This document shows positions 1 to 64,000 of a DNA stretch of 64,000 nt, piece by piece. The stretch is from the IMG/VR virus record IMGVR_UViG_3300027659_000031, positions 3,085 to 67,084 of that record, one strand, 5' to 3'. Position 1 is the first letter of the stretch. Each line of letters begins with the position of its first letter. The DNA comes from a virus. The notes under the pieces are model-generated. The model was not told the origin of the DNA. It ran no database searches and saw only the letters and a list, made by a program, of their open reading frames with translations. The position numbers were made by a program, and so were the translations under genes.

Positions 1-7925: not shown

Positions 7926-10178
7926 ATGAGAGTTTTTCTCTTTTTTTTATTAGCTTGCATTTCTTTACAAACTTTATCTCAAGACACTTTATTCAACAAA
8001 AAATTAGACAACATTACAGTAACATCTGTTTCTAAAAAAGAAACTAATGTAGCAGTAGTGAATCTAATTAGAAATAGTTCAGTAGTTTCAGACGGACTTT
8101 CTATAGAGTTTATTAAAAAAACACCAGATCGTACAGTAGGCGATGCTCTAAAAAGGATAAATGGTGTTACTATTCAAAATGATAAGTTTGTATTAGTTCG
8201 TGGATTGTCTGATAGATATAATCTAGCTCTACTAAACAAAACTTATTTACCTTCTACAGAACCAGATAGAAAAGCGTTCTCATTTGATATCATTCCTTCA
8301 GCTTTAATTGATAACATTATTATATCAAAATCTGCAGCAGCAAATTTACCTGGAGATTTTGCGGGTGGTATTGTACAAATAACAACTAAAGATGTATCAA
8401 GTAATTTTTTCTCTTTAGGCGCAGGATTAAGTTATGGAACGGTGTCTACATTCCAAAAATTCAAGTTGGTGGAATATACGCAGTTTCCGCCCAACTTCCC
8501 ATCTACATATCGATTCCGTATAGGAAGCAACGGAGATAGAAGAGCATATAGCAAACTAATAAGTTCACCTAAAATGCAAACAACTAATTCTGCGCCTAAT
8601 ACTAACAATTCATTTTCTTTCGGATTAAAAAAGAACAAGTGGAATTTAATCGTAAGCTCTACTTATAGGACTTCTTATTTAATAAATTATATAGATAGAC
8701 AAGACTATCAGTCTTCAACAGAATTAGCTTACAAATATAAAGATACCTCGTATTCTAATACTCAGTTATTAAATGGATTAGCTAATATAACTTACATAGG
8801 CAAAAACAAATATAGTCTAAAGACAATAGTTAATTATCAAATAGAGAACTCTTATTTAACTCGTAATGGAGAGAACTACGATAACGTTCAGACAGTAAGA
8901 AGCAATTCATCTAATCATATTAATAAGCTCAATGTTAATTCTCAATTTGACGGTAAGATCAAAACATTAGACTTCAATTTAGGATATAATCTAATGCTAA
9001 GAGATCAACCTGATTATAGAGTGAATCCTATTACAAAATCATTAGGTACAAATGAAGCATACTCTATAGCATGGAGAGATACGTATCGTTTTTGGAGTGT
9101 TATGAACGAAAATAGTTTTAACGCAAGTGCTAATAAGTCTGTAGATAAATTTAAATTTGGCGGTAGCTATCTTAAAAAACTAAGAAGTTTTCAAGCTAGG
9201 ATCTTTAGATATGAATCTTTAGACATGCTAAACGAGATCACAAATAATACAGATAAGTACAAAGCTGATTTTGATTTGGGATCTGGCTATGCAATGTATG
9301 ATAACGACTTTGGAAAGTGGAAAGTAAACACGGGATTAAGGACTGAATACAATATATTTAGTGTCAATACTTCAGATTTTAGTGGACAAAAAGTAGACGT
9401 GAATAGAGAGTATCTCGATCTTCTACCTTCAATTAATTTATCTTATAATTTAGATAAGACAAAGTTTAGATTCTCTGCAAGTAAAACTGTATCTAGAGCA
9501 GAGTTTAGAGAAATAGCCAACTTTGCATATTATGATTTTGTTCGTAATGCACAGATATTAGGAAACCCTAAATTAGAAAAGTCAAACATCTACAACTTAG
9601 ATCTTAAATATGAATACTATCCTAAATCAGGTGAAAATATATCAATTGGAGTATTCGGTAAGAACTTTATCAAACCTATAGAACAGATAGTAGCTGATGG
9701 TTCAGTTCCATCAAACCTACTACTAACTTTCTTAAACCCTAAATCTGCAAATGTTTACGGTATAGAGTTAGAAGTTCGTAAGAAAATAAATGCTTGGTTA
9801 GATGCATATGCTAACGCAGCTCTAACTAATTCAGAGGTAAAAGTAAATGGAATAAAGAGACAGTTGCAAGGCCAATCTAATTACGTTGTTAATAGCGGAT
9901 TAAACTTTCATAAAAACAATAACACATTTAACATTACATACAATAGAGTAGGAGATAGGATATCTGCAGTAGGATTTCAAGGATACTCAGATATCTTTGA
10001 AAACTCAAGAGATGTATTTGATGTAGTGTATTTAAGAAAAATAAAAAAAGGAGAGATTAAACTATCGGTAAGCGACATCTTAGCTCAACCGTCAGTATAC
10101 TATCAAAAAACAAAAGGCAATTTAATTAAAACAAACAACGAACAAACAATTTCATTATCAATCAATTTTAATTTATGA
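7926..10178 (+). CDS. TonB-dependent outer-membrane receptor
   Basis: Signal peptide; plug motifs DALKRINGV, VRGLSDRYN, FSFDIIPS, GDFAGGIVQITTK; GNPKL; terminal amphipathic strand SLSINFNL. Confidence 0.9.
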   Translation: MRVFLFFLLACISLQTLSQDTLFNKKLDNITVTSVSKKETNVAVVNLIRNSSVVSDGLSIEFIKKTPDRTVGDALKRINGVTIQNDKFVLVRGLSDRYNLALLNKTYLPSTEPDRKAFSFDIIPSALIDNIIISKSAAANLPGDFAGGIVQITTKDVSSNFFSLGAGLSYGTVSTFQKFKLVEYTQFPPNFPSTYRFRIGSNGDRRAYSKLISSPKMQTTNSAPNTNNSFSFGLKKNKWNLIVSSTYRTSYLINYIDRQDYQSSTELAYKYKDTSYSNTQLLNGLANITYIGKNKYSLKTIVNYQIENSYLTRNGENYDNVQTVRSNSSNHINKLNVNSQFDGKIKTLDFNLGYNLMLRDQPDYRVNPITKSLGTNEAYSIAWRDTYRFWSVMNENSFNASANKSVDKFKFGGSYLKKLRSFQARIFRYESLDMLNEITNNTDKYKADFDLGSGYAMYDNDFGKWKVNTGLRTEYNIFSVNTSDFSGQKVDVNREYLDLLPSINLSYNLDKTKFRFSASKTVSRAEFREIANFAYYDFVRNAQILGNPKLEKSNIYNLDLKYEYYPKSGENISIGVFGKNFIKPIEQIVADGSVPSNLLLTFLNPKSANVYGIELEVRKKINAWLDAYANAALTNSEVKVNGIKRQLQGQSNYVVNSGLNFHKNNNTFNITYNRVGDRISAVGFQGYSDIFENSRDVFDVVYLRKIKKGEIKLSVSDILAQPSVYYQKTKGNLIKTNNEQTISLSINFNL

Positions 10179-11377
10179 AAAAATTATTAAGCTTAATTAT
10201 TATCATTGGAATCTTTAGTTGCACAAAACAATTAGGAGGAGAAGATGGACCTATCAATGTTCCTTCAACTACTACTATATCTGGAAATATCAACACTACT
10301 ACAACTTTAACATCTGATAAAGTATGGACACTTAAAGGATATGTTTATGTAACTGATGGCGCTAAATTAATCATTCAACCTGGTACTACTATTATAAGTG
10401 ATATTGCAGAAAAAGGCGCTTTGTGTATTGAAAGAGGCGCACAAATTATTGCAGAAGGCACAGCACTAAAACCGATTATATTCACCTCAGGTAAAAACAT
10501 CGGCGAGAGGTCTCCTGGTGACTGGGGTGGTATAGTTATTTTAGGTAGAGCAAAGACTAATAGATCTTCTGAACCAACAATAGAAGGTGGAATTGGTCGT
10601 TCTTATGGCGGTATTATCGACACAGACAATAGTGGAGTACTAAAGTATGTTCGCATTGAATATGCAGGCATTGCTGCATTACCTAACTCAGAGATTAATG
10701 CTCTAACTTTAGGTGGTGTGGGTAGCGGTACTGTAATTGAAAATGTACAGACTATCTATGCTAACGACGATGCATTTGAATTTTTCGGTGGAACAGTAAA
10801 TGCTAAAAACTTATATGCATTTGCTACAGCAGACGATGACTATGATTTTGATTTTGGTTACACCGGAACTATAACTAATAGTGTATCAAAGCGTGATCCT
10901 CAATTTGTAGATAATGGTGACGCTGGTAATGGTGTAGAATGCGACAATGATGGTACTGGATCACCAGCACAACCATTTACTCATCCTAAGCTAATTGGGA
11001 TGGTTCTGGTAGGATCTTTTGATGCAAGTTCATTATCCAATCACAACTTAGGATTGAGGTGGAGGAGAGCTACCCAATTCACAATTACAAACTCTAAGAT
11101 ACTAGGTTATATGAAAGGTGGTTTTAGCATTGAATCAAATGAAACTGCTCAAGCATATAAAGATGGTATTAGTAAGTTTGAAAATAACGAAGTACAATCT
11201 TATGATCCCCTACAAAATTTTAGGTCTACATCTACAGTAATAAATGTAGCGGATATGAAGACAAAAGCACTAGGTCAAGGTAATAAAGAAGTTTCTTACA
11301 CTAAGAACGAAATGGAAGTGCTATCAAAACCATCATGGATTAATGGTTGGACTAAATTTCCTGCTAAAGGACAGTAA
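10175..11377 (+). CDS. lipoprotein with beta-helix-like repeats, partner of TonB receptor
   Basis: Lipobox IFSC; PIIFTS, GDWGG, DNSGVLKYVRIEYAG, DDAFEFFGG motifs; overlaps receptor stop. Confidence 0.8.
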   Translation: MKKLLSLIIIIGIFSCTKQLGGEDGPINVPSTTTISGNINTTTTLTSDKVWTLKGYVYVTDGAKLIIQPGTTIISDIAEKGALCIERGAQIIAEGTALKPIIFTSGKNIGERSPGDWGGIVILGRAKTNRSSEPTIEGGIGRSYGGIIDTDNSGVLKYVRIEYAGIAALPNSEINALTLGGVGSGTVIENVQTIYANDDAFEFFGGTVNAKNLYAFATADDDYDFDFGYTGTITNSVSKRDPQFVDNGDAGNGVECDNDGTGSPAQPFTHPKLIGMVLVGSFDASSLSNHNLGLRWRRATQFTITNSKILGYMKGGFSIESNETAQAYKDGISKFENNEVQSYDPLQNFRSTSTVINVADMKTKALGQGNKEVSYTKNEMEVLSKPSWINGWTKFPAKGQ

Positions 11378-11591
11378 TTAAAAATAATATAATAAATAAT
11401 CTATGTATAAGTTTTTTGATCTATTGCTTAATTTTCGTAGTAACAAACAAGATATGATGGCTAAAGGATTTATATGGGGGATAGGATTGTTCTTACTTTG
11501 TTTTTTAATTTCTTTATCACTTTAAAGATAAATTGCATCGATTAATACAAAAGGTCTTATATTTGTATTGACACAAAAACAAATAAACGTT

Positions 11592-11768
11592 ATGAAAAAA
11601 GCAATGATTATTTTTGCAGCCTCTTTAACTTTGGCTGCCTGTGGCGGAAGTTCAGAACAAACTTCAACAGATTCAGTAGTAGTACCTGGCTCAGATTCTT
11701 CTCAGATTTTGCCAGCACTCACAGACTCAGCTAAGGCTGATACTGTAAATGTTCTTTCTGCTCAATAA
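11592..11768 (+). CDS. small lipoprotein, Ser/Thr/Asp-rich
   Basis: MKKAMIIFAASLTLAAC lipobox; TATATTTG at 11558-11565. Confidence 0.7.
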   Translation: MKKAMIIFAASLTLAACGGSSEQTSTDSVVVPGSDSSQILPALTDSAKADTVNVLSAQ

Positions 11769-11852
11769 GACAGATAGACAAGGCTGTCGAGGGAAACGCT
11801 CGGAAAGACTACCGTTGAAACGTCTTTTTCTATAAAATCAAATACTTATTAT

Positions 11853-12089
11853 ATGAAAGTTCTTTGTGTAAATGGATATGAAAACGTGCTTACTGAAGGT
11901 GAAGTTTATACTGTAGCTCAAGTAACTACAGGAAATAACTTTCTATTAGAAGAAGTAAATGTTCCAGAAGGATACACATCATTTAACTCTAATAGATTTG
12001 TTCCTCTTATTACAAGTGATGAAGATTCATTAGATGAAACTTTTTTAGAACACAAACCTACAGCAGTATTTTACTGTGTAGATCTTTAA
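11853..12089 (+). CDS. hypothetical protein
   Basis: 78-aa ORF. Confidence 0.55.
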   Translation: MKVLCVNGYENVLTEGEVYTVAQVTTGNNFLLEEVNVPEGYTSFNSNRFVPLITSDEDSLDETFLEHKPTAVFYCVDL

Positions 12090-12094
12090 AATAT

Positions 12095-12479
12095 GGGCCT
12101 GACTGGAATTGATCCGGTTGTTGAGATTGCACCACATGCAGGCGTTTGGTAGAGTCGCCTTAGAAAACTGCAAACAATAACTGACGAAATGTCAACAATG
12201 ACCTTCGATGACCTTATGGCCTTCGTTGGTGCCGATTACGCTGTAGCAGCCTAGTCCGCAAACGGGTGAGTAACCTAGGAACAGAACTACTCCGAGCGCT
12301 CACGATCGACTCGTTAAATAAGGACTGTGGATTAGTTTTCTTGATAGTCATAAAATCAAGTGGTGGAAACGACCATAACGGTCCGCCCCTACTGATCAAA
12401 AGAAATTTAGATCTAAGCATGTGAAACGTTGGTGTTATTGTCGCTATCGGAGACGAGAGTTCGAATCTCTCCAGGTCCA
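12095..12479 (+). ncRNA. ssrA: tmRNA
   Basis: Acceptor stem GGGCCTG/CAGGTCC with G3-U70 Ala determinant, discriminator A, T-arm GAGAG-TTCGAAT-CTCTC; tag ORF 12183-12254 after AATAACT ending YAVAA-stop. Confidence 0.93.
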
Positions 12480-12506
12480 CTAATTTTTAATCAAACCCAC
12501 CCTAAA

Positions 12507-13070
12507 ATGAAAACAGTTTTATTAACAATCTCGCTATTGTGCTCACTATTAGGATATTCCCAAAATGGAGGCCAATTTAATGAAAACAATGTTTTAAAAG
12601 TCGACTACGTAGGTTATAACAATGGTAACCACATATTCAAGATCATTAATAAAATTAATTGTGTCTTGGGTGTTAAGATAGATAAAAACGGTGTTACTTC
12701 TTCTCAAACTATGACAGGTTTACAGGAAACAGTCATTGTAGTAACTGCACCACAAACCCCACAAATTACTATTAAAGCTAAGAGAGAATCAGGGGCTAAT
12801 TGTAGACAAAATCCAGATAATGGTTGGGTAGAATTACAATCTAGTATTGTACTTCCTATTAAGTTTGGAGGCATTACAGCAATTAAAGTTAGTTCTAATC
12901 TAATTAAACTTACTTTTGATGTAGAAGAAGATCACGCACTTAAAAGTTATGGTATAATGGTAAGTCCTGATGGTAAAAATTTTAAGCGGGTTAAAGTTCT
13001 ATTTCCTAATGGAATAGTACCCTATGGTTCAACCAGTAGTAAAAAATATTCCGTACTAGTTAAATTCTAA
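12507..13070 (+). CDS. secreted protein with Bacteroidota LPV-type C-terminal beta-sandwich
   Basis: Signal peptide MKTVLL...GYSQ; VLPIKF...L.F...S.DGKNF resembles the domain preceding T9SS CTDs. Confidence 0.65.
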   Translation: MKTVLLTISLLCSLLGYSQNGGQFNENNVLKVDYVGYNNGNHIFKIINKINCVLGVKIDKNGVTSSQTMTGLQETVIVVTAPQTPQITIKAKRESGANCRQNPDNGWVELQSSIVLPIKFGGITAIKVSSNLIKLTFDVEEDHALKSYGIMVSPDGKNFKRVKVLFPNGIVPYGSTSSKKYSVLVKF

Positions 13071-13073
13071 ATC

Positions 13074-13226
13074 ATGAAATATATCCTTTTATTCATTTTA
13101 TTTTTAGTTTCTTGCACTAAAGAAGAGCAAGTAAAACAAGAAATATCAAATCCGGTACTAATTCAAATTGAAGCCGTACATGTGGATGGAAATATAGAAC
13201 TGTCTCCTATAGTTTTGGTAAGGTAA
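13074..13226 (+). CDS. small lipoprotein (not in ORF track)
   Basis: MKYILLFILFLVSCTKEEQ..., lipobox LVSC, 50 aa. Confidence 0.6.
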   Translation: MKYILLFILFLVSCTKEEQVKQEISNPVLIQIEAVHVDGNIELSPIVLVR

Positions 13227-13341
13227 AGTGCAATTAGTATTGGCAGGATTTTTGATTTATATTTAAATAAATTGCACTCTAAAGATATATTGAAAAGGTA
13301 AAACAATATGTCTTATATTTGTATTAATCAATCAAACAGTT

Positions 13342-13560
13342 ATGATATATATAATTTGGATCATTAGCGTCATTTACTGTATAATTAAAATGTACAGATC
13401 CTACAATAAGAAAGAAATAGATCCAGTTTACGCTACACCAGGTCTAGAGACCCTAGCAATCGTAGTAATGGCGCCAGTTCTAATGGCAGTAGATGCAACT
13501 CTTACATGGGTTCGTAAGTTCAAAGAGTATAGAGAAGAAAAACAAGATAAGATCTTTTAG
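13342..13560 (+). CDS. hypothetical membrane protein
   Basis: Two hydrophobic segments; TATATTTG at 13314-13321. Confidence 0.6.
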   Translation: MIYIIWIISVIYCIIKMYRSYNKKEIDPVYATPGLETLAIVVMAPVLMAVDATLTWVRKFKEYREEKQDKIF

Positions 13561-13565
13561 TTAAT

Positions 13566-13722
13566 TGTCAAGTGGTGAAAGGATATATCCACGGCATACA
13601 CACCCTCTCGTCTCGAGGGCGCTGAATCTGAAAAAGGTAGACAGGATATGGGTTGACCACAAGCGCGCGCATTTTGTCCACTACCGAATCACAGCATGAA
13701 GGTTCGAATCCTTCCTTGACAG
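13566..13722 (+). ncRNA. atypical tRNA-like RNA with ~75-nt structured variable arm
   Basis: Acceptor TGTCAAG/CTTGACA, D-stem GTG/CAC, stem CCCTC/GAGGG with non-canonical loop TCGTCTC, T-arm GAAGG-TTCGAAT-CCTTC. Confidence 0.75.
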
Positions 13723-13761
13723 CATAGTTACCGTTCTTTGACATATAAGGAGAAACAAAAC

Positions 13762-14040
13762 ATGGAAACATTATCATTCGTTTTAGGGATAGCGTTTATA
13801 GTGGTTATAGCTTTGACTGTAGTTGCTACTTATGCTTTCGTTAAAGTAATAAAAATGCAAAAATCATTAGAAGAATTAATGAGAGACACTGATCAAAGAT
13901 TAGCAGAAGTTTGGCAGGGTATATCTGAAGAGAATAGGCAGATTCATCAGAAAGTAGATCTTTTTGAAAAAGATATTTATTCTCAATTAGATTCAAGATT
14001 AGACAAATTAGAAACTAAATTAACAAACAATAAAAAATAA
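13762..14040 (+). CDS. single-TM coiled-coil hypothetical protein
   Basis: METLSF start with AAGGAG upstream; flanked by a 17-nt inverted repeat. Confidence 0.65.
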   Translation: METLSFVLGIAFIVVIALTVVATYAFVKVIKMQKSLEELMRDTDQRLAEVWQGISEENRQIHQKVDLFEKDIYSQLDSRLDKLETKLTNNKK

Positions 14041-14165
14041 ATAAGTTAAAGAGCGGTAACTTAACTTCTGAACACAGTGAAGTCTAATAGGTTGATTGGA
14101 AACTAGGTTAGAAATGCCAATTATAAAAGCAGATGTCCACGCACCCATCTTCTGCTTTCCTAAAT

Positions 14166-14239
14166 AGTCGGGTAGCTTAGTTGGTTAAAGCGTTTGACTG
14201 ATATTCAAAAGACCACAGGTTCGAATCCTGTCCTGACTA
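14166..14239 (+). tRNA. tRNA-Ile(GAT)
   Basis: Cloverleaf; anticodon arm TTTGA-CTGATAT-TCAAA; T-arm ACAGG-TTCGAAT-CCTGT; CCA not encoded. Confidence 0.85.
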
Positions 14240-14297
14240 CAAAGCGGATAAAATGTGCAGTAGCCGCAGAGAATCTAGATCTCACTGCACTCTTATT

Positions 14298-14382
14298 GCC
14301 CCGGTGATGGAACTGGTAGACATGCAAGACTTAAAATCTTGTTCGCTGAAAGCGAGTACGGGTTCGATTCCCGTCTGGGGCA
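14298..14382 (+). tRNA. tRNA-Leu(TAA)
   Basis: Anticodon arm CAAGA-CTTAAAA-TCTTG, long variable arm, acceptor GCCCCGG/CTGGGGC. Confidence 0.92.
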
Positions 14383-14386
14383 CTTA

Positions 14387-14460
14387 GGACCTATAGCTCA
14401 GTTGGTTAGAGCATCTGACTCATAATCAGAGGGTCCCTGGTTCAAGTCCAGGTGGGTCCA
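14387..14460 (+). tRNA. tRNA-CAT (likely Ile2, lysidine-type; elongator Met not excluded)
   Basis: Anticodon arm TCTGA-CTCATAA-TCAGA; GGACC acceptor stem as in bacterial Ile2 tRNAs; no initiator features. Confidence 0.88.
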
Positions 14461-14475
14461 CTAAAAACGAATAAT

Positions 14476-14721
14476 ATGGAAAACAATCCAATTGAAAAAT
14501 GCGTTATCTGTAAAAAAGATACCACTTATTATTTTAATGATCATATTGACATGAGATATGGTTATATTGAAGGAGCTGGTCAATTATGTAAACCTTGTTA
14601 TGATACAGGAATAAATCGTAGTCATATAGCAATTCCAGAAAACATAATATGTAAGACTCCTAATGATCAAGAGTTAGGTGGTAAAGTAAGAGATATCTAT
14701 TGGCAACATAAACAACAATAA
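14476..14721 (+). CDS. hypothetical zinc-finger protein
   Basis: CVIC..YIEGAGQLCKPC. Confidence 0.6.
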   Translation: MENNPIEKCVICKKDTTYYFNDHIDMRYGYIEGAGQLCKPCYDTGINRSHIAIPENIICKTPNDQELGGKVRDIYWQHKQQ

Positions 14722-14722
14722 A

Positions 14723-14962
14723 ATGCAACAACAGAAACAAGTTAGGGTCAATATTCCGTTAGACAAGACAGCACCAATTTCTTGTGAAGAGTGTGGATGC
14801 TCTACATTTCAAGAAGCTTTGATGTTACGTAAGGTTAGTAAATTTTTAACTGGAGATGCGCAAGACGGTATTATGCCTATTGCTACATTTGTGTGTACAA
14901 AGTGTGGACATGTTAACAAAGAGTTTTACCCTAAAGAATTAACTAAGAATGAGCAAGAATAA
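14723..14962 (+). CDS. zinc-ribbon hypothetical protein
   Basis: CEECG and CTKCGH. Confidence 0.65.
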   Translation: MQQQKQVRVNIPLDKTAPISCEECGCSTFQEALMLRKVSKFLTGDAQDGIMPIATFVCTKCGHVNKEFYPKELTKNEQE

Positions 14963-15215
14963 AGACATTTACGGAAAGATCATTGAATATAAAGATGAAA
15001 ACAGCAGGATTATACTCAAAGCAGATTCTATTGTAGATTCTATTGTAGACAAGTTTATTGACCGTTCTAGAGTAGGCAAAGCAAAATATGGTACTACACT
15101 AGATCGTGAAGATTGGTCATTAGATCAATGGATTGAAGCCGCTATTGAAGAACATATGGATGCTATTCTGTACCTCCAGAAGATTAGGACCGTAATTGGA
15201 GGTAAAAATAACTAA
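14949..15215 (+). CDS. small all-alpha protein, possible MazG-like NTP pyrophosphatase
   Basis: G..KYGTTLDR...W...A.EE..DA.LY motif. Confidence 0.5.
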   Translation: MSKNKDIYGKIIEYKDENSRIILKADSIVDSIVDKFIDRSRVGKAKYGTTLDREDWSLDQWIEAAIEEHMDAILYLQKIRTVIGGKNN

Positions 15216-16120
15216 TGCCTAAACCTAAAATCAATATTAATTGGGCATATCAAAAGGCAGTATCCTATTCACAGTATTCTATATATAAGCAATGCCAATA
15301 TCAATGGTATCTAAGTTATATTAAGAAGGAGTCTAGTTTTAAGCCGTCTATCTATTTGGTATATGGCACAGCAATGCACGAAACTATTCAGACGTACCTG
15401 CAAACAATGTATGATAAGTCTGTTAAAGCTGCTGATGAAATAGACATGAATAAGTTATTAGAGGATAGGATAGTAGCTACTTATAAAGAGAGTATAGGTG
15501 AAAATAAAAATCAACATTTTAGCACTAAAGAAGAGTTAAAAGAGTTTTTATCTGATGGCCAACTTACATTAGACTGGTTTAAGAAAAATAGAGGTAAGTA
15601 CTTTTCTAAAAAAAATACTGAGCTAGTTGGTATTGAGATACCTATTCTACAACCAGTATTAGAAGATATTCCTAATGTTCTTATGAATGGTTCTATTGAC
15701 TTTATTATCTATGATAAGATATTAGAGAAGTATACTATCTATGACATAAAGACAAGCACAAAAGGATGGACTGATTATGAAAAGAAAGATCAGACTAAAA
15801 TAAATCAGATCTTACTTTACAAAAGGTTTTATTCTAAAGTAATGAATGTTCCCGAGGATAAAGTTGACGTTATGTTCTTTATAGTAAAAAGAAAAGTGTT
15901 TAGTCATCCTGACTATCCTTCATATAGAATACAAGAATTCATACCGGCTAATGGAAAAAGAAAAGTACAGGAAGCTATAGATGATCTCTCTACTTTTATA
16001 CGAGAATGCTTTACTCCTAATGCTAAGTATAATGCAGACAGACTCTATATAAAGAACACTAGTAGTTGTAAGTTTTGTCCTTACGCAAACAAACCTGATC
16101 TTTGCGATAAAAAAGTTTAA
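15215..16120 (+). CDS. PD-(D/E)XK nuclease (Cas4/RecB-like)
   Basis: SYSQ..Y..C, GTAMHE, GSIDF..IYDIKTS, Q..LY, C-terminal CKFCPY..C. Confidence 0.85.
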   Translation: MPKPKININWAYQKAVSYSQYSIYKQCQYQWYLSYIKKESSFKPSIYLVYGTAMHETIQTYLQTMYDKSVKAADEIDMNKLLEDRIVATYKESIGENKNQHFSTKEELKEFLSDGQLTLDWFKKNRGKYFSKKNTELVGIEIPILQPVLEDIPNVLMNGSIDFIIYDKILEKYTIYDIKTSTKGWTDYEKKDQTKINQILLYKRFYSKVMNVPEDKVDVMFFIVKRKVFSHPDYPSYRIQEFIPANGKRKVQEAIDDLSTFIRECFTPNAKYNADRLYIKNTSSCKFCPYANKPDLCDKKV

Positions 16121-16181
16121 AATATTTTTTTATTTACGTATTTATTTGTATATTCTGATATATTTATTATAAAATAGAAAT

Positions 16182-16400
16182 ATGCTAAATAAATCAAAGA
16201 GGGTTATAACATCGGTAAAAATACCACAAATTCTATACGAAGACTTTAAAGTAACATCTGTTAAAACAAAAATGGGACTACAAGATATTGTTGAAAGAGC
16301 AATGTTTATGTACCTTACAAATACATCCTTTAGACAAGTTATTCACGAACAATACAATACACATTATACAGGATCTAGTTTAATTGACGCAATAAAATAA
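16182..16400 (+). CDS. small DNA-binding protein (ribbon-helix-helix-like)
   Basis: TSVKI strand followed by two helices; heads the glycosylation island. Confidence 0.5.
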   Translation: MLNKSKRVITSVKIPQILYEDFKVTSVKTKMGLQDIVERAMFMYLTNTSFRQVIHEQYNTHYTGSSLIDAIK

Positions 16401-16407
16401 GTTACAC

Positions 16408-17850
16408 ATGGTAAATGGTTATATCCCTCAAGCACAAAGAAAAAAAATTTTATTTTTGTGCGATGATATTAGAATGACAAGCGGCATCTCTACAATGGCA
16501 AGAGAGATTGTTGTAGGAACAGCAGGAATATTTAACTGGATTAATTTAGGAGGTGCTATGAACCATCCTGAACAAGGTAAGAAGTTAGATATTTCACAAG
16601 ACACAAATAAGGTTTTAGGCATTAATGATTCGTCTGTTTTTATTTATCCTATTAATGGATACGGTTCTCCTGAAGTAATTAGACAGTTATTAGAAATAGA
16701 AAAGCCTGATGCTATTCTTTTCTTTACAGATCCTAGATATTGGATCTGGCTATTTCAAATGGAAAATGAGATTAGAAAGAAAATCCCTATGATCTATCTT
16801 AATATTTGGGATGATCTTCCAGCACCTTTATACAATAAGCCGTACTACGAATCTTGTGATACTATCATGGCTATTTCTAAACAAACTCTTAATATTAATA
16901 GAATGGTATTAGGAGATAAAGCTAAGGATAAGATCTTGAGTTATGTTCCTCATGGAATTAATGAGAGTATATTTTTCCCTATTACAGAATTCATGGCTAA
17001 TCATAATGAAAGATTGGTTAATAAAAGAAAAGAGATCTTCGGAGACTTTAACCCTGAGTTTATAGTTTTCTATAATGCTAGAAATATTAGGCGTAAATCA
17101 ACTTCTGATTTGATTGCTGCTTATTCTATATTCTGTGATAAAATAGGTGAAGAGAAAGCTAAGAAATGTGCTTTACTACTCCATACTCAGCCACTTGATG
17201 AAAATGGTACAGACTTACCTGTTGTAAAGGACTTGCTGTGTGATCCATCTTATCAAAAGGTTTATTTTTCTGATGCAAGACTCACAGCAGAAGATGTAAA
17301 TTTACTTTATAATATGTCAGATGTTACGGCTCTTATATCTTCTAACGAAGGATGGGGACTATCTTTGACAGAAGCTATGATGTCCGGAAAAATGATTATT
17401 GCAAATGTTACAGGCGGAATGCAAGATCAATTAAGGTTTGAAGATGAGACAGGCAAATGGATTGATTTTAACAATAAGTTCTGTTCTAATCATTATGGTA
17501 CATATAAGAAACATGGAGAGTGGGGCATAGGAGTTTTCCCTAACAATATGAGTATTGTTGGATCTATTCCTACACCTTATATATTTGATGATAGATGCGA
17601 CTTTAGAGATGTTGCAAATGCAATTCAAAATATATATGAACTTCCAGTAGAAGAAAGACAAACAAGAGGTTTAAAAGCTCGTAAATGGGTAACTTCAAAT
17701 GAGTCTATGATGAGTGCTAGAATAATGTGCGAGAATGTTGTTTCTACAATAAACAAAACATTCGAGAAGTTCAAACCAAGAAAAAACTTTGAATTAATTA
17801 AAACAGAAAAATTAGGAAAGAAAAAAATTGTACACCCTTTAGTATATTAA
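16408..17850 (+). CDS. GT-B glycosyltransferase (GT4-like)
   Basis: VPHGI, RNIRRK, LYNMSDV, EGWGLSLTEAM, TGGMQDQ. Confidence 0.85.
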   Translation: MVNGYIPQAQRKKILFLCDDIRMTSGISTMAREIVVGTAGIFNWINLGGAMNHPEQGKKLDISQDTNKVLGINDSSVFIYPINGYGSPEVIRQLLEIEKPDAILFFTDPRYWIWLFQMENEIRKKIPMIYLNIWDDLPAPLYNKPYYESCDTIMAISKQTLNINRMVLGDKAKDKILSYVPHGINESIFFPITEFMANHNERLVNKRKEIFGDFNPEFIVFYNARNIRRKSTSDLIAAYSIFCDKIGEEKAKKCALLLHTQPLDENGTDLPVVKDLLCDPSYQKVYFSDARLTAEDVNLLYNMSDVTALISSNEGWGLSLTEAMMSGKMIIANVTGGMQDQLRFEDETGKWIDFNNKFCSNHYGTYKKHGEWGIGVFPNNMSIVGSIPTPYIFDDRCDFRDVANAIQNIYELPVEERQTRGLKARKWVTSNESMMSARIMCENVVSTINKTFEKFKPRKNFELIKTEKLGKKKIVHPLVY

Positions 17851-17851
17851 T

Positions 17852-19156
17852 ATGAAACAGTTTTGCGTTATATCATGTCCAATTGACACATATTCAGGTT
17901 ATGGTGCTAGAGCTAGAGATCTTGTAAAGGCCATATACGAATTAAAGAAAGATGAGTGGGATATTAAAATTGCATCTCAAAGATGGGGAGTTACTCCTTG
18001 GGGATACATCAATGATAATAAAGAAGAGTGGGAATGGTTATTTCCACTGATATTAACAAATCCTCAATTACAAAGACAACCTGATATTTGGATGCAGCTT
18101 ACAGTTCCAAATGAATTTCAACCAATAGGTAAGTATAATATAGGATTAACTGCTGGTATAGAAACTACTATTTGTGATCCTAGTTGGATTGAAGGAATTA
18201 ATAGGATGGACACTACATTAGTATCTTCTCAACATGCCAAAGAAGTATTTCAAAAATCTGCATTTGAGAAAAGAGACCAACAAAATAATGTAGTAGAAGT
18301 AGTTAAACTAAATAAGCCGGTAGAAGTATTATTTGAAGGTGTAGATCTTAATAAATACTTTTTCATTCAAGATGAAGACTTAGAAGAAACAAATCTTGTT
18401 TTAGAGTTAGATGAAATTAATGAAGAGTTTTGTTATTTGTTTGTAGGACATTGGTTGCAAGGTGAGATTGGTGAGGATAGAAAGAATATTGGGCTTATGA
18501 TCAAAACATTCCTTGAGACATTCAAAGATAAAAAGAATAAGCCTGCATTAATTATAAAAACGTCTGGAGCTGGTGCATGTATAATGGACAGGGATGAAAT
18601 GCTAAGAAAGATAGATCAAGTAAGATCTACAGTTAGTGGCAACTTACCAAACATATACTTGCTTCATGGAGAATTAGATGATAAAGATATAAACAATCTT
18701 TATAACCATCCTAAAGTAAAAGCTATGTTTAACCTTACTAAAGGTGAAGGTTTTGGTAGGCCTATCTTAGAATTTACATTAGCAAAAAAACCAATCATAG
18801 TTTCAGGTTGGTCTGGACACATGGACTTCTTGGATAAGGAATTTAATTGTCTATTGAATGGCGAGTTAAGAAACGTGCATCCATCTGCTCAAGTACAAAA
18901 TATGATATTAGCAGAATCACAATGGTTCAGTCCTGATATATCGCAAGCTAAACAATTCTTAGAAGAAGTTTATGAGAAATATAACAAATACCAAGAATTA
19001 GCTAAAAGACAATCTCATTTGACTAGAACTAATTATTGTTTTGAAGAGATGAAAAAACTTGTTGGCCTGTACTTAGATAGAGTACCTAAACAAGTAGAAG
19101 TGCAACTTCCTAAATTAAAGAAAATAGAACTTCCTAAATTAAAAAAAGTAGACTAA
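17852..19156 (+). CDS. GT-B glycosyltransferase (GT4-like)
   Basis: SGYG, DRKNIG, GEGFGRPILE, WSGHMDF. Confidence 0.85.
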   Translation: MKQFCVISCPIDTYSGYGARARDLVKAIYELKKDEWDIKIASQRWGVTPWGYINDNKEEWEWLFPLILTNPQLQRQPDIWMQLTVPNEFQPIGKYNIGLTAGIETTICDPSWIEGINRMDTTLVSSQHAKEVFQKSAFEKRDQQNNVVEVVKLNKPVEVLFEGVDLNKYFFIQDEDLEETNLVLELDEINEEFCYLFVGHWLQGEIGEDRKNIGLMIKTFLETFKDKKNKPALIIKTSGAGACIMDRDEMLRKIDQVRSTVSGNLPNIYLLHGELDDKDINNLYNHPKVKAMFNLTKGEGFGRPILEFTLAKKPIIVSGWSGHMDFLDKEFNCLLNGELRNVHPSAQVQNMILAESQWFSPDISQAKQFLEEVYEKYNKYQELAKRQSHLTRTNYCFEEMKKLVGLYLDRVPKQVEVQLPKLKKIELPKLKKVD

Positions 19157-19557
19157 TGACATCTAGAGATTTTACAATCTGGCTTCGCGGATTCACAGAA
19201 GCTTGTAATGATTATACTGCGACACCAAAACAATGGGATCGCATTAAGGAAGTGTTAGAAGATGTAGAAGATTATGATGACAATCCTGGAATAGATGTTG
19301 AAATAGATGGCTGGGGTTCAAGATGGTCATCTTCGCCATGTTATAATCCTAATTTGACTGTGCCACTGACTGGAACAATATCTGTATCAGGATCTGGCTC
19401 ACCCATTATTACTACTGGTGGAACCGGAACCACCACTAATACTGTACGGAATGATAAGATGGGTTGTTGGCATTATACAAACTACCCTGAAGGGTTTGGA
19501 TATTTTACAAATAGTACAGCTGAATCTAAAAAAGAAAAACAACAACTCAATGACTGA
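19156..19557 (+). CDS. hypothetical protein
   Basis: F..WL.GF N-terminus, Thr/Gly-rich middle; abuts upstream stop. Confidence 0.6.
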   Translation: MTSRDFTIWLRGFTEACNDYTATPKQWDRIKEVLEDVEDYDDNPGIDVEIDGWGSRWSSSPCYNPNLTVPLTGTISVSGSGSPIITTGGTGTTTNTVRNDKMGCWHYTNYPEGFGYFTNSTAESKKEKQQLND

Positions 19558-20002
19558 TAATTTAATAACATGCCCAAAGTGTAGTGTAGCAGAATCTTGC
19601 TATGTATTACCTATTAATGAGTTTCATAAGTCCTATGTTTGTTTTAACTGCGGTTTTCAAACAAATGATTTAATGCGTGAAGGTGAATTTGACTTTGAGG
19701 AGTATGAAAATGAAATACCTGAATTGTATAAAGAGATTAAGTATACAGATTCAGAAGGTAGAGTATGGTATCCGCATATTATTAATTTAGAAGGTAAAGG
19801 AACTGTATTTGCCAATGGTTCATCAAAAGAAGATTGGCAATGGAGTGCAATTAAGTCTGTACTTCTAACAGAAGAAGAAAAAGAAAGTCTTAAGTTTAAA
19901 GGAAAATTATTTAAATCAGATTCAAAGACCTTACAAAATTTTGGTATAGACTATTTTGCTGCCTGTGATTATATATCTTTTTTTGATATACAATTAAATT
20001 AA
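19550..20002 (+). CDS. zinc-ribbon hypothetical protein
   Basis: CPKC and CFNCGF; start set at MTDNL. Confidence 0.6.
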   Translation: MTDNLITCPKCSVAESCYVLPINEFHKSYVCFNCGFQTNDLMREGEFDFEEYENEIPELYKEIKYTDSEGRVWYPHIINLEGKGTVFANGSSKEDWQWSAIKSVLLTEEEKESLKFKGKLFKSDSKTLQNFGIDYFAACDYISFFDIQLN

Positions 20003-20006
20003 TGTT

Positions 20007-20627
20007 ATGCCAACAATTAGTTATGCAATTACAGCATGTAATGAACATGTTGAATTAGATAGGCTATTAGAAATTCTTACAGAATCTATAAGACCAGAAG
20101 ATGAAATAGTTATTCAATTAGATAAAACAGCAACAGTAGAAGTAAGATCTACTTGTTTTGATTTTGGTAGATCAAACTTAAGAGTCATTGAGTTTCCTTT
20201 AAATAATGACTTTGCAGCATTCAAAAATAATCTTAGTAGAGAGTGCCTTAAAGACTACATCTTCCAAATAGATGCAGACGAATATCCTAATCCAGATTTT
20301 ATTGCTAACTTGGCAGATATATTAGAATACAATCAAACAATTGATGTATTTTTAGTACCAAGGATTAATACAGTATCAGAATTAACTGAGCAGCATATTC
20401 AAAAATGGGGATGGAGAGTTAATGATAAAGGTTGGGTTAATTTCCCTGATTATCAATGGAGAATATGGAAAAATAAAGTAGGTATTCATTGGATAAATAA
20501 AGTCCATGAAAAACTGAATGGGTACAAAGAATTTTCACTACTTCCTCAATCTGAAGAATATTGTTTAATTCATCCAAAAGACATCGCAAGACAAGAAAGA
20601 CAAAATCAATATTATAATACAATTTAG
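20007..20627 (+). CDS. GT2 glycosyltransferase
   Basis: ISYAITACNE, IFQIDADE (DxD), PDYQWR, VHE. Confidence 0.85.
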   Translation: MPTISYAITACNEHVELDRLLEILTESIRPEDEIVIQLDKTATVEVRSTCFDFGRSNLRVIEFPLNNDFAAFKNNLSRECLKDYIFQIDADEYPNPDFIANLADILEYNQTIDVFLVPRINTVSELTEQHIQKWGWRVNDKGWVNFPDYQWRIWKNKVGIHWINKVHEKLNGYKEFSLLPQSEEYCLIHPKDIARQERQNQYYNTI

Positions 20628-20629
20628 TT

Positions 20630-21991
20630 ATGGCAAAAAAAGAAACCTATCAAGATTTAGAAGATTACAAATTTACAGAAAAAAAGATTCTTAGGTTAGT
20701 AGAAAGATATATTCAGCAAAAACACTATGATAAAAAGTGGGAAGCAGGTAAAGACTGGGTTCAATACGCAGGACCTTATTTTGATTCTAAAGAATATGTA
20801 GCAGCAATTAAAAGCTTATTGACTGAGTGGTTAGTATTAGGTGCTGATGCTAATAAGTTTGAAACTAAGTTCCCAAAAAAGTTTGGTAAAGAGTATGGAC
20901 TATTAGCTAATTCAGGATCTAGTGCTAACTTATTGATGATGCTAGCACTAACATCTAAGAGAGGTTTAAACTTACCTAAAGGCACAAAAGTTATTACTCC
21001 TATTGCAGGTTTTCCTACTACTATTAATCCTATCTTACAAGTAGGCTTTACTCCTGTATTTGTAGATATTGAACTACAAACATTGAATCTTGATCTTGAT
21101 CAAGTAGAAAAAGCCTGTATTGATAATCCTGATGCAAAAATCATTACATTTGCACATGTACTTGGCAATCCTCCCAACATGAATAGATTGATGGAGATCA
21201 TTGAGAAGTATAAACTAATCTTGTTAGAAGACTGTTGTGATGCATTAGGATCCTTCTATGAAGGTAAACCTTTAGGATCGTTTGGAGAATTAGCAACTTG
21301 TTCATTCTATCCAGCACACCATATGACTATGGCTGAAGGTGGATTTGTTGCATGTAAAGATGAGAACACTGAAAGGATTATACGTAGCTTTAGAGAATGG
21401 GGTCGTGGTTGTTATTGTATAGGTAAACAAAACCTATTAGAGAAAGGATCTTGTGGCTGTCGCTTCAATACATGGCTACCATCGCTACCAAATGATCTGT
21501 TCGACCATAAATATGTCTATGAAGAGATAGGCTATAATTTGAAACCTATTGAGCTTCAGGCATCAATGGGATTGGTACAGATGGAGAAGTTAGAAGAGAT
21601 TGGACAAAAGCGTAGAGATAACTACAAGAATCTATTTAGTGCATTTAAAAAGTACAAACAGTATTTCCATTTACATGAAGCACAATTAGGAGCTGATGTT
21701 GATTGGTTTGCATTTCCTGTAACTCTTAGAGATGACGCACCATTTAAAAGATCTGATATCTGTCAATTCTTTGAAGCAAATAAAGTTCAAACAAGACCAT
21801 ACTTTGCAGGTAACATTATGTTACAGCCAGCATATGAAGGACTCATGGATCCAAAAGAAGTTATTGAAAAGTTTCCTATCGCTAGAAAAGTTACTACTGA
21901 CACTTTCTTCTTAGGCACATCTCCAGTAATTAATAAAGAGAAGACAGATTATATTGAAATGATTCTTAATAAATTTATAGATCAACTATGA
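20630..21991 (+). CDS. rfbH: NDP-4-keto-6-deoxyglucose 3-dehydrase (E1, RfbH/DdhC)
   Basis: NSGSSANL, EDCCDALGS, SFYPAHHMT (His in place of Schiff-base Lys), WGRGCYC...CGCRF Fe-S cysteines, DHKY.Y.EIGYNLK. Confidence 0.88.
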   Translation: MAKKETYQDLEDYKFTEKKILRLVERYIQQKHYDKKWEAGKDWVQYAGPYFDSKEYVAAIKSLLTEWLVLGADANKFETKFPKKFGKEYGLLANSGSSANLLMMLALTSKRGLNLPKGTKVITPIAGFPTTINPILQVGFTPVFVDIELQTLNLDLDQVEKACIDNPDAKIITFAHVLGNPPNMNRLMEIIEKYKLILLEDCCDALGSFYEGKPLGSFGELATCSFYPAHHMTMAEGGFVACKDENTERIIRSFREWGRGCYCIGKQNLLEKGSCGCRFNTWLPSLPNDLFDHKYVYEEIGYNLKPIELQASMGLVQMEKLEEIGQKRRDNYKNLFSAFKKYKQYFHLHEAQLGADVDWFAFPVTLRDDAPFKRSDICQFFEANKVQTRPYFAGNIMLQPAYEGLMDPKEVIEKFPIARKVTTDTFFLGTSPVINKEKTDYIEMILNKFIDQL

Positions 21992-22977
21992 AAATAGCTT
22001 TTGTTAGTGAACTTCCTTTACATGGTAAAGTACCTGATAATTACTTTAATATGAGAACAGAGTTTGCTTGGATGCATGCTCTAAATGCAGATCATTACAA
22101 TATAAGAAAGACTGATAAGATACTTAACTACGATCATGTTTTTATAATCTTTCCAAAAGGAGAGGTCTATCTAAATGCAGTAGGATCAAAACTAATAGAT
22201 AAACAAAACCCAGTGTCTGATATACTCAGATCATCTTTAGTAACAGACCTTAAAAGAAAAAATAAAAAGGTTCATTATGTACAAGAGGGTCCTCATTGGT
22301 TATTTAATGACTATGAGATATATGATCAGATCTACTTCTATAATATGATTCAAGAGTGTGATTCTATATTTGCACATAACGAACATGATAGAGTTTATTA
22401 TAAAGGAATATTTCTAAACAAACCTGTTAATACTATCCAGACATTAATGATAGAAGATTTAATTAAAGACATCATACCTACTAAAGAAAATAAAACAATC
22501 ATAGGAGGAAACTTTGCAAGGTGGTATGGAGGGTTTGAAAGTTATATGGTAGCTGATAATTTTGGTACAGAAATATGGGCGCAGGAGTCTCATGCAAAGA
22601 GGCAGGGTGAAGAGATGGTAGAAGGTATAAAACATCTGCCTAGACTTATATGGTTAGACTGGATGAAGTCATTATCAACTTTCAAATACGCTGTTCATCT
22701 AATGCCTACAATTGCAGCTGGTACATTTAGTTTAAACTGTGCATATTTTGGTATACCCTGTATTGGAAATAGAGAGGTTGACACACAGAAGCTATGTCAT
22801 CCTAATTTAGCCGTTGATGTTAATGATATTCAGTATGCAACTGAATTGGCAAAGAGACTTAAAGAAGATCAAGGCTTTTATGAAGATTGTTCTTATCAAG
22901 CTAAACATAACTACGAGTCTTTCTATTCAATAGAAGATTGGAAAGAGAATATGAATAATATACTAAATAAAATATAA
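21988..22977 (+). CDS. putative GT-B glycosyltransferase
   Basis: C-terminal AAGTFSLNCAYFGIPCIG resembles GT-B donor-binding motif; cluster context. Confidence 0.55.
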   Translation: MKIAFVSELPLHGKVPDNYFNMRTEFAWMHALNADHYNIRKTDKILNYDHVFIIFPKGEVYLNAVGSKLIDKQNPVSDILRSSLVTDLKRKNKKVHYVQEGPHWLFNDYEIYDQIYFYNMIQECDSIFAHNEHDRVYYKGIFLNKPVNTIQTLMIEDLIKDIIPTKENKTIIGGNFARWYGGFESYMVADNFGTEIWAQESHAKRQGEEMVEGIKHLPRLIWLDWMKSLSTFKYAVHLMPTIAAGTFSLNCAYFGIPCIGNREVDTQKLCHPNLAVDVNDIQYATELAKRLKEDQGFYEDCSYQAKHNYESFYSIEDWKENMNNILNKI

Positions 22978-22978
22978 C

Positions 22979-24037
22979 ATGAAAACAGCATTAGTACTTG
23001 GAGCCGGTGGCTTTATTGGATCTCATTTAGTTAAGAGATTAAAAGAAGAAGGTTTTTGGGTTCGTGGAGTTGATTTAAAATATCCTGAACATTGGGATAC
23101 TATTGCAGATGATTTTATAACTTGTGATTTAAGAGATTCAAAAAATGTAGAGTCTGTTATTAGACTAGAAGCCTATCAAGGATTTCCTCTACCTAGTAAG
23201 CATAGTCAATATCCATTTTCTGAATTACTTGTATTTAATGAAGTATATCAATTGGCCGCAGATATGGGTGGAGCTGGATATATTTTTACAGGAGAGCATG
23301 ATGCTGATGTAATGCATAATTCTGCTTTGATTAATTTAAATGTAGCTCATTACGCAGTAAAAGGTAAAGTAAAAAGAGTTTTCTATTCCTCCTCAGCTTG
23401 TATGTACCCAGAACATAATCAGATAGATCCAGCAAATCCTAATTGCAAAGAAAGTTCAGCATATCCTGCTAATCCAGATTCAGAATACGGATGGGAGAAA
23501 TTATTCAGCGAGCGTTTATATTTAGCTTTTAATAGAAATTATAATCTTGATGTAAGAATAGCTCGTTTTCATAATATATTTGGACCGTATGGAACTTGGA
23601 AAGGAGGAAAAGAAAAAGCGCCTGCTGCAATGTGTCGTAAAGCTGCAGAAACTTTAGAAGGAGAAAATATAGAAGTCTGGGGAGATGGACAACAAACTAG
23701 ATCATTTCTTTATATAGATGAATGTATTAACAGAGTATTAGAGTTCATGAGGCAAGATTCATTTATAGGACCTGTAAACATAGGTTCAGAAGAGATGGTT
23801 ACTATTAATAGACTAGCGCAATTAGCAATAGACGCGTCAGGAAAAAATATATCTATCAAGAATATATCAGGACAAGAGTTTGAGTCAAAGTATGGATTCA
23901 AGTGTCCTGTAGGTGTTAGAGGTAGAAATAGTGACAGTACTCTTTATAAGAAAGAAATGGGATCTGACGTATACTATCCTTTAGATAAAGGTATTAAAGA
24001 AACTTTTGATTGGATTAGTAAACAAGTAAACTCATAA
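22979..24037 (+). CDS. GDP-mannose 3,5-epimerase-like extended SDR
   Basis: GAGGFIG, QLAADMGGAGYI, YSSSACMYP, YGWEKL, GGKEKAPAAMCRK, GVRGRNSD. Confidence 0.85.
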   Translation: MKTALVLGAGGFIGSHLVKRLKEEGFWVRGVDLKYPEHWDTIADDFITCDLRDSKNVESVIRLEAYQGFPLPSKHSQYPFSELLVFNEVYQLAADMGGAGYIFTGEHDADVMHNSALINLNVAHYAVKGKVKRVFYSSSACMYPEHNQIDPANPNCKESSAYPANPDSEYGWEKLFSERLYLAFNRNYNLDVRIARFHNIFGPYGTWKGGKEKAPAAMCRKAAETLEGENIEVWGDGQQTRSFLYIDECINRVLEFMRQDSFIGPVNIGSEEMVTINRLAQLAIDASGKNISIKNISGQEFESKYGFKCPVGVRGRNSDSTLYKKEMGSDVYYPLDKGIKETFDWISKQVNS

Positions 24038-24729
24038 TGTCTAAAATTTTTATTACTGGAGGTAAAGGAATACTAGGTAGTAAATTGGTTCTGTCTTTAT
24101 TATCTAATCATGATGTATATGCACCAGATAAAAAAGATTGTGATATAACCAATTTATCAGAGGTTAAAAATGCAATAAATCAATATCAACCAGATATAGT
24201 GATACATGCAGCTGCATATGTAGATACCTTTGGATGCGAGAAAAATCCAATTAGTGCAATAGACACAAATATTATAGGTACTATAAACTTAGTTAAATCT
24301 ATTTTAGAATTAAGTTGTAAATTTGTTTATATATCGTCTGAATATGTTTTTGGTGGCGACAGAGGGTACTATACAGTTGAAGACAAATTAGATCCAAAAA
24401 ATATATATGGTAAAACAAAAGCATCATCAGAATATATTGTTTCAATATTAGAAAATTATCAAATAATAAGAGCTCCATTTATAAGAAAAGTTTATCCTAA
24501 AGTATTTACAGATCAGTATTGCTCTAGATACTTTCTTGATGAAGCTGTACAGAAGATCATTTATAATATTATGAATAATAATGATAAGATAGTTCACATA
24601 GCTACAGAAAGAATGTCCTTATATGATTTATATATCAACAAAGGAATATATGCAGATCCTATAACAATGGATGAACATTTTCTACAAGTTATACCTAAAG
24701 ATACTAGTTTAATAAATAATAGCATATAA
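24037..24729 (+). CDS. dTDP-4-dehydrorhamnose reductase-like SDR (RmlD-like, short)
   Basis: GGKGILG, HAAAY, YISSEYVFGG, YGKTK. Confidence 0.75.
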   Translation: MSKIFITGGKGILGSKLVLSLLSNHDVYAPDKKDCDITNLSEVKNAINQYQPDIVIHAAAYVDTFGCEKNPISAIDTNIIGTINLVKSILELSCKFVYISSEYVFGGDRGYYTVEDKLDPKNIYGKTKASSEYIVSILENYQIIRAPFIRKVYPKVFTDQYCSRYFLDEAVQKIIYNIMNNNDKIVHIATERMSLYDLYINKGIYADPITMDEHFLQVIPKDTSLINNSI

Positions 24730-24730
24730 T

Positions 24731-25675
24731 ATGAAAAAAAATAGAGTTGCATGCGTAGTATTTTATACAGATGATAGATATGACGGTTTAGTTAGTAATG
24801 TTAGAAATAGTTTTTTATCCTTTCATAAAGATGAAGCAGACTATTATCAAATAGATTATACTAACCAAAAAGAATATAATGATTCACTAGAGTACTTTGA
24901 ATATGCACCAGAAACCTTTCTTATGCAATACATTTATGCATATGAAATAATGAGAAAATATAATTATGAGAAGGTTATTATTTTAGGTTCAGATACTATA
25001 GTTTGTAATAGAATGGATGAGTTTATGGATAATGATACAACTCCTGTATTAGCAACATCCAATTACTATATTCATGAAGAAACAGAATATTGGAGTGCAC
25101 CTATTATACAAATAACTTTACCAGATGGATCTACTGAAATAGAGCATTTGAATATTAATGCTGATGTGGTTTGTTTTAATAGCCATGAAGCGTTAAAAAA
25201 AGTAATTGAACTTAGTATAGAGCATTATGGATATTTCTCCATTCAAGGAGGATTGAATGAACTTGCATGGGCAGATAAGTCTTATGAAGTAGGAGTAGTT
25301 GATTTACCATATTCATTAAGTAATGTGGCATATAATGTAAGATCTAAAGGCGTTCCTAGAACTAATATGATCAAAGAAGGGTTATTAGCAAATTGCTGGC
25401 CTCATAATGTTCATGGTTTTCCACATGAATGGTTGGCTAAAAGAGATTTGATTGATGGTAAACCATCTCCTATAAGAAAGTGGTATGTTAAAGATGGTAA
25501 ACTATTTACTCATGAGCATAAGCAGATAAAATGTTTTCACTTTGTTGAAGGAATAGGAGGTAGACCTTTAGAAGATTTTATGACGTACATAAATGATTTT
25601 AAAACAAATTGGTTTAACGAAGATACAATTAAGTATTTTAAAGAGATATGTAATTGCACTGAATTTTTTAATTAA
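24731..25675 (+). CDS. putative GT-A glycosyltransferase
   Basis: LGSDT, NADV, QGGLN and HF motifs in GT8-like arrangement; cluster context. Confidence 0.5.
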   Translation: MKKNRVACVVFYTDDRYDGLVSNVRNSFLSFHKDEADYYQIDYTNQKEYNDSLEYFEYAPETFLMQYIYAYEIMRKYNYEKVIILGSDTIVCNRMDEFMDNDTTPVLATSNYYIHEETEYWSAPIIQITLPDGSTEIEHLNINADVVCFNSHEALKKVIELSIEHYGYFSIQGGLNELAWADKSYEVGVVDLPYSLSNVAYNVRSKGVPRTNMIKEGLLANCWPHNVHGFPHEWLAKRDLIDGKPSPIRKWYVKDGKLFTHEHKQIKCFHFVEGIGGRPLEDFMTYINDFKTNWFNEDTIKYFKEICNCTEFFN

Positions 25676-25684
25676 AATTTAAAT

Positions 25685-27604
25685 ATGTATAAAGTTGTTC
25701 ACAAACCTTGGGGTAAAGAAGAATGGTTAGAATTAAATGATGCGTATTGTTACAAGAGAATATACATCAATGCTGGATACAAAACTAGCTTTCAATATCA
25801 TCAATTCAAAAAAGAAACAAACTATATTATAGATGGTATAGCAGAGGTATGGTTAGAAAATGATGAAGGAGTAGTTGAGAAAAAGATAATGAAAAGAGGA
25901 GAGTTTTTCAACGTAACCCCACCTAAAAAGCATAGAGTAATTGCTATCACAGATATTATTTTACAAGAAGTATCTACCCCTCATGTAGACGATGTATTCA
26001 GAATAGATGATGAATTTAATAGAGCAGATGGTAAAATAGAAGCAGAACATAAAACTCCTGCAGTCTTAATTCTATCTGCTGGATTAGGAAGTAGATTGAA
26101 AGATCTTACTAAGAATATTAATAAGGCAATGATTCCGATAAATAATAAGGCAATCATATCTTATATTGTAGAGAAGTTTCCTTCTAATTATGATTTTATA
26201 TTAGCTCTAGGATATAAAGGAGAGGAACTAAAACAATACTGCCAATTAGCTCATCCCAATATTAATTTTACTTTTGTTAATGTAGACAAAATAGAAGGAG
26301 CTGGATCTGGACCTGGGTACTCTGCTTTTAAATGTAAAGAATATCTACAAAGACCATTTTATTTTATCGTATCAGATTGTATCATAGATTCTAAGATGCC
26401 TCATTTAGATGGTAACTGGTTAGGAGTTTATCCTACTAGTTATCCTGAAAAATACTCTACTGTAGAAATAGATCAAGATAGCAACATATTAAGTTTAGTT
26501 AATAAAGATGAACAGGGATATGATAATGCTTTTATAGGATTGGCTAGTATTTGGGACTATGATATATTTTGGAACGAATTAAAAGATAGTAATAGTGAAG
26601 AGATTATCTCAGCATTTAAAGACTTTTCCAAGTATCCTAGTTTTAAATCTAAAGAATTAAAGTGGATAGACACAGGTAATTTAGATGATTTGAATAATGC
26701 TAAAGAGCATTTTAATGACAATCCACTATCATTATATAAGGCAACAGATGAGATAACATATAAATGCGGAACGTTTATTAAGTTTAATCCAGATACAAAC
26801 TTCATAAAAAATAAATCAAAGAGAGCCGAGATATTAAAATCAATAGTACCATCAGGATATAAAAATACAAGTTATTTTATATCTTATAACTGGGAACCTG
26901 GAATGACTCTCTATTCATATGATCAATATTCACTATATAGTAAGTTTTTAGAATTTTATAAAAATATCTTATCTTCATCAAAGAAATGGAAAGGATCTAA
27001 TACATCAGAACTTGTTTATGACTTTTATGTAACTAAAACCAATAAAAGAAAGAATTTGTTTCTAGATAAGTTTGGGTCTGAATACTATACAGAGCAGTAT
27101 ACTATTAATGGTAAAAAATATGATTCTATGCAGTCTACAATAGATAACATAGATCTATCAATATTCAAAGATACTCATTTCTATAATATGTTTCATGGAG
27201 ATTTACAGTTTGATAACATACTTTACAATGATCAAAATGATAAGTTTACATACATAGATTGGAGAGAATCATTTGCAGGTAATATAGAAGGCGGAGATAT
27301 ATATTATGATCTTGCTAAATTATATGGCGGATGTTTAATTCCTTATAATCTAATGAAAGAGAAAGATCCTATATCTTTATTAGAAGGATCTTCTACAGTT
27401 GAATATTCATATTATATACCTCAAGATCTTAATAGGTTTAAAATAATATATGAAAAATGGATATTAGATCAAGGATTTGATTTGAATAAAGTTAAACTAA
27501 TAACCGGTATTATATTTTTGAATATGTCTCCTTTACATGATAGAGTATTTGCAAAAATGCTATGGTTTAAATCAATACAACTTCTAAATGATCTTAATAA
27601 ATAA
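25685..27604 (+). CDS. fusion: cupin + nucleotidyltransferase + APH/choline-kinase-like domain
   Basis: KPWGKE..SFQYH..K.ET cupin; LSAGLGSRL..K NTP-transferase; HGDLQFDN..IDWR..YYDLAKL kinase. Confidence 0.8.
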   Translation: MYKVVHKPWGKEEWLELNDAYCYKRIYINAGYKTSFQYHQFKKETNYIIDGIAEVWLENDEGVVEKKIMKRGEFFNVTPPKKHRVIAITDIILQEVSTPHVDDVFRIDDEFNRADGKIEAEHKTPAVLILSAGLGSRLKDLTKNINKAMIPINNKAIISYIVEKFPSNYDFILALGYKGEELKQYCQLAHPNINFTFVNVDKIEGAGSGPGYSAFKCKEYLQRPFYFIVSDCIIDSKMPHLDGNWLGVYPTSYPEKYSTVEIDQDSNILSLVNKDEQGYDNAFIGLASIWDYDIFWNELKDSNSEEIISAFKDFSKYPSFKSKELKWIDTGNLDDLNNAKEHFNDNPLSLYKATDEITYKCGTFIKFNPDTNFIKNKSKRAEILKSIVPSGYKNTSYFISYNWEPGMTLYSYDQYSLYSKFLEFYKNILSSSKKWKGSNTSELVYDFYVTKTNKRKNLFLDKFGSEYYTEQYTINGKKYDSMQSTIDNIDLSIFKDTHFYNMFHGDLQFDNILYNDQNDKFTYIDWRESFAGNIEGGDIYYDLAKLYGGCLIPYNLMKEKDPISLLEGSSTVEYSYYIPQDLNRFKIIYEKWILDQGFDLNKVKLITGIIFLNMSPLHDRVFAKMLWFKSIQLLNDLNK

Positions 27605-28202
27605 AGATACAAAAATATATGGGTCATTTTCCACTAATCCTGGCAATAATGGCTGTGTGTTCTTTAATAATAAATTTAAAGAAAATAATGTAAACGCTAT
27701 ATATAAATCTTTCTATTCTAATAATATAGAAGATTCTGTATTAGCAGCTAAATCGTTGCAATTTTCAGGGTTTGCTATTAGTATGCCATTTAAAACAGAA
27801 GTGCTGAAGTATATAGACAGCGTGGATTATGCTGTTAAACAAATAGGAGCTGCAAATACTATAGTTAATAAAGATGGCAAATTAAAAGCTTATAATACAG
27901 ATTGCACGGCTTTGTATAACTATCTGAAAAGTAGTAAAATAGACTCACTTACAATATTAGGAAACGGAGGATTCAGTAAAGCTCTACAATATACATGTGA
28001 GCTCCTAAATATAAAATATTCAGTTGTTTTGAGACATGATTTTGAAAATGTTCCTAATCTCAAAGGATATGTATTTAATGCCACACCAATTGATGTAGAA
28101 GTAGAAGGTACTTTAATTGATGGCAGACCGTTTACAGATGAAGGAAAAAAAATTGCAAGACTACAAGCAGAGGAACAATATAAAATTTATATGAATGAAT
28201 AA
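27588..28202 (+). CDS. shikimate dehydrogenase-like oxidoreductase (truncated)
   Basis: ISMPFK, IGAANT, YNTD, LGNGG, NATP. Confidence 0.75.
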   Translation: MILINKDTKIYGSFSTNPGNNGCVFFNNKFKENNVNAIYKSFYSNNIEDSVLAAKSLQFSGFAISMPFKTEVLKYIDSVDYAVKQIGAANTIVNKDGKLKAYNTDCTALYNYLKSSKIDSLTILGNGGFSKALQYTCELLNIKYSVVLRHDFENVPNLKGYVFNATPIDVEVEGTLIDGRPFTDEGKKIARLQAEEQYKIYMNE

Positions 28203-29160
28203 CATAAAGTACTTTATAGGACCTATGTCTAAAAATGTTGTGGATGCTATAACTGATTTTTGCAATAAAACAGGAAATAATATAGCTTTAATACCTTCTA
28301 GAAGACAGGTAGAGTGGAGTGGTGGATATGTAAATAATTGGACTACAGAAGAATTTAGTAAGTACACGCCACTATTAAAACAGAGAGATCATTCAGGACC
28401 AGGCCAAGGTATAGTAGATGATGATGGATACGAATCATTAAAATATGATTGTCAGTATTTAGATCTTATTCATATTGATCCATGGAAAAAATATCCTGTA
28501 TTTACTGATGGATTAAAAGAGACAATTAAAATGATTGAATATTGCTATCAGCTAAATCCTAAGATACAATACGAAGTTGCTACTGAAGAATCAATTAGAA
28601 GATTTGAACCATATGAATTATCAGACCTAATGCACCAACTTAAGAGTAGGTTATTTGCAGAAGTTTATAGTAGAATAAAGTATCTGGTTATACAATCTGG
28701 TACTTCTTTAAAAGGAACTAATCAAACAGGTGTGTATGATTCTGAAAGATTAAAAGATATGATATCTGTTTGTAAACAATTTAAAATATTATCTAAAGAA
28801 CATAATGGTGATTATATCCCAGTATCTGTTATAAAAGAAAAATTTTCATTAGGTTTAGATGCGATCAATATAGCTCCTGAATTTGGTCTTATAGAAACAC
28901 AAACTTATCTTAATGAAATTAAAGATAGTAAAACATTAGATAGATTTTGGCAAATATGCTATGATTCTAAGAAGTGGATTAAGTGGGTAAACCCAAGTTT
29001 TGACCCGTACGTGAATAAGATAGACCTTATAAAAATATGCGGTCATTATGTACTATCACATCCTGAATTTATAAACGAGATCAAAGAACAATTTGATGAT
29101 ATAGACGCAAGAATAAAAAACAATATTAAAAATAAATTAATAGAATTGTATGGATACTAG
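28195..29160 (+). CDS. GatZ/KbaZ-like TIM-barrel (tagatose aldolase/epimerase family)
   Basis: SRRQV..GGY, DH.GP, IHIDP, EVATEE, KEHNGDY, NIAPEFG. Confidence 0.65.
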   Translation: MNNIKYFIGPMSKNVVDAITDFCNKTGNNIALIPSRRQVEWSGGYVNNWTTEEFSKYTPLLKQRDHSGPGQGIVDDDGYESLKYDCQYLDLIHIDPWKKYPVFTDGLKETIKMIEYCYQLNPKIQYEVATEESIRRFEPYELSDLMHQLKSRLFAEVYSRIKYLVIQSGTSLKGTNQTGVYDSERLKDMISVCKQFKILSKEHNGDYIPVSVIKEKFSLGLDAINIAPEFGLIETQTYLNEIKDSKTLDRFWQICYDSKKWIKWVNPSFDPYVNKIDLIKICGHYVLSHPEFINEIKEQFDDIDARIKNNIKNKLIELYGY

Positions 29161-29509
29161 ACCTGCTACTATATTTTGCGATATAGATGGAACTCTAACT
29201 AAGCACACACTACCTACTGTATCTCAACTTCCATCTAATAAAATGGTACTGTTGGATGGTACTTTAGATAAATTAAATGAGTGGGATAAAAAAGGATATA
29301 GGATTATTCTGACAACAGGTAGAAAGGAAGGATTGAGAGCACAAACAGAAAAACAATTGCAAGAAGCAGGAATAATATATGACCAGCTTATTATGGGAAT
29401 AGGTGGAGGTCCTAGATACTTAATTAATGATAAGAAGCCAGATGGCAGAGAGGTAGCTAAAGCCATTAATATAAATAGGAATGAAGGAATTAAAAATGTA
29501 GAGTTGTGA
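29150..29509 (+). CDS. small HAD-superfamily phosphatase
   Basis: DIDGTL, LTTGR, YDQLIMG, INDK. Confidence 0.8.
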   Translation: MDTRPATIFCDIDGTLTKHTLPTVSQLPSNKMVLLDGTLDKLNEWDKKGYRIILTTGRKEGLRAQTEKQLQEAGIIYDQLIMGIGGGPRYLINDKKPDGREVAKAININRNEGIKNVEL

Positions 29510-30639
29510 GTGAATTTAGAAATAAAAGTCTTTTAGATACAAATTCAGATCTTGAACATTTGCATACATTTAAAAGTGTTCCTGTATCAATGGGATGCAC
29601 TTCTAATGATAGGAGCGGAGATATAGTTGCAGACCAAATATGGGACATTTGTAAAAACACAGGCATCATCCAGTTAAGAAACCCTTTAGATTTAGATATA
29701 GTATATAAGTTTCCCCATAATGATGGAATAGGCAATGTTTGGGAAACGCACTATCAAAAATTTACAGACTTTATAACTGGGTGCAATATATCTAATGTAA
29801 TTGAAATAGGAGGCGGAACAGGAAGACTCGGTAAGTTATTTCTACAAAAGAATGTAAATTCTAAATGGACTATGATTGAACCTAATCATACATACCAACC
29901 TATTACAATGGAAAACTTTATCCATATTAGAAAGTGGTTTACAGATGATTATGATCTAGGATTTGAATACGATGCTATTGTTCATTCGCACGTTTTTGAA
30001 CATACATATGACCCTAAACAATTTCTCAAGACTATATACAATCAAATATCAGAACATAAGTTACATATATTTAGCTTTCCTAATCTAAAAAAATTTATTA
30101 AAAATAGATTTACTAATGCATTAAATTTTGAACATACAGCCTTTCTTACAGAAGATATCACAGATATTTTATTAAGAGAAGTTGGGTTCTCTACTATAAA
30201 GAAAGATTATTATGGAGAACATAGTATTTTTTATATTTGTAAGAAGTCAAAACCTGAATTGATATCGTATCCTAGTTCTATATATGAAGAAAATAAATTT
30301 TTATTTTTAGATTATATAAATTTTTATAAGAAAGAAATAGAAGGTTTGAATACGAAGATAGAACAGTTTGATGGAAATATCTTTCTTTTCGGAGCACACA
30401 TATTCTCTCAGTTTTTAATATTCAATGGATTAAATACTGATGGAATAAATTGTATATTAGATAATAGTCAAATGAAACAAGGTAACAGACTCTACGGTAC
30501 TAACTTATTTGTAAAGTCGCCTAATATTTTACAACAAGAAACATCAGCCGCTATTATATTAAAAACAGCAGCCTATAATCAGGAAATAAAAGACCAGATA
30601 TTAAATACAATAAATAATAAAGTTAAATTTTTTGAATAA
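29506..30639 (+). CDS. SAM-dependent methyltransferase (NDP-sugar C-methyltransferase-like)
   Basis: EIGGGTG, HVFEH, PN..FEH, C-terminal FGA..ILDNS..KQG.RLYGT domain; GTG start. Confidence 0.75.
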   Translation: MSEFRNKSLLDTNSDLEHLHTFKSVPVSMGCTSNDRSGDIVADQIWDICKNTGIIQLRNPLDLDIVYKFPHNDGIGNVWETHYQKFTDFITGCNISNVIEIGGGTGRLGKLFLQKNVNSKWTMIEPNHTYQPITMENFIHIRKWFTDDYDLGFEYDAIVHSHVFEHTYDPKQFLKTIYNQISEHKLHIFSFPNLKKFIKNRFTNALNFEHTAFLTEDITDILLREVGFSTIKKDYYGEHSIFYICKKSKPELISYPSSIYEENKFLFLDYINFYKKEIEGLNTKIEQFDGNIFLFGAHIFSQFLIFNGLNTDGINCILDNSQMKQGNRLYGTNLFVKSPNILQQETSAAIILKTAAYNQEIKDQILNTINNKVKFFE

Positions 30640-32324
30640 TGATTAGAAATAAGTTTAAAATAATTACACCGTCCTTTAATAATGAGGAATGGGTAGAATA
30701 CAATATAGCAAGTATATTGAATCAAACTTACACTAATTATGAAGTATTATATGTAGATGATAGTTCTACAGATAACACATATAAGAAAGCTTTAGATATA
30801 GTTAAAAATTTATCTAATTGGAAAGTTATAAAAAATGAAATCAATAAAGGTGCTACATACAATTACCTTGAAAATATAGAAAGTTTTGTAGACGATAACG
30901 ATATTCTAATTCATCTAGATGGTGATGATTGGTTTTATGATGAAACTGTTTTAGAAAAACTCAATGACTTTTACAATAATGAAGATGTGTGGATGACATA
31001 CGGAGGTTTTGTATGTTATGATGGTACAGATGAACCTAAATTACCACATCCACAATCTACGCCGCATCCAGACTTTATACATAATCATAAGAAGTATAGA
31101 GAGGATATATGGAGAGCGTCTCACTTAAGAACATATAGGGGATTTTTATTTAAAGCTGTGGATAAAGAAGACATAAAACCTTTGTTAGGAGGAGAATATT
31201 ATTGGCACGCATCTGATCTTGCATTTCAATATCCATGTATGGAAATGTGTCCGAAAGAAAAAATTGGAGTGGTTGATTTTTATACATGCATTTATAATCA
31301 AACTAAATCTAATCAAGTTAGAACTAGAGAAAGAGAGAGCCAAGATAATTCAAAATATGAAGTAGAAATTAGAAATAGAAAAAAGTATAAAGAGGGATTA
31401 AGTGGAGAAAAACTACACCAAGTAAACATATTTAATAAAGATTACTATTTTGAATATAATACTATACCTAAAAAATTTACTTTCTGTTATGAACAATATG
31501 AAGGTGAATACGATATGGTTATGTTGTGTGATCTTTTAGTTCTAGAATATTTAGAAGGTAGACTTAACATTCCTAGGAAGGTTCCAATAGTAGCAAGACT
31601 TCTTGAACAAAGAGAATATTATCAGAATAGAATTTTTGAAGCTGTTATAAAAAATTATGATAAGTTAGACTGCGTTTTAACTTTTGATAGAGAATTATTA
31701 AAAAAAATACCGAATGCAGTATTTTTCCCTCCAACAGAAGTTACACAGTTTAACAGACTTCCTAATCCTGCTAATCACCCCCCAATGAAATCTCCATCGT
31801 TTGAAGGATATGAACTTCCTAATAACTTATATCAAATTTATTCCAAGTCTAAATTAGTATCCTCAGTGGTATCTACAAAAGCATTTCTACCTGGACACGT
31901 AAAGAGACTTAATTTTATAAAGGCTATACAGAATAAAATAGATATCTATGGTAGAGGTATAAGAGAAATACCTAGCAAGCTAGAAGGAATAAAAGACTAT
32001 ATGTTTAGTGTTGCTATTGAAAACATATCTTGCGATGATAACTACTTCTCAGAAAAGATCATTGATTGTTTTTTAACTGGCACTATTCCTGTCTATCATG
32101 GATGTATTCATATAGGAGAGTTTTTTGATGAGAGAGGTATACTATCTTTTAAAACACAAGAAGAGCTAGATGCAATCATAGATAGCCTTAGTCCAGAAAA
32201 ATATCAATCTATGTTAGAGTATGCAAAAATAAACTTTGATAAATGCTTTGACTGGGCTTTAGATAATGATATGGCTTATGAAAAGTATTATAAACAAATT
32301 ATATTGAATGGAACTTCTCTTTAA
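30639..32324 (+). CDS. bifunctional glycosyltransferase: GT2 + GT10 (fucosyltransferase)-like
   Basis: N-terminal ITPSFN, DDSSTD, LDGDDW; C-terminal YMFSVAIEN..NYFSEKIIDCFLTGTIPVYHG. Confidence 0.8.
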   Translation: MIRNKFKIITPSFNNEEWVEYNIASILNQTYTNYEVLYVDDSSTDNTYKKALDIVKNLSNWKVIKNEINKGATYNYLENIESFVDDNDILIHLDGDDWFYDETVLEKLNDFYNNEDVWMTYGGFVCYDGTDEPKLPHPQSTPHPDFIHNHKKYREDIWRASHLRTYRGFLFKAVDKEDIKPLLGGEYYWHASDLAFQYPCMEMCPKEKIGVVDFYTCIYNQTKSNQVRTRERESQDNSKYEVEIRNRKKYKEGLSGEKLHQVNIFNKDYYFEYNTIPKKFTFCYEQYEGEYDMVMLCDLLVLEYLEGRLNIPRKVPIVARLLEQREYYQNRIFEAVIKNYDKLDCVLTFDRELLKKIPNAVFFPPTEVTQFNRLPNPANHPPMKSPSFEGYELPNNLYQIYSKSKLVSSVVSTKAFLPGHVKRLNFIKAIQNKIDIYGRGIREIPSKLEGIKDYMFSVAIENISCDDNYFSEKIIDCFLTGTIPVYHGCIHIGEFFDERGILSFKTQEELDAIIDSLSPEKYQSMLEYAKINFDKCFDWALDNDMAYEKYYKQIILNGTSL

Positions 32325-33459
32325 TGTATATCTTACAGATAGTCCTGGCAATCTATATAGTAAGCTAGATAGAGGTAATTTACCACAGACTAAAAAGTTG
32401 GATGTTACCAAATATAGCCTATCTAGTTTATCTAAAATGTACCCATGGAAAAATGCTATTATAAATGTAGAATTAGATTCTAGAATATATAAAGAAGACG
32501 ACTATAAAGATTTAGAGACTTATATATCAAAAGAATTTTCTGGTATGCAATTTACATTCTCTAGAAAGCGGGTTTGTTTACAGAATGACTGGATAGAAAT
32601 ATATCAAAAATTAAATAGCAACTTTGTTTTTTATTTAGGCAATCATGATCATATTTTTGTAGATTCAACAAATGAATACCTATTAACCTTATTAGAGTCT
32701 GCTAAAACAAACTGTGGTTCGTATACGACATTAGTTATGAGTCATTGGCCAGAGAATATAAGATGGGCAAAATCTGGTTACATAGATCTTCATCAATCTA
32801 TTCCTACTAAACTAAACAAAAATTATAGGATAGATGAAAACAATTTATATTATCAAGATATTTCTATAGATAGTTTAAATATTTTAAGTAAAGAAATTTT
32901 AAAAGATTGGATATTAACTGGTGATTGGGGAAATAAAGTTATACCTAGAATGGATGGAATAGGAGCTAACTCAATACTAACTATTAGGAATGCAATAGGA
33001 ATACCATTACCAGAACAGGAGATCATAATACCATTCAAAGAACAATTAAGACATTTTGATGGTTATATGCATCAAATGATAAGTAATAATGTGTGTCCTG
33101 CCTTAACTATACCAGATGGATTCTTTAATAATCAAATAAAAATTAGATTTGGATATAATAATTATAAAGAAGGTTGGGTAAATATAAATTCTATGATACA
33201 GAATTATAGGGCGCATGATATTAATGGAGTTGATGATAAAATTTTGATTGAAGATATACCTCTTTTCTGGAAAAATAAAATAGTGGAAATTGATAAGAAT
33301 CCAGATATTGATGAAGAGTTAATGATTCAATATAGATTATCAGCTGTATTAAATATGGTATATTCTGATGACAGATACAATCCATATATAGACAAAGATA
33401 CAGAGACTAAAGTATTAAACGAATACTTAAATAATTATAAACAATATAAATTAGTATGA
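32308..33459 (+). CDS. hypothetical protein, possible glycosyltransferase
   Basis: FYLGNHDHIF DxD-like segment; cluster context. Confidence 0.5.
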   Translation: MELLFNVYLTDSPGNLYSKLDRGNLPQTKKLDVTKYSLSSLSKMYPWKNAIINVELDSRIYKEDDYKDLETYISKEFSGMQFTFSRKRVCLQNDWIEIYQKLNSNFVFYLGNHDHIFVDSTNEYLLTLLESAKTNCGSYTTLVMSHWPENIRWAKSGYIDLHQSIPTKLNKNYRIDENNLYYQDISIDSLNILSKEILKDWILTGDWGNKVIPRMDGIGANSILTIRNAIGIPLPEQEIIIPFKEQLRHFDGYMHQMISNNVCPALTIPDGFFNNQIKIRFGYNNYKEGWVNINSMIQNYRAHDINGVDDKILIEDIPLFWKNKIVEIDKNPDIDEELMIQYRLSAVLNMVYSDDRYNPYIDKDTETKVLNEYLNNYKQYKLV

Positions 33460-34412
33460 CAAAGGTAGTTTACGTAACAGGTTGTTTTGGGCTTATAGGA
33501 AGTCACATAACAAGAGCATGTTTAGAAAAAGGTTGGTACGTTAAAGGAGTTGATTCATTAACTTACGCAGCAAATAAAGATTTAATTGAAGAGTTTTCTT
33601 TATACAATAAGTTCTCTCTTGTAAAAGATGATATAAATAATCTTAAGTTTTTATATGAGTGTGATTATATCATTAATACAGCAGCAGAAACTCATGTAGG
33701 CAATTCAATAGCCAATTCAGATAAGTTTATAACTTCTAATATTAATGGAGTTCATAACTTACTTGAATTGTTAAGAAAATATAGACAAGAAACAACTAAG
33801 CTTCCCGTATTACTTCACTTTTCAACTGATGAAGTATATGGAGATATTGAAGACGGTGCACATACAGAGAAGGACTTACTTAAACCATCTAATCCATATT
33901 CAGCAACTAAAGCCGCAGCCGACCAATTAATACTTGCTTGGGGTAGAACGTATAAAATTCCCTACGTTATAGTAAGACCAACTAATAATTATGGAATTGG
34001 CCAGTATGTAGAAAAGCTTATTCCTAAAGCTTGCAAGTATTTAACTTTAGATAGAAAGATACCTTTGCATAATGGAGGATCTCCAATAAGAAATTGGTTA
34101 CATGCCGCAGATACAGCAGAAGCAATAATTACTATAATTGAATCAGGAGTTCAAAATGAAATATTCAATATTGCTGGAGGGCATGAACAAAGTAATTTAT
34201 CCACTATAAAGAAAGTTATACAAAATTATACTGGATTAAGTATATTTGATGTAAATGAATATATAGATACCGACTATTCAAGACCCGGTCAAGATGTTAG
34301 ATATGCCTTAGATGATAGTAAATTAAAAAGTCTTGGTTGGGAACCTAAAAAGAAATTTGATTCAGAGATACAAAAAATTGTAAAGTATTATAAATCAAAG
34401 TTTATATGGTAG
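33456..34412 (+). CDS. dTDP-glucose 4,6-dehydratase (RmlB-like)
   Basis: AAETHV, STDEVYG, PYSATKAAAD, NNYG..Q..EKLIP, RPGQDVRY. Confidence 0.85.
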   Translation: MTKVVYVTGCFGLIGSHITRACLEKGWYVKGVDSLTYAANKDLIEEFSLYNKFSLVKDDINNLKFLYECDYIINTAAETHVGNSIANSDKFITSNINGVHNLLELLRKYRQETTKLPVLLHFSTDEVYGDIEDGAHTEKDLLKPSNPYSATKAAADQLILAWGRTYKIPYVIVRPTNNYGIGQYVEKLIPKACKYLTLDRKIPLHNGGSPIRNWLHAADTAEAIITIIESGVQNEIFNIAGGHEQSNLSTIKKVIQNYTGLSIFDVNEYIDTDYSRPGQDVRYALDDSKLKSLGWEPKKKFDSEIQKIVKYYKSKFIW

Positions 34413-35374
34413 AAAATAAGAAAAGACTGATTATAGCTAATATGTATAGAGCAAAGAATAAATCTGCATTCTTTGCACTACATCAGGCTATAAATAAACT
34501 ACCTGAGTTTGATATAGAGTTTCATATATTGTGGGATGATATAAACTATAAGGATGAATGGACTAATAAAATAGATAGTTTAAATTGTAAAATAGTAGCA
34601 TATACTAAACAACAGCTAGATCAATATTGTTTAGAATATGGAGTCCTTCAAGAGTTTATAGATAAATTTATTAAGTTTAAAGCAATATATTTTATTCTCC
34701 ATGGACATTACTTAAAGAAAAATAATATAACTAACTACTACTTAATATATGATGATGATATAGTATTAGCCGAAGACATTTCTGAGTTTAAACAATGTTT
34801 ACTTGAGGAGATACCTTGTTTAGTACACGAACCTTTGAATGCAAATTGTGATAAAGTACTTGCAAATAATTTATTTAATCTATATCAAGATTCATACGAG
34901 TATTATAGACAAGTAAATCCTCAGATGCTTGGTTTTAATGCTGGTATTCAAGGAATTAGTTTAGATGTGTATGAGGATTTTATCCAACCAGAGTATTTCT
35001 TTTTTATGTTAAACTTATTTAATTATAATGGAATATACGATGAGAATGCAAAAGAGATAACCGGCTTTCAAAGAACTATGATTGATACTCAACAACAATC
35101 ATTCTTTGGAATTATGAATATCATAAGATCGAAAAGAACTCCTCATATATTAACACCTGAGCAATACTTCGTATGTCCTAATTGGGGATATCATCCATTA
35201 TATGGTAATATAGATCCGGCAAATCAATACGGAGGGTGGGATGTAAATATGAAGTCTAAGATTATTCATTTTATAGGACATACAGTACTAGAGGGAATTA
35301 ATTATGGAAAACCAGAAATGTATCATAAATTAGTAGATCAATATTTAAAAAATCAAGATGTTTATGAATGTTAA
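34406..35374 (+). CDS. putative GT-A glycosyltransferase
   Basis: YDDDIV (DxD), FNAG, QQ and IIHFIG. Confidence 0.55.
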   Translation: MVENKKRLIIANMYRAKNKSAFFALHQAINKLPEFDIEFHILWDDINYKDEWTNKIDSLNCKIVAYTKQQLDQYCLEYGVLQEFIDKFIKFKAIYFILHGHYLKKNNITNYYLIYDDDIVLAEDISEFKQCLLEEIPCLVHEPLNANCDKVLANNLFNLYQDSYEYYRQVNPQMLGFNAGIQGISLDVYEDFIQPEYFFFMLNLFNYNGIYDENAKEITGFQRTMIDTQQQSFFGIMNIIRSKRTPHILTPEQYFVCPNWGYHPLYGNIDPANQYGGWDVNMKSKIIHFIGHTVLEGINYGKPEMYHKLVDQYLKNQDVYEC

Positions 35375-37148
35375 AGTAAGTGATGTTATTGCAGACTACT
35401 TAAAACAAAAAGGTATAGAAGTAGTATTTGGTATTATAGGATCTGCAAATTCTCATATATTTGATTCAATTAATAAATTAGGTTACACTAAGATTATTAA
35501 TACACATCATGAACAAGCTGCAGTACTTGCAATGGGTGCATACTATAGAGCATCAGGTAAATTATCTGCAACTATAGTTACAGCAGGAGGAGGATCAACT
35601 AATGCTGTTACAGGAGTAGTAAGTAACTGGGCAGACTCTATACCTGGAATCATTATCTCAGGACAAGAGAACTACAACTATGTTAGTACTCAAGAATCAT
35701 TGAGGATGTATGGTACTCAAGGATTGAATATGACTAAGATGGTATCAGAAGTAACTAAGAAAGCAATTGCTTTTGATAATGAAATGAATATTCAAACTAT
35801 ATTAGAAACGCTTGATCATATAACAAGCGTAGGAAGACCAGGCCCAGTATGGTTAGATATTCCAATGAATTTACAAGCTAAGATGGTTAATAAAAGAAAT
35901 TGGGATTTCATTGAACCAGTTAAAATAGAAACAGATATAGAATTAATTATAGATGAAATTAATAAGTCTAAAAGACCAGTTATAATAGGAGGCAATGGTA
36001 TTAGATTATCAGGAGCAAAAAAACAATTCAATCGATTATTGGATTATGCAAAAATCCCTACGCTACTTACTTGGTCAGGTATAGACTTATTAGATAGTGA
36101 GAATCCTAACTTCTTTGGTAGGTTTGGCTTATATGGACAAAGAGCCGCAAACTTTATTGTACAAAATGCTGATTTAGTACTTGTATTAGGAAGTAGATTG
36201 GCCCTACCCCAAGTAGGATATGACTTTAACCAATTTGCAAGAGGCGCAAAGATAATTGTAGTAGACATAGATGAACTTGAAGGAACTAAATATCCAGTTG
36301 ATTTTGTTTGGGGAGATTGTAAAGAAGTTATAGAAAGTCTAATTCAATCTTCTCATATGATGTGGGGATATAAAAAAGAGTGGGTAAATAAATGTATAGA
36401 ATTAAAAGAAAGGTATCCTTTAGTAGATGAAACTATTCATAAAGATAATGGATACTTAAACTCGTATAAGTTCATAACTAAGATGTCTGACTATTTGAAA
36501 GATGATCATATAGTTGTAACTGATATGGGAACTGCTTTATTAAGTGGACATCAAAACATAAAGCTTAAACCTAACCAGACTATGTTTACATCGCAAGGTC
36601 TAGGTGAGATGGGTTATGGCCTTCCTGCTGCATTAGGCGCAGCTCTTGCATGCCCAAACAAGCCTGTGTTATGTATGAACTGTGATGGTGGAATGATGAT
36701 GAACATACAAGAACTTCATACCATTATAGAGAATGATCTTCCTATTAAGATTATCATCTTTAATAATGATGGGTACTTAATGATCAAGCATACTCAAAAG
36801 ATGTTATTTAAAGGAGACTATGTTAGTGTAAATAAAAAGACTGGAATAGGGCTACCTAATTATAATAAAGTTATGCCTGCATTCGGGTATAAGTACTATG
36901 ATATAAAATCATGGGATAATTTTGATCAAGTCATGTCGTATTTCATAAATGAACCAGGACCTGCTTGTTTAGAAGTATTCATGGATCCTGAGCAAGACTT
37001 TATTCCTAAAGTAAAAGGCGTTCATAATGAAGATCATACTATCTTAGCTCCACCAATTGAAGAAATGTCTCCACTACTTTCATATGGAATAATAGAAAAA
37101 GAAATGATAGTAGGAGTTAGTGAAAAATCTAAACTAATTAAACGATGA
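35358..37148 (+). CDS. ThDP-dependent acetolactate synthase-like enzyme (YerE/ErwE-like carboligase)
   Basis: HHEQAA, RPGPVWLDIP, MGYGLPAALGA, CDGG..MNIQEL...NNDGY ThDP motif; lies in sugar cluster. Confidence 0.85.
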   Translation: MFMNVKVSDVIADYLKQKGIEVVFGIIGSANSHIFDSINKLGYTKIINTHHEQAAVLAMGAYYRASGKLSATIVTAGGGSTNAVTGVVSNWADSIPGIIISGQENYNYVSTQESLRMYGTQGLNMTKMVSEVTKKAIAFDNEMNIQTILETLDHITSVGRPGPVWLDIPMNLQAKMVNKRNWDFIEPVKIETDIELIIDEINKSKRPVIIGGNGIRLSGAKKQFNRLLDYAKIPTLLTWSGIDLLDSENPNFFGRFGLYGQRAANFIVQNADLVLVLGSRLALPQVGYDFNQFARGAKIIVVDIDELEGTKYPVDFVWGDCKEVIESLIQSSHMMWGYKKEWVNKCIELKERYPLVDETIHKDNGYLNSYKFITKMSDYLKDDHIVVTDMGTALLSGHQNIKLKPNQTMFTSQGLGEMGYGLPAALGAALACPNKPVLCMNCDGGMMMNIQELHTIIENDLPIKIIIFNNDGYLMIKHTQKMLFKGDYVSVNKKTGIGLPNYNKVMPAFGYKYYDIKSWDNFDQVMSYFINEPGPACLEVFMDPEQDFIPKVKGVHNEDHTILAPPIEEMSPLLSYGIIEKEMIVGVSEKSKLIKR

Positions 37149-37993
37149 TAAAGGCAGGAATTATAGGAACAGGAAATATAGGTACAGACTTATTGTTAAA
37201 AATACTTAAGACTAACTTCATAACGCCAGTTATATTTTCAGGTAGAAGATTAGATTCTGATGGTATGAAGATAGCTATACAAAAGAACATACCTATTACA
37301 GACAAAGGTATACAATACTTCATTGATAATCCTAATTGTTGTGATGTAGTATACGATTGTACAAGCGCTGCAGATGCAAAACTACACGCTAAAGTATTTG
37401 CTGATCAAGGAATTAAAGTTATTGATCTAACTCCTGCTAAAGTAGGACCATTATGTGTACCTAGTATCAACTCTAAAATTATATTAGATTATGATAATGT
37501 AAACATGATCACTTGTGGTGGTCAAGCTTCTATGCCAATGCTTAATCTAATATCTAAGTATTGTGATAAATTAGACTACATAGAAGTTGTATCTCAAATT
37601 GCATCTAAGAGTGCAGGAATGGCAACAAGGATTAATGTTGATTCTTATATCCACACAACTGAGATGGCCATAAAACAATTTACTAAGTGTGAGAATTGTA
37701 AAGTTATAATAAATTTAAATCCTGCTGAGCCATGTGTTGATATGCAAACAACAATGTTCCTGAAGTTTCAGAATATTAATTTTGAAGATTTAGTTGAAGA
37801 AATTTATAAAAAGATTAAAGAGCTAAAGACTTATATACCGCACTATGAATTAGTACTACCACCAGTTATTAATGATGATGTACTTGTACTAAGCATTAAA
37901 GTAAAAGGATCGGGAGATTATCTACCAGAATATGCAGGTAACTTGGATATTATTAACTGTGCTGCAATTGAAGTAACTAAAAATTTATTGTAA
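37145..37993 (+). CDS. mhpF: acetaldehyde dehydrogenase (acylating), DmpF/MhpF family
   Basis: GTGNIGTDL, IDLTPA, NVNMITCGGQA, SAG.ATR.N.D, YAGNLDI. Confidence 0.9.
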   Translation: MIKAGIIGTGNIGTDLLLKILKTNFITPVIFSGRRLDSDGMKIAIQKNIPITDKGIQYFIDNPNCCDVVYDCTSAADAKLHAKVFADQGIKVIDLTPAKVGPLCVPSINSKIILDYDNVNMITCGGQASMPMLNLISKYCDKLDYIEVVSQIASKSAGMATRINVDSYIHTTEMAIKQFTKCENCKVIINLNPAEPCVDMQTTMFLKFQNINFEDLVEEIYKKIKELKTYIPHYELVLPPVINDDVLVLSIKVKGSGDYLPEYAGNLDIINCAAIEVTKNLL

Positions 37994-38991
37994 TGAGTAA
38001 GATCATAATAACAGATTCATCTTTAAGAGATGGCAATCACGCTGTAAAACACACCATCAATCTTGATCAAATAAAAACATATTGTCAATTTGCAGATCAA
38101 GCTGGTATTCCCATTATAGAAGTGGGACATGGCAATGGTTTAGGAGCTTCATCATTATTGATTGGGCAATCTCCATATACAGATACACAAATACTATCTA
38201 CTGCAAGAGAGAATCTTAAAACATCAAAGTTAGGCATCCATATTATTCCAGGAATTGCAACAGTTAAAAAAGATATTGAACCTGCAATTAACCTAGGAGT
38301 AGATGTATTTAGGATCGCAACGCACTGTACTGAAGCTACATTGTCTAAGTCTCATATAGAATATTTAAAGAGTAAAGATAAAACAGTATTTGGTGTACTA
38401 ATGATGAGTGCATTAGCTGATACTAAAACATTAGTAGAGAACGCAAAAATCATGGAAGAATACGGAGCGGAAGCCGTAATCATAATGGATTCAACAGGAA
38501 CATACTTACCAAAAGATGTTTATGAAAGGATAAGTGCGCTTAAAGATAATTTAAAAATAGATACTGGTTTTCATGCTCATGATAATTTAGGGTTAGCAAT
38601 AGCTAATTCATTAACAGCAGTTAATTATGGAGCTAAATACATCGATGCTTGTATTAGAGGTTTTGGAGCAGGAGCTGGCAACGCACATTTAGAAATGATA
38701 ATTCCGGTATTAGAAAAGAGTGGGTATAAAATAGATATAGACTTTCAAAAAGTTATTATAGAAGCTGATAGAGTTATGGAGTATCTAGTACCATCAGCAC
38801 CTATATCTACACCAGTTAATATCTTAACAGGATTAAATAGACTATTCTCAGGTTTTGAGAAGCCTATTATTAAAGCATCTAAATTATTTGGAATAGAATA
38901 CTCATCATTAATATTTGAACTTGGAAATAGAAAGTTAGTTGCTGGACAAGAAGATCTTATATTGGAGATAGCACAAAAATTAAAGAAATGA
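37993..38991 (+). CDS. mhpE: 4-hydroxy-2-oxovalerate aldolase, DmpG/MhpE family
   Basis: LRDGNHA, EVGHGNGLG, ATHCTEA, HAHDNLG, GAGAGN, GQEDLI. Confidence 0.9.
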   Translation: MSKIIITDSSLRDGNHAVKHTINLDQIKTYCQFADQAGIPIIEVGHGNGLGASSLLIGQSPYTDTQILSTARENLKTSKLGIHIIPGIATVKKDIEPAINLGVDVFRIATHCTEATLSKSHIEYLKSKDKTVFGVLMMSALADTKTLVENAKIMEEYGAEAVIIMDSTGTYLPKDVYERISALKDNLKIDTGFHAHDNLGLAIANSLTAVNYGAKYIDACIRGFGAGAGNAHLEMIIPVLEKSGYKIDIDFQKVIIEADRVMEYLVPSAPISTPVNILTGLNRLFSGFEKPIIKASKLFGIEYSSLIFELGNRKLVAGQEDLILEIAQKLKK

Positions 38992-39764
38992 AAATACTAA
39001 TCACAGGAGCAAATGGTTATGTTGGAAGTTCTTTATATAATGCTTTAAAAGATAAGTACGAAGTAACAACTTTTAATAGACAGAAGTTTGATTTAACAAA
39101 TTCAGTAAATACAAACTTCTATTTTAAATACAGTTGGTTTGATGTAGTTATTCATTGCGCTGTTGAAGGTGGACATAGACTAGAAGAAGATTCTTGGGAT
39201 GTAATGGATTCTAATTTAAAGATGTATTATAATTTATTACAGAATAGAAGTTCTTTCGGTAAATTAATACACTTTGGCTCAGGAGCTGAATATTTACAAG
39301 AAGATAAACCATATGGATTTAGTAAAAAAGTTATATCAAAGTCTATACAAACTCAAGATCAATTTTATAACCTAAGGATATATACAGTATTTGATGAATT
39401 AGAGTTAGATACAAGATTTATTAAATCTAATTTAAATAGATACGTAAACAAAGAAGACATGCAGATACACCAGAATAAGTATATGGACTTCTTTTATATG
39501 CAAGATCTAATTAAGATAGTAGATCATTACATACTCAATAACGATTTACCAAAACAAATTGATTGTAGATACGAAAATATTAAAAGCCTAAAAGAAATAT
39601 GTGAGTTTATAAATACTCTTGATGATTATAAAGTAGAAATACAATTCCAGCAACAAGGATTAACAAGCGGATATACTGGTTTTAATAAAAGTTTGGAGTT
39701 AGATTATATAGGACTTAAACAAGGGATAATTAATACATACAATAAATTAAAATGCAACAAATAA
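38988..39764 (+). CDS. NAD-dependent epimerase/reductase (SDR)
   Basis: GANGYVG, FGSGAEY, YGFSK. Confidence 0.75.
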   Translation: MKILITGANGYVGSSLYNALKDKYEVTTFNRQKFDLTNSVNTNFYFKYSWFDVVIHCAVEGGHRLEEDSWDVMDSNLKMYYNLLQNRSSFGKLIHFGSGAEYLQEDKPYGFSKKVISKSIQTQDQFYNLRIYTVFDELELDTRFIKSNLNRYVNKEDMQIHQNKYMDFFYMQDLIKIVDHYILNNDLPKQIDCRYENIKSLKEICEFINTLDDYKVEIQFQQQGLTSGYTGFNKSLELDYIGLKQGIINTYNKLKCNK

Positions 39765-41035
39765 GCTTTGTAACAAATACAGGAGCAGACACTTTAGAAT
39801 ATACAAAGTTGTTATTAGACTCTTTAAAAATTAATCTAGTTGGTAAAGAACATGAGATTATAGTCTTCATAGATAAAGATAATGACGGTACATATGATTA
39901 TCTTAAGAGTATTAAGAAAGACTTCTACGATCTAAAAATAGTCACACATAAATTAAAAGGACCTGTAGGATATCAAAGAAACTCAAACTTACTTGTTGAT
40001 ATAGCTAAGCATGATATTGTAAGCTATCTTCAATCTGATATGGTTATAGGTCCTAATTATGATGTTAACGTTCTATCTGAACTACAAGACAATTGCATAC
40101 TATCTTCTACTAGAGTAGAACCTCCATTACATGGATATTCTGATTATACTATAACGTATGATTTTGGAACAGATCCTACAGTATTTGATATGGATAAGTG
40201 GAATAAGTATTCTGAAATAGTAAAAACAAGTCAAGCCGCAGAATACTTCTTTGCTCCAATAACATTCTATAAAAAAGTATGGCAAAGTATTGGTGGCTAT
40301 GATACAATATTTAGAAGATCAAGAGAGGACTCTGACTTTGTTCAAAGGTGTATTCATGCTGGAATAAAAATGATACAAACTTGGCAAGCTAATGTATACC
40401 ACTTTACTTGTGTAAGTTCTAGAGGAAAAAACTGGTTTGATGAAAACAATCAAAAAGCAAAAGATAGAGTTGAACTACAGAAGATAGCTGACGGAATAGA
40501 GATTAGAAGGTTTTTAAAGAAGTGGGGAGGGTTTAATCATGGTGAACAGAAGTTAAAGAAAATGGATATAGATCTTGTAATAAAAGATAACAAGCAGCTA
40601 AACCCTTTATTCGTAGCTCAGTTAGAAGTATATTCATCAAGAGTGTGGTTAAGATCTCAAGACTATATAAATACCATGATGCAGACTTTCAGCAATGAAC
40701 AAGATCCTGCTAATCAACTTTTAGGATATGAAAAAGAAGGTTGGGAAGAAGCTAAGCATTTATTTAGAACTACCAACTTTCAGGATATCTATAGAGTGGG
40801 TGAACCAATAGACTTTAATGTAAAAATAGAGATCGATTTTACTAATGTAGATCCAGCACAAGACGAATTCATACAAAACGTAACGCGCTTGGGCGACATT
40901 ATAGAAGCTCAAGAACCAGGAATATATGAATTAGGATCTGCTAAAATAGAGATCAGAAACATTGTGGATTTAGCCAAGGATCAAATAATTATACAGAATC
41001 CACAGTTTGATTATTCATTATTAACCATAGAGTAA
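39752..41035 (+). CDS. GT2-like glycosyltransferase
   Basis: D..DGT, LQSDM, IGGYD..F...REDSD, YHF. Confidence 0.75.
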   Translation: MQQISFVTNTGADTLEYTKLLLDSLKINLVGKEHEIIVFIDKDNDGTYDYLKSIKKDFYDLKIVTHKLKGPVGYQRNSNLLVDIAKHDIVSYLQSDMVIGPNYDVNVLSELQDNCILSSTRVEPPLHGYSDYTITYDFGTDPTVFDMDKWNKYSEIVKTSQAAEYFFAPITFYKKVWQSIGGYDTIFRRSREDSDFVQRCIHAGIKMIQTWQANVYHFTCVSSRGKNWFDENNQKAKDRVELQKIADGIEIRRFLKKWGGFNHGEQKLKKMDIDLVIKDNKQLNPLFVAQLEVYSSRVWLRSQDYINTMMQTFSNEQDPANQLLGYEKEGWEEAKHLFRTTNFQDIYRVGEPIDFNVKIEIDFTNVDPAQDEFIQNVTRLGDIIEAQEPGIYELGSAKIEIRNIVDLAKDQIIIQNPQFDYSLLTIE

Positions 41036-41059
41036 GATATTTATATATAAAAAGATTAA

Positions 41060-41371
41060 ATGGAAGCTGTTAATCCTAGATTCAACATAACTGTAGGCGG
41101 TAAAAAGTATGCACTTCAATTCGATGTAAATGATAATCCTACCAAGAAAGGTGTTAAGATGCAATTTATATTAGACCAGGAGTTCGAAGATCCTAGAGAT
41201 AAACAAATGCTGGCTAATGAGATATCTGTAGTATTGCAGAAAAGATTTGGTGCATCTGGTATAATGATTGACTATGATGATCGTAACCCATACAAAAATG
41301 TCATAGGGTTCATAGTACCTTTAAATTCTGTGGCTACTATGTTAATTAAAGCTTTAAAAGGAGGCGGATAA
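41060..41371 (+). CDS. hypothetical phage protein
   Basis: Preceded by GATATTTAT (41036-41044). Confidence 0.6.
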   Translation: MEAVNPRFNITVGGKKYALQFDVNDNPTKKGVKMQFILDQEFEDPRDKQMLANEISVVLQKRFGASGIMIDYDDRNPYKNVIGFIVPLNSVATMLIKALKGGG

Positions 41372-41388
41372 ATAAAACCTAACTAGTT

Positions 41389-41748
41389 ATGAAAAAAAGA
41401 GTTGTGAGAGCATTGTTTGATCAGCCTGAATTTTTATTATCTGAAGATATTGCAAGATCTGAGATATTAAAAGAACTTCTTAAGATACACACTCCTGATT
41501 CTATAGAGGATGCGATCATCAATAGCAAGATATATGCTTGTGTATTTGAGATAAATGATACGAATCACCATATAGAGATTCACAAGAACCACTGGATTCA
41601 GGCATTAGAAACATGTTTACTTTGGTATGTTGAAGATGAGAACTATGAGATGTGCAATCACATAAAGAATATCATACAATCTATCAAAGATAAAAGTAAG
41701 ATAACTAAAGTATCTACTAAAAACAAAAAAGATGGAGAAAGATTATAA
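41389..41748 (+). CDS. hypothetical protein (ENYE.C, UVR-like C-terminal motif)
   Basis: 119-aa ORF, GTTATG start. Confidence 0.6.
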   Translation: MKKRVVRALFDQPEFLLSEDIARSEILKELLKIHTPDSIEDAIINSKIYACVFEINDTNHHIEIHKNHWIQALETCLLWYVEDENYEMCNHIKNIIQSIKDKSKITKVSTKNKKDGERL

Positions 41749-42139
41749 ACAAATACAATTAGGAGTGGATTCTATAATAGGTACTAAGACTATCATAAGA
41801 AGAAAAAAGAAGTCTACAGCAGATAAAAAAAGGGAGTTGTTCTTTAATGTCATAAATGGTATTGATGAACTTAATGTTAGACAGAATATAATGTATGGAG
41901 ATCTCAGTTTAGACTTTGCAGACTATGATGAGAAGTTTTTTAACGTTATAGACATGCTAATATATATGCATTTTGGTAAGCAGTGCACAGAGCTTATTGG
42001 CTTTTACTTATATGAAAGAATAAATCCAGGCGGAACCATCAATCCAGTTATAGTAAATGATAACGAAGAAGTACTATTAGAAACTCCTTATGATCTATGG
42101 AATCTAATATGTAAAGTAAACCCAAAAGTAGATGAGTAG
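41732..42139 (+). CDS. hypothetical protein
   Basis: 135-aa ORF overlapping neighbours. Confidence 0.6.
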   Translation: MEKDYKQIQLGVDSIIGTKTIIRRKKKSTADKKRELFFNVINGIDELNVRQNIMYGDLSLDFADYDEKFFNVIDMLIYMHFGKQCTELIGFYLYERINPGGTINPVIVNDNEEVLLETPYDLWNLICKVNPKVDE

Positions 42140-42890
42140 AGTAGCACCATTTTTTACTAAAGATAATATGGCCAGAGATAAAAGGCCAGAATCTTGGTGG
42201 AATAAAGGACTTCAATTAACTGAAGCACAGTTAAGAGAGGCTATGGCAAATACTCGTAGTAATAAAGAAGCTGCGAGATGGTTAGGTATTACAGATATAA
42301 CCTATAAGAAATACTCTAAGAATACTTTTGATGAAGCAACAGGTAAGAGTTTGTTTCAACTTCATATGAACCAATCAGGAAAAGGAATGCCAAAAAACTG
42401 GGCTGGTGGTAAATGGAAAAAAGATCTTAATGATATGTTAATAGAGAATCAACCAATCAACTCTAAGAAAATACTAAGGTTGAAAGAATTATTAATGCAA
42501 GATGGCAGATTGGGATTTAAATGTTCTGGATGTGAATTTTGTGAGAAGAGATTATCTGATATGAAAGTTCCTCTCCTACTTAATTTTAAGAATGGCAAGA
42601 AAAGTGATTGGCGTATAGAGAACTTACAATGGCTTTGCTACAATTGTTATTTCCTTTTCATAGGTAATCCATTTACTAACAAGATGTTAGAAAGAATAGA
42701 ATCAACTCCATTTGATACAATAGAAATAAAAGAGGAAGTGCAAGAGTTATATCAGCTCGATGACTTTTATTATCAACATTTGAAAAAATTAGGTCTAGAT
42801 GATCATGGAGATATATTATTCAAGCCTGAAGATATAATTGACTACAAAGATATTGATGACGGATCGGAATTTATTGATATTCGTACATAA
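42132..42890 (+). CDS. HTH plus degenerate HNH/zinc-finger protein
   Basis: SNKEAARWLGI HTH; CSGC..PLLL..NG..D.R.ENL..LCYNC, HNH-like but lacking catalytic His. Confidence 0.6.
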   Translation: MSRVAPFFTKDNMARDKRPESWWNKGLQLTEAQLREAMANTRSNKEAARWLGITDITYKKYSKNTFDEATGKSLFQLHMNQSGKGMPKNWAGGKWKKDLNDMLIENQPINSKKILRLKELLMQDGRLGFKCSGCEFCEKRLSDMKVPLLLNFKNGKKSDWRIENLQWLCYNCYFLFIGNPFTNKMLERIESTPFDTIEIKEEVQELYQLDDFYYQHLKKLGLDDHGDILFKPEDIIDYKDIDDGSEFIDIRT

Positions 42891-42916
42891 CTTATTGGTT
42901 TTCAATCACTTATGCA

Positions 42917-43089
42917 TAACTAATTGATAATCAATCAGTTAGGTATTTTACACATTTTTTAGTACTTTTAATGATTCTTTGAAGATTCTTCAATAGATCT
43001 TATCTTTTATTAAACAAAACAAAAAGTTTTAAAAAAGACTACAAAAAAGTGCTCTGGATCAAAAATAGTTAGTATATTTACAATGTAAC
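42917..43089 (+). repeat. ~175-bp dispersed promoter cassette, copy 1
   Basis: TAACTAATTGATAATCAATCAGTTA palindrome, TTGAAGATTCTTCAA palindrome, AAACAAAAAGTTTTAAAA..TCAAAAATAGTTAGTATATTTACAATGTAAC. Confidence 0.85.
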
Positions 43090-43103
43090 GAACAATAAAG
43101 AAT

Positions 43104-43466
43104 ATGACTATTAAGATCTTCGTTTTCAACTACCTGACCCACGAGACAATCATTGACAGTACAATCGAAGTCAACGGAGACTATGCAATTGCAGAAGCCA
43201 ACCATGAGGCTTTTAGGGAATTATTTCCTGACTGTCAAGTTAACTTCGTTATTGACAATGACAATTTTATGATGAGTCCGCCTCTGAATCAAGAAAAAGA
43301 CGAGATAGCTAATGAAGAGGGTCGTATGACTTGGGACGAGTATATGAATAAATGGCATAGAGGACCGTATGAAAGCGATAGCGATATGCCTGATGATGAG
43401 ATCGAGCGTCAAATTGATGATCTTCTTGAGACCGATTGGAATGAGCGCGACTCAGTTTGCCATTAA
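43104..43466 (+). CDS. acidic hypothetical protein (early-type)
   Basis: First gene after cassette 1. Confidence 0.65.
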   Translation: MTIKIFVFNYLTHETIIDSTIEVNGDYAIAEANHEAFRELFPDCQVNFVIDNDNFMMSPPLNQEKDEIANEEGRMTWDEYMNKWHRGPYESDSDMPDDEIERQIDDLLETDWNERDSVCH

Positions 43467-43606
43467 TCAACTAAAATCAAAGCTATGTCTAAATTTATAC
43501 TCTACAAAGATCTTATCAAAATGGCTCATAGATTAGGAATTACCACTAAAGGATTAACTTATAGCCAAATCTTAAAGCACGTAAACGCAGCTAAAAATAA
43601 ATAGTT

Positions 43607-44044
43607 ATGCAAGAAACAATTACCAATCAAGTCATTAAGCAAGGAGCCGCAGTGCAACTAAATAACGACACTAACAATTGTACTGTATTAGCTTTGGCAG
43701 CCACAATAGGAGCGTCTTATGATGAAGCCTACAATATTGCTAAAAATATATGGCTAAGAAAAAGCAAAAAAGGTGTGCGCACAAATACTTTAGACGCTTA
43801 CTTCACTAAAACACTTCGTGCACATAAAATGGGTACCAAAAAAGTGTATCACATTAAACATAGCAACAAAGAAGTAGTGTGTAAGATGACAGTAGGTACC
43901 TTTGCCAAAGAATATCCTATAGGCAATTATTACGTATTAGTATCAGGTCACGCATTAGCAATTAATAATGGTAAGATCTTAGATCACGCAAATCTTCTTC
44001 TAAAACCTAAACGTATCGTCAAACATGCGTGGAAAATAAAATAA
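43607..44044 (+). CDS. hypothetical protein, possible papain-like (Cys-His-Asp) fold
   Basis: NNCTVLALA..YDEAY and GHALAINNGKILD. Confidence 0.5.
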   Translation: MQETITNQVIKQGAAVQLNNDTNNCTVLALAATIGASYDEAYNIAKNIWLRKSKKGVRTNTLDAYFTKTLRAHKMGTKKVYHIKHSNKEVVCKMTVGTFAKEYPIGNYYVLVSGHALAINNGKILDHANLLLKPKRIVKHAWKIK

Positions 44045-44049
44045 AAGTT

Positions 44050-44319
44050 ATGGAATATACAAAAAGAGACTTACAAAATTTAGACACGATCGAACAAGCT
44101 TGGGACGGAGATGAACTTAAGATAGAAGAGCCAGGTTATAAAGTATGGCTTACACATCCTGAGAATAGAAAATATAATGGCGACTATACAGTTGAAGTAT
44201 TAGTCAATGGTAAATGGGAACAACAATCATGTTTATTTGATTTTGAATATAAAAATCTTCCATACATGAAAAGTTGTGCATATAGCGGATTACCTTCAGT
44301 TAGATCATATAATAAATAA
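44050..44319 (+). CDS. hypothetical protein with C-terminal CxYSGL peptide
   Basis: AAAGTTATG start at 44050. Confidence 0.6.
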   Translation: MEYTKRDLQNLDTIEQAWDGDELKIEEPGYKVWLTHPENRKYNGDYTVEVLVNGKWEQQSCLFDFEYKNLPYMKSCAYSGLPSVRSYNK

Positions 44320-44331
44320 AAAATAAAGGTT

Positions 44332-44631
44332 ATGAAGTTTAAACAAAATGAAAATGCGCCAGCCGGTACTTCTTTTTTTGGTACCACTTTAAATGCCTCA
44401 GTTAATGAATTAATCCAGATCTTTGGAGAGCCTACTTTTGAAGATAATACAGGAGAAGACAAAGTAAATTTTGAGTGGGATATTGAATGCCAGGATGGAA
44501 CTGTGTTTACTGTATATGACTGGAAAGAATACAGATCTATCGGTCTAGACAAACAAATAGAGTGGCATATAGGAGGCATGAGTGGAGCAGATACAGAAAA
44601 AGCAAAAAGAGAAATTAATAATATAAAATAA
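44332..44631 (+). CDS. conserved-type phage hypothetical protein
   Basis: FGEP..DKV.FEW..FTVYDWK..WHIGG pattern. Confidence 0.65.
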   Translation: MKFKQNENAPAGTSFFGTTLNASVNELIQIFGEPTFEDNTGEDKVNFEWDIECQDGTVFTVYDWKEYRSIGLDKQIEWHIGGMSGADTEKAKREINNIK

Positions 44632-44636
44632 AAGTT

Positions 44637-44864
44637 ATGGCAATTAAAACAAAACAGAGATTAATAAACAAGTCAACTATAGAGATTGACCTCACAGGAC
44701 CACAAGGAAACGCGTTTTACTTATTGGGCACAGCAAGTAAATTAGCAAAACAATTAGGGCTAAACAGCGCATTGATTCAATCAGAAATGACTAGCGGAGA
44801 CTATAAGCATTTGATTAAAGCATTCGATAAACATTTTGGAGAATTTGTAACACTTTATAAATAG
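44637..44864 (+). CDS. conserved-type phage hypothetical protein
   Basis: IDLTGPQGNAF..M.SGDY..L..FD..FG pattern. Confidence 0.65.
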   Translation: MAIKTKQRLINKSTIEIDLTGPQGNAFYLLGTASKLAKQLGLNSALIQSEMTSGDYKHLIKAFDKHFGEFVTLYK

Positions 44865-44882
44865 ACAATAAAAATCAAAGTT

Positions 44883-45242
44883 ATGACAAATCAAGAAGCA
44901 AAGCAATTAGCAACAGAGATCATAGGAGATGGCAAAAGTCCAAACAAGTTCTTTGTAACCTCAGGACCATACTACTTTGAAGTAGATGAATACGGAAATA
45001 GAGATGCAGTTCTTTTAGACGGGTATACTGGAGACAATACTGCTACTCAAGCCTTTGACACACTAAAAGAAGCAGAAGATTATTATAATGATATCGAGCT
45101 TGACATCTATGATGGTATTGCTCAAGTTATGATTGAAGATAGAAAGTCTGGAGTTATCAAAGAAAAAACTCTTGAAAAGATAATTCGAGTAGAGTACAGT
45201 ATGACTGAAATAGACGACACAAAACTTTTTGGATATAAATAA
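44883..45242 (+). CDS. hypothetical protein
   Basis: AAAGTTATG start. Confidence 0.6.
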   Translation: MTNQEAKQLATEIIGDGKSPNKFFVTSGPYYFEVDEYGNRDAVLLDGYTGDNTATQAFDTLKEAEDYYNDIELDIYDGIAQVMIEDRKSGVIKEKTLEKIIRVEYSMTEIDDTKLFGYK

Positions 45243-45504
45243 AAATAAAATGAAAGTCAAAAATCTTATAGAAGTCCTTAGTCAATATGATGCTGAGCTT
45301 CCTGTATTAGTAGAAGGTTATGAGGGAGGCTGCAATAATGTTGATCTAATTGAAGAGATAGAAGTTATAAAAGACGTGAACACTGAATGGTATTATGGAA
45401 GCCACGAAAAGGTTCAAAATCTACATGAGAATGTAATTAGTGACTTTGCAAAAAAAGGAAAGCTTCCATCAAAAGGATTATTAATAACAGCCATTAAATT
45501 TTAA
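45229..45504 (+). CDS. hypothetical protein (true start probably MKVKNL)
   Basis: MKV..LIE.L..Y...V...GYEGG pattern. Confidence 0.55.
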   Translation: MDINKNKMKVKNLIEVLSQYDAELPVLVEGYEGGCNNVDLIEEIEVIKDVNTEWYYGSHEKVQNLHENVISDFAKKGKLPSKGLLITAIKF

Positions 45505-45506
45505 AA

Positions 45507-45731
45507 ATGAATAAAGAGATTAAAATAAAAAGTAGTTGCATACCAAATGAGTCTATAGATATTAATGAGTGGTGTAAAATGTTTAAAGTAGGTAGTAGAG
45601 TAGATAAGTACAAAGGACAAGATCGTAGTGGCTTTCTAAACTCTCAATATAACTTTCAAAAACTATTCAAGTCTACTGAGGAATTAGGTTTTATTGACAG
45701 ATTAAAAAGTCTTAAATTAGTAAACTTATGA
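45507..45731 (+). CDS. hypothetical protein
   Basis: 74-aa ORF in operon. Confidence 0.5.
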   Translation: MNKEIKIKSSCIPNESIDINEWCKMFKVGSRVDKYKGQDRSGFLNSQYNFQKLFKSTEELGFIDRLKSLKLVNL

Positions 45732-46051
45732 TAATCGTTCATAGCTTTCAAGTTCCTTTCTTTTGGACTGATGGAGTAGGTCCTTATGTCATCGAGGATG
45801 GTAATAGAAGAGATCTTCCAAGTGGAACCACTAGAAAAGATATTAAGTGGTTCAAACGCCCATATCCAGGAGGTAAGAATGAAGCATTTAAAATCGATCT
45901 AGATTGGGAAGTTCAAGGATCTGATAATAAAAAATATAGTGTAGCTTTATATGAAGACTCATGGTCCTGTAATTGTTATTCGTATAAATTTTCTGGAAAC
46001 AAAAGAAGCTGTAAGCATATAGAAGAGATCAAGTCTTCATATTTATCATAG
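45728..46051 (+). CDS. SWIM zinc-finger protein
   Basis: V.GS...Y.V..WSCNC..F....CKHI. Confidence 0.75.
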   Translation: MIIVHSFQVPFFWTDGVGPYVIEDGNRRDLPSGTTRKDIKWFKRPYPGGKNEAFKIDLDWEVQGSDNKKYSVALYEDSWSCNCYSYKFSGNKRSCKHIEEIKSSYLS

Positions 46052-46076
46052 GATCCCTTAACTTAAAAGGCTTACT

Positions 46077-46670
46077 ATGAACAAAAAGACTAAAGACTTT
46101 ATCAAATATGTCAAGAGTGAGTGTAAGGAGTACGGAGTTAAATGTGATCTACGAAATACGAAGTACGTTAAACTATCAGAAAATATAAAGTGCTCAGGAT
46201 ATTTTGACGAAGAGGTTCCGGTTTTAGTTTGTTCAATGAATAGGCCAGACGCAATAGAAATTCTTGCACATGAATTCTGCCACCTTACACAATGGGTAGA
46301 TCAAATCGATCTTTGGAAAGGTTGTAATGTTTCTATGCCACTAGTTGACGATTGGTTAAGTGGCACAGAGGTTCATAATATAAAGAAGCACTTGGGAGTT
46401 TCTAGAGATCTTGAATTAGATAATGAGAAAAGATCAGTGAGATTAATTAAGAAGTTTGATCTGGACATAGACATAGACCATTACATTAGAAAGGCTAACG
46501 CGTACGTGTTTTTTTATAACAGACTATTGGCTACTAGGAAATGGGCAACTCCTCAAAACAGTCCATATACAAATGAAAGGATAATAGAAAAAATGCCCAG
46601 ATACTTTAGGGCAGATTATTCAATAACACCAAAAAGAATTGAGAAGGTATTTATACAAGAAAACTTATAG
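46077..46670 (+). CDS. HExxH metallopeptidase-like protein
   Basis: ILAHEFCH..LELDNE. Confidence 0.6.
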   Translation: MNKKTKDFIKYVKSECKEYGVKCDLRNTKYVKLSENIKCSGYFDEEVPVLVCSMNRPDAIEILAHEFCHLTQWVDQIDLWKGCNVSMPLVDDWLSGTEVHNIKKHLGVSRDLELDNEKRSVRLIKKFDLDIDIDHYIRKANAYVFFYNRLLATRKWATPQNSPYTNERIIEKMPRYFRADYSITPKRIEKVFIQENL

Positions 46671-46672
46671 TC

Positions 46673-47062
46673 ATGACAGATCAAATAAAGCCCACAAGAA
46701 AACACGTTAATCAGATATTTGAATGGTGCATTAAACATTATGGCAAATCTACATTCAATAAAACTGTCCCTGTTATTGAGTTTAAAAAGCAGGACTATTA
46801 TACAGAAGGATGTATGGCATTTTATGATGAGATAGATTCAGTCATATATATTAATAAGGATCAGAATGATAACCTGCCTGAATTAGTAAATAGCGTTATA
46901 CATGAATATGCTCACTACAAACAAAACATGAAACATTATCAGATACTTAGTTTATATCTATCAGATAGTAAAAATCCTATGGAAATAGAAGCCAATAAAA
47001 TTGCTAAAAAAGATACAAAAAAATGCCTTAAAGAGGTATTTAATATAACAACTTCCAAGTAA
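46673..47062 (+). CDS. HExxH metallopeptidase-like protein
   Basis: IHEYAHYKQ..NPMEIEA. Confidence 0.6.
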   Translation: MTDQIKPTRKHVNQIFEWCIKHYGKSTFNKTVPVIEFKKQDYYTEGCMAFYDEIDSVIYINKDQNDNLPELVNSVIHEYAHYKQNMKHYQILSLYLSDSKNPMEIEANKIAKKDTKKCLKEVFNITTSK

Positions 47063-47147
47063 TATTAATATTTATTGTTATGTTATATCTAAATGTTTTA
47101 TAAAGGTATTATATAAAAATATTTAGCTCAGTAAATTAAAATTAAAA

Positions 47148-47438
47148 ATGATATTACTTCAAGTAGTAGAGGCATCTGGAATTAGAGATTATTTTCTACA
47201 GTACGGTGTTTTAGGACTCCTAGCATTTCTTTTAGGATACTTTGCTTGGACTCAGTATCAAAGATTAATAAAAAAGAACGACGCTTTAGAATTTAAAGTA
47301 GACAAATTGCAAGACGAAATGATGCAATTGTTAATTCAGGAGAGAGATAGAATGGCTTACTTAATCAAGGAGAATACACAAGCGTTAAAAGATCTTCAAA
47401 ATACCATACTTACTTACATGGTTAAAAACAATGAGTGA
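47148..47438 (+). CDS. single-TM coiled-coil protein (BhlA/UviB holin-like)
   Basis: QYGVLGLLAFLLGYF TM followed by coiled coil. Confidence 0.5.
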   Translation: MILLQVVEASGIRDYFLQYGVLGLLAFLLGYFAWTQYQRLIKKNDALEFKVDKLQDEMMQLLIQERDRMAYLIKENTQALKDLQNTILTYMVKNNE

Positions 47439-47743
47439 TGGACTACAAAAGACTTTCTTTAAGCAAAATAGGAGACAAGCTTATTAAAACATTAGAAGCT
47501 AAAGAACATTTTGATCGTAAAGAAGAAGAAAAGTCTTACGTAAAAAAGGTACAGATACTTAAAGAAATCCTCACTCAAGAATTTAAGTTTGTTACACAGA
47601 ATAAAGTAGCGCATTTAGTATATGCCACACGCGCACAGGTGCTCGAGAAGCACATATCTTATATAAAGAAGATACAGAATAATAAGATATTTGAGACCTC
47701 AGATAAGCAAATAATCGACACTCTTCTAGCCAAATACGGCTAA
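47435..47743 (+). CDS. hypothetical protein
   Basis: 102-aa ORF. Confidence 0.55.
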   Translation: MMDYKRLSLSKIGDKLIKTLEAKEHFDRKEEEKSYVKKVQILKEILTQEFKFVTQNKVAHLVYATRAQVLEKHISYIKKIQNNKIFETSDKQIIDTLLAKYG

Positions 47744-47747
47744 TTCA

Positions 47748-47922
47748 CAACTAATTGATAATCAATCAGTTAGGATTCCACTAAATAATCTCCAATCCAG
47801 GCCGCATTTCACTGAAGAATCTTTAATAAAACCTAGACTTTATTGAATGAAACAAAAAGTTTTAAAAAAGATTGAAAAAAAGTGCTCTGGATCAAAAATA
47901 GTTAGTATATTTACAATGTAAC
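47748..47922 (+). repeat. ~175-bp dispersed promoter cassette, copy 2
   Basis: Same palindrome and near-identical 3' 75 bp as copy 1. Confidence 0.85.
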
Positions 47923-47937
47923 AAACAAATAAAGGTT

Positions 47938-48828
47938 ATGAATAATCAAATCATCTTATCAGCATTAGAATCCCAATTGGCCATTAAGAAAGCAGACCGC
48001 GACTCGTATGAAACGTGTACATCAGAGCCCGCATTAAAAGCAGCGACTCAAGAAGTTTTAGAATCTCTTCGTGATAATGTATGTGCTCTCATTCCAAGTA
48101 TCATGCTTGATGAAAGTCGTATCGAGATCATGAAGTGTTCCAATTCAAATTCTTGGTCTGCTCTCACCGTATCTTTACAAAACGATTGGAGATCTGAGGA
48201 CAGAAAAGTATATGCAAAAATGAATTGGTATGGATCTAGTGCTACCACTCAAGAAGAGAATGTATTGAATGATGTTCGGATCTTTGGTGCAGTTGCAGCT
48301 AAACTTGCCTGGATCGAATACGAGTTCTTAAATAATTGGAGACCTAAGCTTATGGAAATAAACAAGCCATGTGACCTTATGCGATCCGAGATCTATAGTA
48401 TAGAGAGCGGTATCAGGGATATCAAACAGAAAATAACACAAGAAGGTATTGATACCTACAAGACAGAAGGATTCTTTTGCACTGTTATTCCAACCCTAAA
48501 CATAGAATTGGATTGGGAAGCGGATGAAATAGATCCATCTAAAGGACGTCCATACATATTGAAAGGAAATATTGCTAATATAAAATTATCAATAGGTAGA
48601 TCTAAGTGGGATTATGTATATGCTAAATCTTTCAAAGTCATAAAGACTAATAAATATAAAACTACTTTAGAAGTAACTCTTGGTGATGATAGGGTCGTAG
48701 AGCATATAGTCACAGCAAAATCATTTAACGACTTTATTGATCAAGTGTACAATTGGCAAACTGATAGAGCTAAAGAGCATAATGATAAAATGACAGAGAG
48801 ATTCAATACTCGATTCGCAACAAAATAA
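47938..48828 (+). CDS. hypothetical protein (coiled-coil)
   Basis: 296-aa ORF after cassette 2. Confidence 0.65.
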   Translation: MNNQIILSALESQLAIKKADRDSYETCTSEPALKAATQEVLESLRDNVCALIPSIMLDESRIEIMKCSNSNSWSALTVSLQNDWRSEDRKVYAKMNWYGSSATTQEENVLNDVRIFGAVAAKLAWIEYEFLNNWRPKLMEINKPCDLMRSEIYSIESGIRDIKQKITQEGIDTYKTEGFFCTVIPTLNIELDWEADEIDPSKGRPYILKGNIANIKLSIGRSKWDYVYAKSFKVIKTNKYKTTLEVTLGDDRVVEHIVTAKSFNDFIDQVYNWQTDRAKEHNDKMTERFNTRFATK

Positions 48829-48849
48829 AAACAAAATAAAATAAAAGTT

Positions 48850-49329
48850 ATGGGACTAGACATGTATTTATATCGTAAGACATTTCTCCACACAGGAGAT
48901 TATATCAATGAAGATAAAAAAGATAGTATAGTTGTCACTAAAGGAGGGCATTCCCATCCTAGTATTAAAAATGATAGAATCAAATATGTTGTAGAGGAAG
49001 TAGGGTATTGGAGAAAGGCCAATCAAATTCACAAGTGGTTCGTAGATAATGTACAAAACGGCGTAGATAATTGTGGAGAGTATGAAGTTAAAGAGGATCA
49101 ATTAGCAAATCTATTAGAGACCTGTAAACTAATACTAGACAAAGATCCTGGTAAGGCTAGCGTATTACTACCTGTGCAAAGCGGGTTTTTCTTTGGTAGC
49201 ACAAACTATGATCTAGACTATTTTAAAGATCTTGAAAATACTGTAAAGATTATTGAATCTTTATTTGAACAGGATCTTGATGGAGGTTCTTATTTGGAAG
49301 GAGACATTTATTATTCATCTAGTTGGTAA
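48850..49329 (+). CDS. conserved-type phage hypothetical protein
   Basis: MGLDMYL..YWRKANQIHKWFV..GFFFG..Y.SSW pattern. Confidence 0.7.
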   Translation: MGLDMYLYRKTFLHTGDYINEDKKDSIVVTKGGHSHPSIKNDRIKYVVEEVGYWRKANQIHKWFVDNVQNGVDNCGEYEVKEDQLANLLETCKLILDKDPGKASVLLPVQSGFFFGSTNYDLDYFKDLENTVKIIESLFEQDLDGGSYLEGDIYYSSSW

Positions 49330-49344
49330 TATAAAATAAAAATT

Positions 49345-49551
49345 ATGAATAAAAAGTATTGCATTGTATGTCAAAAATTAATACCAGAAGCCCGTGTTAA
49401 ATTAGGGTATCAAACTACTTGTGTAGATCATTCAACATCTACGCGATATACAGGTATTGTAGCAGCGGGATCTAAGAATGACTTCGAAGTTCATGTTATC
49501 AAAGATCCTGAGCTTGGCAAACGACTTGTTAGCTTAAGCAATATTTATTAA
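49345..49551 (+). CDS. DksA/TraR-like zinc-finger protein
   Basis: CIVC...IPEAR......CVDH. Confidence 0.55.
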   Translation: MNKKYCIVCQKLIPEARVKLGYQTTCVDHSTSTRYTGIVAAGSKNDFEVHVIKDPELGKRLVSLSNIY

Positions 49552-49562
49552 AAAAGAATCAA

Positions 49563-49856
49563 ATGAATTATGTAGACCCAGTATCGTACAGTAAGAAGAT
49601 CTTAGCTTTAATGGAAGATGAAATGCCAGAAGTTCAAGAAGTAGTTCCTGTAAAAGGAAAGAAGACTATGAAAGAAAGACTTTCAGAACTTACTCCAGAT
49701 GAAAAACAAAAACTAAAAGAATATATGGATGCTCTTAAAGAAATTAAGAAAGAAGTGTATGAACTTTTACATAAAAACCAAGTAGAAGAAGTTGGCGGCA
49801 ATATGTCCTCAGATCTTACAATGCCAATAAAAGAAGAAATAGATCTTAATGAATAA
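49563..49856 (+). CDS. hypothetical protein (ATATTTAT-preceded)
   Basis: Glu/Lys-rich; motif at 49541-49548. Confidence 0.55.
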   Translation: MNYVDPVSYSKKILALMEDEMPEVQEVVPVKGKKTMKERLSELTPDEKQKLKEYMDALKEIKKEVYELLHKNQVEEVGGNMSSDLTMPIKEEIDLNE

Positions 49857-49958
49857 GATCAACTTCTTGGGGCAATTGAAAATCTTTTAAGTCAAGGAGA
49901 GACGAGTCAAAATATTCTTAGAGTTGTAAAAGACACTTTAGGAATGTATTAGAGTTCT

Positions 49959-50318
49959 ATGAATAAAAAAATGGTTATGAATAATTTTGTTTTAGGAGTT
50001 TTATGGGGAATTGTAGGACAGTTATTGTCATTTATCCAATTACAAGCAGGTATTAAATGGGGATGGATTGATAAATACAGTATAGCACTTATGTTTTTAG
50101 GCCTTCCTATTAGTTGGTCATTCATGAAGAGTGTATATTATTTTATTAGTGCATTTGATGGACAACAATGGCCTTCTAGAATAATTGGATTCGGTATTGG
50201 AGTTATAGTATTTAGTATTCTTAGTTGGGTTCTATTTAAAGAGGGAATCAATCCAAAAACCGGAGTGTGTATACTTCTTAGTATAGTCATCATACTTATT
50301 CAAGTACTTTGGAAATAA
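49959..50318 (+). CDS. 4-TM membrane protein (SMR/EamA-like)
   Basis: Four hydrophobic helices; LFKEGI..K..V pattern. Confidence 0.6.
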   Translation: MNKKMVMNNFVLGVLWGIVGQLLSFIQLQAGIKWGWIDKYSIALMFLGLPISWSFMKSVYYFISAFDGQQWPSRIIGFGIGVIVFSILSWVLFKEGINPKTGVCILLSIVIILIQVLWK

Positions 50319-50355
50319 ATTATATTGTTCTATAAAATAGAATTAAATTTGTATT

Positions 50356-51120
50356 ATGCGTACATTAGTAATAGGAGACACCCACGGGAGATCTAATTGG
50401 AAATTAGCAGTACATCAAGAAAACCCTGACAGAGTTATATTCATCGGAGACTACTTTGATTCATTTGATATTTCTGGAGTAGAACAGATACATAACTTTA
50501 AAGAGATCATAGATTATAAAGAAACATCATTTACAAATGATGGTAAAGATAATCAACGTAAGACCGAAGTTGTATTGTTGATTGGTAACCATGATCATCA
50601 TTACTTTCCCGAAATCGGGTATACAGGTACTAGTGGGTATCAAAATAAAATAGCACCTTCAATTACTCAAGTCGTAGATGAGAATAGACACCATCTACAA
50701 ATGGCTTACGGCTTTGGAGAATTCCTATTTACTCACGCTGGTGTAAGTCCTGTGTTTATGGATCAAGTGTTTGGAAAAGATGGTTGGTCTAAAGAAATAG
50801 TTGTGGTTGACCTAAATGAATTGTTTAGGTATAAACCTAAAGCATTTGAATTTAATGGATTTGATGCTTACGGCGATAATTCAACACAAACTCCTATTTG
50901 GATTAGACCTAGATCTTTAATGTCTTCTAATAAGAAACATGAGAAAGGATTAAAGAAAGATTATATCCAAATTGTAGGGCATACAGGAATGAAACGAATT
51001 GATTTAGACGGTAGTGATAAATTCACTGGTGGTAGATATTACTTCATTGACACAATGGGCACATCAGGAGAATACCTAGTAATAGAAGACGGTATAATAA
51101 GAACCAATTCAGTAAAATAA
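50356..51120 (+). CDS. calcineurin-like metallophosphoesterase
   Basis: GDTHG, GDYFD, GNHD, THAG, VGHT. Confidence 0.88.
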   Translation: MRTLVIGDTHGRSNWKLAVHQENPDRVIFIGDYFDSFDISGVEQIHNFKEIIDYKETSFTNDGKDNQRKTEVVLLIGNHDHHYFPEIGYTGTSGYQNKIAPSITQVVDENRHHLQMAYGFGEFLFTHAGVSPVFMDQVFGKDGWSKEIVVVDLNELFRYKPKAFEFNGFDAYGDNSTQTPIWIRPRSLMSSNKKHEKGLKKDYIQIVGHTGMKRIDLDGSDKFTGGRYYFIDTMGTSGEYLVIEDGIIRTNSVK

Positions 51121-51125
51121 ATGGT

Positions 51126-52332
51126 ATGAAAGAGAACAAAAAGAAATTAATAATAAAAGAATTAATTGATAAGATGTTTGAAATTGCCGGCCATCCTCTT
51201 AAATTTGAAGATGTTGAAGGTAGAACTGATAATTGGTTCCAAGAATATACAATGACTGAAGATCAAAATAAAGAGTGGAAAGATTGGGGTATTAAATTGT
51301 TAAAAAAGAAAAAACGTTATAACAATTACTTAGCTGATCTTGAAATAAGAATGTTAGATTTATATTGTGGATTAAAAATATCTGATAGTACATTTTATAA
51401 TAAAGAAGAAAAAATATAAAGAGTTATGCCAACATTTAAAGAAGACGTAGAAGTAGAAATGTCAATAGATCCGGAAGATTATGTTGAAGGGTGTAATGAG
51501 TACTCTAAGAATAGACTTATTGACGCTCTAATAGAAGACGGATGCTTAAACGAATATTGCAGAGGAGTTTACCAATACGGACTTCTTTCTCCACCAGAAT
51601 TTTTTTATGTTACAGCAATTCATAAACTCAAGAACAAATGGAATATGCTTACTCAAGAAGAAGAGGAGCTTATTATAAAAATTGCAAATCGTTTCTAATG
51701 GCACATGTAGTTGATATAGTTGATAGGATAGAAGAAATGTTCACTGACGTACCTGATAAAAGAAAGAAAAAAGAATATCAAGAGTGGAAGAATACTATCA
51801 ATAAGTTAATTGAAGAAGTTAATAAACTATCTAAAACAAAAATGTATTTAAATATAAAATAAATAGAATATGGAAGAGGACTATAAAGATTTAAGTACGG
51901 GACACTATTTTGAATTAGCAGACAGACTATCAATCATTATGGGAAATCTAGATGAATATTGTTACAACCATCCGGCAGCAAATGATAAGATACAGAAATC
52001 TATAGATAGAGCTATGAAAAATCTTTGGGAAGCATATCAAATTACAGGAGAAAATATATAACTATATGGCAGACTTTAGCAAACAATGGTGCGAATTAAA
52101 TGATCCTGAGATGCCTCACGATTTTGATATAGAGGAAATAGCAAGTGAATTAAAAGATGATCACTATGTTACTTATATTTGCGAAGGATTCGGTTTTACA
52201 GCAATAGCAAAAGATAAAGAAGGAAAGACTATATTATATTTTCCTGATTGGGAATTCACAGGAGTGGAAGATAAATCTCATTGGATAGAATATGATATAT
52301 TTATTAAACAACAAAAAAATAAAGTTTTATGA
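51126..52332 (+). other. run of five small hypothetical CDS (51126-51419, 51426-51698, ~51698-51862, 51870-52061, 52066-52332)
   Basis: Tightly packed + strand ORFs with A-rich starts; no recognisable motifs. Confidence 0.55.
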
Positions 52333-52789
52333 TTGGAGCAATTATATTTGTAATCTTATTAGGAGCAGGAGTATTTAAGATGGTGTATGATCATCAAATA
52401 GTTAAAGATTTACAAAAGATTAGATCATTCCAAGATGATTTAAATGATGATACGATAGAGGAATAGCAAAAAGAAAACACGACGGGCGGGGGCTCATTCC
52501 GCGAGGGCCTAAAAAATATCATAAATATATATATGAATTGGAAACATGGCTACTCCAATTTTAATTAATAGCCCTATAAAAAGAAAGGCTTATATTTGTA
52601 TAAACAAAAAAAAATAGAATATGAATCCAAGTACAGTAGTTATGGTCTTAGGTTTTTTTTTTCTAATATTAAATTTAGTATGGCCAAGTAAGAAGTGGGG
52701 AGGAGTGGCAATAAAGATTGTCTTCTCATCTATAAGTTTGGGCCTCTTCTTGGCAAATGCTATTTACACATTTGCAAAATAATATTACT

Positions 52790-53170
52790 ATGAAGATTGA
52801 AGTATCTAATGCTGAGATTCTAGATAAGTTTAGTATCCTAATGATTAAAGGGTTTAGGATAGAAGACGAGGATAAAATAAGAAACATCCAAAAGGAAATA
52901 GATGTATTACTTCCTATAGCTGATGAGCTTACAGAAGAGGAGGAGGTCTACTCTAAGTATCTTGAGCTCATTAAAGTTAATGAAGAGCTGTGGGAAATTG
53001 AGGATGAAATTCGTGAGTACGAAAAAAGACAGCACTTTGAAGGGAGATTTATTCAACTCGCCAGACTTGTGTATATTACAAATGATAGAAGAGCAGAGAT
53101 CAAAAAGGAGATTAATCTTTTAACAGGTTCTAATCTAATTGAAGAAAAATCATATAAAGAATACAAATGA
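52790..53170 (+). CDS. DUF6165-like protein
   Basis: S..E..DK.SIL.IK..N..LWEIED.IR..F..LAR.VY.TND.RA..K..IN...S...EEKSY. Confidence 0.7.
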   Translation: MKIEVSNAEILDKFSILMIKGFRIEDEDKIRNIQKEIDVLLPIADELTEEEEVYSKYLELIKVNEELWEIEDEIREYEKRQHFEGRFIQLARLVYITNDRRAEIKKEINLLTGSNLIEEKSYKEYK

Positions 53171-53541
53171 AAGATTTTGAAGACTACAGTATTGGATCAG
53201 GTGACGAGTATGCAGATATTTTGATTAATAACCTAATAGCATCAGATGATTTAAATGAGGAACTTCATGAGGATTTGATTAAGTACTGGGCTGAGGAGAT
53301 AAGGAAGACCTGTAATGAGAGGTACTCTCTCTACATTAAAGGAGAGGCTGATGACTACAGGTTATACGAAAGAGATATGCTAGACACCTACAAGGAGGCA
53401 AGCCTTAGAGCAACACAAGAAATTATAAATAATCTTGTTGAGAAGGGTCAAATACAGATGGCAATTAATGAAGAGGGAGAGATTGTATATGGTTCTAAGG
53501 ATTGGGATTGGCTTAAGAATAAAACTAAAAGAAAAAAATAA
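53167..53541 (+). CDS. hypothetical protein
   Basis: 124-aa ORF. Confidence 0.55.
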   Translation: MKDFEDYSIGSGDEYADILINNLIASDDLNEELHEDLIKYWAEEIRKTCNERYSLYIKGEADDYRLYERDMLDTYKEASLRATQEIINNLVEKGQIQMAINEEGEIVYGSKDWDWLKNKTKRKK

Positions 53542-53547
53542 TAAGAT

Positions 53548-53790
53548 ATGGCAAAGGCAATATTAGAATTTGATCTTAATGAACCAGAAGATAGAAATGA
53601 ACACGAAAGGATGCTGAAGTCTCTAGATCTGTGTCTTGCTCTGTGGGATATGGATCAGTATCTTAGGAGTCAGACCAAGTACAATGAGTCTCTAACTCAA
53701 GAACAGTGGGATGTACTAGATGAGACTAGAACTAAGTTGTATGAGATTATGAATGCAAAAGCAATATCACTTGACGATTTATTAAAATAA
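53548..53790 (+). CDS. hypothetical protein
   Basis: KAILEFDL.EPED pattern. Confidence 0.6.
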   Translation: MAKAILEFDLNEPEDRNEHERMLKSLDLCLALWDMDQYLRSQTKYNESLTQEQWDVLDETRTKLYEIMNAKAISLDDLLK

Positions 53791-53815
53791 AAAACTAAGT
53801 ACTTAAATAAAAGTT

Positions 53816-54757
53816 ATGAATAATCTTGGTTACGCCTGTATTTGTATGTCACTACCTGGAAGAACCACTAATAGAACTATGCGTAAGGCCACTCTAGACC
53901 AAAAGGGGATCGGGTATCAATCTCAATTAGCTCTTCAAAACGTATCAGACCTTATCTATATTTTAGAGTGGAACAGGCAGAACGGAATATCATTCTTTAG
54001 GATGAGTAGCGACATGATACCTTGGGGCAATACTATTGATCTAGAGACACTACCTGACTACAAGAAGATTGCAAAAGAACTTAAAAAAGCTGGAAACTTT
54101 GCTAAGTTTCATAACATAAGACTAAGTATGCATCCGGGTCCATTCACCACTCTTAGTAGTCCAAAAAATAAAGTAGTAGAAGACGGCATCAAAGACCTTG
54201 AACTACATGGTAAGGTTATGGATCTTATGGGCCTTTCTAGAACTCCTTATAATAAGATCAACATTCATATGGGTGGTACACATGGAGACAAGACAGCATG
54301 CTTACAGAGGTTCGTTGAGAACTTTACAAGGATTAGCCGGTCTGTAAGATCTAGGCTTACTATAGAGAATGATGATAAGGAATCTCTTTATACAGTTAAG
54401 GATCTTATGTTCCTACATGAGAGAATCAAAATCCCTATAGTGTTTGATTATCACCATCATAAGTGTCAGAAGGACCCTATGTCAGAAGAGGATGCACTTA
54501 GGCTTGCCGCTTCTACTTGGCCAGAAGGAATCAAACCTGTAGTACACTATTCAGAATCCAAGGCTTTACATGAATCTGATAATAAGATAAAACCTCAGGC
54601 TCATTCTGATTATGTAAACGCCCTACCTAACCTGTACGGTGTACAAGCAGACGTCATGATAGAAGCTAAAGCAAAAGAGCTTACGCTCTTAAAAATTAGA
54701 GAGAGTGAAAACCTCTGCCACTATTCAGGACTGAGAAAGGTAGAATCTTATAAGTAA
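53816..54757 (+). CDS. uvsE: UV damage endonuclease
   Basis: LGYAC, FRMSS, RLSMHP, INIH.GG, ENDDK, FDYHHH, HYSES, AHSD, MIEAKAKE. Confidence 0.92.
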   Translation: MNNLGYACICMSLPGRTTNRTMRKATLDQKGIGYQSQLALQNVSDLIYILEWNRQNGISFFRMSSDMIPWGNTIDLETLPDYKKIAKELKKAGNFAKFHNIRLSMHPGPFTTLSSPKNKVVEDGIKDLELHGKVMDLMGLSRTPYNKINIHMGGTHGDKTACLQRFVENFTRISRSVRSRLTIENDDKESLYTVKDLMFLHERIKIPIVFDYHHHKCQKDPMSEEDALRLAASTWPEGIKPVVHYSESKALHESDNKIKPQAHSDYVNALPNLYGVQADVMIEAKAKELTLLKIRESENLCHYSGLRKVESYK

Positions 54758-54865
54758 AATAAAAAGTAGAAAAAAGTAGCCACTCTAAAGATTGATGTTA
54801 ACAGGTTCAAAAATAAGTCTTATATTTACTATATATCAATTAACAAAAACAAAAAACAAGCAGTT

Positions 54866-55114
54866 ATGCAAAACAACACAAACCGCCCGTCTAGCTACAC
54901 TAAGTTGAGCTACATTCAGAAAGTTAGCCGTATCAACCGTAAGCTCCGTACTGGAGATGTTACTAAAGTAGCACAAACAACAGGCTTTAGTCCTAATTAT
55001 ACCTCAGAGGTTATCTCAGGTAAACATTTTAACGAGCGTATCGTCAACGAAGCGTATGACGTAACTCGTGGTCGTATGTCTAATGCTGTTAAGCTTTCCA
55101 CTTTAGACGCTTAA
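54866..55114 (+). CDS. small basic HTH-like DNA-binding protein
   Basis: GDVTKVA..TGFS..Y.SEV.SG; own promoter (54821-54828) and terminator. Confidence 0.6.
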   Translation: MQNNTNRPSSYTKLSYIQKVSRINRKLRTGDVTKVAQTTGFSPNYTSEVISGKHFNERIVNEAYDVTRGRMSNAVKLSTLDA

Positions 55115-55138
55115 TTTAGGCATTCATTGATTGTTACC

Positions 55139-55168
55139 GGCCTGGGATCTCTATCCTGGGCCTTTTTT
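55139..55168 (+). terminator. intrinsic terminator
   Basis: GGCCTGGGAT-CTCT-ATCCTGGGCC stem followed by T6. Confidence 0.8.
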
Positions 55169-55169
55169 A

Positions 55170-55345
55170 TAACTAATTGATAATCAATCACTTATAAAAC
55201 CATTGAAGATTCTTCAATACAAGCTAGAATCCACTAAAGAATCTTCAGAGAAACCTAGGTTTTACTAAACGAAACAAAAAGTTTTAAAATAGTTGGCTCC
55301 AATGTGCCCCCAGTTCAAAAATAGTTAGTATATTTACAATGTAAC
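55170..55345 (+). repeat. ~175-bp dispersed promoter cassette, copy 3
   Basis: Same palindromes and TCAAAAATAGTTAGTATATTTACAATGTAAC end. Confidence 0.85.
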
Positions 55346-55353
55346 AAACAATA

Positions 55354-55566
55354 ATGAATATGTTAATGAAACAAATGAGAGATTTAGAGAGGCTTGCTAC
55401 GATGCAAGAAGAGGAGTTCAAAAGAACTAACCAAGATTATGAACCTATGTTCCCAGAAGGATGGGCCGATGACAAGAATTGGCTAGATCTTAAATATGAC
55501 TACGACTCCTTTAGGAAGATCCAGATCGAGATCGATGACTATAATGAGCGTATGGTCGGTTGTTAA
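55354..55566 (+). CDS. hypothetical protein
   Basis: First gene after cassette 3. Confidence 0.55.
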   Translation: MNMLMKQMRDLERLATMQEEEFKRTNQDYEPMFPEGWADDKNWLDLKYDYDSFRKIQIEIDDYNERMVGC

Positions 55567-55571
55567 ACATC

Positions 55572-55664
55572 AGTCAGGTGGCGGAATTGGTAGACGCTAA
55601 TTAACAGATAGAGAGAATAAAGGAATGGTTATCTCTCATACAGGTTCGAATCCTGTCCTGACTA
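55572..55664 (+). ncRNA. tRNA-like RNA lacking a canonical anticodon arm
   Basis: AGTCAGG/CCTGACT acceptor, D-arm GCG-GAATTGGTAGA-CGC, T-arm ACAGG-TTCGAAT-CCTGT; central region is an unpaired run plus a GAGAG/CTCTC hairpin. Confidence 0.75.
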
Positions 55665-55679
55665 CAAAAAATAAAAGTT

Positions 55680-57276
55680 ATGATATACCAAATTAAACTC
55701 AAAGACCTTAAGCAACAAGACGGAATGTATTACATCGGAGACTTCGTGGACATAGAAGGTTCAGGATGGGTAGACAAGGATATGGCACTTCAGACAATCG
55801 ACATACTCAATGCCGAAGCCAACCAACCTATTATCGATGACTTTGAAGATGATTTTTTTGCTGATCAAGAATTTTAATATATTACAATAAATAAGCTATG
55901 AACAGAAGATTAAAAAAAGGACAGCACGGCTGGATCACTCAGTCAATCTTAGACTTCGTATATCTTAATGGTGAAGTTTCTTACAAAGAAATGGACACTC
56001 ACTATCTAGTGGTTTGCCAAGGAAAACCTGCCTATCAGAAAAGCAGTTCATTTAACCACCATTGGACAAATTTAACTAAACCATCGAATAAACGTAGATG
56101 TCGCAGGTATTTAATTAAAGGATCTAACAGAAAGTATACCATAGGATTCGCGTTCACAGCAGCAGATCTTTATAAAACTAAATAAAAGTTATGACAGCAC
56201 AAGAGAAAGCAATTAAATTAATCTCAATGAACGAGTTAATAGTGTTAGCAGAAACAGGACGTAAGTTAACAATGGATGAACGTAAAGGTATTGCTAAACG
56301 CCAAGCAATTGAAACTTGTAATGAGGTATTAGGGTTTATGGGTGCGGATCGTGGTTATTCATTTTGGGTTGAAGTAAAACAAGAAATAGAAAAAATATGA
56401 AAGTTATAGCAATTAGAGATAGTTACTTTAACGATGGTATTAAACCAACAGATAAGGCGATTCATAAAGGATCAATATACCATGTAGTAAATAAACATTT
56501 CAAACCAGAAGATATATATTTCTATGATACAGAAACACATTATCCAAATGGTGTTCATTTATATGAATTATTGGAACAAAAGGGAATGCATGTAGTAGAT
56601 CTATTTTTAGAGTTACCTAATGATTTATTTGAAGTTGAAAAAATAAAACAAGATGAGTACATTTGAAATTGATTTCTTTGAATTAGCATTTCTAGCCGAG
56701 GCGTGTATACCACCGCGTCCAATTGCTCGAGCTATGTTTTGGCAAAGCCTAACAGACAAGTATTGGGAGCAAATGACCGAAAGCGAACGTGCTCATATGT
56801 TTGAATGGCTTCAGAAGAGTTGGGTGTATGAGGAGAGTTTGAAGGAAGAAGAGGATACTCAAGTATTCCATACTAGATTCAATCCAGATAACCAATATAC
56901 TATTAAGGTTGATTATGATGGTGAGTTAAGCGAACATAGAGCATTTAAATTAAACGATAATTACTACATAGGTAGGAATAGATGGGTAGCAGATGAATAT
57001 ATTGTATCGATTAATAAACTTCCATATCCATAATAAAATATTAATATGACACGAAAAGAAATAGAAAAATTAGCTGAATCTGCTTGGGAAGGATGTCATC
57101 TCCCTGAGGTTGATAAGCAATTTTGGGTAAATGGGTTTATACACGGCTATCTAAATGCTCAAGTAGATAATATAGATAAACAGAATCAAGCGAGTCATGA
57201 TAAGATATCAGATATATTAATTAATAATATAAATCCAAAGTGTAAGTACTGTGGGGGAGAGGATAGAGGACAGTAA
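55680..57276 (+). other. run of six small hypothetical CDS (55680-55877, 55898-56185, 56191-56400, 56397-56666, 56653-57033, 57046-57276)
   Basis: Packed + strand ORFs, several with AAAGTTATG starts. Confidence 0.55.
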
Positions 57277-57521
57277 TAAATAATCTATATATGACAGTAA
57301 AAGACAGGGCTCAATTTTTGATAGAGAGATACGGGCAAGACTCTATAAAAGTTATTAAAGACGTTATAGATGTAAAAGACCAAGATCCTGAAACTATTAA
57401 GTACTGGCAAGAGGTATTAAAGGTATGTAAAGAGACTGTAAAAAAGAAGAGAGAACACTAAAAAGGTATACTTTTCTATTTCAAAAGATTATTATATATT
57501 TATATAAACAAACAATAAGTT

Positions 57522-58148
57522 ATGAAAAAAAGCAAGTTTGCATTAAAAGACAATAGATCTTTTAAGGTAAAAGCCACTAGCTTTGCACAAAGTTTGCTAT
57601 TCTGGAAAGGCAGAAAGAAAGGCATGATCCATACTAGAGATATTACCTTAGATGATATTAGATCAGTATTCTTTCCTAAAAACTTCTATGAAAAGTACCA
57701 CTATTTAGGAAGTGTACCTTGGAATGAGGAAGGCGAAATCTTTAAAGCAATGGAACCTTTAATTGTATTCATGGACTATAAAGCAAAACCTAAGTGGTGT
57801 CCAAGGTGGTTCTTAAGATTCCTACACTTATTTGGATCAGATAATTCTATAGTGAGAGTAAGAAATAGAGTGCTACATGACTTTTTAATGTATCTTACTG
57901 GAAGATATATAATATTTGATTATAAGACTAAATGGCATTATTATGATCTTCGGATATCAATTAGTGGAGATACTCAAATGTGGAATTTAGCTACTAGTAT
58001 AGAAAACAGATTCTATGAACAAGGACGCAGAGAAGATTTAGCACAGCAGATCAAAGACTTAGATCCTAATACTAAATTTGACAAAGGATTCTCATTAAAC
58101 GATTTGCAAGATGAGTTAGAAAGACTTGATGGAGTAAATGAATTTTAA
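57522..58148 (+). CDS. hypothetical protein
   Basis: 208-aa ORF, upstream TATATTTA. Confidence 0.6.
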   Translation: MKKSKFALKDNRSFKVKATSFAQSLLFWKGRKKGMIHTRDITLDDIRSVFFPKNFYEKYHYLGSVPWNEEGEIFKAMEPLIVFMDYKAKPKWCPRWFLRFLHLFGSDNSIVRVRNRVLHDFLMYLTGRYIIFDYKTKWHYYDLRISISGDTQMWNLATSIENRFYEQGRREDLAQQIKDLDPNTKFDKGFSLNDLQDELERLDGVNEF

Positions 58149-58249
58149 AAAAATCTATATGAAGTACGAAAATTTCTTAAAAGTTATAATGACTCAAAGA
58201 AAATTAGAACAACAAGTACATACTCTTATTAGAAATAAACAAATAAACT

Positions 58250-58912
58250 ATGATACAACTAACGGCAATAGATTATTTTAAAAATGAATTAATTAAAAAA
58301 GGGTTCTTCGTTCCAAAAGGAATATATACAGAAGCCAAATCAATGGAGAAAGAGCAACGTATAAAAGATTATAATGCCGGCTATACAGATGCTCAATGCA
58401 ATCATATAAATGATGCAGAAAATTACTCTAATGAACAAGACTATATAAATAACAAATAAAGAGAATGACAAAGCAAGAACTACTTGAAAATGTAGATAAA
58501 TACTACAATGAAGCTAAAGAAGCTTATAGCAAAGAAAAGGAAGATCTAATTAAGTTACTTACTCCATCTGCTGCTAAAGCCGCTCAATCATTTGAAATAA
58601 AAAGTAAAGAGGATTGGTTAGAAGACGAATTAAAAACTATTAACAAATAACATGGAAATTTGGAAATTCAAAGTAGAGAACATCATTGAGATGCCTAAAG
58701 AAGCAAAGATCATAACAGTTCAACAACAAGACTCATTTAATACGTGTATTTGGGCTATAGTAGATCCAGAGGCCGAGAAAGAAAAAAGAATGTTCTCGGT
58801 CATAGGTACAGGAGAGGACTTTGACCCAACTAAAAGAAAGTACATTGGAACTTGGCAAGATTCAATATTTGTTTGGCATCTATTTGAAATTATTGATTTC
58901 CCTATAAAGTAA
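58250..58912 (+). other. three small hypothetical CDS (58250-58459, 58465-58650, 58652-58912)
   Basis: Last has IWK..MP..A.I..V..Q..IWA.VD..GTG..YIGT.Q..VWHLFE pattern. Confidence 0.55.
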
Positions 58913-58944
58913 CAAGAGGGGGATATTTATTCCAAAGAAATATA

Positions 58945-59520
58945 ATGAAACTAACCAAGATACTAGAGTCAATACTATCAGAACTCAATATACCAAAACC
59001 AGAGGATGCTTATAAGTTTGATAGGATAGCATCTAAAAATTTAGGATACGGAGATTATTACAAGTACGCTTATACTAATGTTAAGGGAGATCCTATGGAA
59101 GTTACTGTGATGTCCCAGAAGAATCCAAAATATCCTGGACTTACTTTCTATGTGGCATTCGGTCCTGATGAAACTGCTCAAGGTACTAAGACTGATTTTA
59201 TTCCTGATCTTGATAGTGAAGATCCTGATGATGAAGAGGAGAAGTACAATATTAAAACTGGAGCTGGAGATGTATTGAAAGTTCTGGCTACTGTGGTTCA
59301 AGCTGTAAAGAATACTGCTAACAAGGTTGGAGGTGTGGATAAGGTATATGCAATGGCATGGTCACCGGCAGATAAGAAGAGAAAGAATGTATATGACTAC
59401 TATGTACAAACTTTGTTCCCAAGCTTTAAAAAGGACCTTGCTGTATCTAGCAGTTCTTTCCAACATTATATCAATCAAGACTTCAAAGGTAAAGAAGAAG
59501 ATAATAATAATCCAGAATAA
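58945..59520 (+). CDS. hypothetical protein with MKLTKILESILSE leader (possible virion-internal protein)
   Basis: GATATTTAT at 58922-58930; leader ends in (I/L)xE. Confidence 0.6.
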   Translation: MKLTKILESILSELNIPKPEDAYKFDRIASKNLGYGDYYKYAYTNVKGDPMEVTVMSQKNPKYPGLTFYVAFGPDETAQGTKTDFIPDLDSEDPDDEEEKYNIKTGAGDVLKVLATVVQAVKNTANKVGGVDKVYAMAWSPADKKRKNVYDYYVQTLFPSFKKDLAVSSSSFQHYINQDFKGKEEDNNNPE

Positions 59521-59537
59521 TATAAGAAGAATATATA

Positions 59538-59729
59538 ATGACAAAGAAAGAACAACAAGAATCACTCTTCTCACTTAATATAATACATGGATATATAAAA
59601 CACTATGCACTACAAGAAGACTATGATAGAGACCACTGCCTCATGCACCTAAAGTCTGTAATAGAAATCATAGAAGGGGATAGGATAGAGATACTCCAAA
59701 GAATAACTAAGGATCCTAATGTGTTATAA
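59538..59729 (+). CDS. hypothetical protein
   Basis: 63-aa ORF. Confidence 0.45.
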   Translation: MTKKEQQESLFSLNIIHGYIKHYALQEDYDRDHCLMHLKSVIEIIEGDRIEILQRITKDPNVL

Positions 59730-59830
59730 AAAAGAATAGTGTTAGGAAGTGTTAGTTTGTGTCAATTTGTGTCATACCAATATATAAGAAAGGTACTAAG
59801 CCGTGTTTCCTATATCACGCCGGCGGCACC

Positions 59831-59924
59831 TAAGTGATTGATTTCCAACAAGTTAGGGAAAGTATATACGTATATAACTAATTGATTACCAATACGTTAT
59901 AACTGATTGATTGCCAATAAAAAC
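59831..59924. repeat. three degenerate copies of the 25-bp TAACTRATTGAT-n-ATCAATYAGTTA palindrome
   Basis: 59831-59855, 59875-59899, 59900-59924. Confidence 0.65.
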
Positions 59925-59995
59925 TTTTGAAAATAGTTAAAATAAATTTTTTTATGTCACTGGATTGTCTTACTTTTACTATATAACAATCAAAT

Positions 59996-60223
59996 ATGAC
60001 TATGAATAGAATGGATCTTGCCCAGCTCGTTTACTTCTTCAGGACCAATAAAATGCCTGCCTGTGTAGACTATTTCAAAAGCTTGGCCAATGAGAGCATA
60101 ACAGTAGGTGGTCTGATAGAAGCTGACTTCGTTAAACGTCACTGTTCAGTGGATAATACACCAGCTCAGATCTGGAAGGAGATCCAGGCCAATGTGACCA
60201 CATACGTAGGCTGTGAGTTTTAA
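59996..60223 (+). CDS. hypothetical protein
   Basis: 75-aa ORF with upstream CTTACTTTTA promoter-like motif. Confidence 0.55.
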   Translation: MTMNRMDLAQLVYFFRTNKMPACVDYFKSLANESITVGGLIEADFVKRHCSVDNTPAQIWKEIQANVTTYVGCEF

Positions 60224-60288
60224 CAATCCGTTAACTCCATCTCTCAAGTAATAGTCTTATATTTACATAGATAACAAATCAATAAAGC

Positions 60289-60486
60289 ATGACACTCGAA
60301 TTTACACAGAAGCAACACGCCCTCCTTTCAGATGCCCTCCACACCAGGCTTCACAGAATCGATCAGATGATCAGACTGTTTGAAGAGGACAGGGACACTA
60401 GGGCAAAGAATATGGTTAAAGTCTATAGTGAAGAGTACATGGACGTCGAGTACCTACTCCAGATGGTAGAGAGGACGGAAGGCTAA
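60289..60486 (+). CDS. hypothetical protein
   Basis: Upstream TATATTTA at 60258-60265. Confidence 0.55.
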   Translation: MTLEFTQKQHALLSDALHTRLHRIDQMIRLFEEDRDTRAKNMVKVYSEEYMDVEYLLQMVERTEG

Positions 60487-60558
60487 CTCCAAAAATAAAT
60501 TTTTCTATATCAAATAAAAGTCTTATATTTACTTATACAATCAAACAAAATAAAGGTT

Positions 60559-61371
60559 ATGTCAAAAGCAACAAATTTTAAGAACAACGTTATCACTTCT
60601 ATCTCTCTCGAAACTGCTAAGGATCTTGCACCTGCAATCTTCGCTACAAGCCCGGCTCCTACAATCAAGAGCCCTAAGTATCAGTTCACTCCTACGTTTG
60701 AGGTTATCGAGCACATGCAAGATATGGGTTACGCTCTCACAGGAGTTAAGCAGTCTAAGTCCAATGTTGAGCTTCGTAAGAACTGGGGCATTCACATTAC
60801 TAGGTTTCAACACCCTGACCTCTACATCAAGAACCCACAGGGTGAGATCGAAGCAAGGCCTGAGGTTGTACTCATCAACTCTCATGACGGCACAAGGCCG
60901 ATTCAATTCGAGATGGGCATGTTTAGGCTTGTCTGTGAGAATGGATTGGTAATCAAGGACCAAGACATGGGCTCCTTTAGAGAGCGCCACACTAAGTACA
61001 CCTTCCAAGAGCTTAAGGATCTTATGGATCAAAAGGTCTTAGGCCTCAAAGATGTTGTAGGCAAGATCAGTCAATGGGCTCAGAAAGAAATGACTGATAA
61101 AGAAAGATATCAGTTTGCTGTAGAAGCATTAGCCCTGAGATTAAGTTCAGATCGTCAGCCAGAACAGTACGAGGTAATGGATATCCTCAATGCTAAGCGT
61201 AAGGTAGATGAACAACCTACTCTATGGCACACATTCAATACTGTACAAGAGAACCTTATCAAAGGTGGCTTCCAACTAAACAATAGGCAAGCTAGGGCCA
61301 TTAAGAATCCCATAGAGGATTTTGTACTGAACCAAGGCCTATGGCAGCTAGCCGATGCTTACGCTAACTAA
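60559..61371 (+). CDS. DUF932/DUF945 family protein
   Basis: APAIFA, Y.F.PT, LINSHDG, GMFRLVCENGL, LW.TFN.VQENLIKGG, LN..LW. Confidence 0.85.
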   Translation: MSKATNFKNNVITSISLETAKDLAPAIFATSPAPTIKSPKYQFTPTFEVIEHMQDMGYALTGVKQSKSNVELRKNWGIHITRFQHPDLYIKNPQGEIEARPEVVLINSHDGTRPIQFEMGMFRLVCENGLVIKDQDMGSFRERHTKYTFQELKDLMDQKVLGLKDVVGKISQWAQKEMTDKERYQFAVEALALRLSSDRQPEQYEVMDILNAKRKVDEQPTLWHTFNTVQENLIKGGFQLNNRQARAIKNPIEDFVLNQGLWQLADAYAN

Positions 61372-61556
61372 GAGTCTCGGGGCGGGGTACTAGCAGACAG
61401 CTAGTGCCTTGCTTCTGCTCTTTAGCATCCAACTAGCACCATGGCAAAGACCTAGTTATGGTAGATAGGGGGCCCCTAGCAGGGAGCCCCGCGTTGACCG
61501 GCCCTGCACACCGGGGAATTTTCCAACTTAGCCAATAAAATAAATACGTAAATAAA

Positions 61557-61820
61557 ATGAAGAAGACTGTAAAAGAAAAACTTGTCGATCACATGCTTGC
61601 TAATGGAAATGATTTCAGATACACAGAAATGATTGCGAAGGTTCTAAAGATTACTAAAGGAGATGACTATATCTATAATTATAAAACAGATGATCGTGGT
61701 TATTACTCTACAAACTTTTGCACAACCTATAATGGTTACATGGTAAATGGCAAAGGATCTTGTGGTGTGTACAGAAATGAAAAGGGCAGATACAGTGCTA
61801 TTTATTATAAAAAGAAATAA
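61557..61820 (+). CDS. hypothetical protein
   Basis: 87-aa ORF. Confidence 0.55.
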   Translation: MKKTVKEKLVDHMLANGNDFRYTEMIAKVLKITKGDDYIYNYKTDDRGYYSTNFCTTYNGYMVNGKGSCGVYRNEKGRYSAIYYKKK

Positions 61821-61937
61821 CATGGAAACAATTATCAACATCCTTATGTGGCTTTTCTTCTCTGCTGTAATATTAATAGTATTCCTAATAATAGGAGACA
61901 GCATAGCAACAAAATTCACTAGATCTAAATTTAGTAA

Positions 61938-62255
61938 GTGGTGGAGAAGACATATCATCAGCCACTTCCCTTACGACTCATATTAAAAAACAAACACATG
62001 GATATTCTAACTCTATCTAAGTCTTTATCGAAATCAGAATTTAAAGAAGCCTTATTTTGTATTGAGAAAGTAAATGATGCGGGTCTATTACTAGAGTTTA
62101 TTGATCTTGTTAATGACTTTGTAAGGCAGGGTACAGATCTAGATTCTGCTATCCACCATGCCAACTACGATCTACTTATAGATTTGGAAACCGGAAAATA
62201 TAAAAAAGAAATAGAAAACCTAGTAACGGGGTCCGGGGGAAATTACGGATTCTAA
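61938..62255 (+). CDS. hypothetical protein (true start probably MDILTL)
   Basis: ORF in + strand run. Confidence 0.45.
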   Translation: MVEKTYHQPLPLRLILKNKHMDILTLSKSLSKSEFKEALFCIEKVNDAGLLLEFIDLVNDFVRQGTDLDSAIHHANYDLLIDLETGKYKKEIENLVTGSGGNYGF

Positions 62256-62381
62256 AAAAAATAAATATATGTTTATCATTATCGCACTATTTAAAATATT
62301 TGCCTGTTTTTTAATAGGATACAATATAGGCTATTACGGAGTTAAAAGTTTAGAAAACTAAATTTACTTAAATATAAAATT

Positions 62382-62789
62382 ATGAAAAAAGGAAAATTGC
62401 TATTTACAGTATTCGGTTGGTGCATTATTACTAAAGAGTCAAATACAGAAGCCTTTCCGCTCTCAGTCTCTTCATTCTTGGTAAGGGTTAACAAATTAAA
62501 AAGTGGAGATCTCGTTGAGTTTGAAACTACAAAGTCCAATATTGTAATAGAAATAAAAAAATACGCACCAGTTAAATCATTCAAGAGGAACCCTCTTACA
62601 TTAAAACCTGGTGGTTCTAATTTGAAATTTGTATTTACTGACGGTATACAAAACCAACCTAACATTAAGTACTCTGAGGTATATATAAAAAAGGTTCTAA
62701 AGGAGCTTGAGACTGAGCCTAAATTCCTTTTGGAAGTGTGGGAAAACGGAAAACTTATCTGGAAAGATGGAGAATTTATTATATTCTAA
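62382..62789 (+). CDS. hypothetical protein
   Basis: 135-aa ORF. Confidence 0.55.
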   Translation: MKKGKLLFTVFGWCIITKESNTEAFPLSVSSFLVRVNKLKSGDLVEFETTKSNIVIEIKKYAPVKSFKRNPLTLKPGGSNLKFVFTDGIQNQPNIKYSEVYIKKVLKELETEPKFLLEVWENGKLIWKDGEFIIF

Positions 62790-62791
62790 CT

Positions 62792-63298
62792 ATGAAGAGG
62801 ATAACACTAGAAGAAACAAAGTACTATGTTAGGCTAGAGGGAGAAGACCCTAACAAGATGAGAAAGGCTGTGGCCTTTTCACTCACACCTTGTAACGAGC
62901 CTGGATGGGAAGAGGTAACTTACTATGGTGAAGGAATACTAGATCCTACCCTAAGTATAAAAAAACCTGAGTGGGTCTACGTTCTAGTGAACAAGTCCAT
63001 GCCTGGTATCTGTAAGATAGGAATGACAAGTACAAGTGTTAATCAAAGGGTAAAGGAGATTAATTCTGCAACCGGAGTTATAACACCTTGGTTCTCTGTC
63101 TACAAATACAAGTGTATTAATTCAAGAAGACTAGAAGAGGAGGTTCATAGGCAACTAGAGAATTACGGGTACAGGATAAACCCTAAGCGTGAGGGATTCG
63201 AGATTTCATCTAAAGTTGCAATTGAGATTATAGAGAGACTAGGAGATTCTTTGACAGTTACTCCAAAGGATTTTGATAGTCAAGAAAGAGATAAGTAG
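62792..63298 (+). CDS. T5orf172 / GIY-YIG-like domain protein
   Basis: VYVL.N..MPG..KIGMT....QRVKEIN.ATGV..LE..VH..RE.F. Confidence 0.85.
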   Translation: MKRITLEETKYYVRLEGEDPNKMRKAVAFSLTPCNEPGWEEVTYYGEGILDPTLSIKKPEWVYVLVNKSMPGICKIGMTSTSVNQRVKEINSATGVITPWFSVYKYKCINSRRLEEEVHRQLENYGYRINPKREGFEISSKVAIEIIERLGDSLTVTPKDFDSQERDK

Positions 63299-63349
63299 TA
63301 TATTTGTAAATACTATATTTTTAGGCCCTTTGCGGAAAAAAAAACAGTT

Positions 63350-63634
63350 ATGACATACCTATTAATTATTTTATTATCTTTATTTATTTGCTTCTTAGTA
63401 GTTAAACTATTTAGATTTGTTCTTTCTTTTATATTAATATGTCTAGGACTCGTTGGGATTGGCCTGGTTATGCTTCCTTGGGATATGGAGATTGGTATAC
63501 AATTAATTACTGTATGCGTCTGTTTGATCTTTATTACGCTCGTGGTGACAATGTTTGCAGGTGCAATCTCAGCATTAATAGTCACTCCTTTGATTTTATT
63601 ATGGCAAGGTATTCGAACATTATTTAACAAGTAG
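63350..63634 (+). CDS. hypothetical membrane protein
   Basis: Almost entirely hydrophobic; TATATTTG at 63299-63306. Confidence 0.55.
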   Translation: MTYLLIILLSLFICFLVVKLFRFVLSFILICLGLVGIGLVMLPWDMEIGIQLITVCVCLIFITLVVTMFAGAISALIVTPLILLWQGIRTLFNK

Positions 63635-63666
63635 TCAGATATTTATTAATAGTCAAAATTAATAGA

Positions 63667-64000
63667 ATGAAAGATTTTAATATCGCAAAGTATTTGAAAG
63701 AACACAACCTTGGTTCACATGGCATCCTTGGTAATTACATAGATCTGCAAGCTCTTAAAGAGGAAGTAGATAATTCTGTGTCTATAGAACTTGATATGGC
63801 ATGGGATGATTCTGAAGACGCTGAAGCTCAAGAAGCATTTAGACAGTATAATATTAAAGTATCAGGTGGAATTGGACGTCCAGGAACTTATCAAGTAACA
63901 GGTAAGAAAGAAGATATCCTTGCCTATCTTAGAAGTGAATTCTACGGAATGGATGAGACCGATATTCAGCACTACTATCCTGAACTTCTTGATGGAATGA
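63667..64000 (+). CDS. hypothetical protein, 3' truncated (MKDFNIAKYLKEH...)
   Basis: Open to window end; GATATTTAT at 63638-63646. Confidence 0.6.
   Translation, partial: MKDFNIAKYLKEHNLGSHGILGNYIDLQALKEEVDNSVSIELDMAWDDSEDAEAQEAFRQYNIKVSGGIGRPGTYQVTGKKEDILAYLRSEFYGMDETDIQHYYPELLDGM

What the first reader, a model, noticed from the sequence alone, without database searches (positions are those of the whole stretch)
13566..13722. 157-nt giant tRNA-like RNA with a palindrome in the D-loop, non-canonical anticodon loop and long structured variable arm
Acceptor and T arms are perfect. The D-loop carries an inserted GGATATATCC hairpin. The 7-nt loop TCGTCTC lacks U33 and purine 37. The variable region is ~75 nt of nested helices (GCTG/CAGC, GGTAG/CTACC, ACAGGATATG/CGCATTTTGT). 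The preserved pairing suggests a functional RNA rather than decay. Inference: a tRNA mimic, for example a decoy for anticodon nucleases or a ribosome/synthetase ligand.
Basis: partly seen in the sequence, partly recalled or inferred. Interest (0 to 1): 0.72.

Follow-up and report, generated by a model that had tools for sequence, protein, structure and literature searches.

The report
Phage copy of giant-armed tRNA-like RNA
This 157-base phage gene encodes a real, strongly conserved RNA shaped like an aspartate tRNA but unfit for reading codons, copied from a family that Bacteroidota bacteria keep beside an asparagine-type regulator, so it probably carries an amino acid off the ribosome.

Summary
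Window 13566-13722 (+) is a conserved, structured RNA gene. A covariance model finds 88 copies in uncultured freshwater phage contigs (68 distinct). 96.7-98.6% of cells are paired, and 23-24 of 42 pairs show compensatory changes. It has a full tRNA core, a hairpin inserted in the D loop and a 75-nt variable arm. Its 7-nt loop always reads G34-U35-C36-U37 (68/68 phage copies), with C33 in 64/68.

ARAGORN, Rfam 15 and 50,697 deposited phage records do not contain it.

Prompted by earlier notes of this scan, which found this family before on other phage DNA, I tested and confirmed three points.
- The family also lives in Bacteroidota chromosomes: 14/151 genomes of a phylum sample and 101/151 of one order.
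- U1-A72 and G73 are invariant there.
- An AsnC-like regulator lies divergently upstream in 28/45 bacterial loci.

The triplets are GUC (59), UUC (4) and CUC (1), that is, Asp or Glu only.

My best reading (about 0.4) is a tRNA-processed, Asp-chargeable, non-decoding carrier, perhaps for GatCAB amidation to asparagine. The phage copies add self-complementary segments that imply self-pairing. Expression and charging are unproven. Asparagine synthase homologues in most RNA-bearing genomes argue against a sole-route role.

The parts
13566..13722 (+). Whole tRNA-like RNA gene, 157 nt from position 1 to discriminator G73. C74 at 13723 is encoded; CCA is not.
   Evidence: Covariance model R1 scores it 172.1 bits, E 7e-49. 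It lies between ORFs 13342-13560 and about 13773-14040. G73 and C74 are present in 53 of 53 complete 3' ends.
13566..13572 (+). Acceptor stem, 5' strand (pairs with 13715-13721). The U1-A72 pair never varies.
   Evidence: 6 of 7 pairs show compensatory changes and 100% of cells are paired. U1-A72 occurs in 66/66 phage copies and 64/64 bacterial copies.
13573..13602 (+). D arm: U8 and G9; a 3-bp stem GUG (13575-13577) with CAC (13599-13601); A13-A15; the inserted palindromic hairpin GGAUAUAUCC (13581-13590); the G18-G19 equivalents (13593-13594); A26 (13602).
   Evidence: T8, G9, T11, G12, A13-A15, G28 and G29 are invariant columns. The D stem shows one compensatory pair in the second set. The hairpin is absent in L055 and L085 and in the bacterial copies. 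47 of 67 phage variants carry a perfect palindrome of 8 nt or more here.
13603..13619 (+). Anticodon-like arm: stem CCCUC/GAGGG and loop U32 C33 G34 U35 C36 U37 C38 (13608-13614).
   Evidence: The stem covaries at 1 of 5 pairs and at 4 of 5 pairs. Loop tallies over 68 distinct phage copies: UCGUCUC 56, CCGUCUC 6, UUGUCUC 2, UCGUCUA 2, UUGUCUA 2.
13620..13697 (+). Giant variable arm. V1 is GCUG/CAGC (13621-13624 / 13692-13695). V2 is UGA/UCA (13629-13631 / 13689-13691). V3 is GGUAG/CUACC (13636-13640 / 13681-13685). V4 is GGAUA/UGUCC (13644-13648 / 13675-13679). U48 is at 13697.
   Evidence: Helices 4-7 all contain pairs with compensatory changes. V4 has 5 of 5 such pairs. U48 (T132) is invariant.
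13649..13661 (+). Va hairpin, U-GGG-UUGA-CC(A)CA, at the tip of the variable arm. It is the most conserved motif of the arm.
   Evidence: The closing pair covaries as UA/GC/CG. GGGUUGACCAC is present in all but one phage copy (L079b). It is present in 28 of 64 bacterial copies.
13663..13670 (+). Vb, a self-complementary 8-mer GCGCGCGC and a candidate intermolecular pairing site. It is specific to the phage copies.
   Evidence: 67 of 68 distinct phage copies have a perfect Watson-Crick palindrome of 6 nt or more here, and 66 have one of 8 nt or more. There are 15 cores and 8 different central tetranucleotides, all self-complementary. Only 2 of 28 bacterial copies with Va have a palindrome of 8 nt or more.
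13698..13714 (+). T arm GAAGG-UUCGAAU-CCUUC.
   Evidence: 100% of cells are paired and 2 pairs show compensatory changes. GGTTCRANTCC matches 5 sites in the window against 0.11 expected.
13715..13723 (+). Acceptor stem 3' strand, discriminator G73 (13722) and encoded C74 (13723).
   Evidence: Neighbouring true tRNAs in these arrays also end N73-C74 without an encoded CA.
12095..12480 (+). Context: phage tmRNA gene, same strand.
   Evidence: ARAGORN and Rfam RF00023 at 64 bits. A tmRNA lies in 27 of 69 related loci.
14166..14461 (+). Context: tRNA-Ile(gat), tRNA-Leu(taa) and tRNA-Met(cat), same strand.
   Evidence: In all 69 loci the RNA lies on the same strand as the tRNAs of the array.

Best explanation
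Window 13566-13722 encodes a tRNA-shaped RNA that does not read codons. It is the phage copy of an uncatalogued RNA family native to Bacteroidota chromosomes.

Shown here: it has a complete tRNA core built on a class II (tRNA-Leu-like) body. The core comprises a 7-bp acceptor stem, a 3-bp D stem, U8, A14, A15-U48, the G18-G19 equivalents and the T arm. It also has a 75-nt variable arm. It sits in the phage's tRNA/tmRNA array on the tRNA strand and ends G73-C74 like its tRNA neighbours.

Inferred: it is cut out by RNase P and the 3' processing enzymes and receives CCA from the host enzyme. Its loop keeps G34-U35-C36 (with C38 in most copies) and G73, which together form the aspartate identity set. 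It also has a pyrimidine at 37 and often a non-U at 33. The most likely reading is that host AspRS charges it with aspartate while it stays out of translation.

Further inference rests on two invariants. The first pair is always U1-A72, the mark by which the GatCAB amidotransferase accepts Asp-tRNA(Asn). In bacteria an AsnC-like regulator sits divergently beside the gene. The preferred mechanism is therefore a dedicated carrier on which aspartate is amidated to asparagine. In rare UUC/CUC variants the carrier would convert glutamate to glutamine. A phage with an AT-rich, Asn-rich proteome would carry it as an auxiliary metabolic RNA.

The phage copies add two self-complementary segments, one in the D loop and one at the tip of the variable arm. 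These most likely make the RNA pair with another copy of itself.
For: Real RNA with this fold:
- 69 + 19 strong model hits at 92-183 bits.
- 98.6% and 96.7% of cells paired; 23 and 24 of 42 pairs with compensatory changes; 0 of 500 shuffles reach these values.
- Exactly one copy in each of 19 of 19 phage records, including 9 complete genomes of 162-321 kb.

tRNA-type maturation:
- Always on the tRNA strand inside tRNA/tmRNA arrays, 69 of 69 loci.
- G73-C74 in 53 of 53 complete 3' ends, as in the neighbouring tRNAs.
- The tertiary-contact nucleotides are invariant.

Not a decoder:
- U37 in 68/68 phage copies and C33 in 64/68.
- In bacteria, position 37 is U in 57 copies and C in 7, and position 33 is not U in 14 of 64.
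- A canonical tRNA-Asp(gtc) coexists in 6 loci.

Aspartate identity:
- The review PMC9976931 (passages read) names G73, G34, U35, C36 and C38 as the five strong determinants.
- Phage copies: G34-U35-C36 in 68/68, C38 in 64/68, G73 in 66/67.
- The positions that vary in the loop are 32, 33 and, in 4 phage variants, 38.

Amidotransferase link:
- U1-A72 confers GatCAB specificity on Asp-tRNA(Asn) and on tRNA(Gln) (PMC9976931, passages read).
- U1-A72 is present in 66/66 phage and 64/64 bacterial copies.
- Bacterial triplets are GUC 59, UUC 4, CUC 1, that is, only Asp or Glu anticodons.
- GatB is present in 14 of 14 RNA-bearing genomes, against 126 of 151 overall.
- AsnRS scores over its cut-off in 5 of 5 RNA-bearing genomes tested, so these cells need free Asn.

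Asparagine link:
- A divergent regulator lies 44-343 nt upstream in 28 of 45 bacterial loci.
- It carries Pfam AsnC domains in 8 of 8 scanned.
- Its best NCBIfam model is AsnC, at 152-170 bits against 87.5 bits or less for the next models.

Precedent: tRNA-dependent Asn synthesis in bacteria that also have AsnRS (PMC4206432, abstract read).

Phage rationale (weak): Asn makes up 6.6% of residues in 94 ORFs, and the window GC is 32.3%.

Self-pairing: at Vb, 67 of 68 distinct copies are perfect palindromes. The central dinucleotide switches among CG, GC, UA and AU, which a hairpin within one molecule cannot pair. Palindromic pairing is a known RNA homodimer motif (PMC12990946, passages read).
Against: - No expression, CCA addition, charging or amidation has been shown.
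- AsnB-type synthases are common in RNA-bearing genomes. PF00733 hits 12 of 14, and TIGR01536 scores over its cut-off in 3 of 5. The RNA is therefore not the only route to Asn there. RNA presence does not track PF00733 absence: 12/14 against 115/137.
- AsnA is too rare to test (4 of 151, none in the 14).
- In the 4 asnA loci I looked at, no AsnC-sized divergent ORF lies next to asnA (judged by ORF size only). The claim that the RNA replaces asnA at an asnC locus is therefore not confirmed.
- 17 of 45 bacterial loci show no AsnC-like gene within 1.5 kb.
- The regulators score below the AsnC equivalog cut-off of 227 bits.
- C38 is A in 4 phage variants, and one copy has C73.
- Class II AspRS approaches tRNA from the variable-loop side (recalled, not from a call). 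A 75-nt arm might clash with it.
- A long arm plus G73 is also the SerRS identity (PMC5389517, passages read).
- How Asn would leave the carrier is unexplained.
- The hairpin in the phage D loop lies where GatCAB reads the D loop. The review names U20a as an antideterminant.
Confidence: 0.4

Rival explanations
1. Regulatory or scaffold RNA. The tRNA body serves only for processing and stability. The variable arm, and in phages the self-pairing tips, bind a protein or build an RNA assembly. One example would be titrating AspRS, GatCAB or the AsnC-like regulator. Aminoacylation would not matter.
For: - The phage variable arm has invariant single-stranded motifs, such as GGGUUGACCAC, GAAUC and GAAAUAG.
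- Two palindromic sites suggest assemblies.
- The same phages carry other tRNA-bodied RNAs with swapped middles, which fits a 'tRNA as scaffold' theme.
- The regulator next door could equally control a regulatory RNA.
Against: - In bacteria the arm is not conserved. Total RNA length runs 109-212 nt, and the Va motif occurs in only 28 of 64 copies.
- What is conserved everywhere is the acceptor end (U1-A72, G73) and the NUC-Y37 loop. Those are the parts that synthetases and the amidotransferase read.
Confidence: 0.2
2. Decoy or sponge in phage-host conflict. The RNA would mimic tRNA-Asp to absorb or block a host anticodon nuclease or another tRNA-targeting defence.
For: - Phage tRNA arrays are proposed to counter tRNA-cleaving defences. 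Phage tRNAs with altered anticodon loops are reported to escape them (PMC10264068, seen only as a search listing and the start of its abstract).
- The phage clade differs from the bacterial copies in the loop: C33 in 64/68 phage copies, while bacterial copies mostly have U33.
- Y33-G34-U35 is kept. This resembles the site of colicin E5-type nucleases (recalled, not from a call).
Against: - The family is a chromosomal gene of the hosts. It often occurs in tandem arrays and lies beside an amino-acid regulator. A counter-defence origin would not predict that.
- C36, U37, U1-A72 and G73 are also fixed. A nuclease decoy would not need them.
Confidence: 0.13
3. Serine acceptor of the allo-tRNA kind. 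SerRS would charge it through the long arm plus G73, and the product would serve some non-canonical use.
For: A long variable arm and G73 are the elements SerRS needs, and SerRS ignores the anticodon (PMC5389517, passages read). In 9 loci the RNA directly follows tRNA-Ser.
Against: - It does not explain why only GUC, UUC and CUC occur, nor why U1-A72 is fixed.
- The acceptor/T geometry is 7/5, not 8/4 or 9/3.
- The D stem has U11-A24. C11-G24 is recalled as a SerRS element (recalled, not from a call).
Confidence: 0.07
4. An unusual but working tRNA-Asp that decodes GAY codons on the ribosome. The giant arm would point into solvent, as helix 2 of tmRNA does.
For: - The GUC triplet sits in a 7-nt loop on a 5-bp stem within a full L-shape core.
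- tmRNA shows that a large appendage at the variable-arm position can enter the ribosome (recalled, not from a call).
Against: - Position 37 is a pyrimidine in 132 of 132 distinct copies.
- Position 33 is not U in 64/68 phage copies and 14/64 bacterial copies.
- Canonical tRNA-Asp genes coexist in 6 phage loci.
- With U1-A72 the RNA could be amidated, which would put Asn at Asp codons.
Confidence: 0.05

Closest known systems
tRNA-Asn as cofactor of tRNA-dependent asparagine synthesis (non-discriminating AspRS plus GatCAB; Thermus, Deinococcus, Bdellovibrio; PMC4206432 abstract, PMC9976931 passages)
   Same: Both have a U1-A72 first pair, a G73 discriminator and a G34-U35 anticodon start. In both cases the host encodes GatB and AsnRS together. 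In the known system an amino acid is made while attached to a tRNA-shaped carrier.
   Different: This RNA has C36 (the Asp triplet), not U36. It has a pyrimidine at 37, a 75-nt variable arm and a class II body. It could not deliver Asn to the ribosome without error. No charging or amidation has been shown.
Class II elongator tRNAs, especially bacterial and phage tRNA-Leu (within Rfam RF00005)
   Same: Both have a 3-bp D stem with the UGGUG(G/A)AA...GG.A.ACAC pattern. The tRNA-Leu(tag) genes of related phages show this pattern almost letter for letter. Both also have the A15-U48 pair, a helix at the variable position and a 7/5 acceptor/T geometry.
   Different: The arm is 75 nt instead of about 13-21 nt. 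A hairpin is inserted in the D loop. The discriminator is G73, not A73. The loop is non-canonical. The RF00005 model does not score it even at E <= 10.
tmRNA tRNA-like domain with helix 2 (Rfam RF00023)
   Same: Both have an acceptor/T-arm minihelix carrying a large extra structure where a class II variable arm would be (recalled comparison, not from a call). The RNA is encoded next to a tmRNA in 27 of 69 loci.
   Different: This RNA keeps its own anticodon-like arm. It has no conserved reading frame: the AUG-GGU-UGA in the window is not conserved. It has no G3-U70 pair. The tmRNA model matches only 12095-12482.
allo-tRNAs and other non-canonical long-arm tRNAs (PMC5389517)
   Same: Both have a long variable arm and G73. 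Both occur in bacteria and their phages, with anticodons that do not fit the expected identity.
   Different: allo-tRNAs have 8/4 or 9/3 acceptor/T geometry and normal decoding loops. This RNA is 7/5 with Y37.
RNA homodimers held by palindromic base-pairing (HYER1/HYER5 domain 3; review PMC12990946)
   Same: Both have a short perfect palindrome at a fixed structural site. The sequence of the palindrome varies between relatives while its self-complementarity is kept.
   Different: This RNA has a tRNA body and two such sites. Dimer formation is not shown here, only inferred from sequence.
Anticodon-less tRNA-bodied RNAs of the same phages (second class seen here; earlier notes compare them with T4 species 1/2 and T5 tRNA-like RNAs)
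   Same: Both have a tRNA-Leu-like D arm, a near-identical acceptor (AGUCAGG against UGUCAGG) and hairpins inserted in the D loop. Both reside in tRNA arrays.
   Different: Those RNAs have hypervariable middles, A1-U72 and A73, and occur in several copies per genome. This RNA is single-copy in phages and has a fixed loop and arm.

Membership tests
Canonical tRNA (Rfam RF00005) | 7-bp acceptor stem and 5-bp T stem with a GTTCRANYC-type loop | tested here: met
   100% of cells are paired in both helices, with compensatory changes in 6 and 2 pairs.
Canonical tRNA (Rfam RF00005) | Core tertiary nucleotides U8, A14, R15-Y48, G18-G19, T54-A58 | tested here: met
   The invariant columns include T8, A14, A15, G28/G29 (which correspond to 18/19), T132 (which corresponds to 48) and the T loop.
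Canonical tRNA (Rfam RF00005) | 7-nt anticodon loop with U33 and a purine at 37 | tested here: not met
   The window has C33 and U37. U37 occurs in 68/68 phage copies and C33 in 64/68. Y37 occurs in 64/64 bacterial copies.
Canonical tRNA (Rfam RF00005) | Recognised by the family model or a tRNA finder | tested here: not met
   ARAGORN does not call it. cmscan gives no RF00005 hit at the gathering score or at E <= 10.
Class II (long-arm) tRNA architecture | 3-bp D stem and a base-paired variable arm between the anticodon and T stems | tested here: met
   The arm is about 75 nt, far beyond the usual length.
tRNA-Asp identity (AspRS substrate) | G73, G34, U35, C36, C38 (PMC9976931) | tested here: met
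   All five are present in the window. In the phage family G34-U35-C36 occurs in 68/68, C38 in 64/68 and G73 in 66/67.
tRNA-Asp identity (AspRS substrate) | G1-C72 and G2-C71, conserved in bacterial tRNA-Asp (PMC9976931) | tested here: not met
   The first pair is U1-A72 in every copy. G2-C71 is present in the window and in 45 of 50 copies.
tRNA-Asp identity (AspRS substrate) | Actual aspartylation | not testable with these tools
   This needs an aminoacylation assay.
GatCAB substrate (Asp-tRNA(Asn)-like) | U1-A72 first pair (PMC9976931) | tested here: met
   66/66 phage copies and 64/64 bacterial copies.
GatCAB substrate (Asp-tRNA(Asn)-like) | No D-loop antideterminant (U20a) | tested here: inconclusive
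   The phage D loop carries an inserted hairpin, and standard numbering of positions 20/20a cannot be assigned.
tmRNA (RF00023) | Tag reading frame, pseudoknots, G3-U70 | tested here: not met
   The model matches only 12095-12482. The pair at 3-70 is U3-A70. No conserved ORF exists in the arm.
allo-tRNA / tRNA-Ser-like | Long arm plus G73 (met), with 8/4 or 9/3 acceptor/T geometry | tested here: not met
   The geometry is 7/5. The long arm and G73 are present (PMC5389517).
Uncatalogued Bacteroidota/phage giant-armed tRNA-like family (this scan's family; model R1) | tRNA core, U1-A72, G73, an N-U-C-Y37 loop and a large variable arm | tested here: met
   The window scores 172.1 bits. Bacterial members score 44-101 bits. 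The features are tallied.

The most novel reading that the evidence does not exclude
A dedicated, non-decoding carrier RNA on which aspartate is turned into asparagine, and in rare UUC/CUC variants glutamate into glutamine. AspRS (or GluRS) would charge it and GatCAB would amidate it. In Bacteroidota an AsnC-like regulator would switch it on. Jumbo phages would have captured it as an auxiliary metabolic RNA gene. The phage form would have evolved two self-complementary tips so that it works as a symmetric dimer, possibly matching the dimeric class II synthetase.
Probability: 0.3. Interest if true: 0.9.

Novelty: new variant of a known kind. Interest (0 to 1): 0.8.

Why it matters
If the leading reading is right, tRNA-dependent amino-acid synthesis would have its own specialised RNA cofactor, separate from the translating tRNA pool. 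Until now this process has been known only on real, decoding tRNAs. The cofactor would be under amino-acid-responsive transcriptional control and widespread in a major bacterial phylum: 101 of 151 genomes of one order carry it, in arrays of up to six copies.

It would also be the first auxiliary metabolic gene of a phage that is an RNA of this kind.

Whatever its function, this is a large structured RNA family with very strong covariation that is missing from Rfam. It has an invariant loop that breaks two near-universal tRNA rules (U33 and purine 37). In phages it has a sequence signature of RNA self-pairing that is easy to test.

The predictions can be checked directly with standard assays: charging, transamidation, native gels, and gene deletion in a culturable Bacteroidota member.

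Tried and rejected
- Known families. ARAGORN and Rfam at the gathering score and at E <= 10 gave nothing at 13566-13722. Rfam on 14 bacterial loci at E <= 0.01 gave only one true tRNA.
- Deposited phages. blastn of the 157 nt against 50,697 records found no match. The 1.2-kb query matched only the true tRNAs.
- Fold energy of the single sequence is not significant.
- Metatranscriptomes. I laid the contigs of 4 RNA runs on 12000-14600. The tmRNA and tRNA parts are covered. The candidate has only depth 2.1 in one bin of one run. This is no evidence for or against expression.
- RNAcofold. The dimer is 10.5-17.5 kcal/mol below two monomers in 10 of 10 sequences folded. The Vb palindrome pairs between molecules in 8 of the 10. 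In L034 the D-loop palindrome pairs instead, and L079b has no Vb. Any hairpin can be domain-swapped in such a calculation, so I do not count this as evidence.
- Whole-molecule palindrome counts against shuffles are not striking, because 8-nt palindromes are common by chance (about 0.6 per shuffled sequence). Only the analysis at a fixed site is informative.
- Spliced-tRNA idea. Removing the arm leaves the same non-canonical loop, so I rejected it.
- Mini-ORF AUG-GGU-UGA in the arm. The AUG is not conserved, so I rejected it.
- Pseudoknot between the loop GUCU and GAGAY, GGAU or AGAC stretches. I inspected these by eye. The partners either vary without compensation or belong to helix V4, so I rejected it.
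- Phage-encoded partners. I found no class IIb synthetase (PF00152; 0 of 18 records). I found no CCA-adding enzyme (PF01743; 0 of 19). I found no anticodon-binding OB domain (PF01336; 0 of 19). Pfam on 20 window proteins showed nothing related to tRNA.
- Complementarity between the RNA and Asn synthases. AsnA is too rare to test, and PF00733 shows no difference.
- asnA loci of 4 genomes. No AsnC-sized divergent ORF lies beside asnA (judged by ORF size only).
- Genes downstream of the bacterial RNA are not conserved.
- The first genome contigs motif scan found nothing, because bacterial copies differ in that motif.
- 6 of the 24 new loci were chance matches in coding DNA. 63 of the 68 loci were chance matches or true tRNAs.
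- Literature. Searches found no description of this family. The catalogue PMC10690425 (passages read) lists a candidate, 'DNAVirus_1850', found 27 times and overlapping a tRNA-Asp call once. That candidate might be this family.
Full report
**1. What is in the window.**

One search shows a 157-nt stretch at 13566-13722 (+) with the following parts.
- A perfect 7-bp acceptor stem, UGUCAAG/CUUGACA.
- U8 and G9.
- A 3-bp D stem: G10-U11-G12 with C-A-C at 13599-13601.
- A D loop holding AAA, the palindrome GGAUAUAUCC and a GG doublet.
- A26.
- A 5-bp stem, CCCUC/GAGGG, closing the loop UCGUCUC.
- About 75 nt of nested helices.
- A standard T arm, discriminator G and an encoded C74.

It lies between two small ORFs in a stretch richer in G+C than its 32% GC surroundings. 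It is 1.1 kb downstream of a tmRNA gene and 0.45 kb upstream of tRNA-Ile, tRNA-Leu and tRNA-Met, all on the same strand. ARAGORN and Rfam 15 do not recognise it, even at E <= 10. The fold energy of the single sequence is unremarkable (z = -0.88).

**2. It is a conserved, structured RNA.**

The window is an IMG/VR viral contig of 67 kb, about 35% complete. Four motif scans of IMG/VR gave 68 loci. A covariance model built from 26 distinct copies finds one strong match, at 120-183 bits, in each of 69 sources.

A further scan used a pattern from the 3' arm and T arm. It does not include the loop or the Va motif. It added 18 real loci carrying 19 copies. Six further loci were chance matches in coding DNA.

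| Set | Distinct sequences | Cells paired | Pairs with changes on both sides | Shuffles reaching this | Slid controls |
|---|---|---|---|---|---|
| First set | 52 | 98.6% | 23 of 42 | 0 of 500 | 37-50% paired |
| Independent set | 16 | 96.7% | 24 of 42 | 0 of 500 | 40-53% paired |

In the independent set, 4 of the 5 pairs of the anticodon-like stem change on both sides.

Only GGAUA/UGUCC is supported there. The remainder forms the hairpin U-GGG-UUGA-CC(A)CA and a self-complementary 8-mer.

The nucleotides that build the tRNA elbow are invariant. These are U8, A14, A15 with U48, the GG doublet and the T loop.

The D arm resembles that of the tRNA-Leu(tag) genes of related phages almost letter for letter. 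The body is therefore that of a class II tRNA.

**3. Context in phages.**

In all 69 loci the RNA lies on the same strand as the tRNAs of a tRNA/tmRNA array. Often it is only a few bases after tRNA-Ser, tRNA-Leu or tRNA-Arg. All 53 complete 3' ends read G73-C74, followed by any base. The true tRNAs of these arrays end in the same way.

There is exactly one copy in each of 19 records, including nine complete genomes of 162-321 kb. I found none in 50,697 deposited phage genomes. DNA of the window's phage is held by freshwater metagenome runs from many studies.

These phages encode no class IIb synthetase, no CCA-adding enzyme and no anticodon-binding OB domain. Maturation and any charging would therefore depend on host enzymes.

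**4. The loop.**

Over 68 distinct phage copies the loop is UCGUCUC (56), CCGUCUC (6), UUGUCUC (2), UCGUCUA (2) or UUGUCUA (2). G34-U35-C36-U37 never varies, and only positions 32, 33 and 38 do.

This invariance is not an artefact of how the loci were found. The 32 loci fetched with the Va motif alone and the 18 fetched with the 3' pattern all keep it.

A purine at 37 and U33 are near-universal in decoding tRNAs (established knowledge). Canonical tRNA-Asp(gtc) genes coexist with the RNA in six loci. The RNA is therefore very unlikely to be a decoder.

A review of tRNA identity (PMC9976931, passages read) names G73, G34, U35, C36 and C38 as the five strong aspartate determinants. The window has all five. 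The same review states that U1-A72 is what lets the GatCAB amidotransferase accept Asp-tRNA(Asn) and Glu-tRNA(Gln), while G1-C72 blocks it. U1-A72 is present in 66 of 66 complete phage copies.

**5. Self-complementary tips, seen before I consulted earlier notes.**

At the site after the Va hairpin, 67 of 68 distinct phage copies carry a perfect Watson-Crick palindrome of 6 nt or more, and 66 carry one of 8 nt or more. There are 15 different cores. The eight different central tetranucleotides are CCGG, UGCA, AGCU, UCGA, GUAC, GCGC, CAUG and CGCG, and all are self-complementary.

Two adjacent nucleotides cannot pair with each other within one hairpin. Covariation of the central dinucleotide (CG, GC, UA, AU) therefore cannot come from an intramolecular stem. 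It points to a duplex between two molecules, or less likely to a constraint at the DNA level. G-U pairs at the outer positions of some variants (L047, L044, L091) argue for selection at the RNA level.

The D-loop insert is a perfect palindrome of 8 nt or more in 47 of 67 copies. It is an ordinary hairpin in others and is absent in L055 and L085. Palindromic pairing is a recognised RNA homodimer motif (PMC12990946, passages read).

**6. Earlier notes of this scan, and my tests of them.**

After forming the reading above, I searched the scan's notes. The same family had been reported on other phage DNA at least eight times. The notes made three claims.
- (a) It also exists in Bacteroidota chromosomes.
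- (b) There it sits beside an AsnC regulator.
- (c) It may be a carrier for asparagine synthesis.

Two notes also described self-pairing tips. I tested these claims.

*Claim (a), confirmed.* My first motif scan of 185,579 species genomes had found nothing. A pattern from the Va-to-T-arm region found a chromosomal copy in a Saprospiraceae MAG. It scores 90 bits, and its neighbours are a TPR protein, an enolase-family protein, GH113 and panC. The model then hit 14 of 151 genomes sampled across that genome's phylum. It hit 101 of 151 genomes of one order, with tandem arrays of up to six copies. Rfam has no family for these either.

*Features of the 64 distinct bacterial copies.*

| Feature | Tally |
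|---|---|
| U1-A72 | 64/64 |
| G73 | 64/64 |
| Positions 35-36 | U-C in all |
| Position 37 | U 57, C 7 |
| Position 33 | U 50, G 7, C 6, A 1 |
| Triplet | GUC 59, UUC 4, CUC 1 |

The only anticodons seen are those of aspartate and glutamate, the two amino acids that GatCAB amidates on tRNA.

The bacterial copies lack the D-loop hairpin. Only 28 of 64 keep the Va motif, and only 2 of those 28 have a palindrome of 8 nt or more after it. The self-pairing tips, the D-loop hairpin and the predominance of C33 are therefore features of the phage clade. C33 also occurs in 6 of the 64 bacterial copies.

*Claim (b), confirmed.* In 28 of 45 bacterial loci a gene of about 155 codons lies 44-343 nt upstream of the RNA, always on the opposite strand. 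Eight of eight scanned carry the Pfam AsnC/Lrp domains. Four of four match the NCBIfam AsnC equivalog best. They score 152-170 bits over the full length, against 87.5 bits or less for LrpA, Lrp and the others, but below the curated cut-off of 227. Downstream genes are not conserved.

*Claim (c), partly tested.*
- Consistent: GatB is present in 14 of 14 RNA-bearing genomes of the phylum sample, against 126 of 151 overall. AsnRS scores over its cut-off in 5 of 5 tested. These bacteria therefore need free asparagine and own the amidotransferase.
- Neutral or against: AsnA is too rare to test, with 4 of 151 genomes and none of the 14. PF00733 occurs in 12 of the 14, against 115 of the other 137. 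TIGR01536 scores over its cut-off in 3 of 5. The RNA is therefore not the only possible route to asparagine.
- Not confirmed: in four asnA loci I saw no AsnC-sized divergent ORF. I could not confirm the note that the RNA sits where asnA otherwise sits.

**7. Most likely mechanism.**

*Shown:* a tRNA-shaped, conserved, single-copy phage gene in a tRNA array. It has bacterial homologues beside an AsnC-like regulator. The first pair, the discriminator and N-U-C-Y37 are invariant.

*Inferred:* tRNA-type processing and CCA addition; charging with aspartate by host AspRS; exclusion from decoding.

*Further inferred:* amidation by GatCAB to asparagine on the carrier. tRNA-dependent asparagine synthesis in bacteria that also have AsnRS is the known precedent (PMC4206432, abstract read).

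For the phage, a proteome with 6.6% Asn offers a motive, but this is weak support.

The phage-specific palindromes suggest that the phage RNA acts as a homodimer. AspRS is a homodimer (established knowledge), but any link between the two is speculation.

I put about 0.4 on the charged, non-decoding carrier reading as a whole, and about 0.3 on the full asparagine-platform version.

**8. Rivals.**

| Rival | Confidence | Main weakness |
|---|---|---|
| Regulatory or scaffold RNA whose tRNA body serves only for processing | 0.2 | Bacteria conserve the ends and the loop, not the arm |
| Serine acceptor via long arm plus G73 (PMC5389517) | 0.07 | Does not explain the Asp/Glu-only triplets or U1-A72 |
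| Genuine decoder | 0.05 | Y37 in all 132 distinct copies |

**9. Novelty.**

No Rfam family and no deposited phage annotation covers this RNA. Five literature searches found no description. A 2023 catalogue of viral structured-RNA candidates may list it without interpretation.

Relative to known biology it is a new variant of known kinds, namely class II tRNA bodies and tRNA-dependent amidation. It is not a categorically new system. If its function is confirmed it would be a notable addition.

Noticed in passing
window 55572-55664; also L041 4212-4392, 4534-4678, 4977-5099, 11993-12116; L050 (five copies); L009, L006: A second class of tRNA-bodied RNAs occurs in the same phages. They have a constant acceptor AGUCAGG/CCUGACU plus A73, a tRNA-Leu-like D arm and a T arm ACAGGUUCGAAUCCUGU. 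Their middles are unrelated, 40-120 nt long, and lack a normal anticodon arm. Some carry a long hairpin inserted in the D loop. The 3' motif is found in 8 of 19 records, with up to 11 copies (G006, G013). ARAGORN calls the window copy tRNA-Leu(cag), 94 nt. Earlier scan notes describe the same class.
   Followed up: partly
window 14166-14240: The true tRNA-Ile(gat) has exactly the T arm and 3' acceptor sequence of the anticodon-less class (GGTTCGAATCCTGTCCTGACT). Those RNAs therefore look like chimeras of a tRNA-Ile back half and a tRNA-Leu D arm.
   Followed up: no
window 14106-14161: A 56-nt piece of the intergenic region upstream of tRNA-Ile is matched, with 1-4 mismatches, by contigs of all 4 metatranscriptome runs laid. 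Most of these contigs are high-depth (depth up to 307), and their flanks are unlike the window. No Rfam family matches (best E 0.07). It may be a conserved module of an abundant RNA.
   Followed up: partly
window 13724-13750 and the same position in many loci (L004, L006, L012, L013, L015, L016): The sequence just after the RNA, GTTACCGTTCTTTGACATATAAGGAGA, is conserved across many related phages. It weakly resembles the start of the Rfam DUF2693 RNA model (14 bits, E 2.8).
   Followed up: no
L079 3961-4107 and 4115-4271: One phage contig carries two adjacent paralogues. One is full-length but has C73 and a UUGUCUC loop. The other is shorter. In it the Va hairpin and the palindrome are replaced by a plain AU-rich hairpin, and the loop is UUGUCUA.
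   Followed up: no
tRNA arrays of loci L002-L069: The phage tRNAs mostly encode N73-C74 but not the full CCA. None of the 19 phage records encodes a CCA-adding enzyme.
   Followed up: partly
unnamed Bacteroidota genomes G238, G317, G286, G205 (loci L194, L201, L193): Bacterial copies form head-to-tail arrays of 4-6 near-identical genes spaced about 190 nt apart. No AsnC-like gene lies within the 1.5 kb fetched upstream of the arrays in L193, L194 and L201.
   Followed up: no
phylum sample of 151 Bacteroidota genomes: By eye, the genomes without GatB (for example G032, G037, G042, G047, G049, G067, G071, G075, G107, G111, G115, G127, G132, G135) are largely the ones carrying a distinct PF00733 hit type of about 560 aa. 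This suggests two alternative asparagine/glutamine strategies within the phylum. I did not quantify it.
   Followed up: no
L165 1992-2750: In one bacterial locus the gene downstream of the RNA is a TrmB-type (PF02390) methyltransferase. It is not conserved elsewhere.
   Followed up: no
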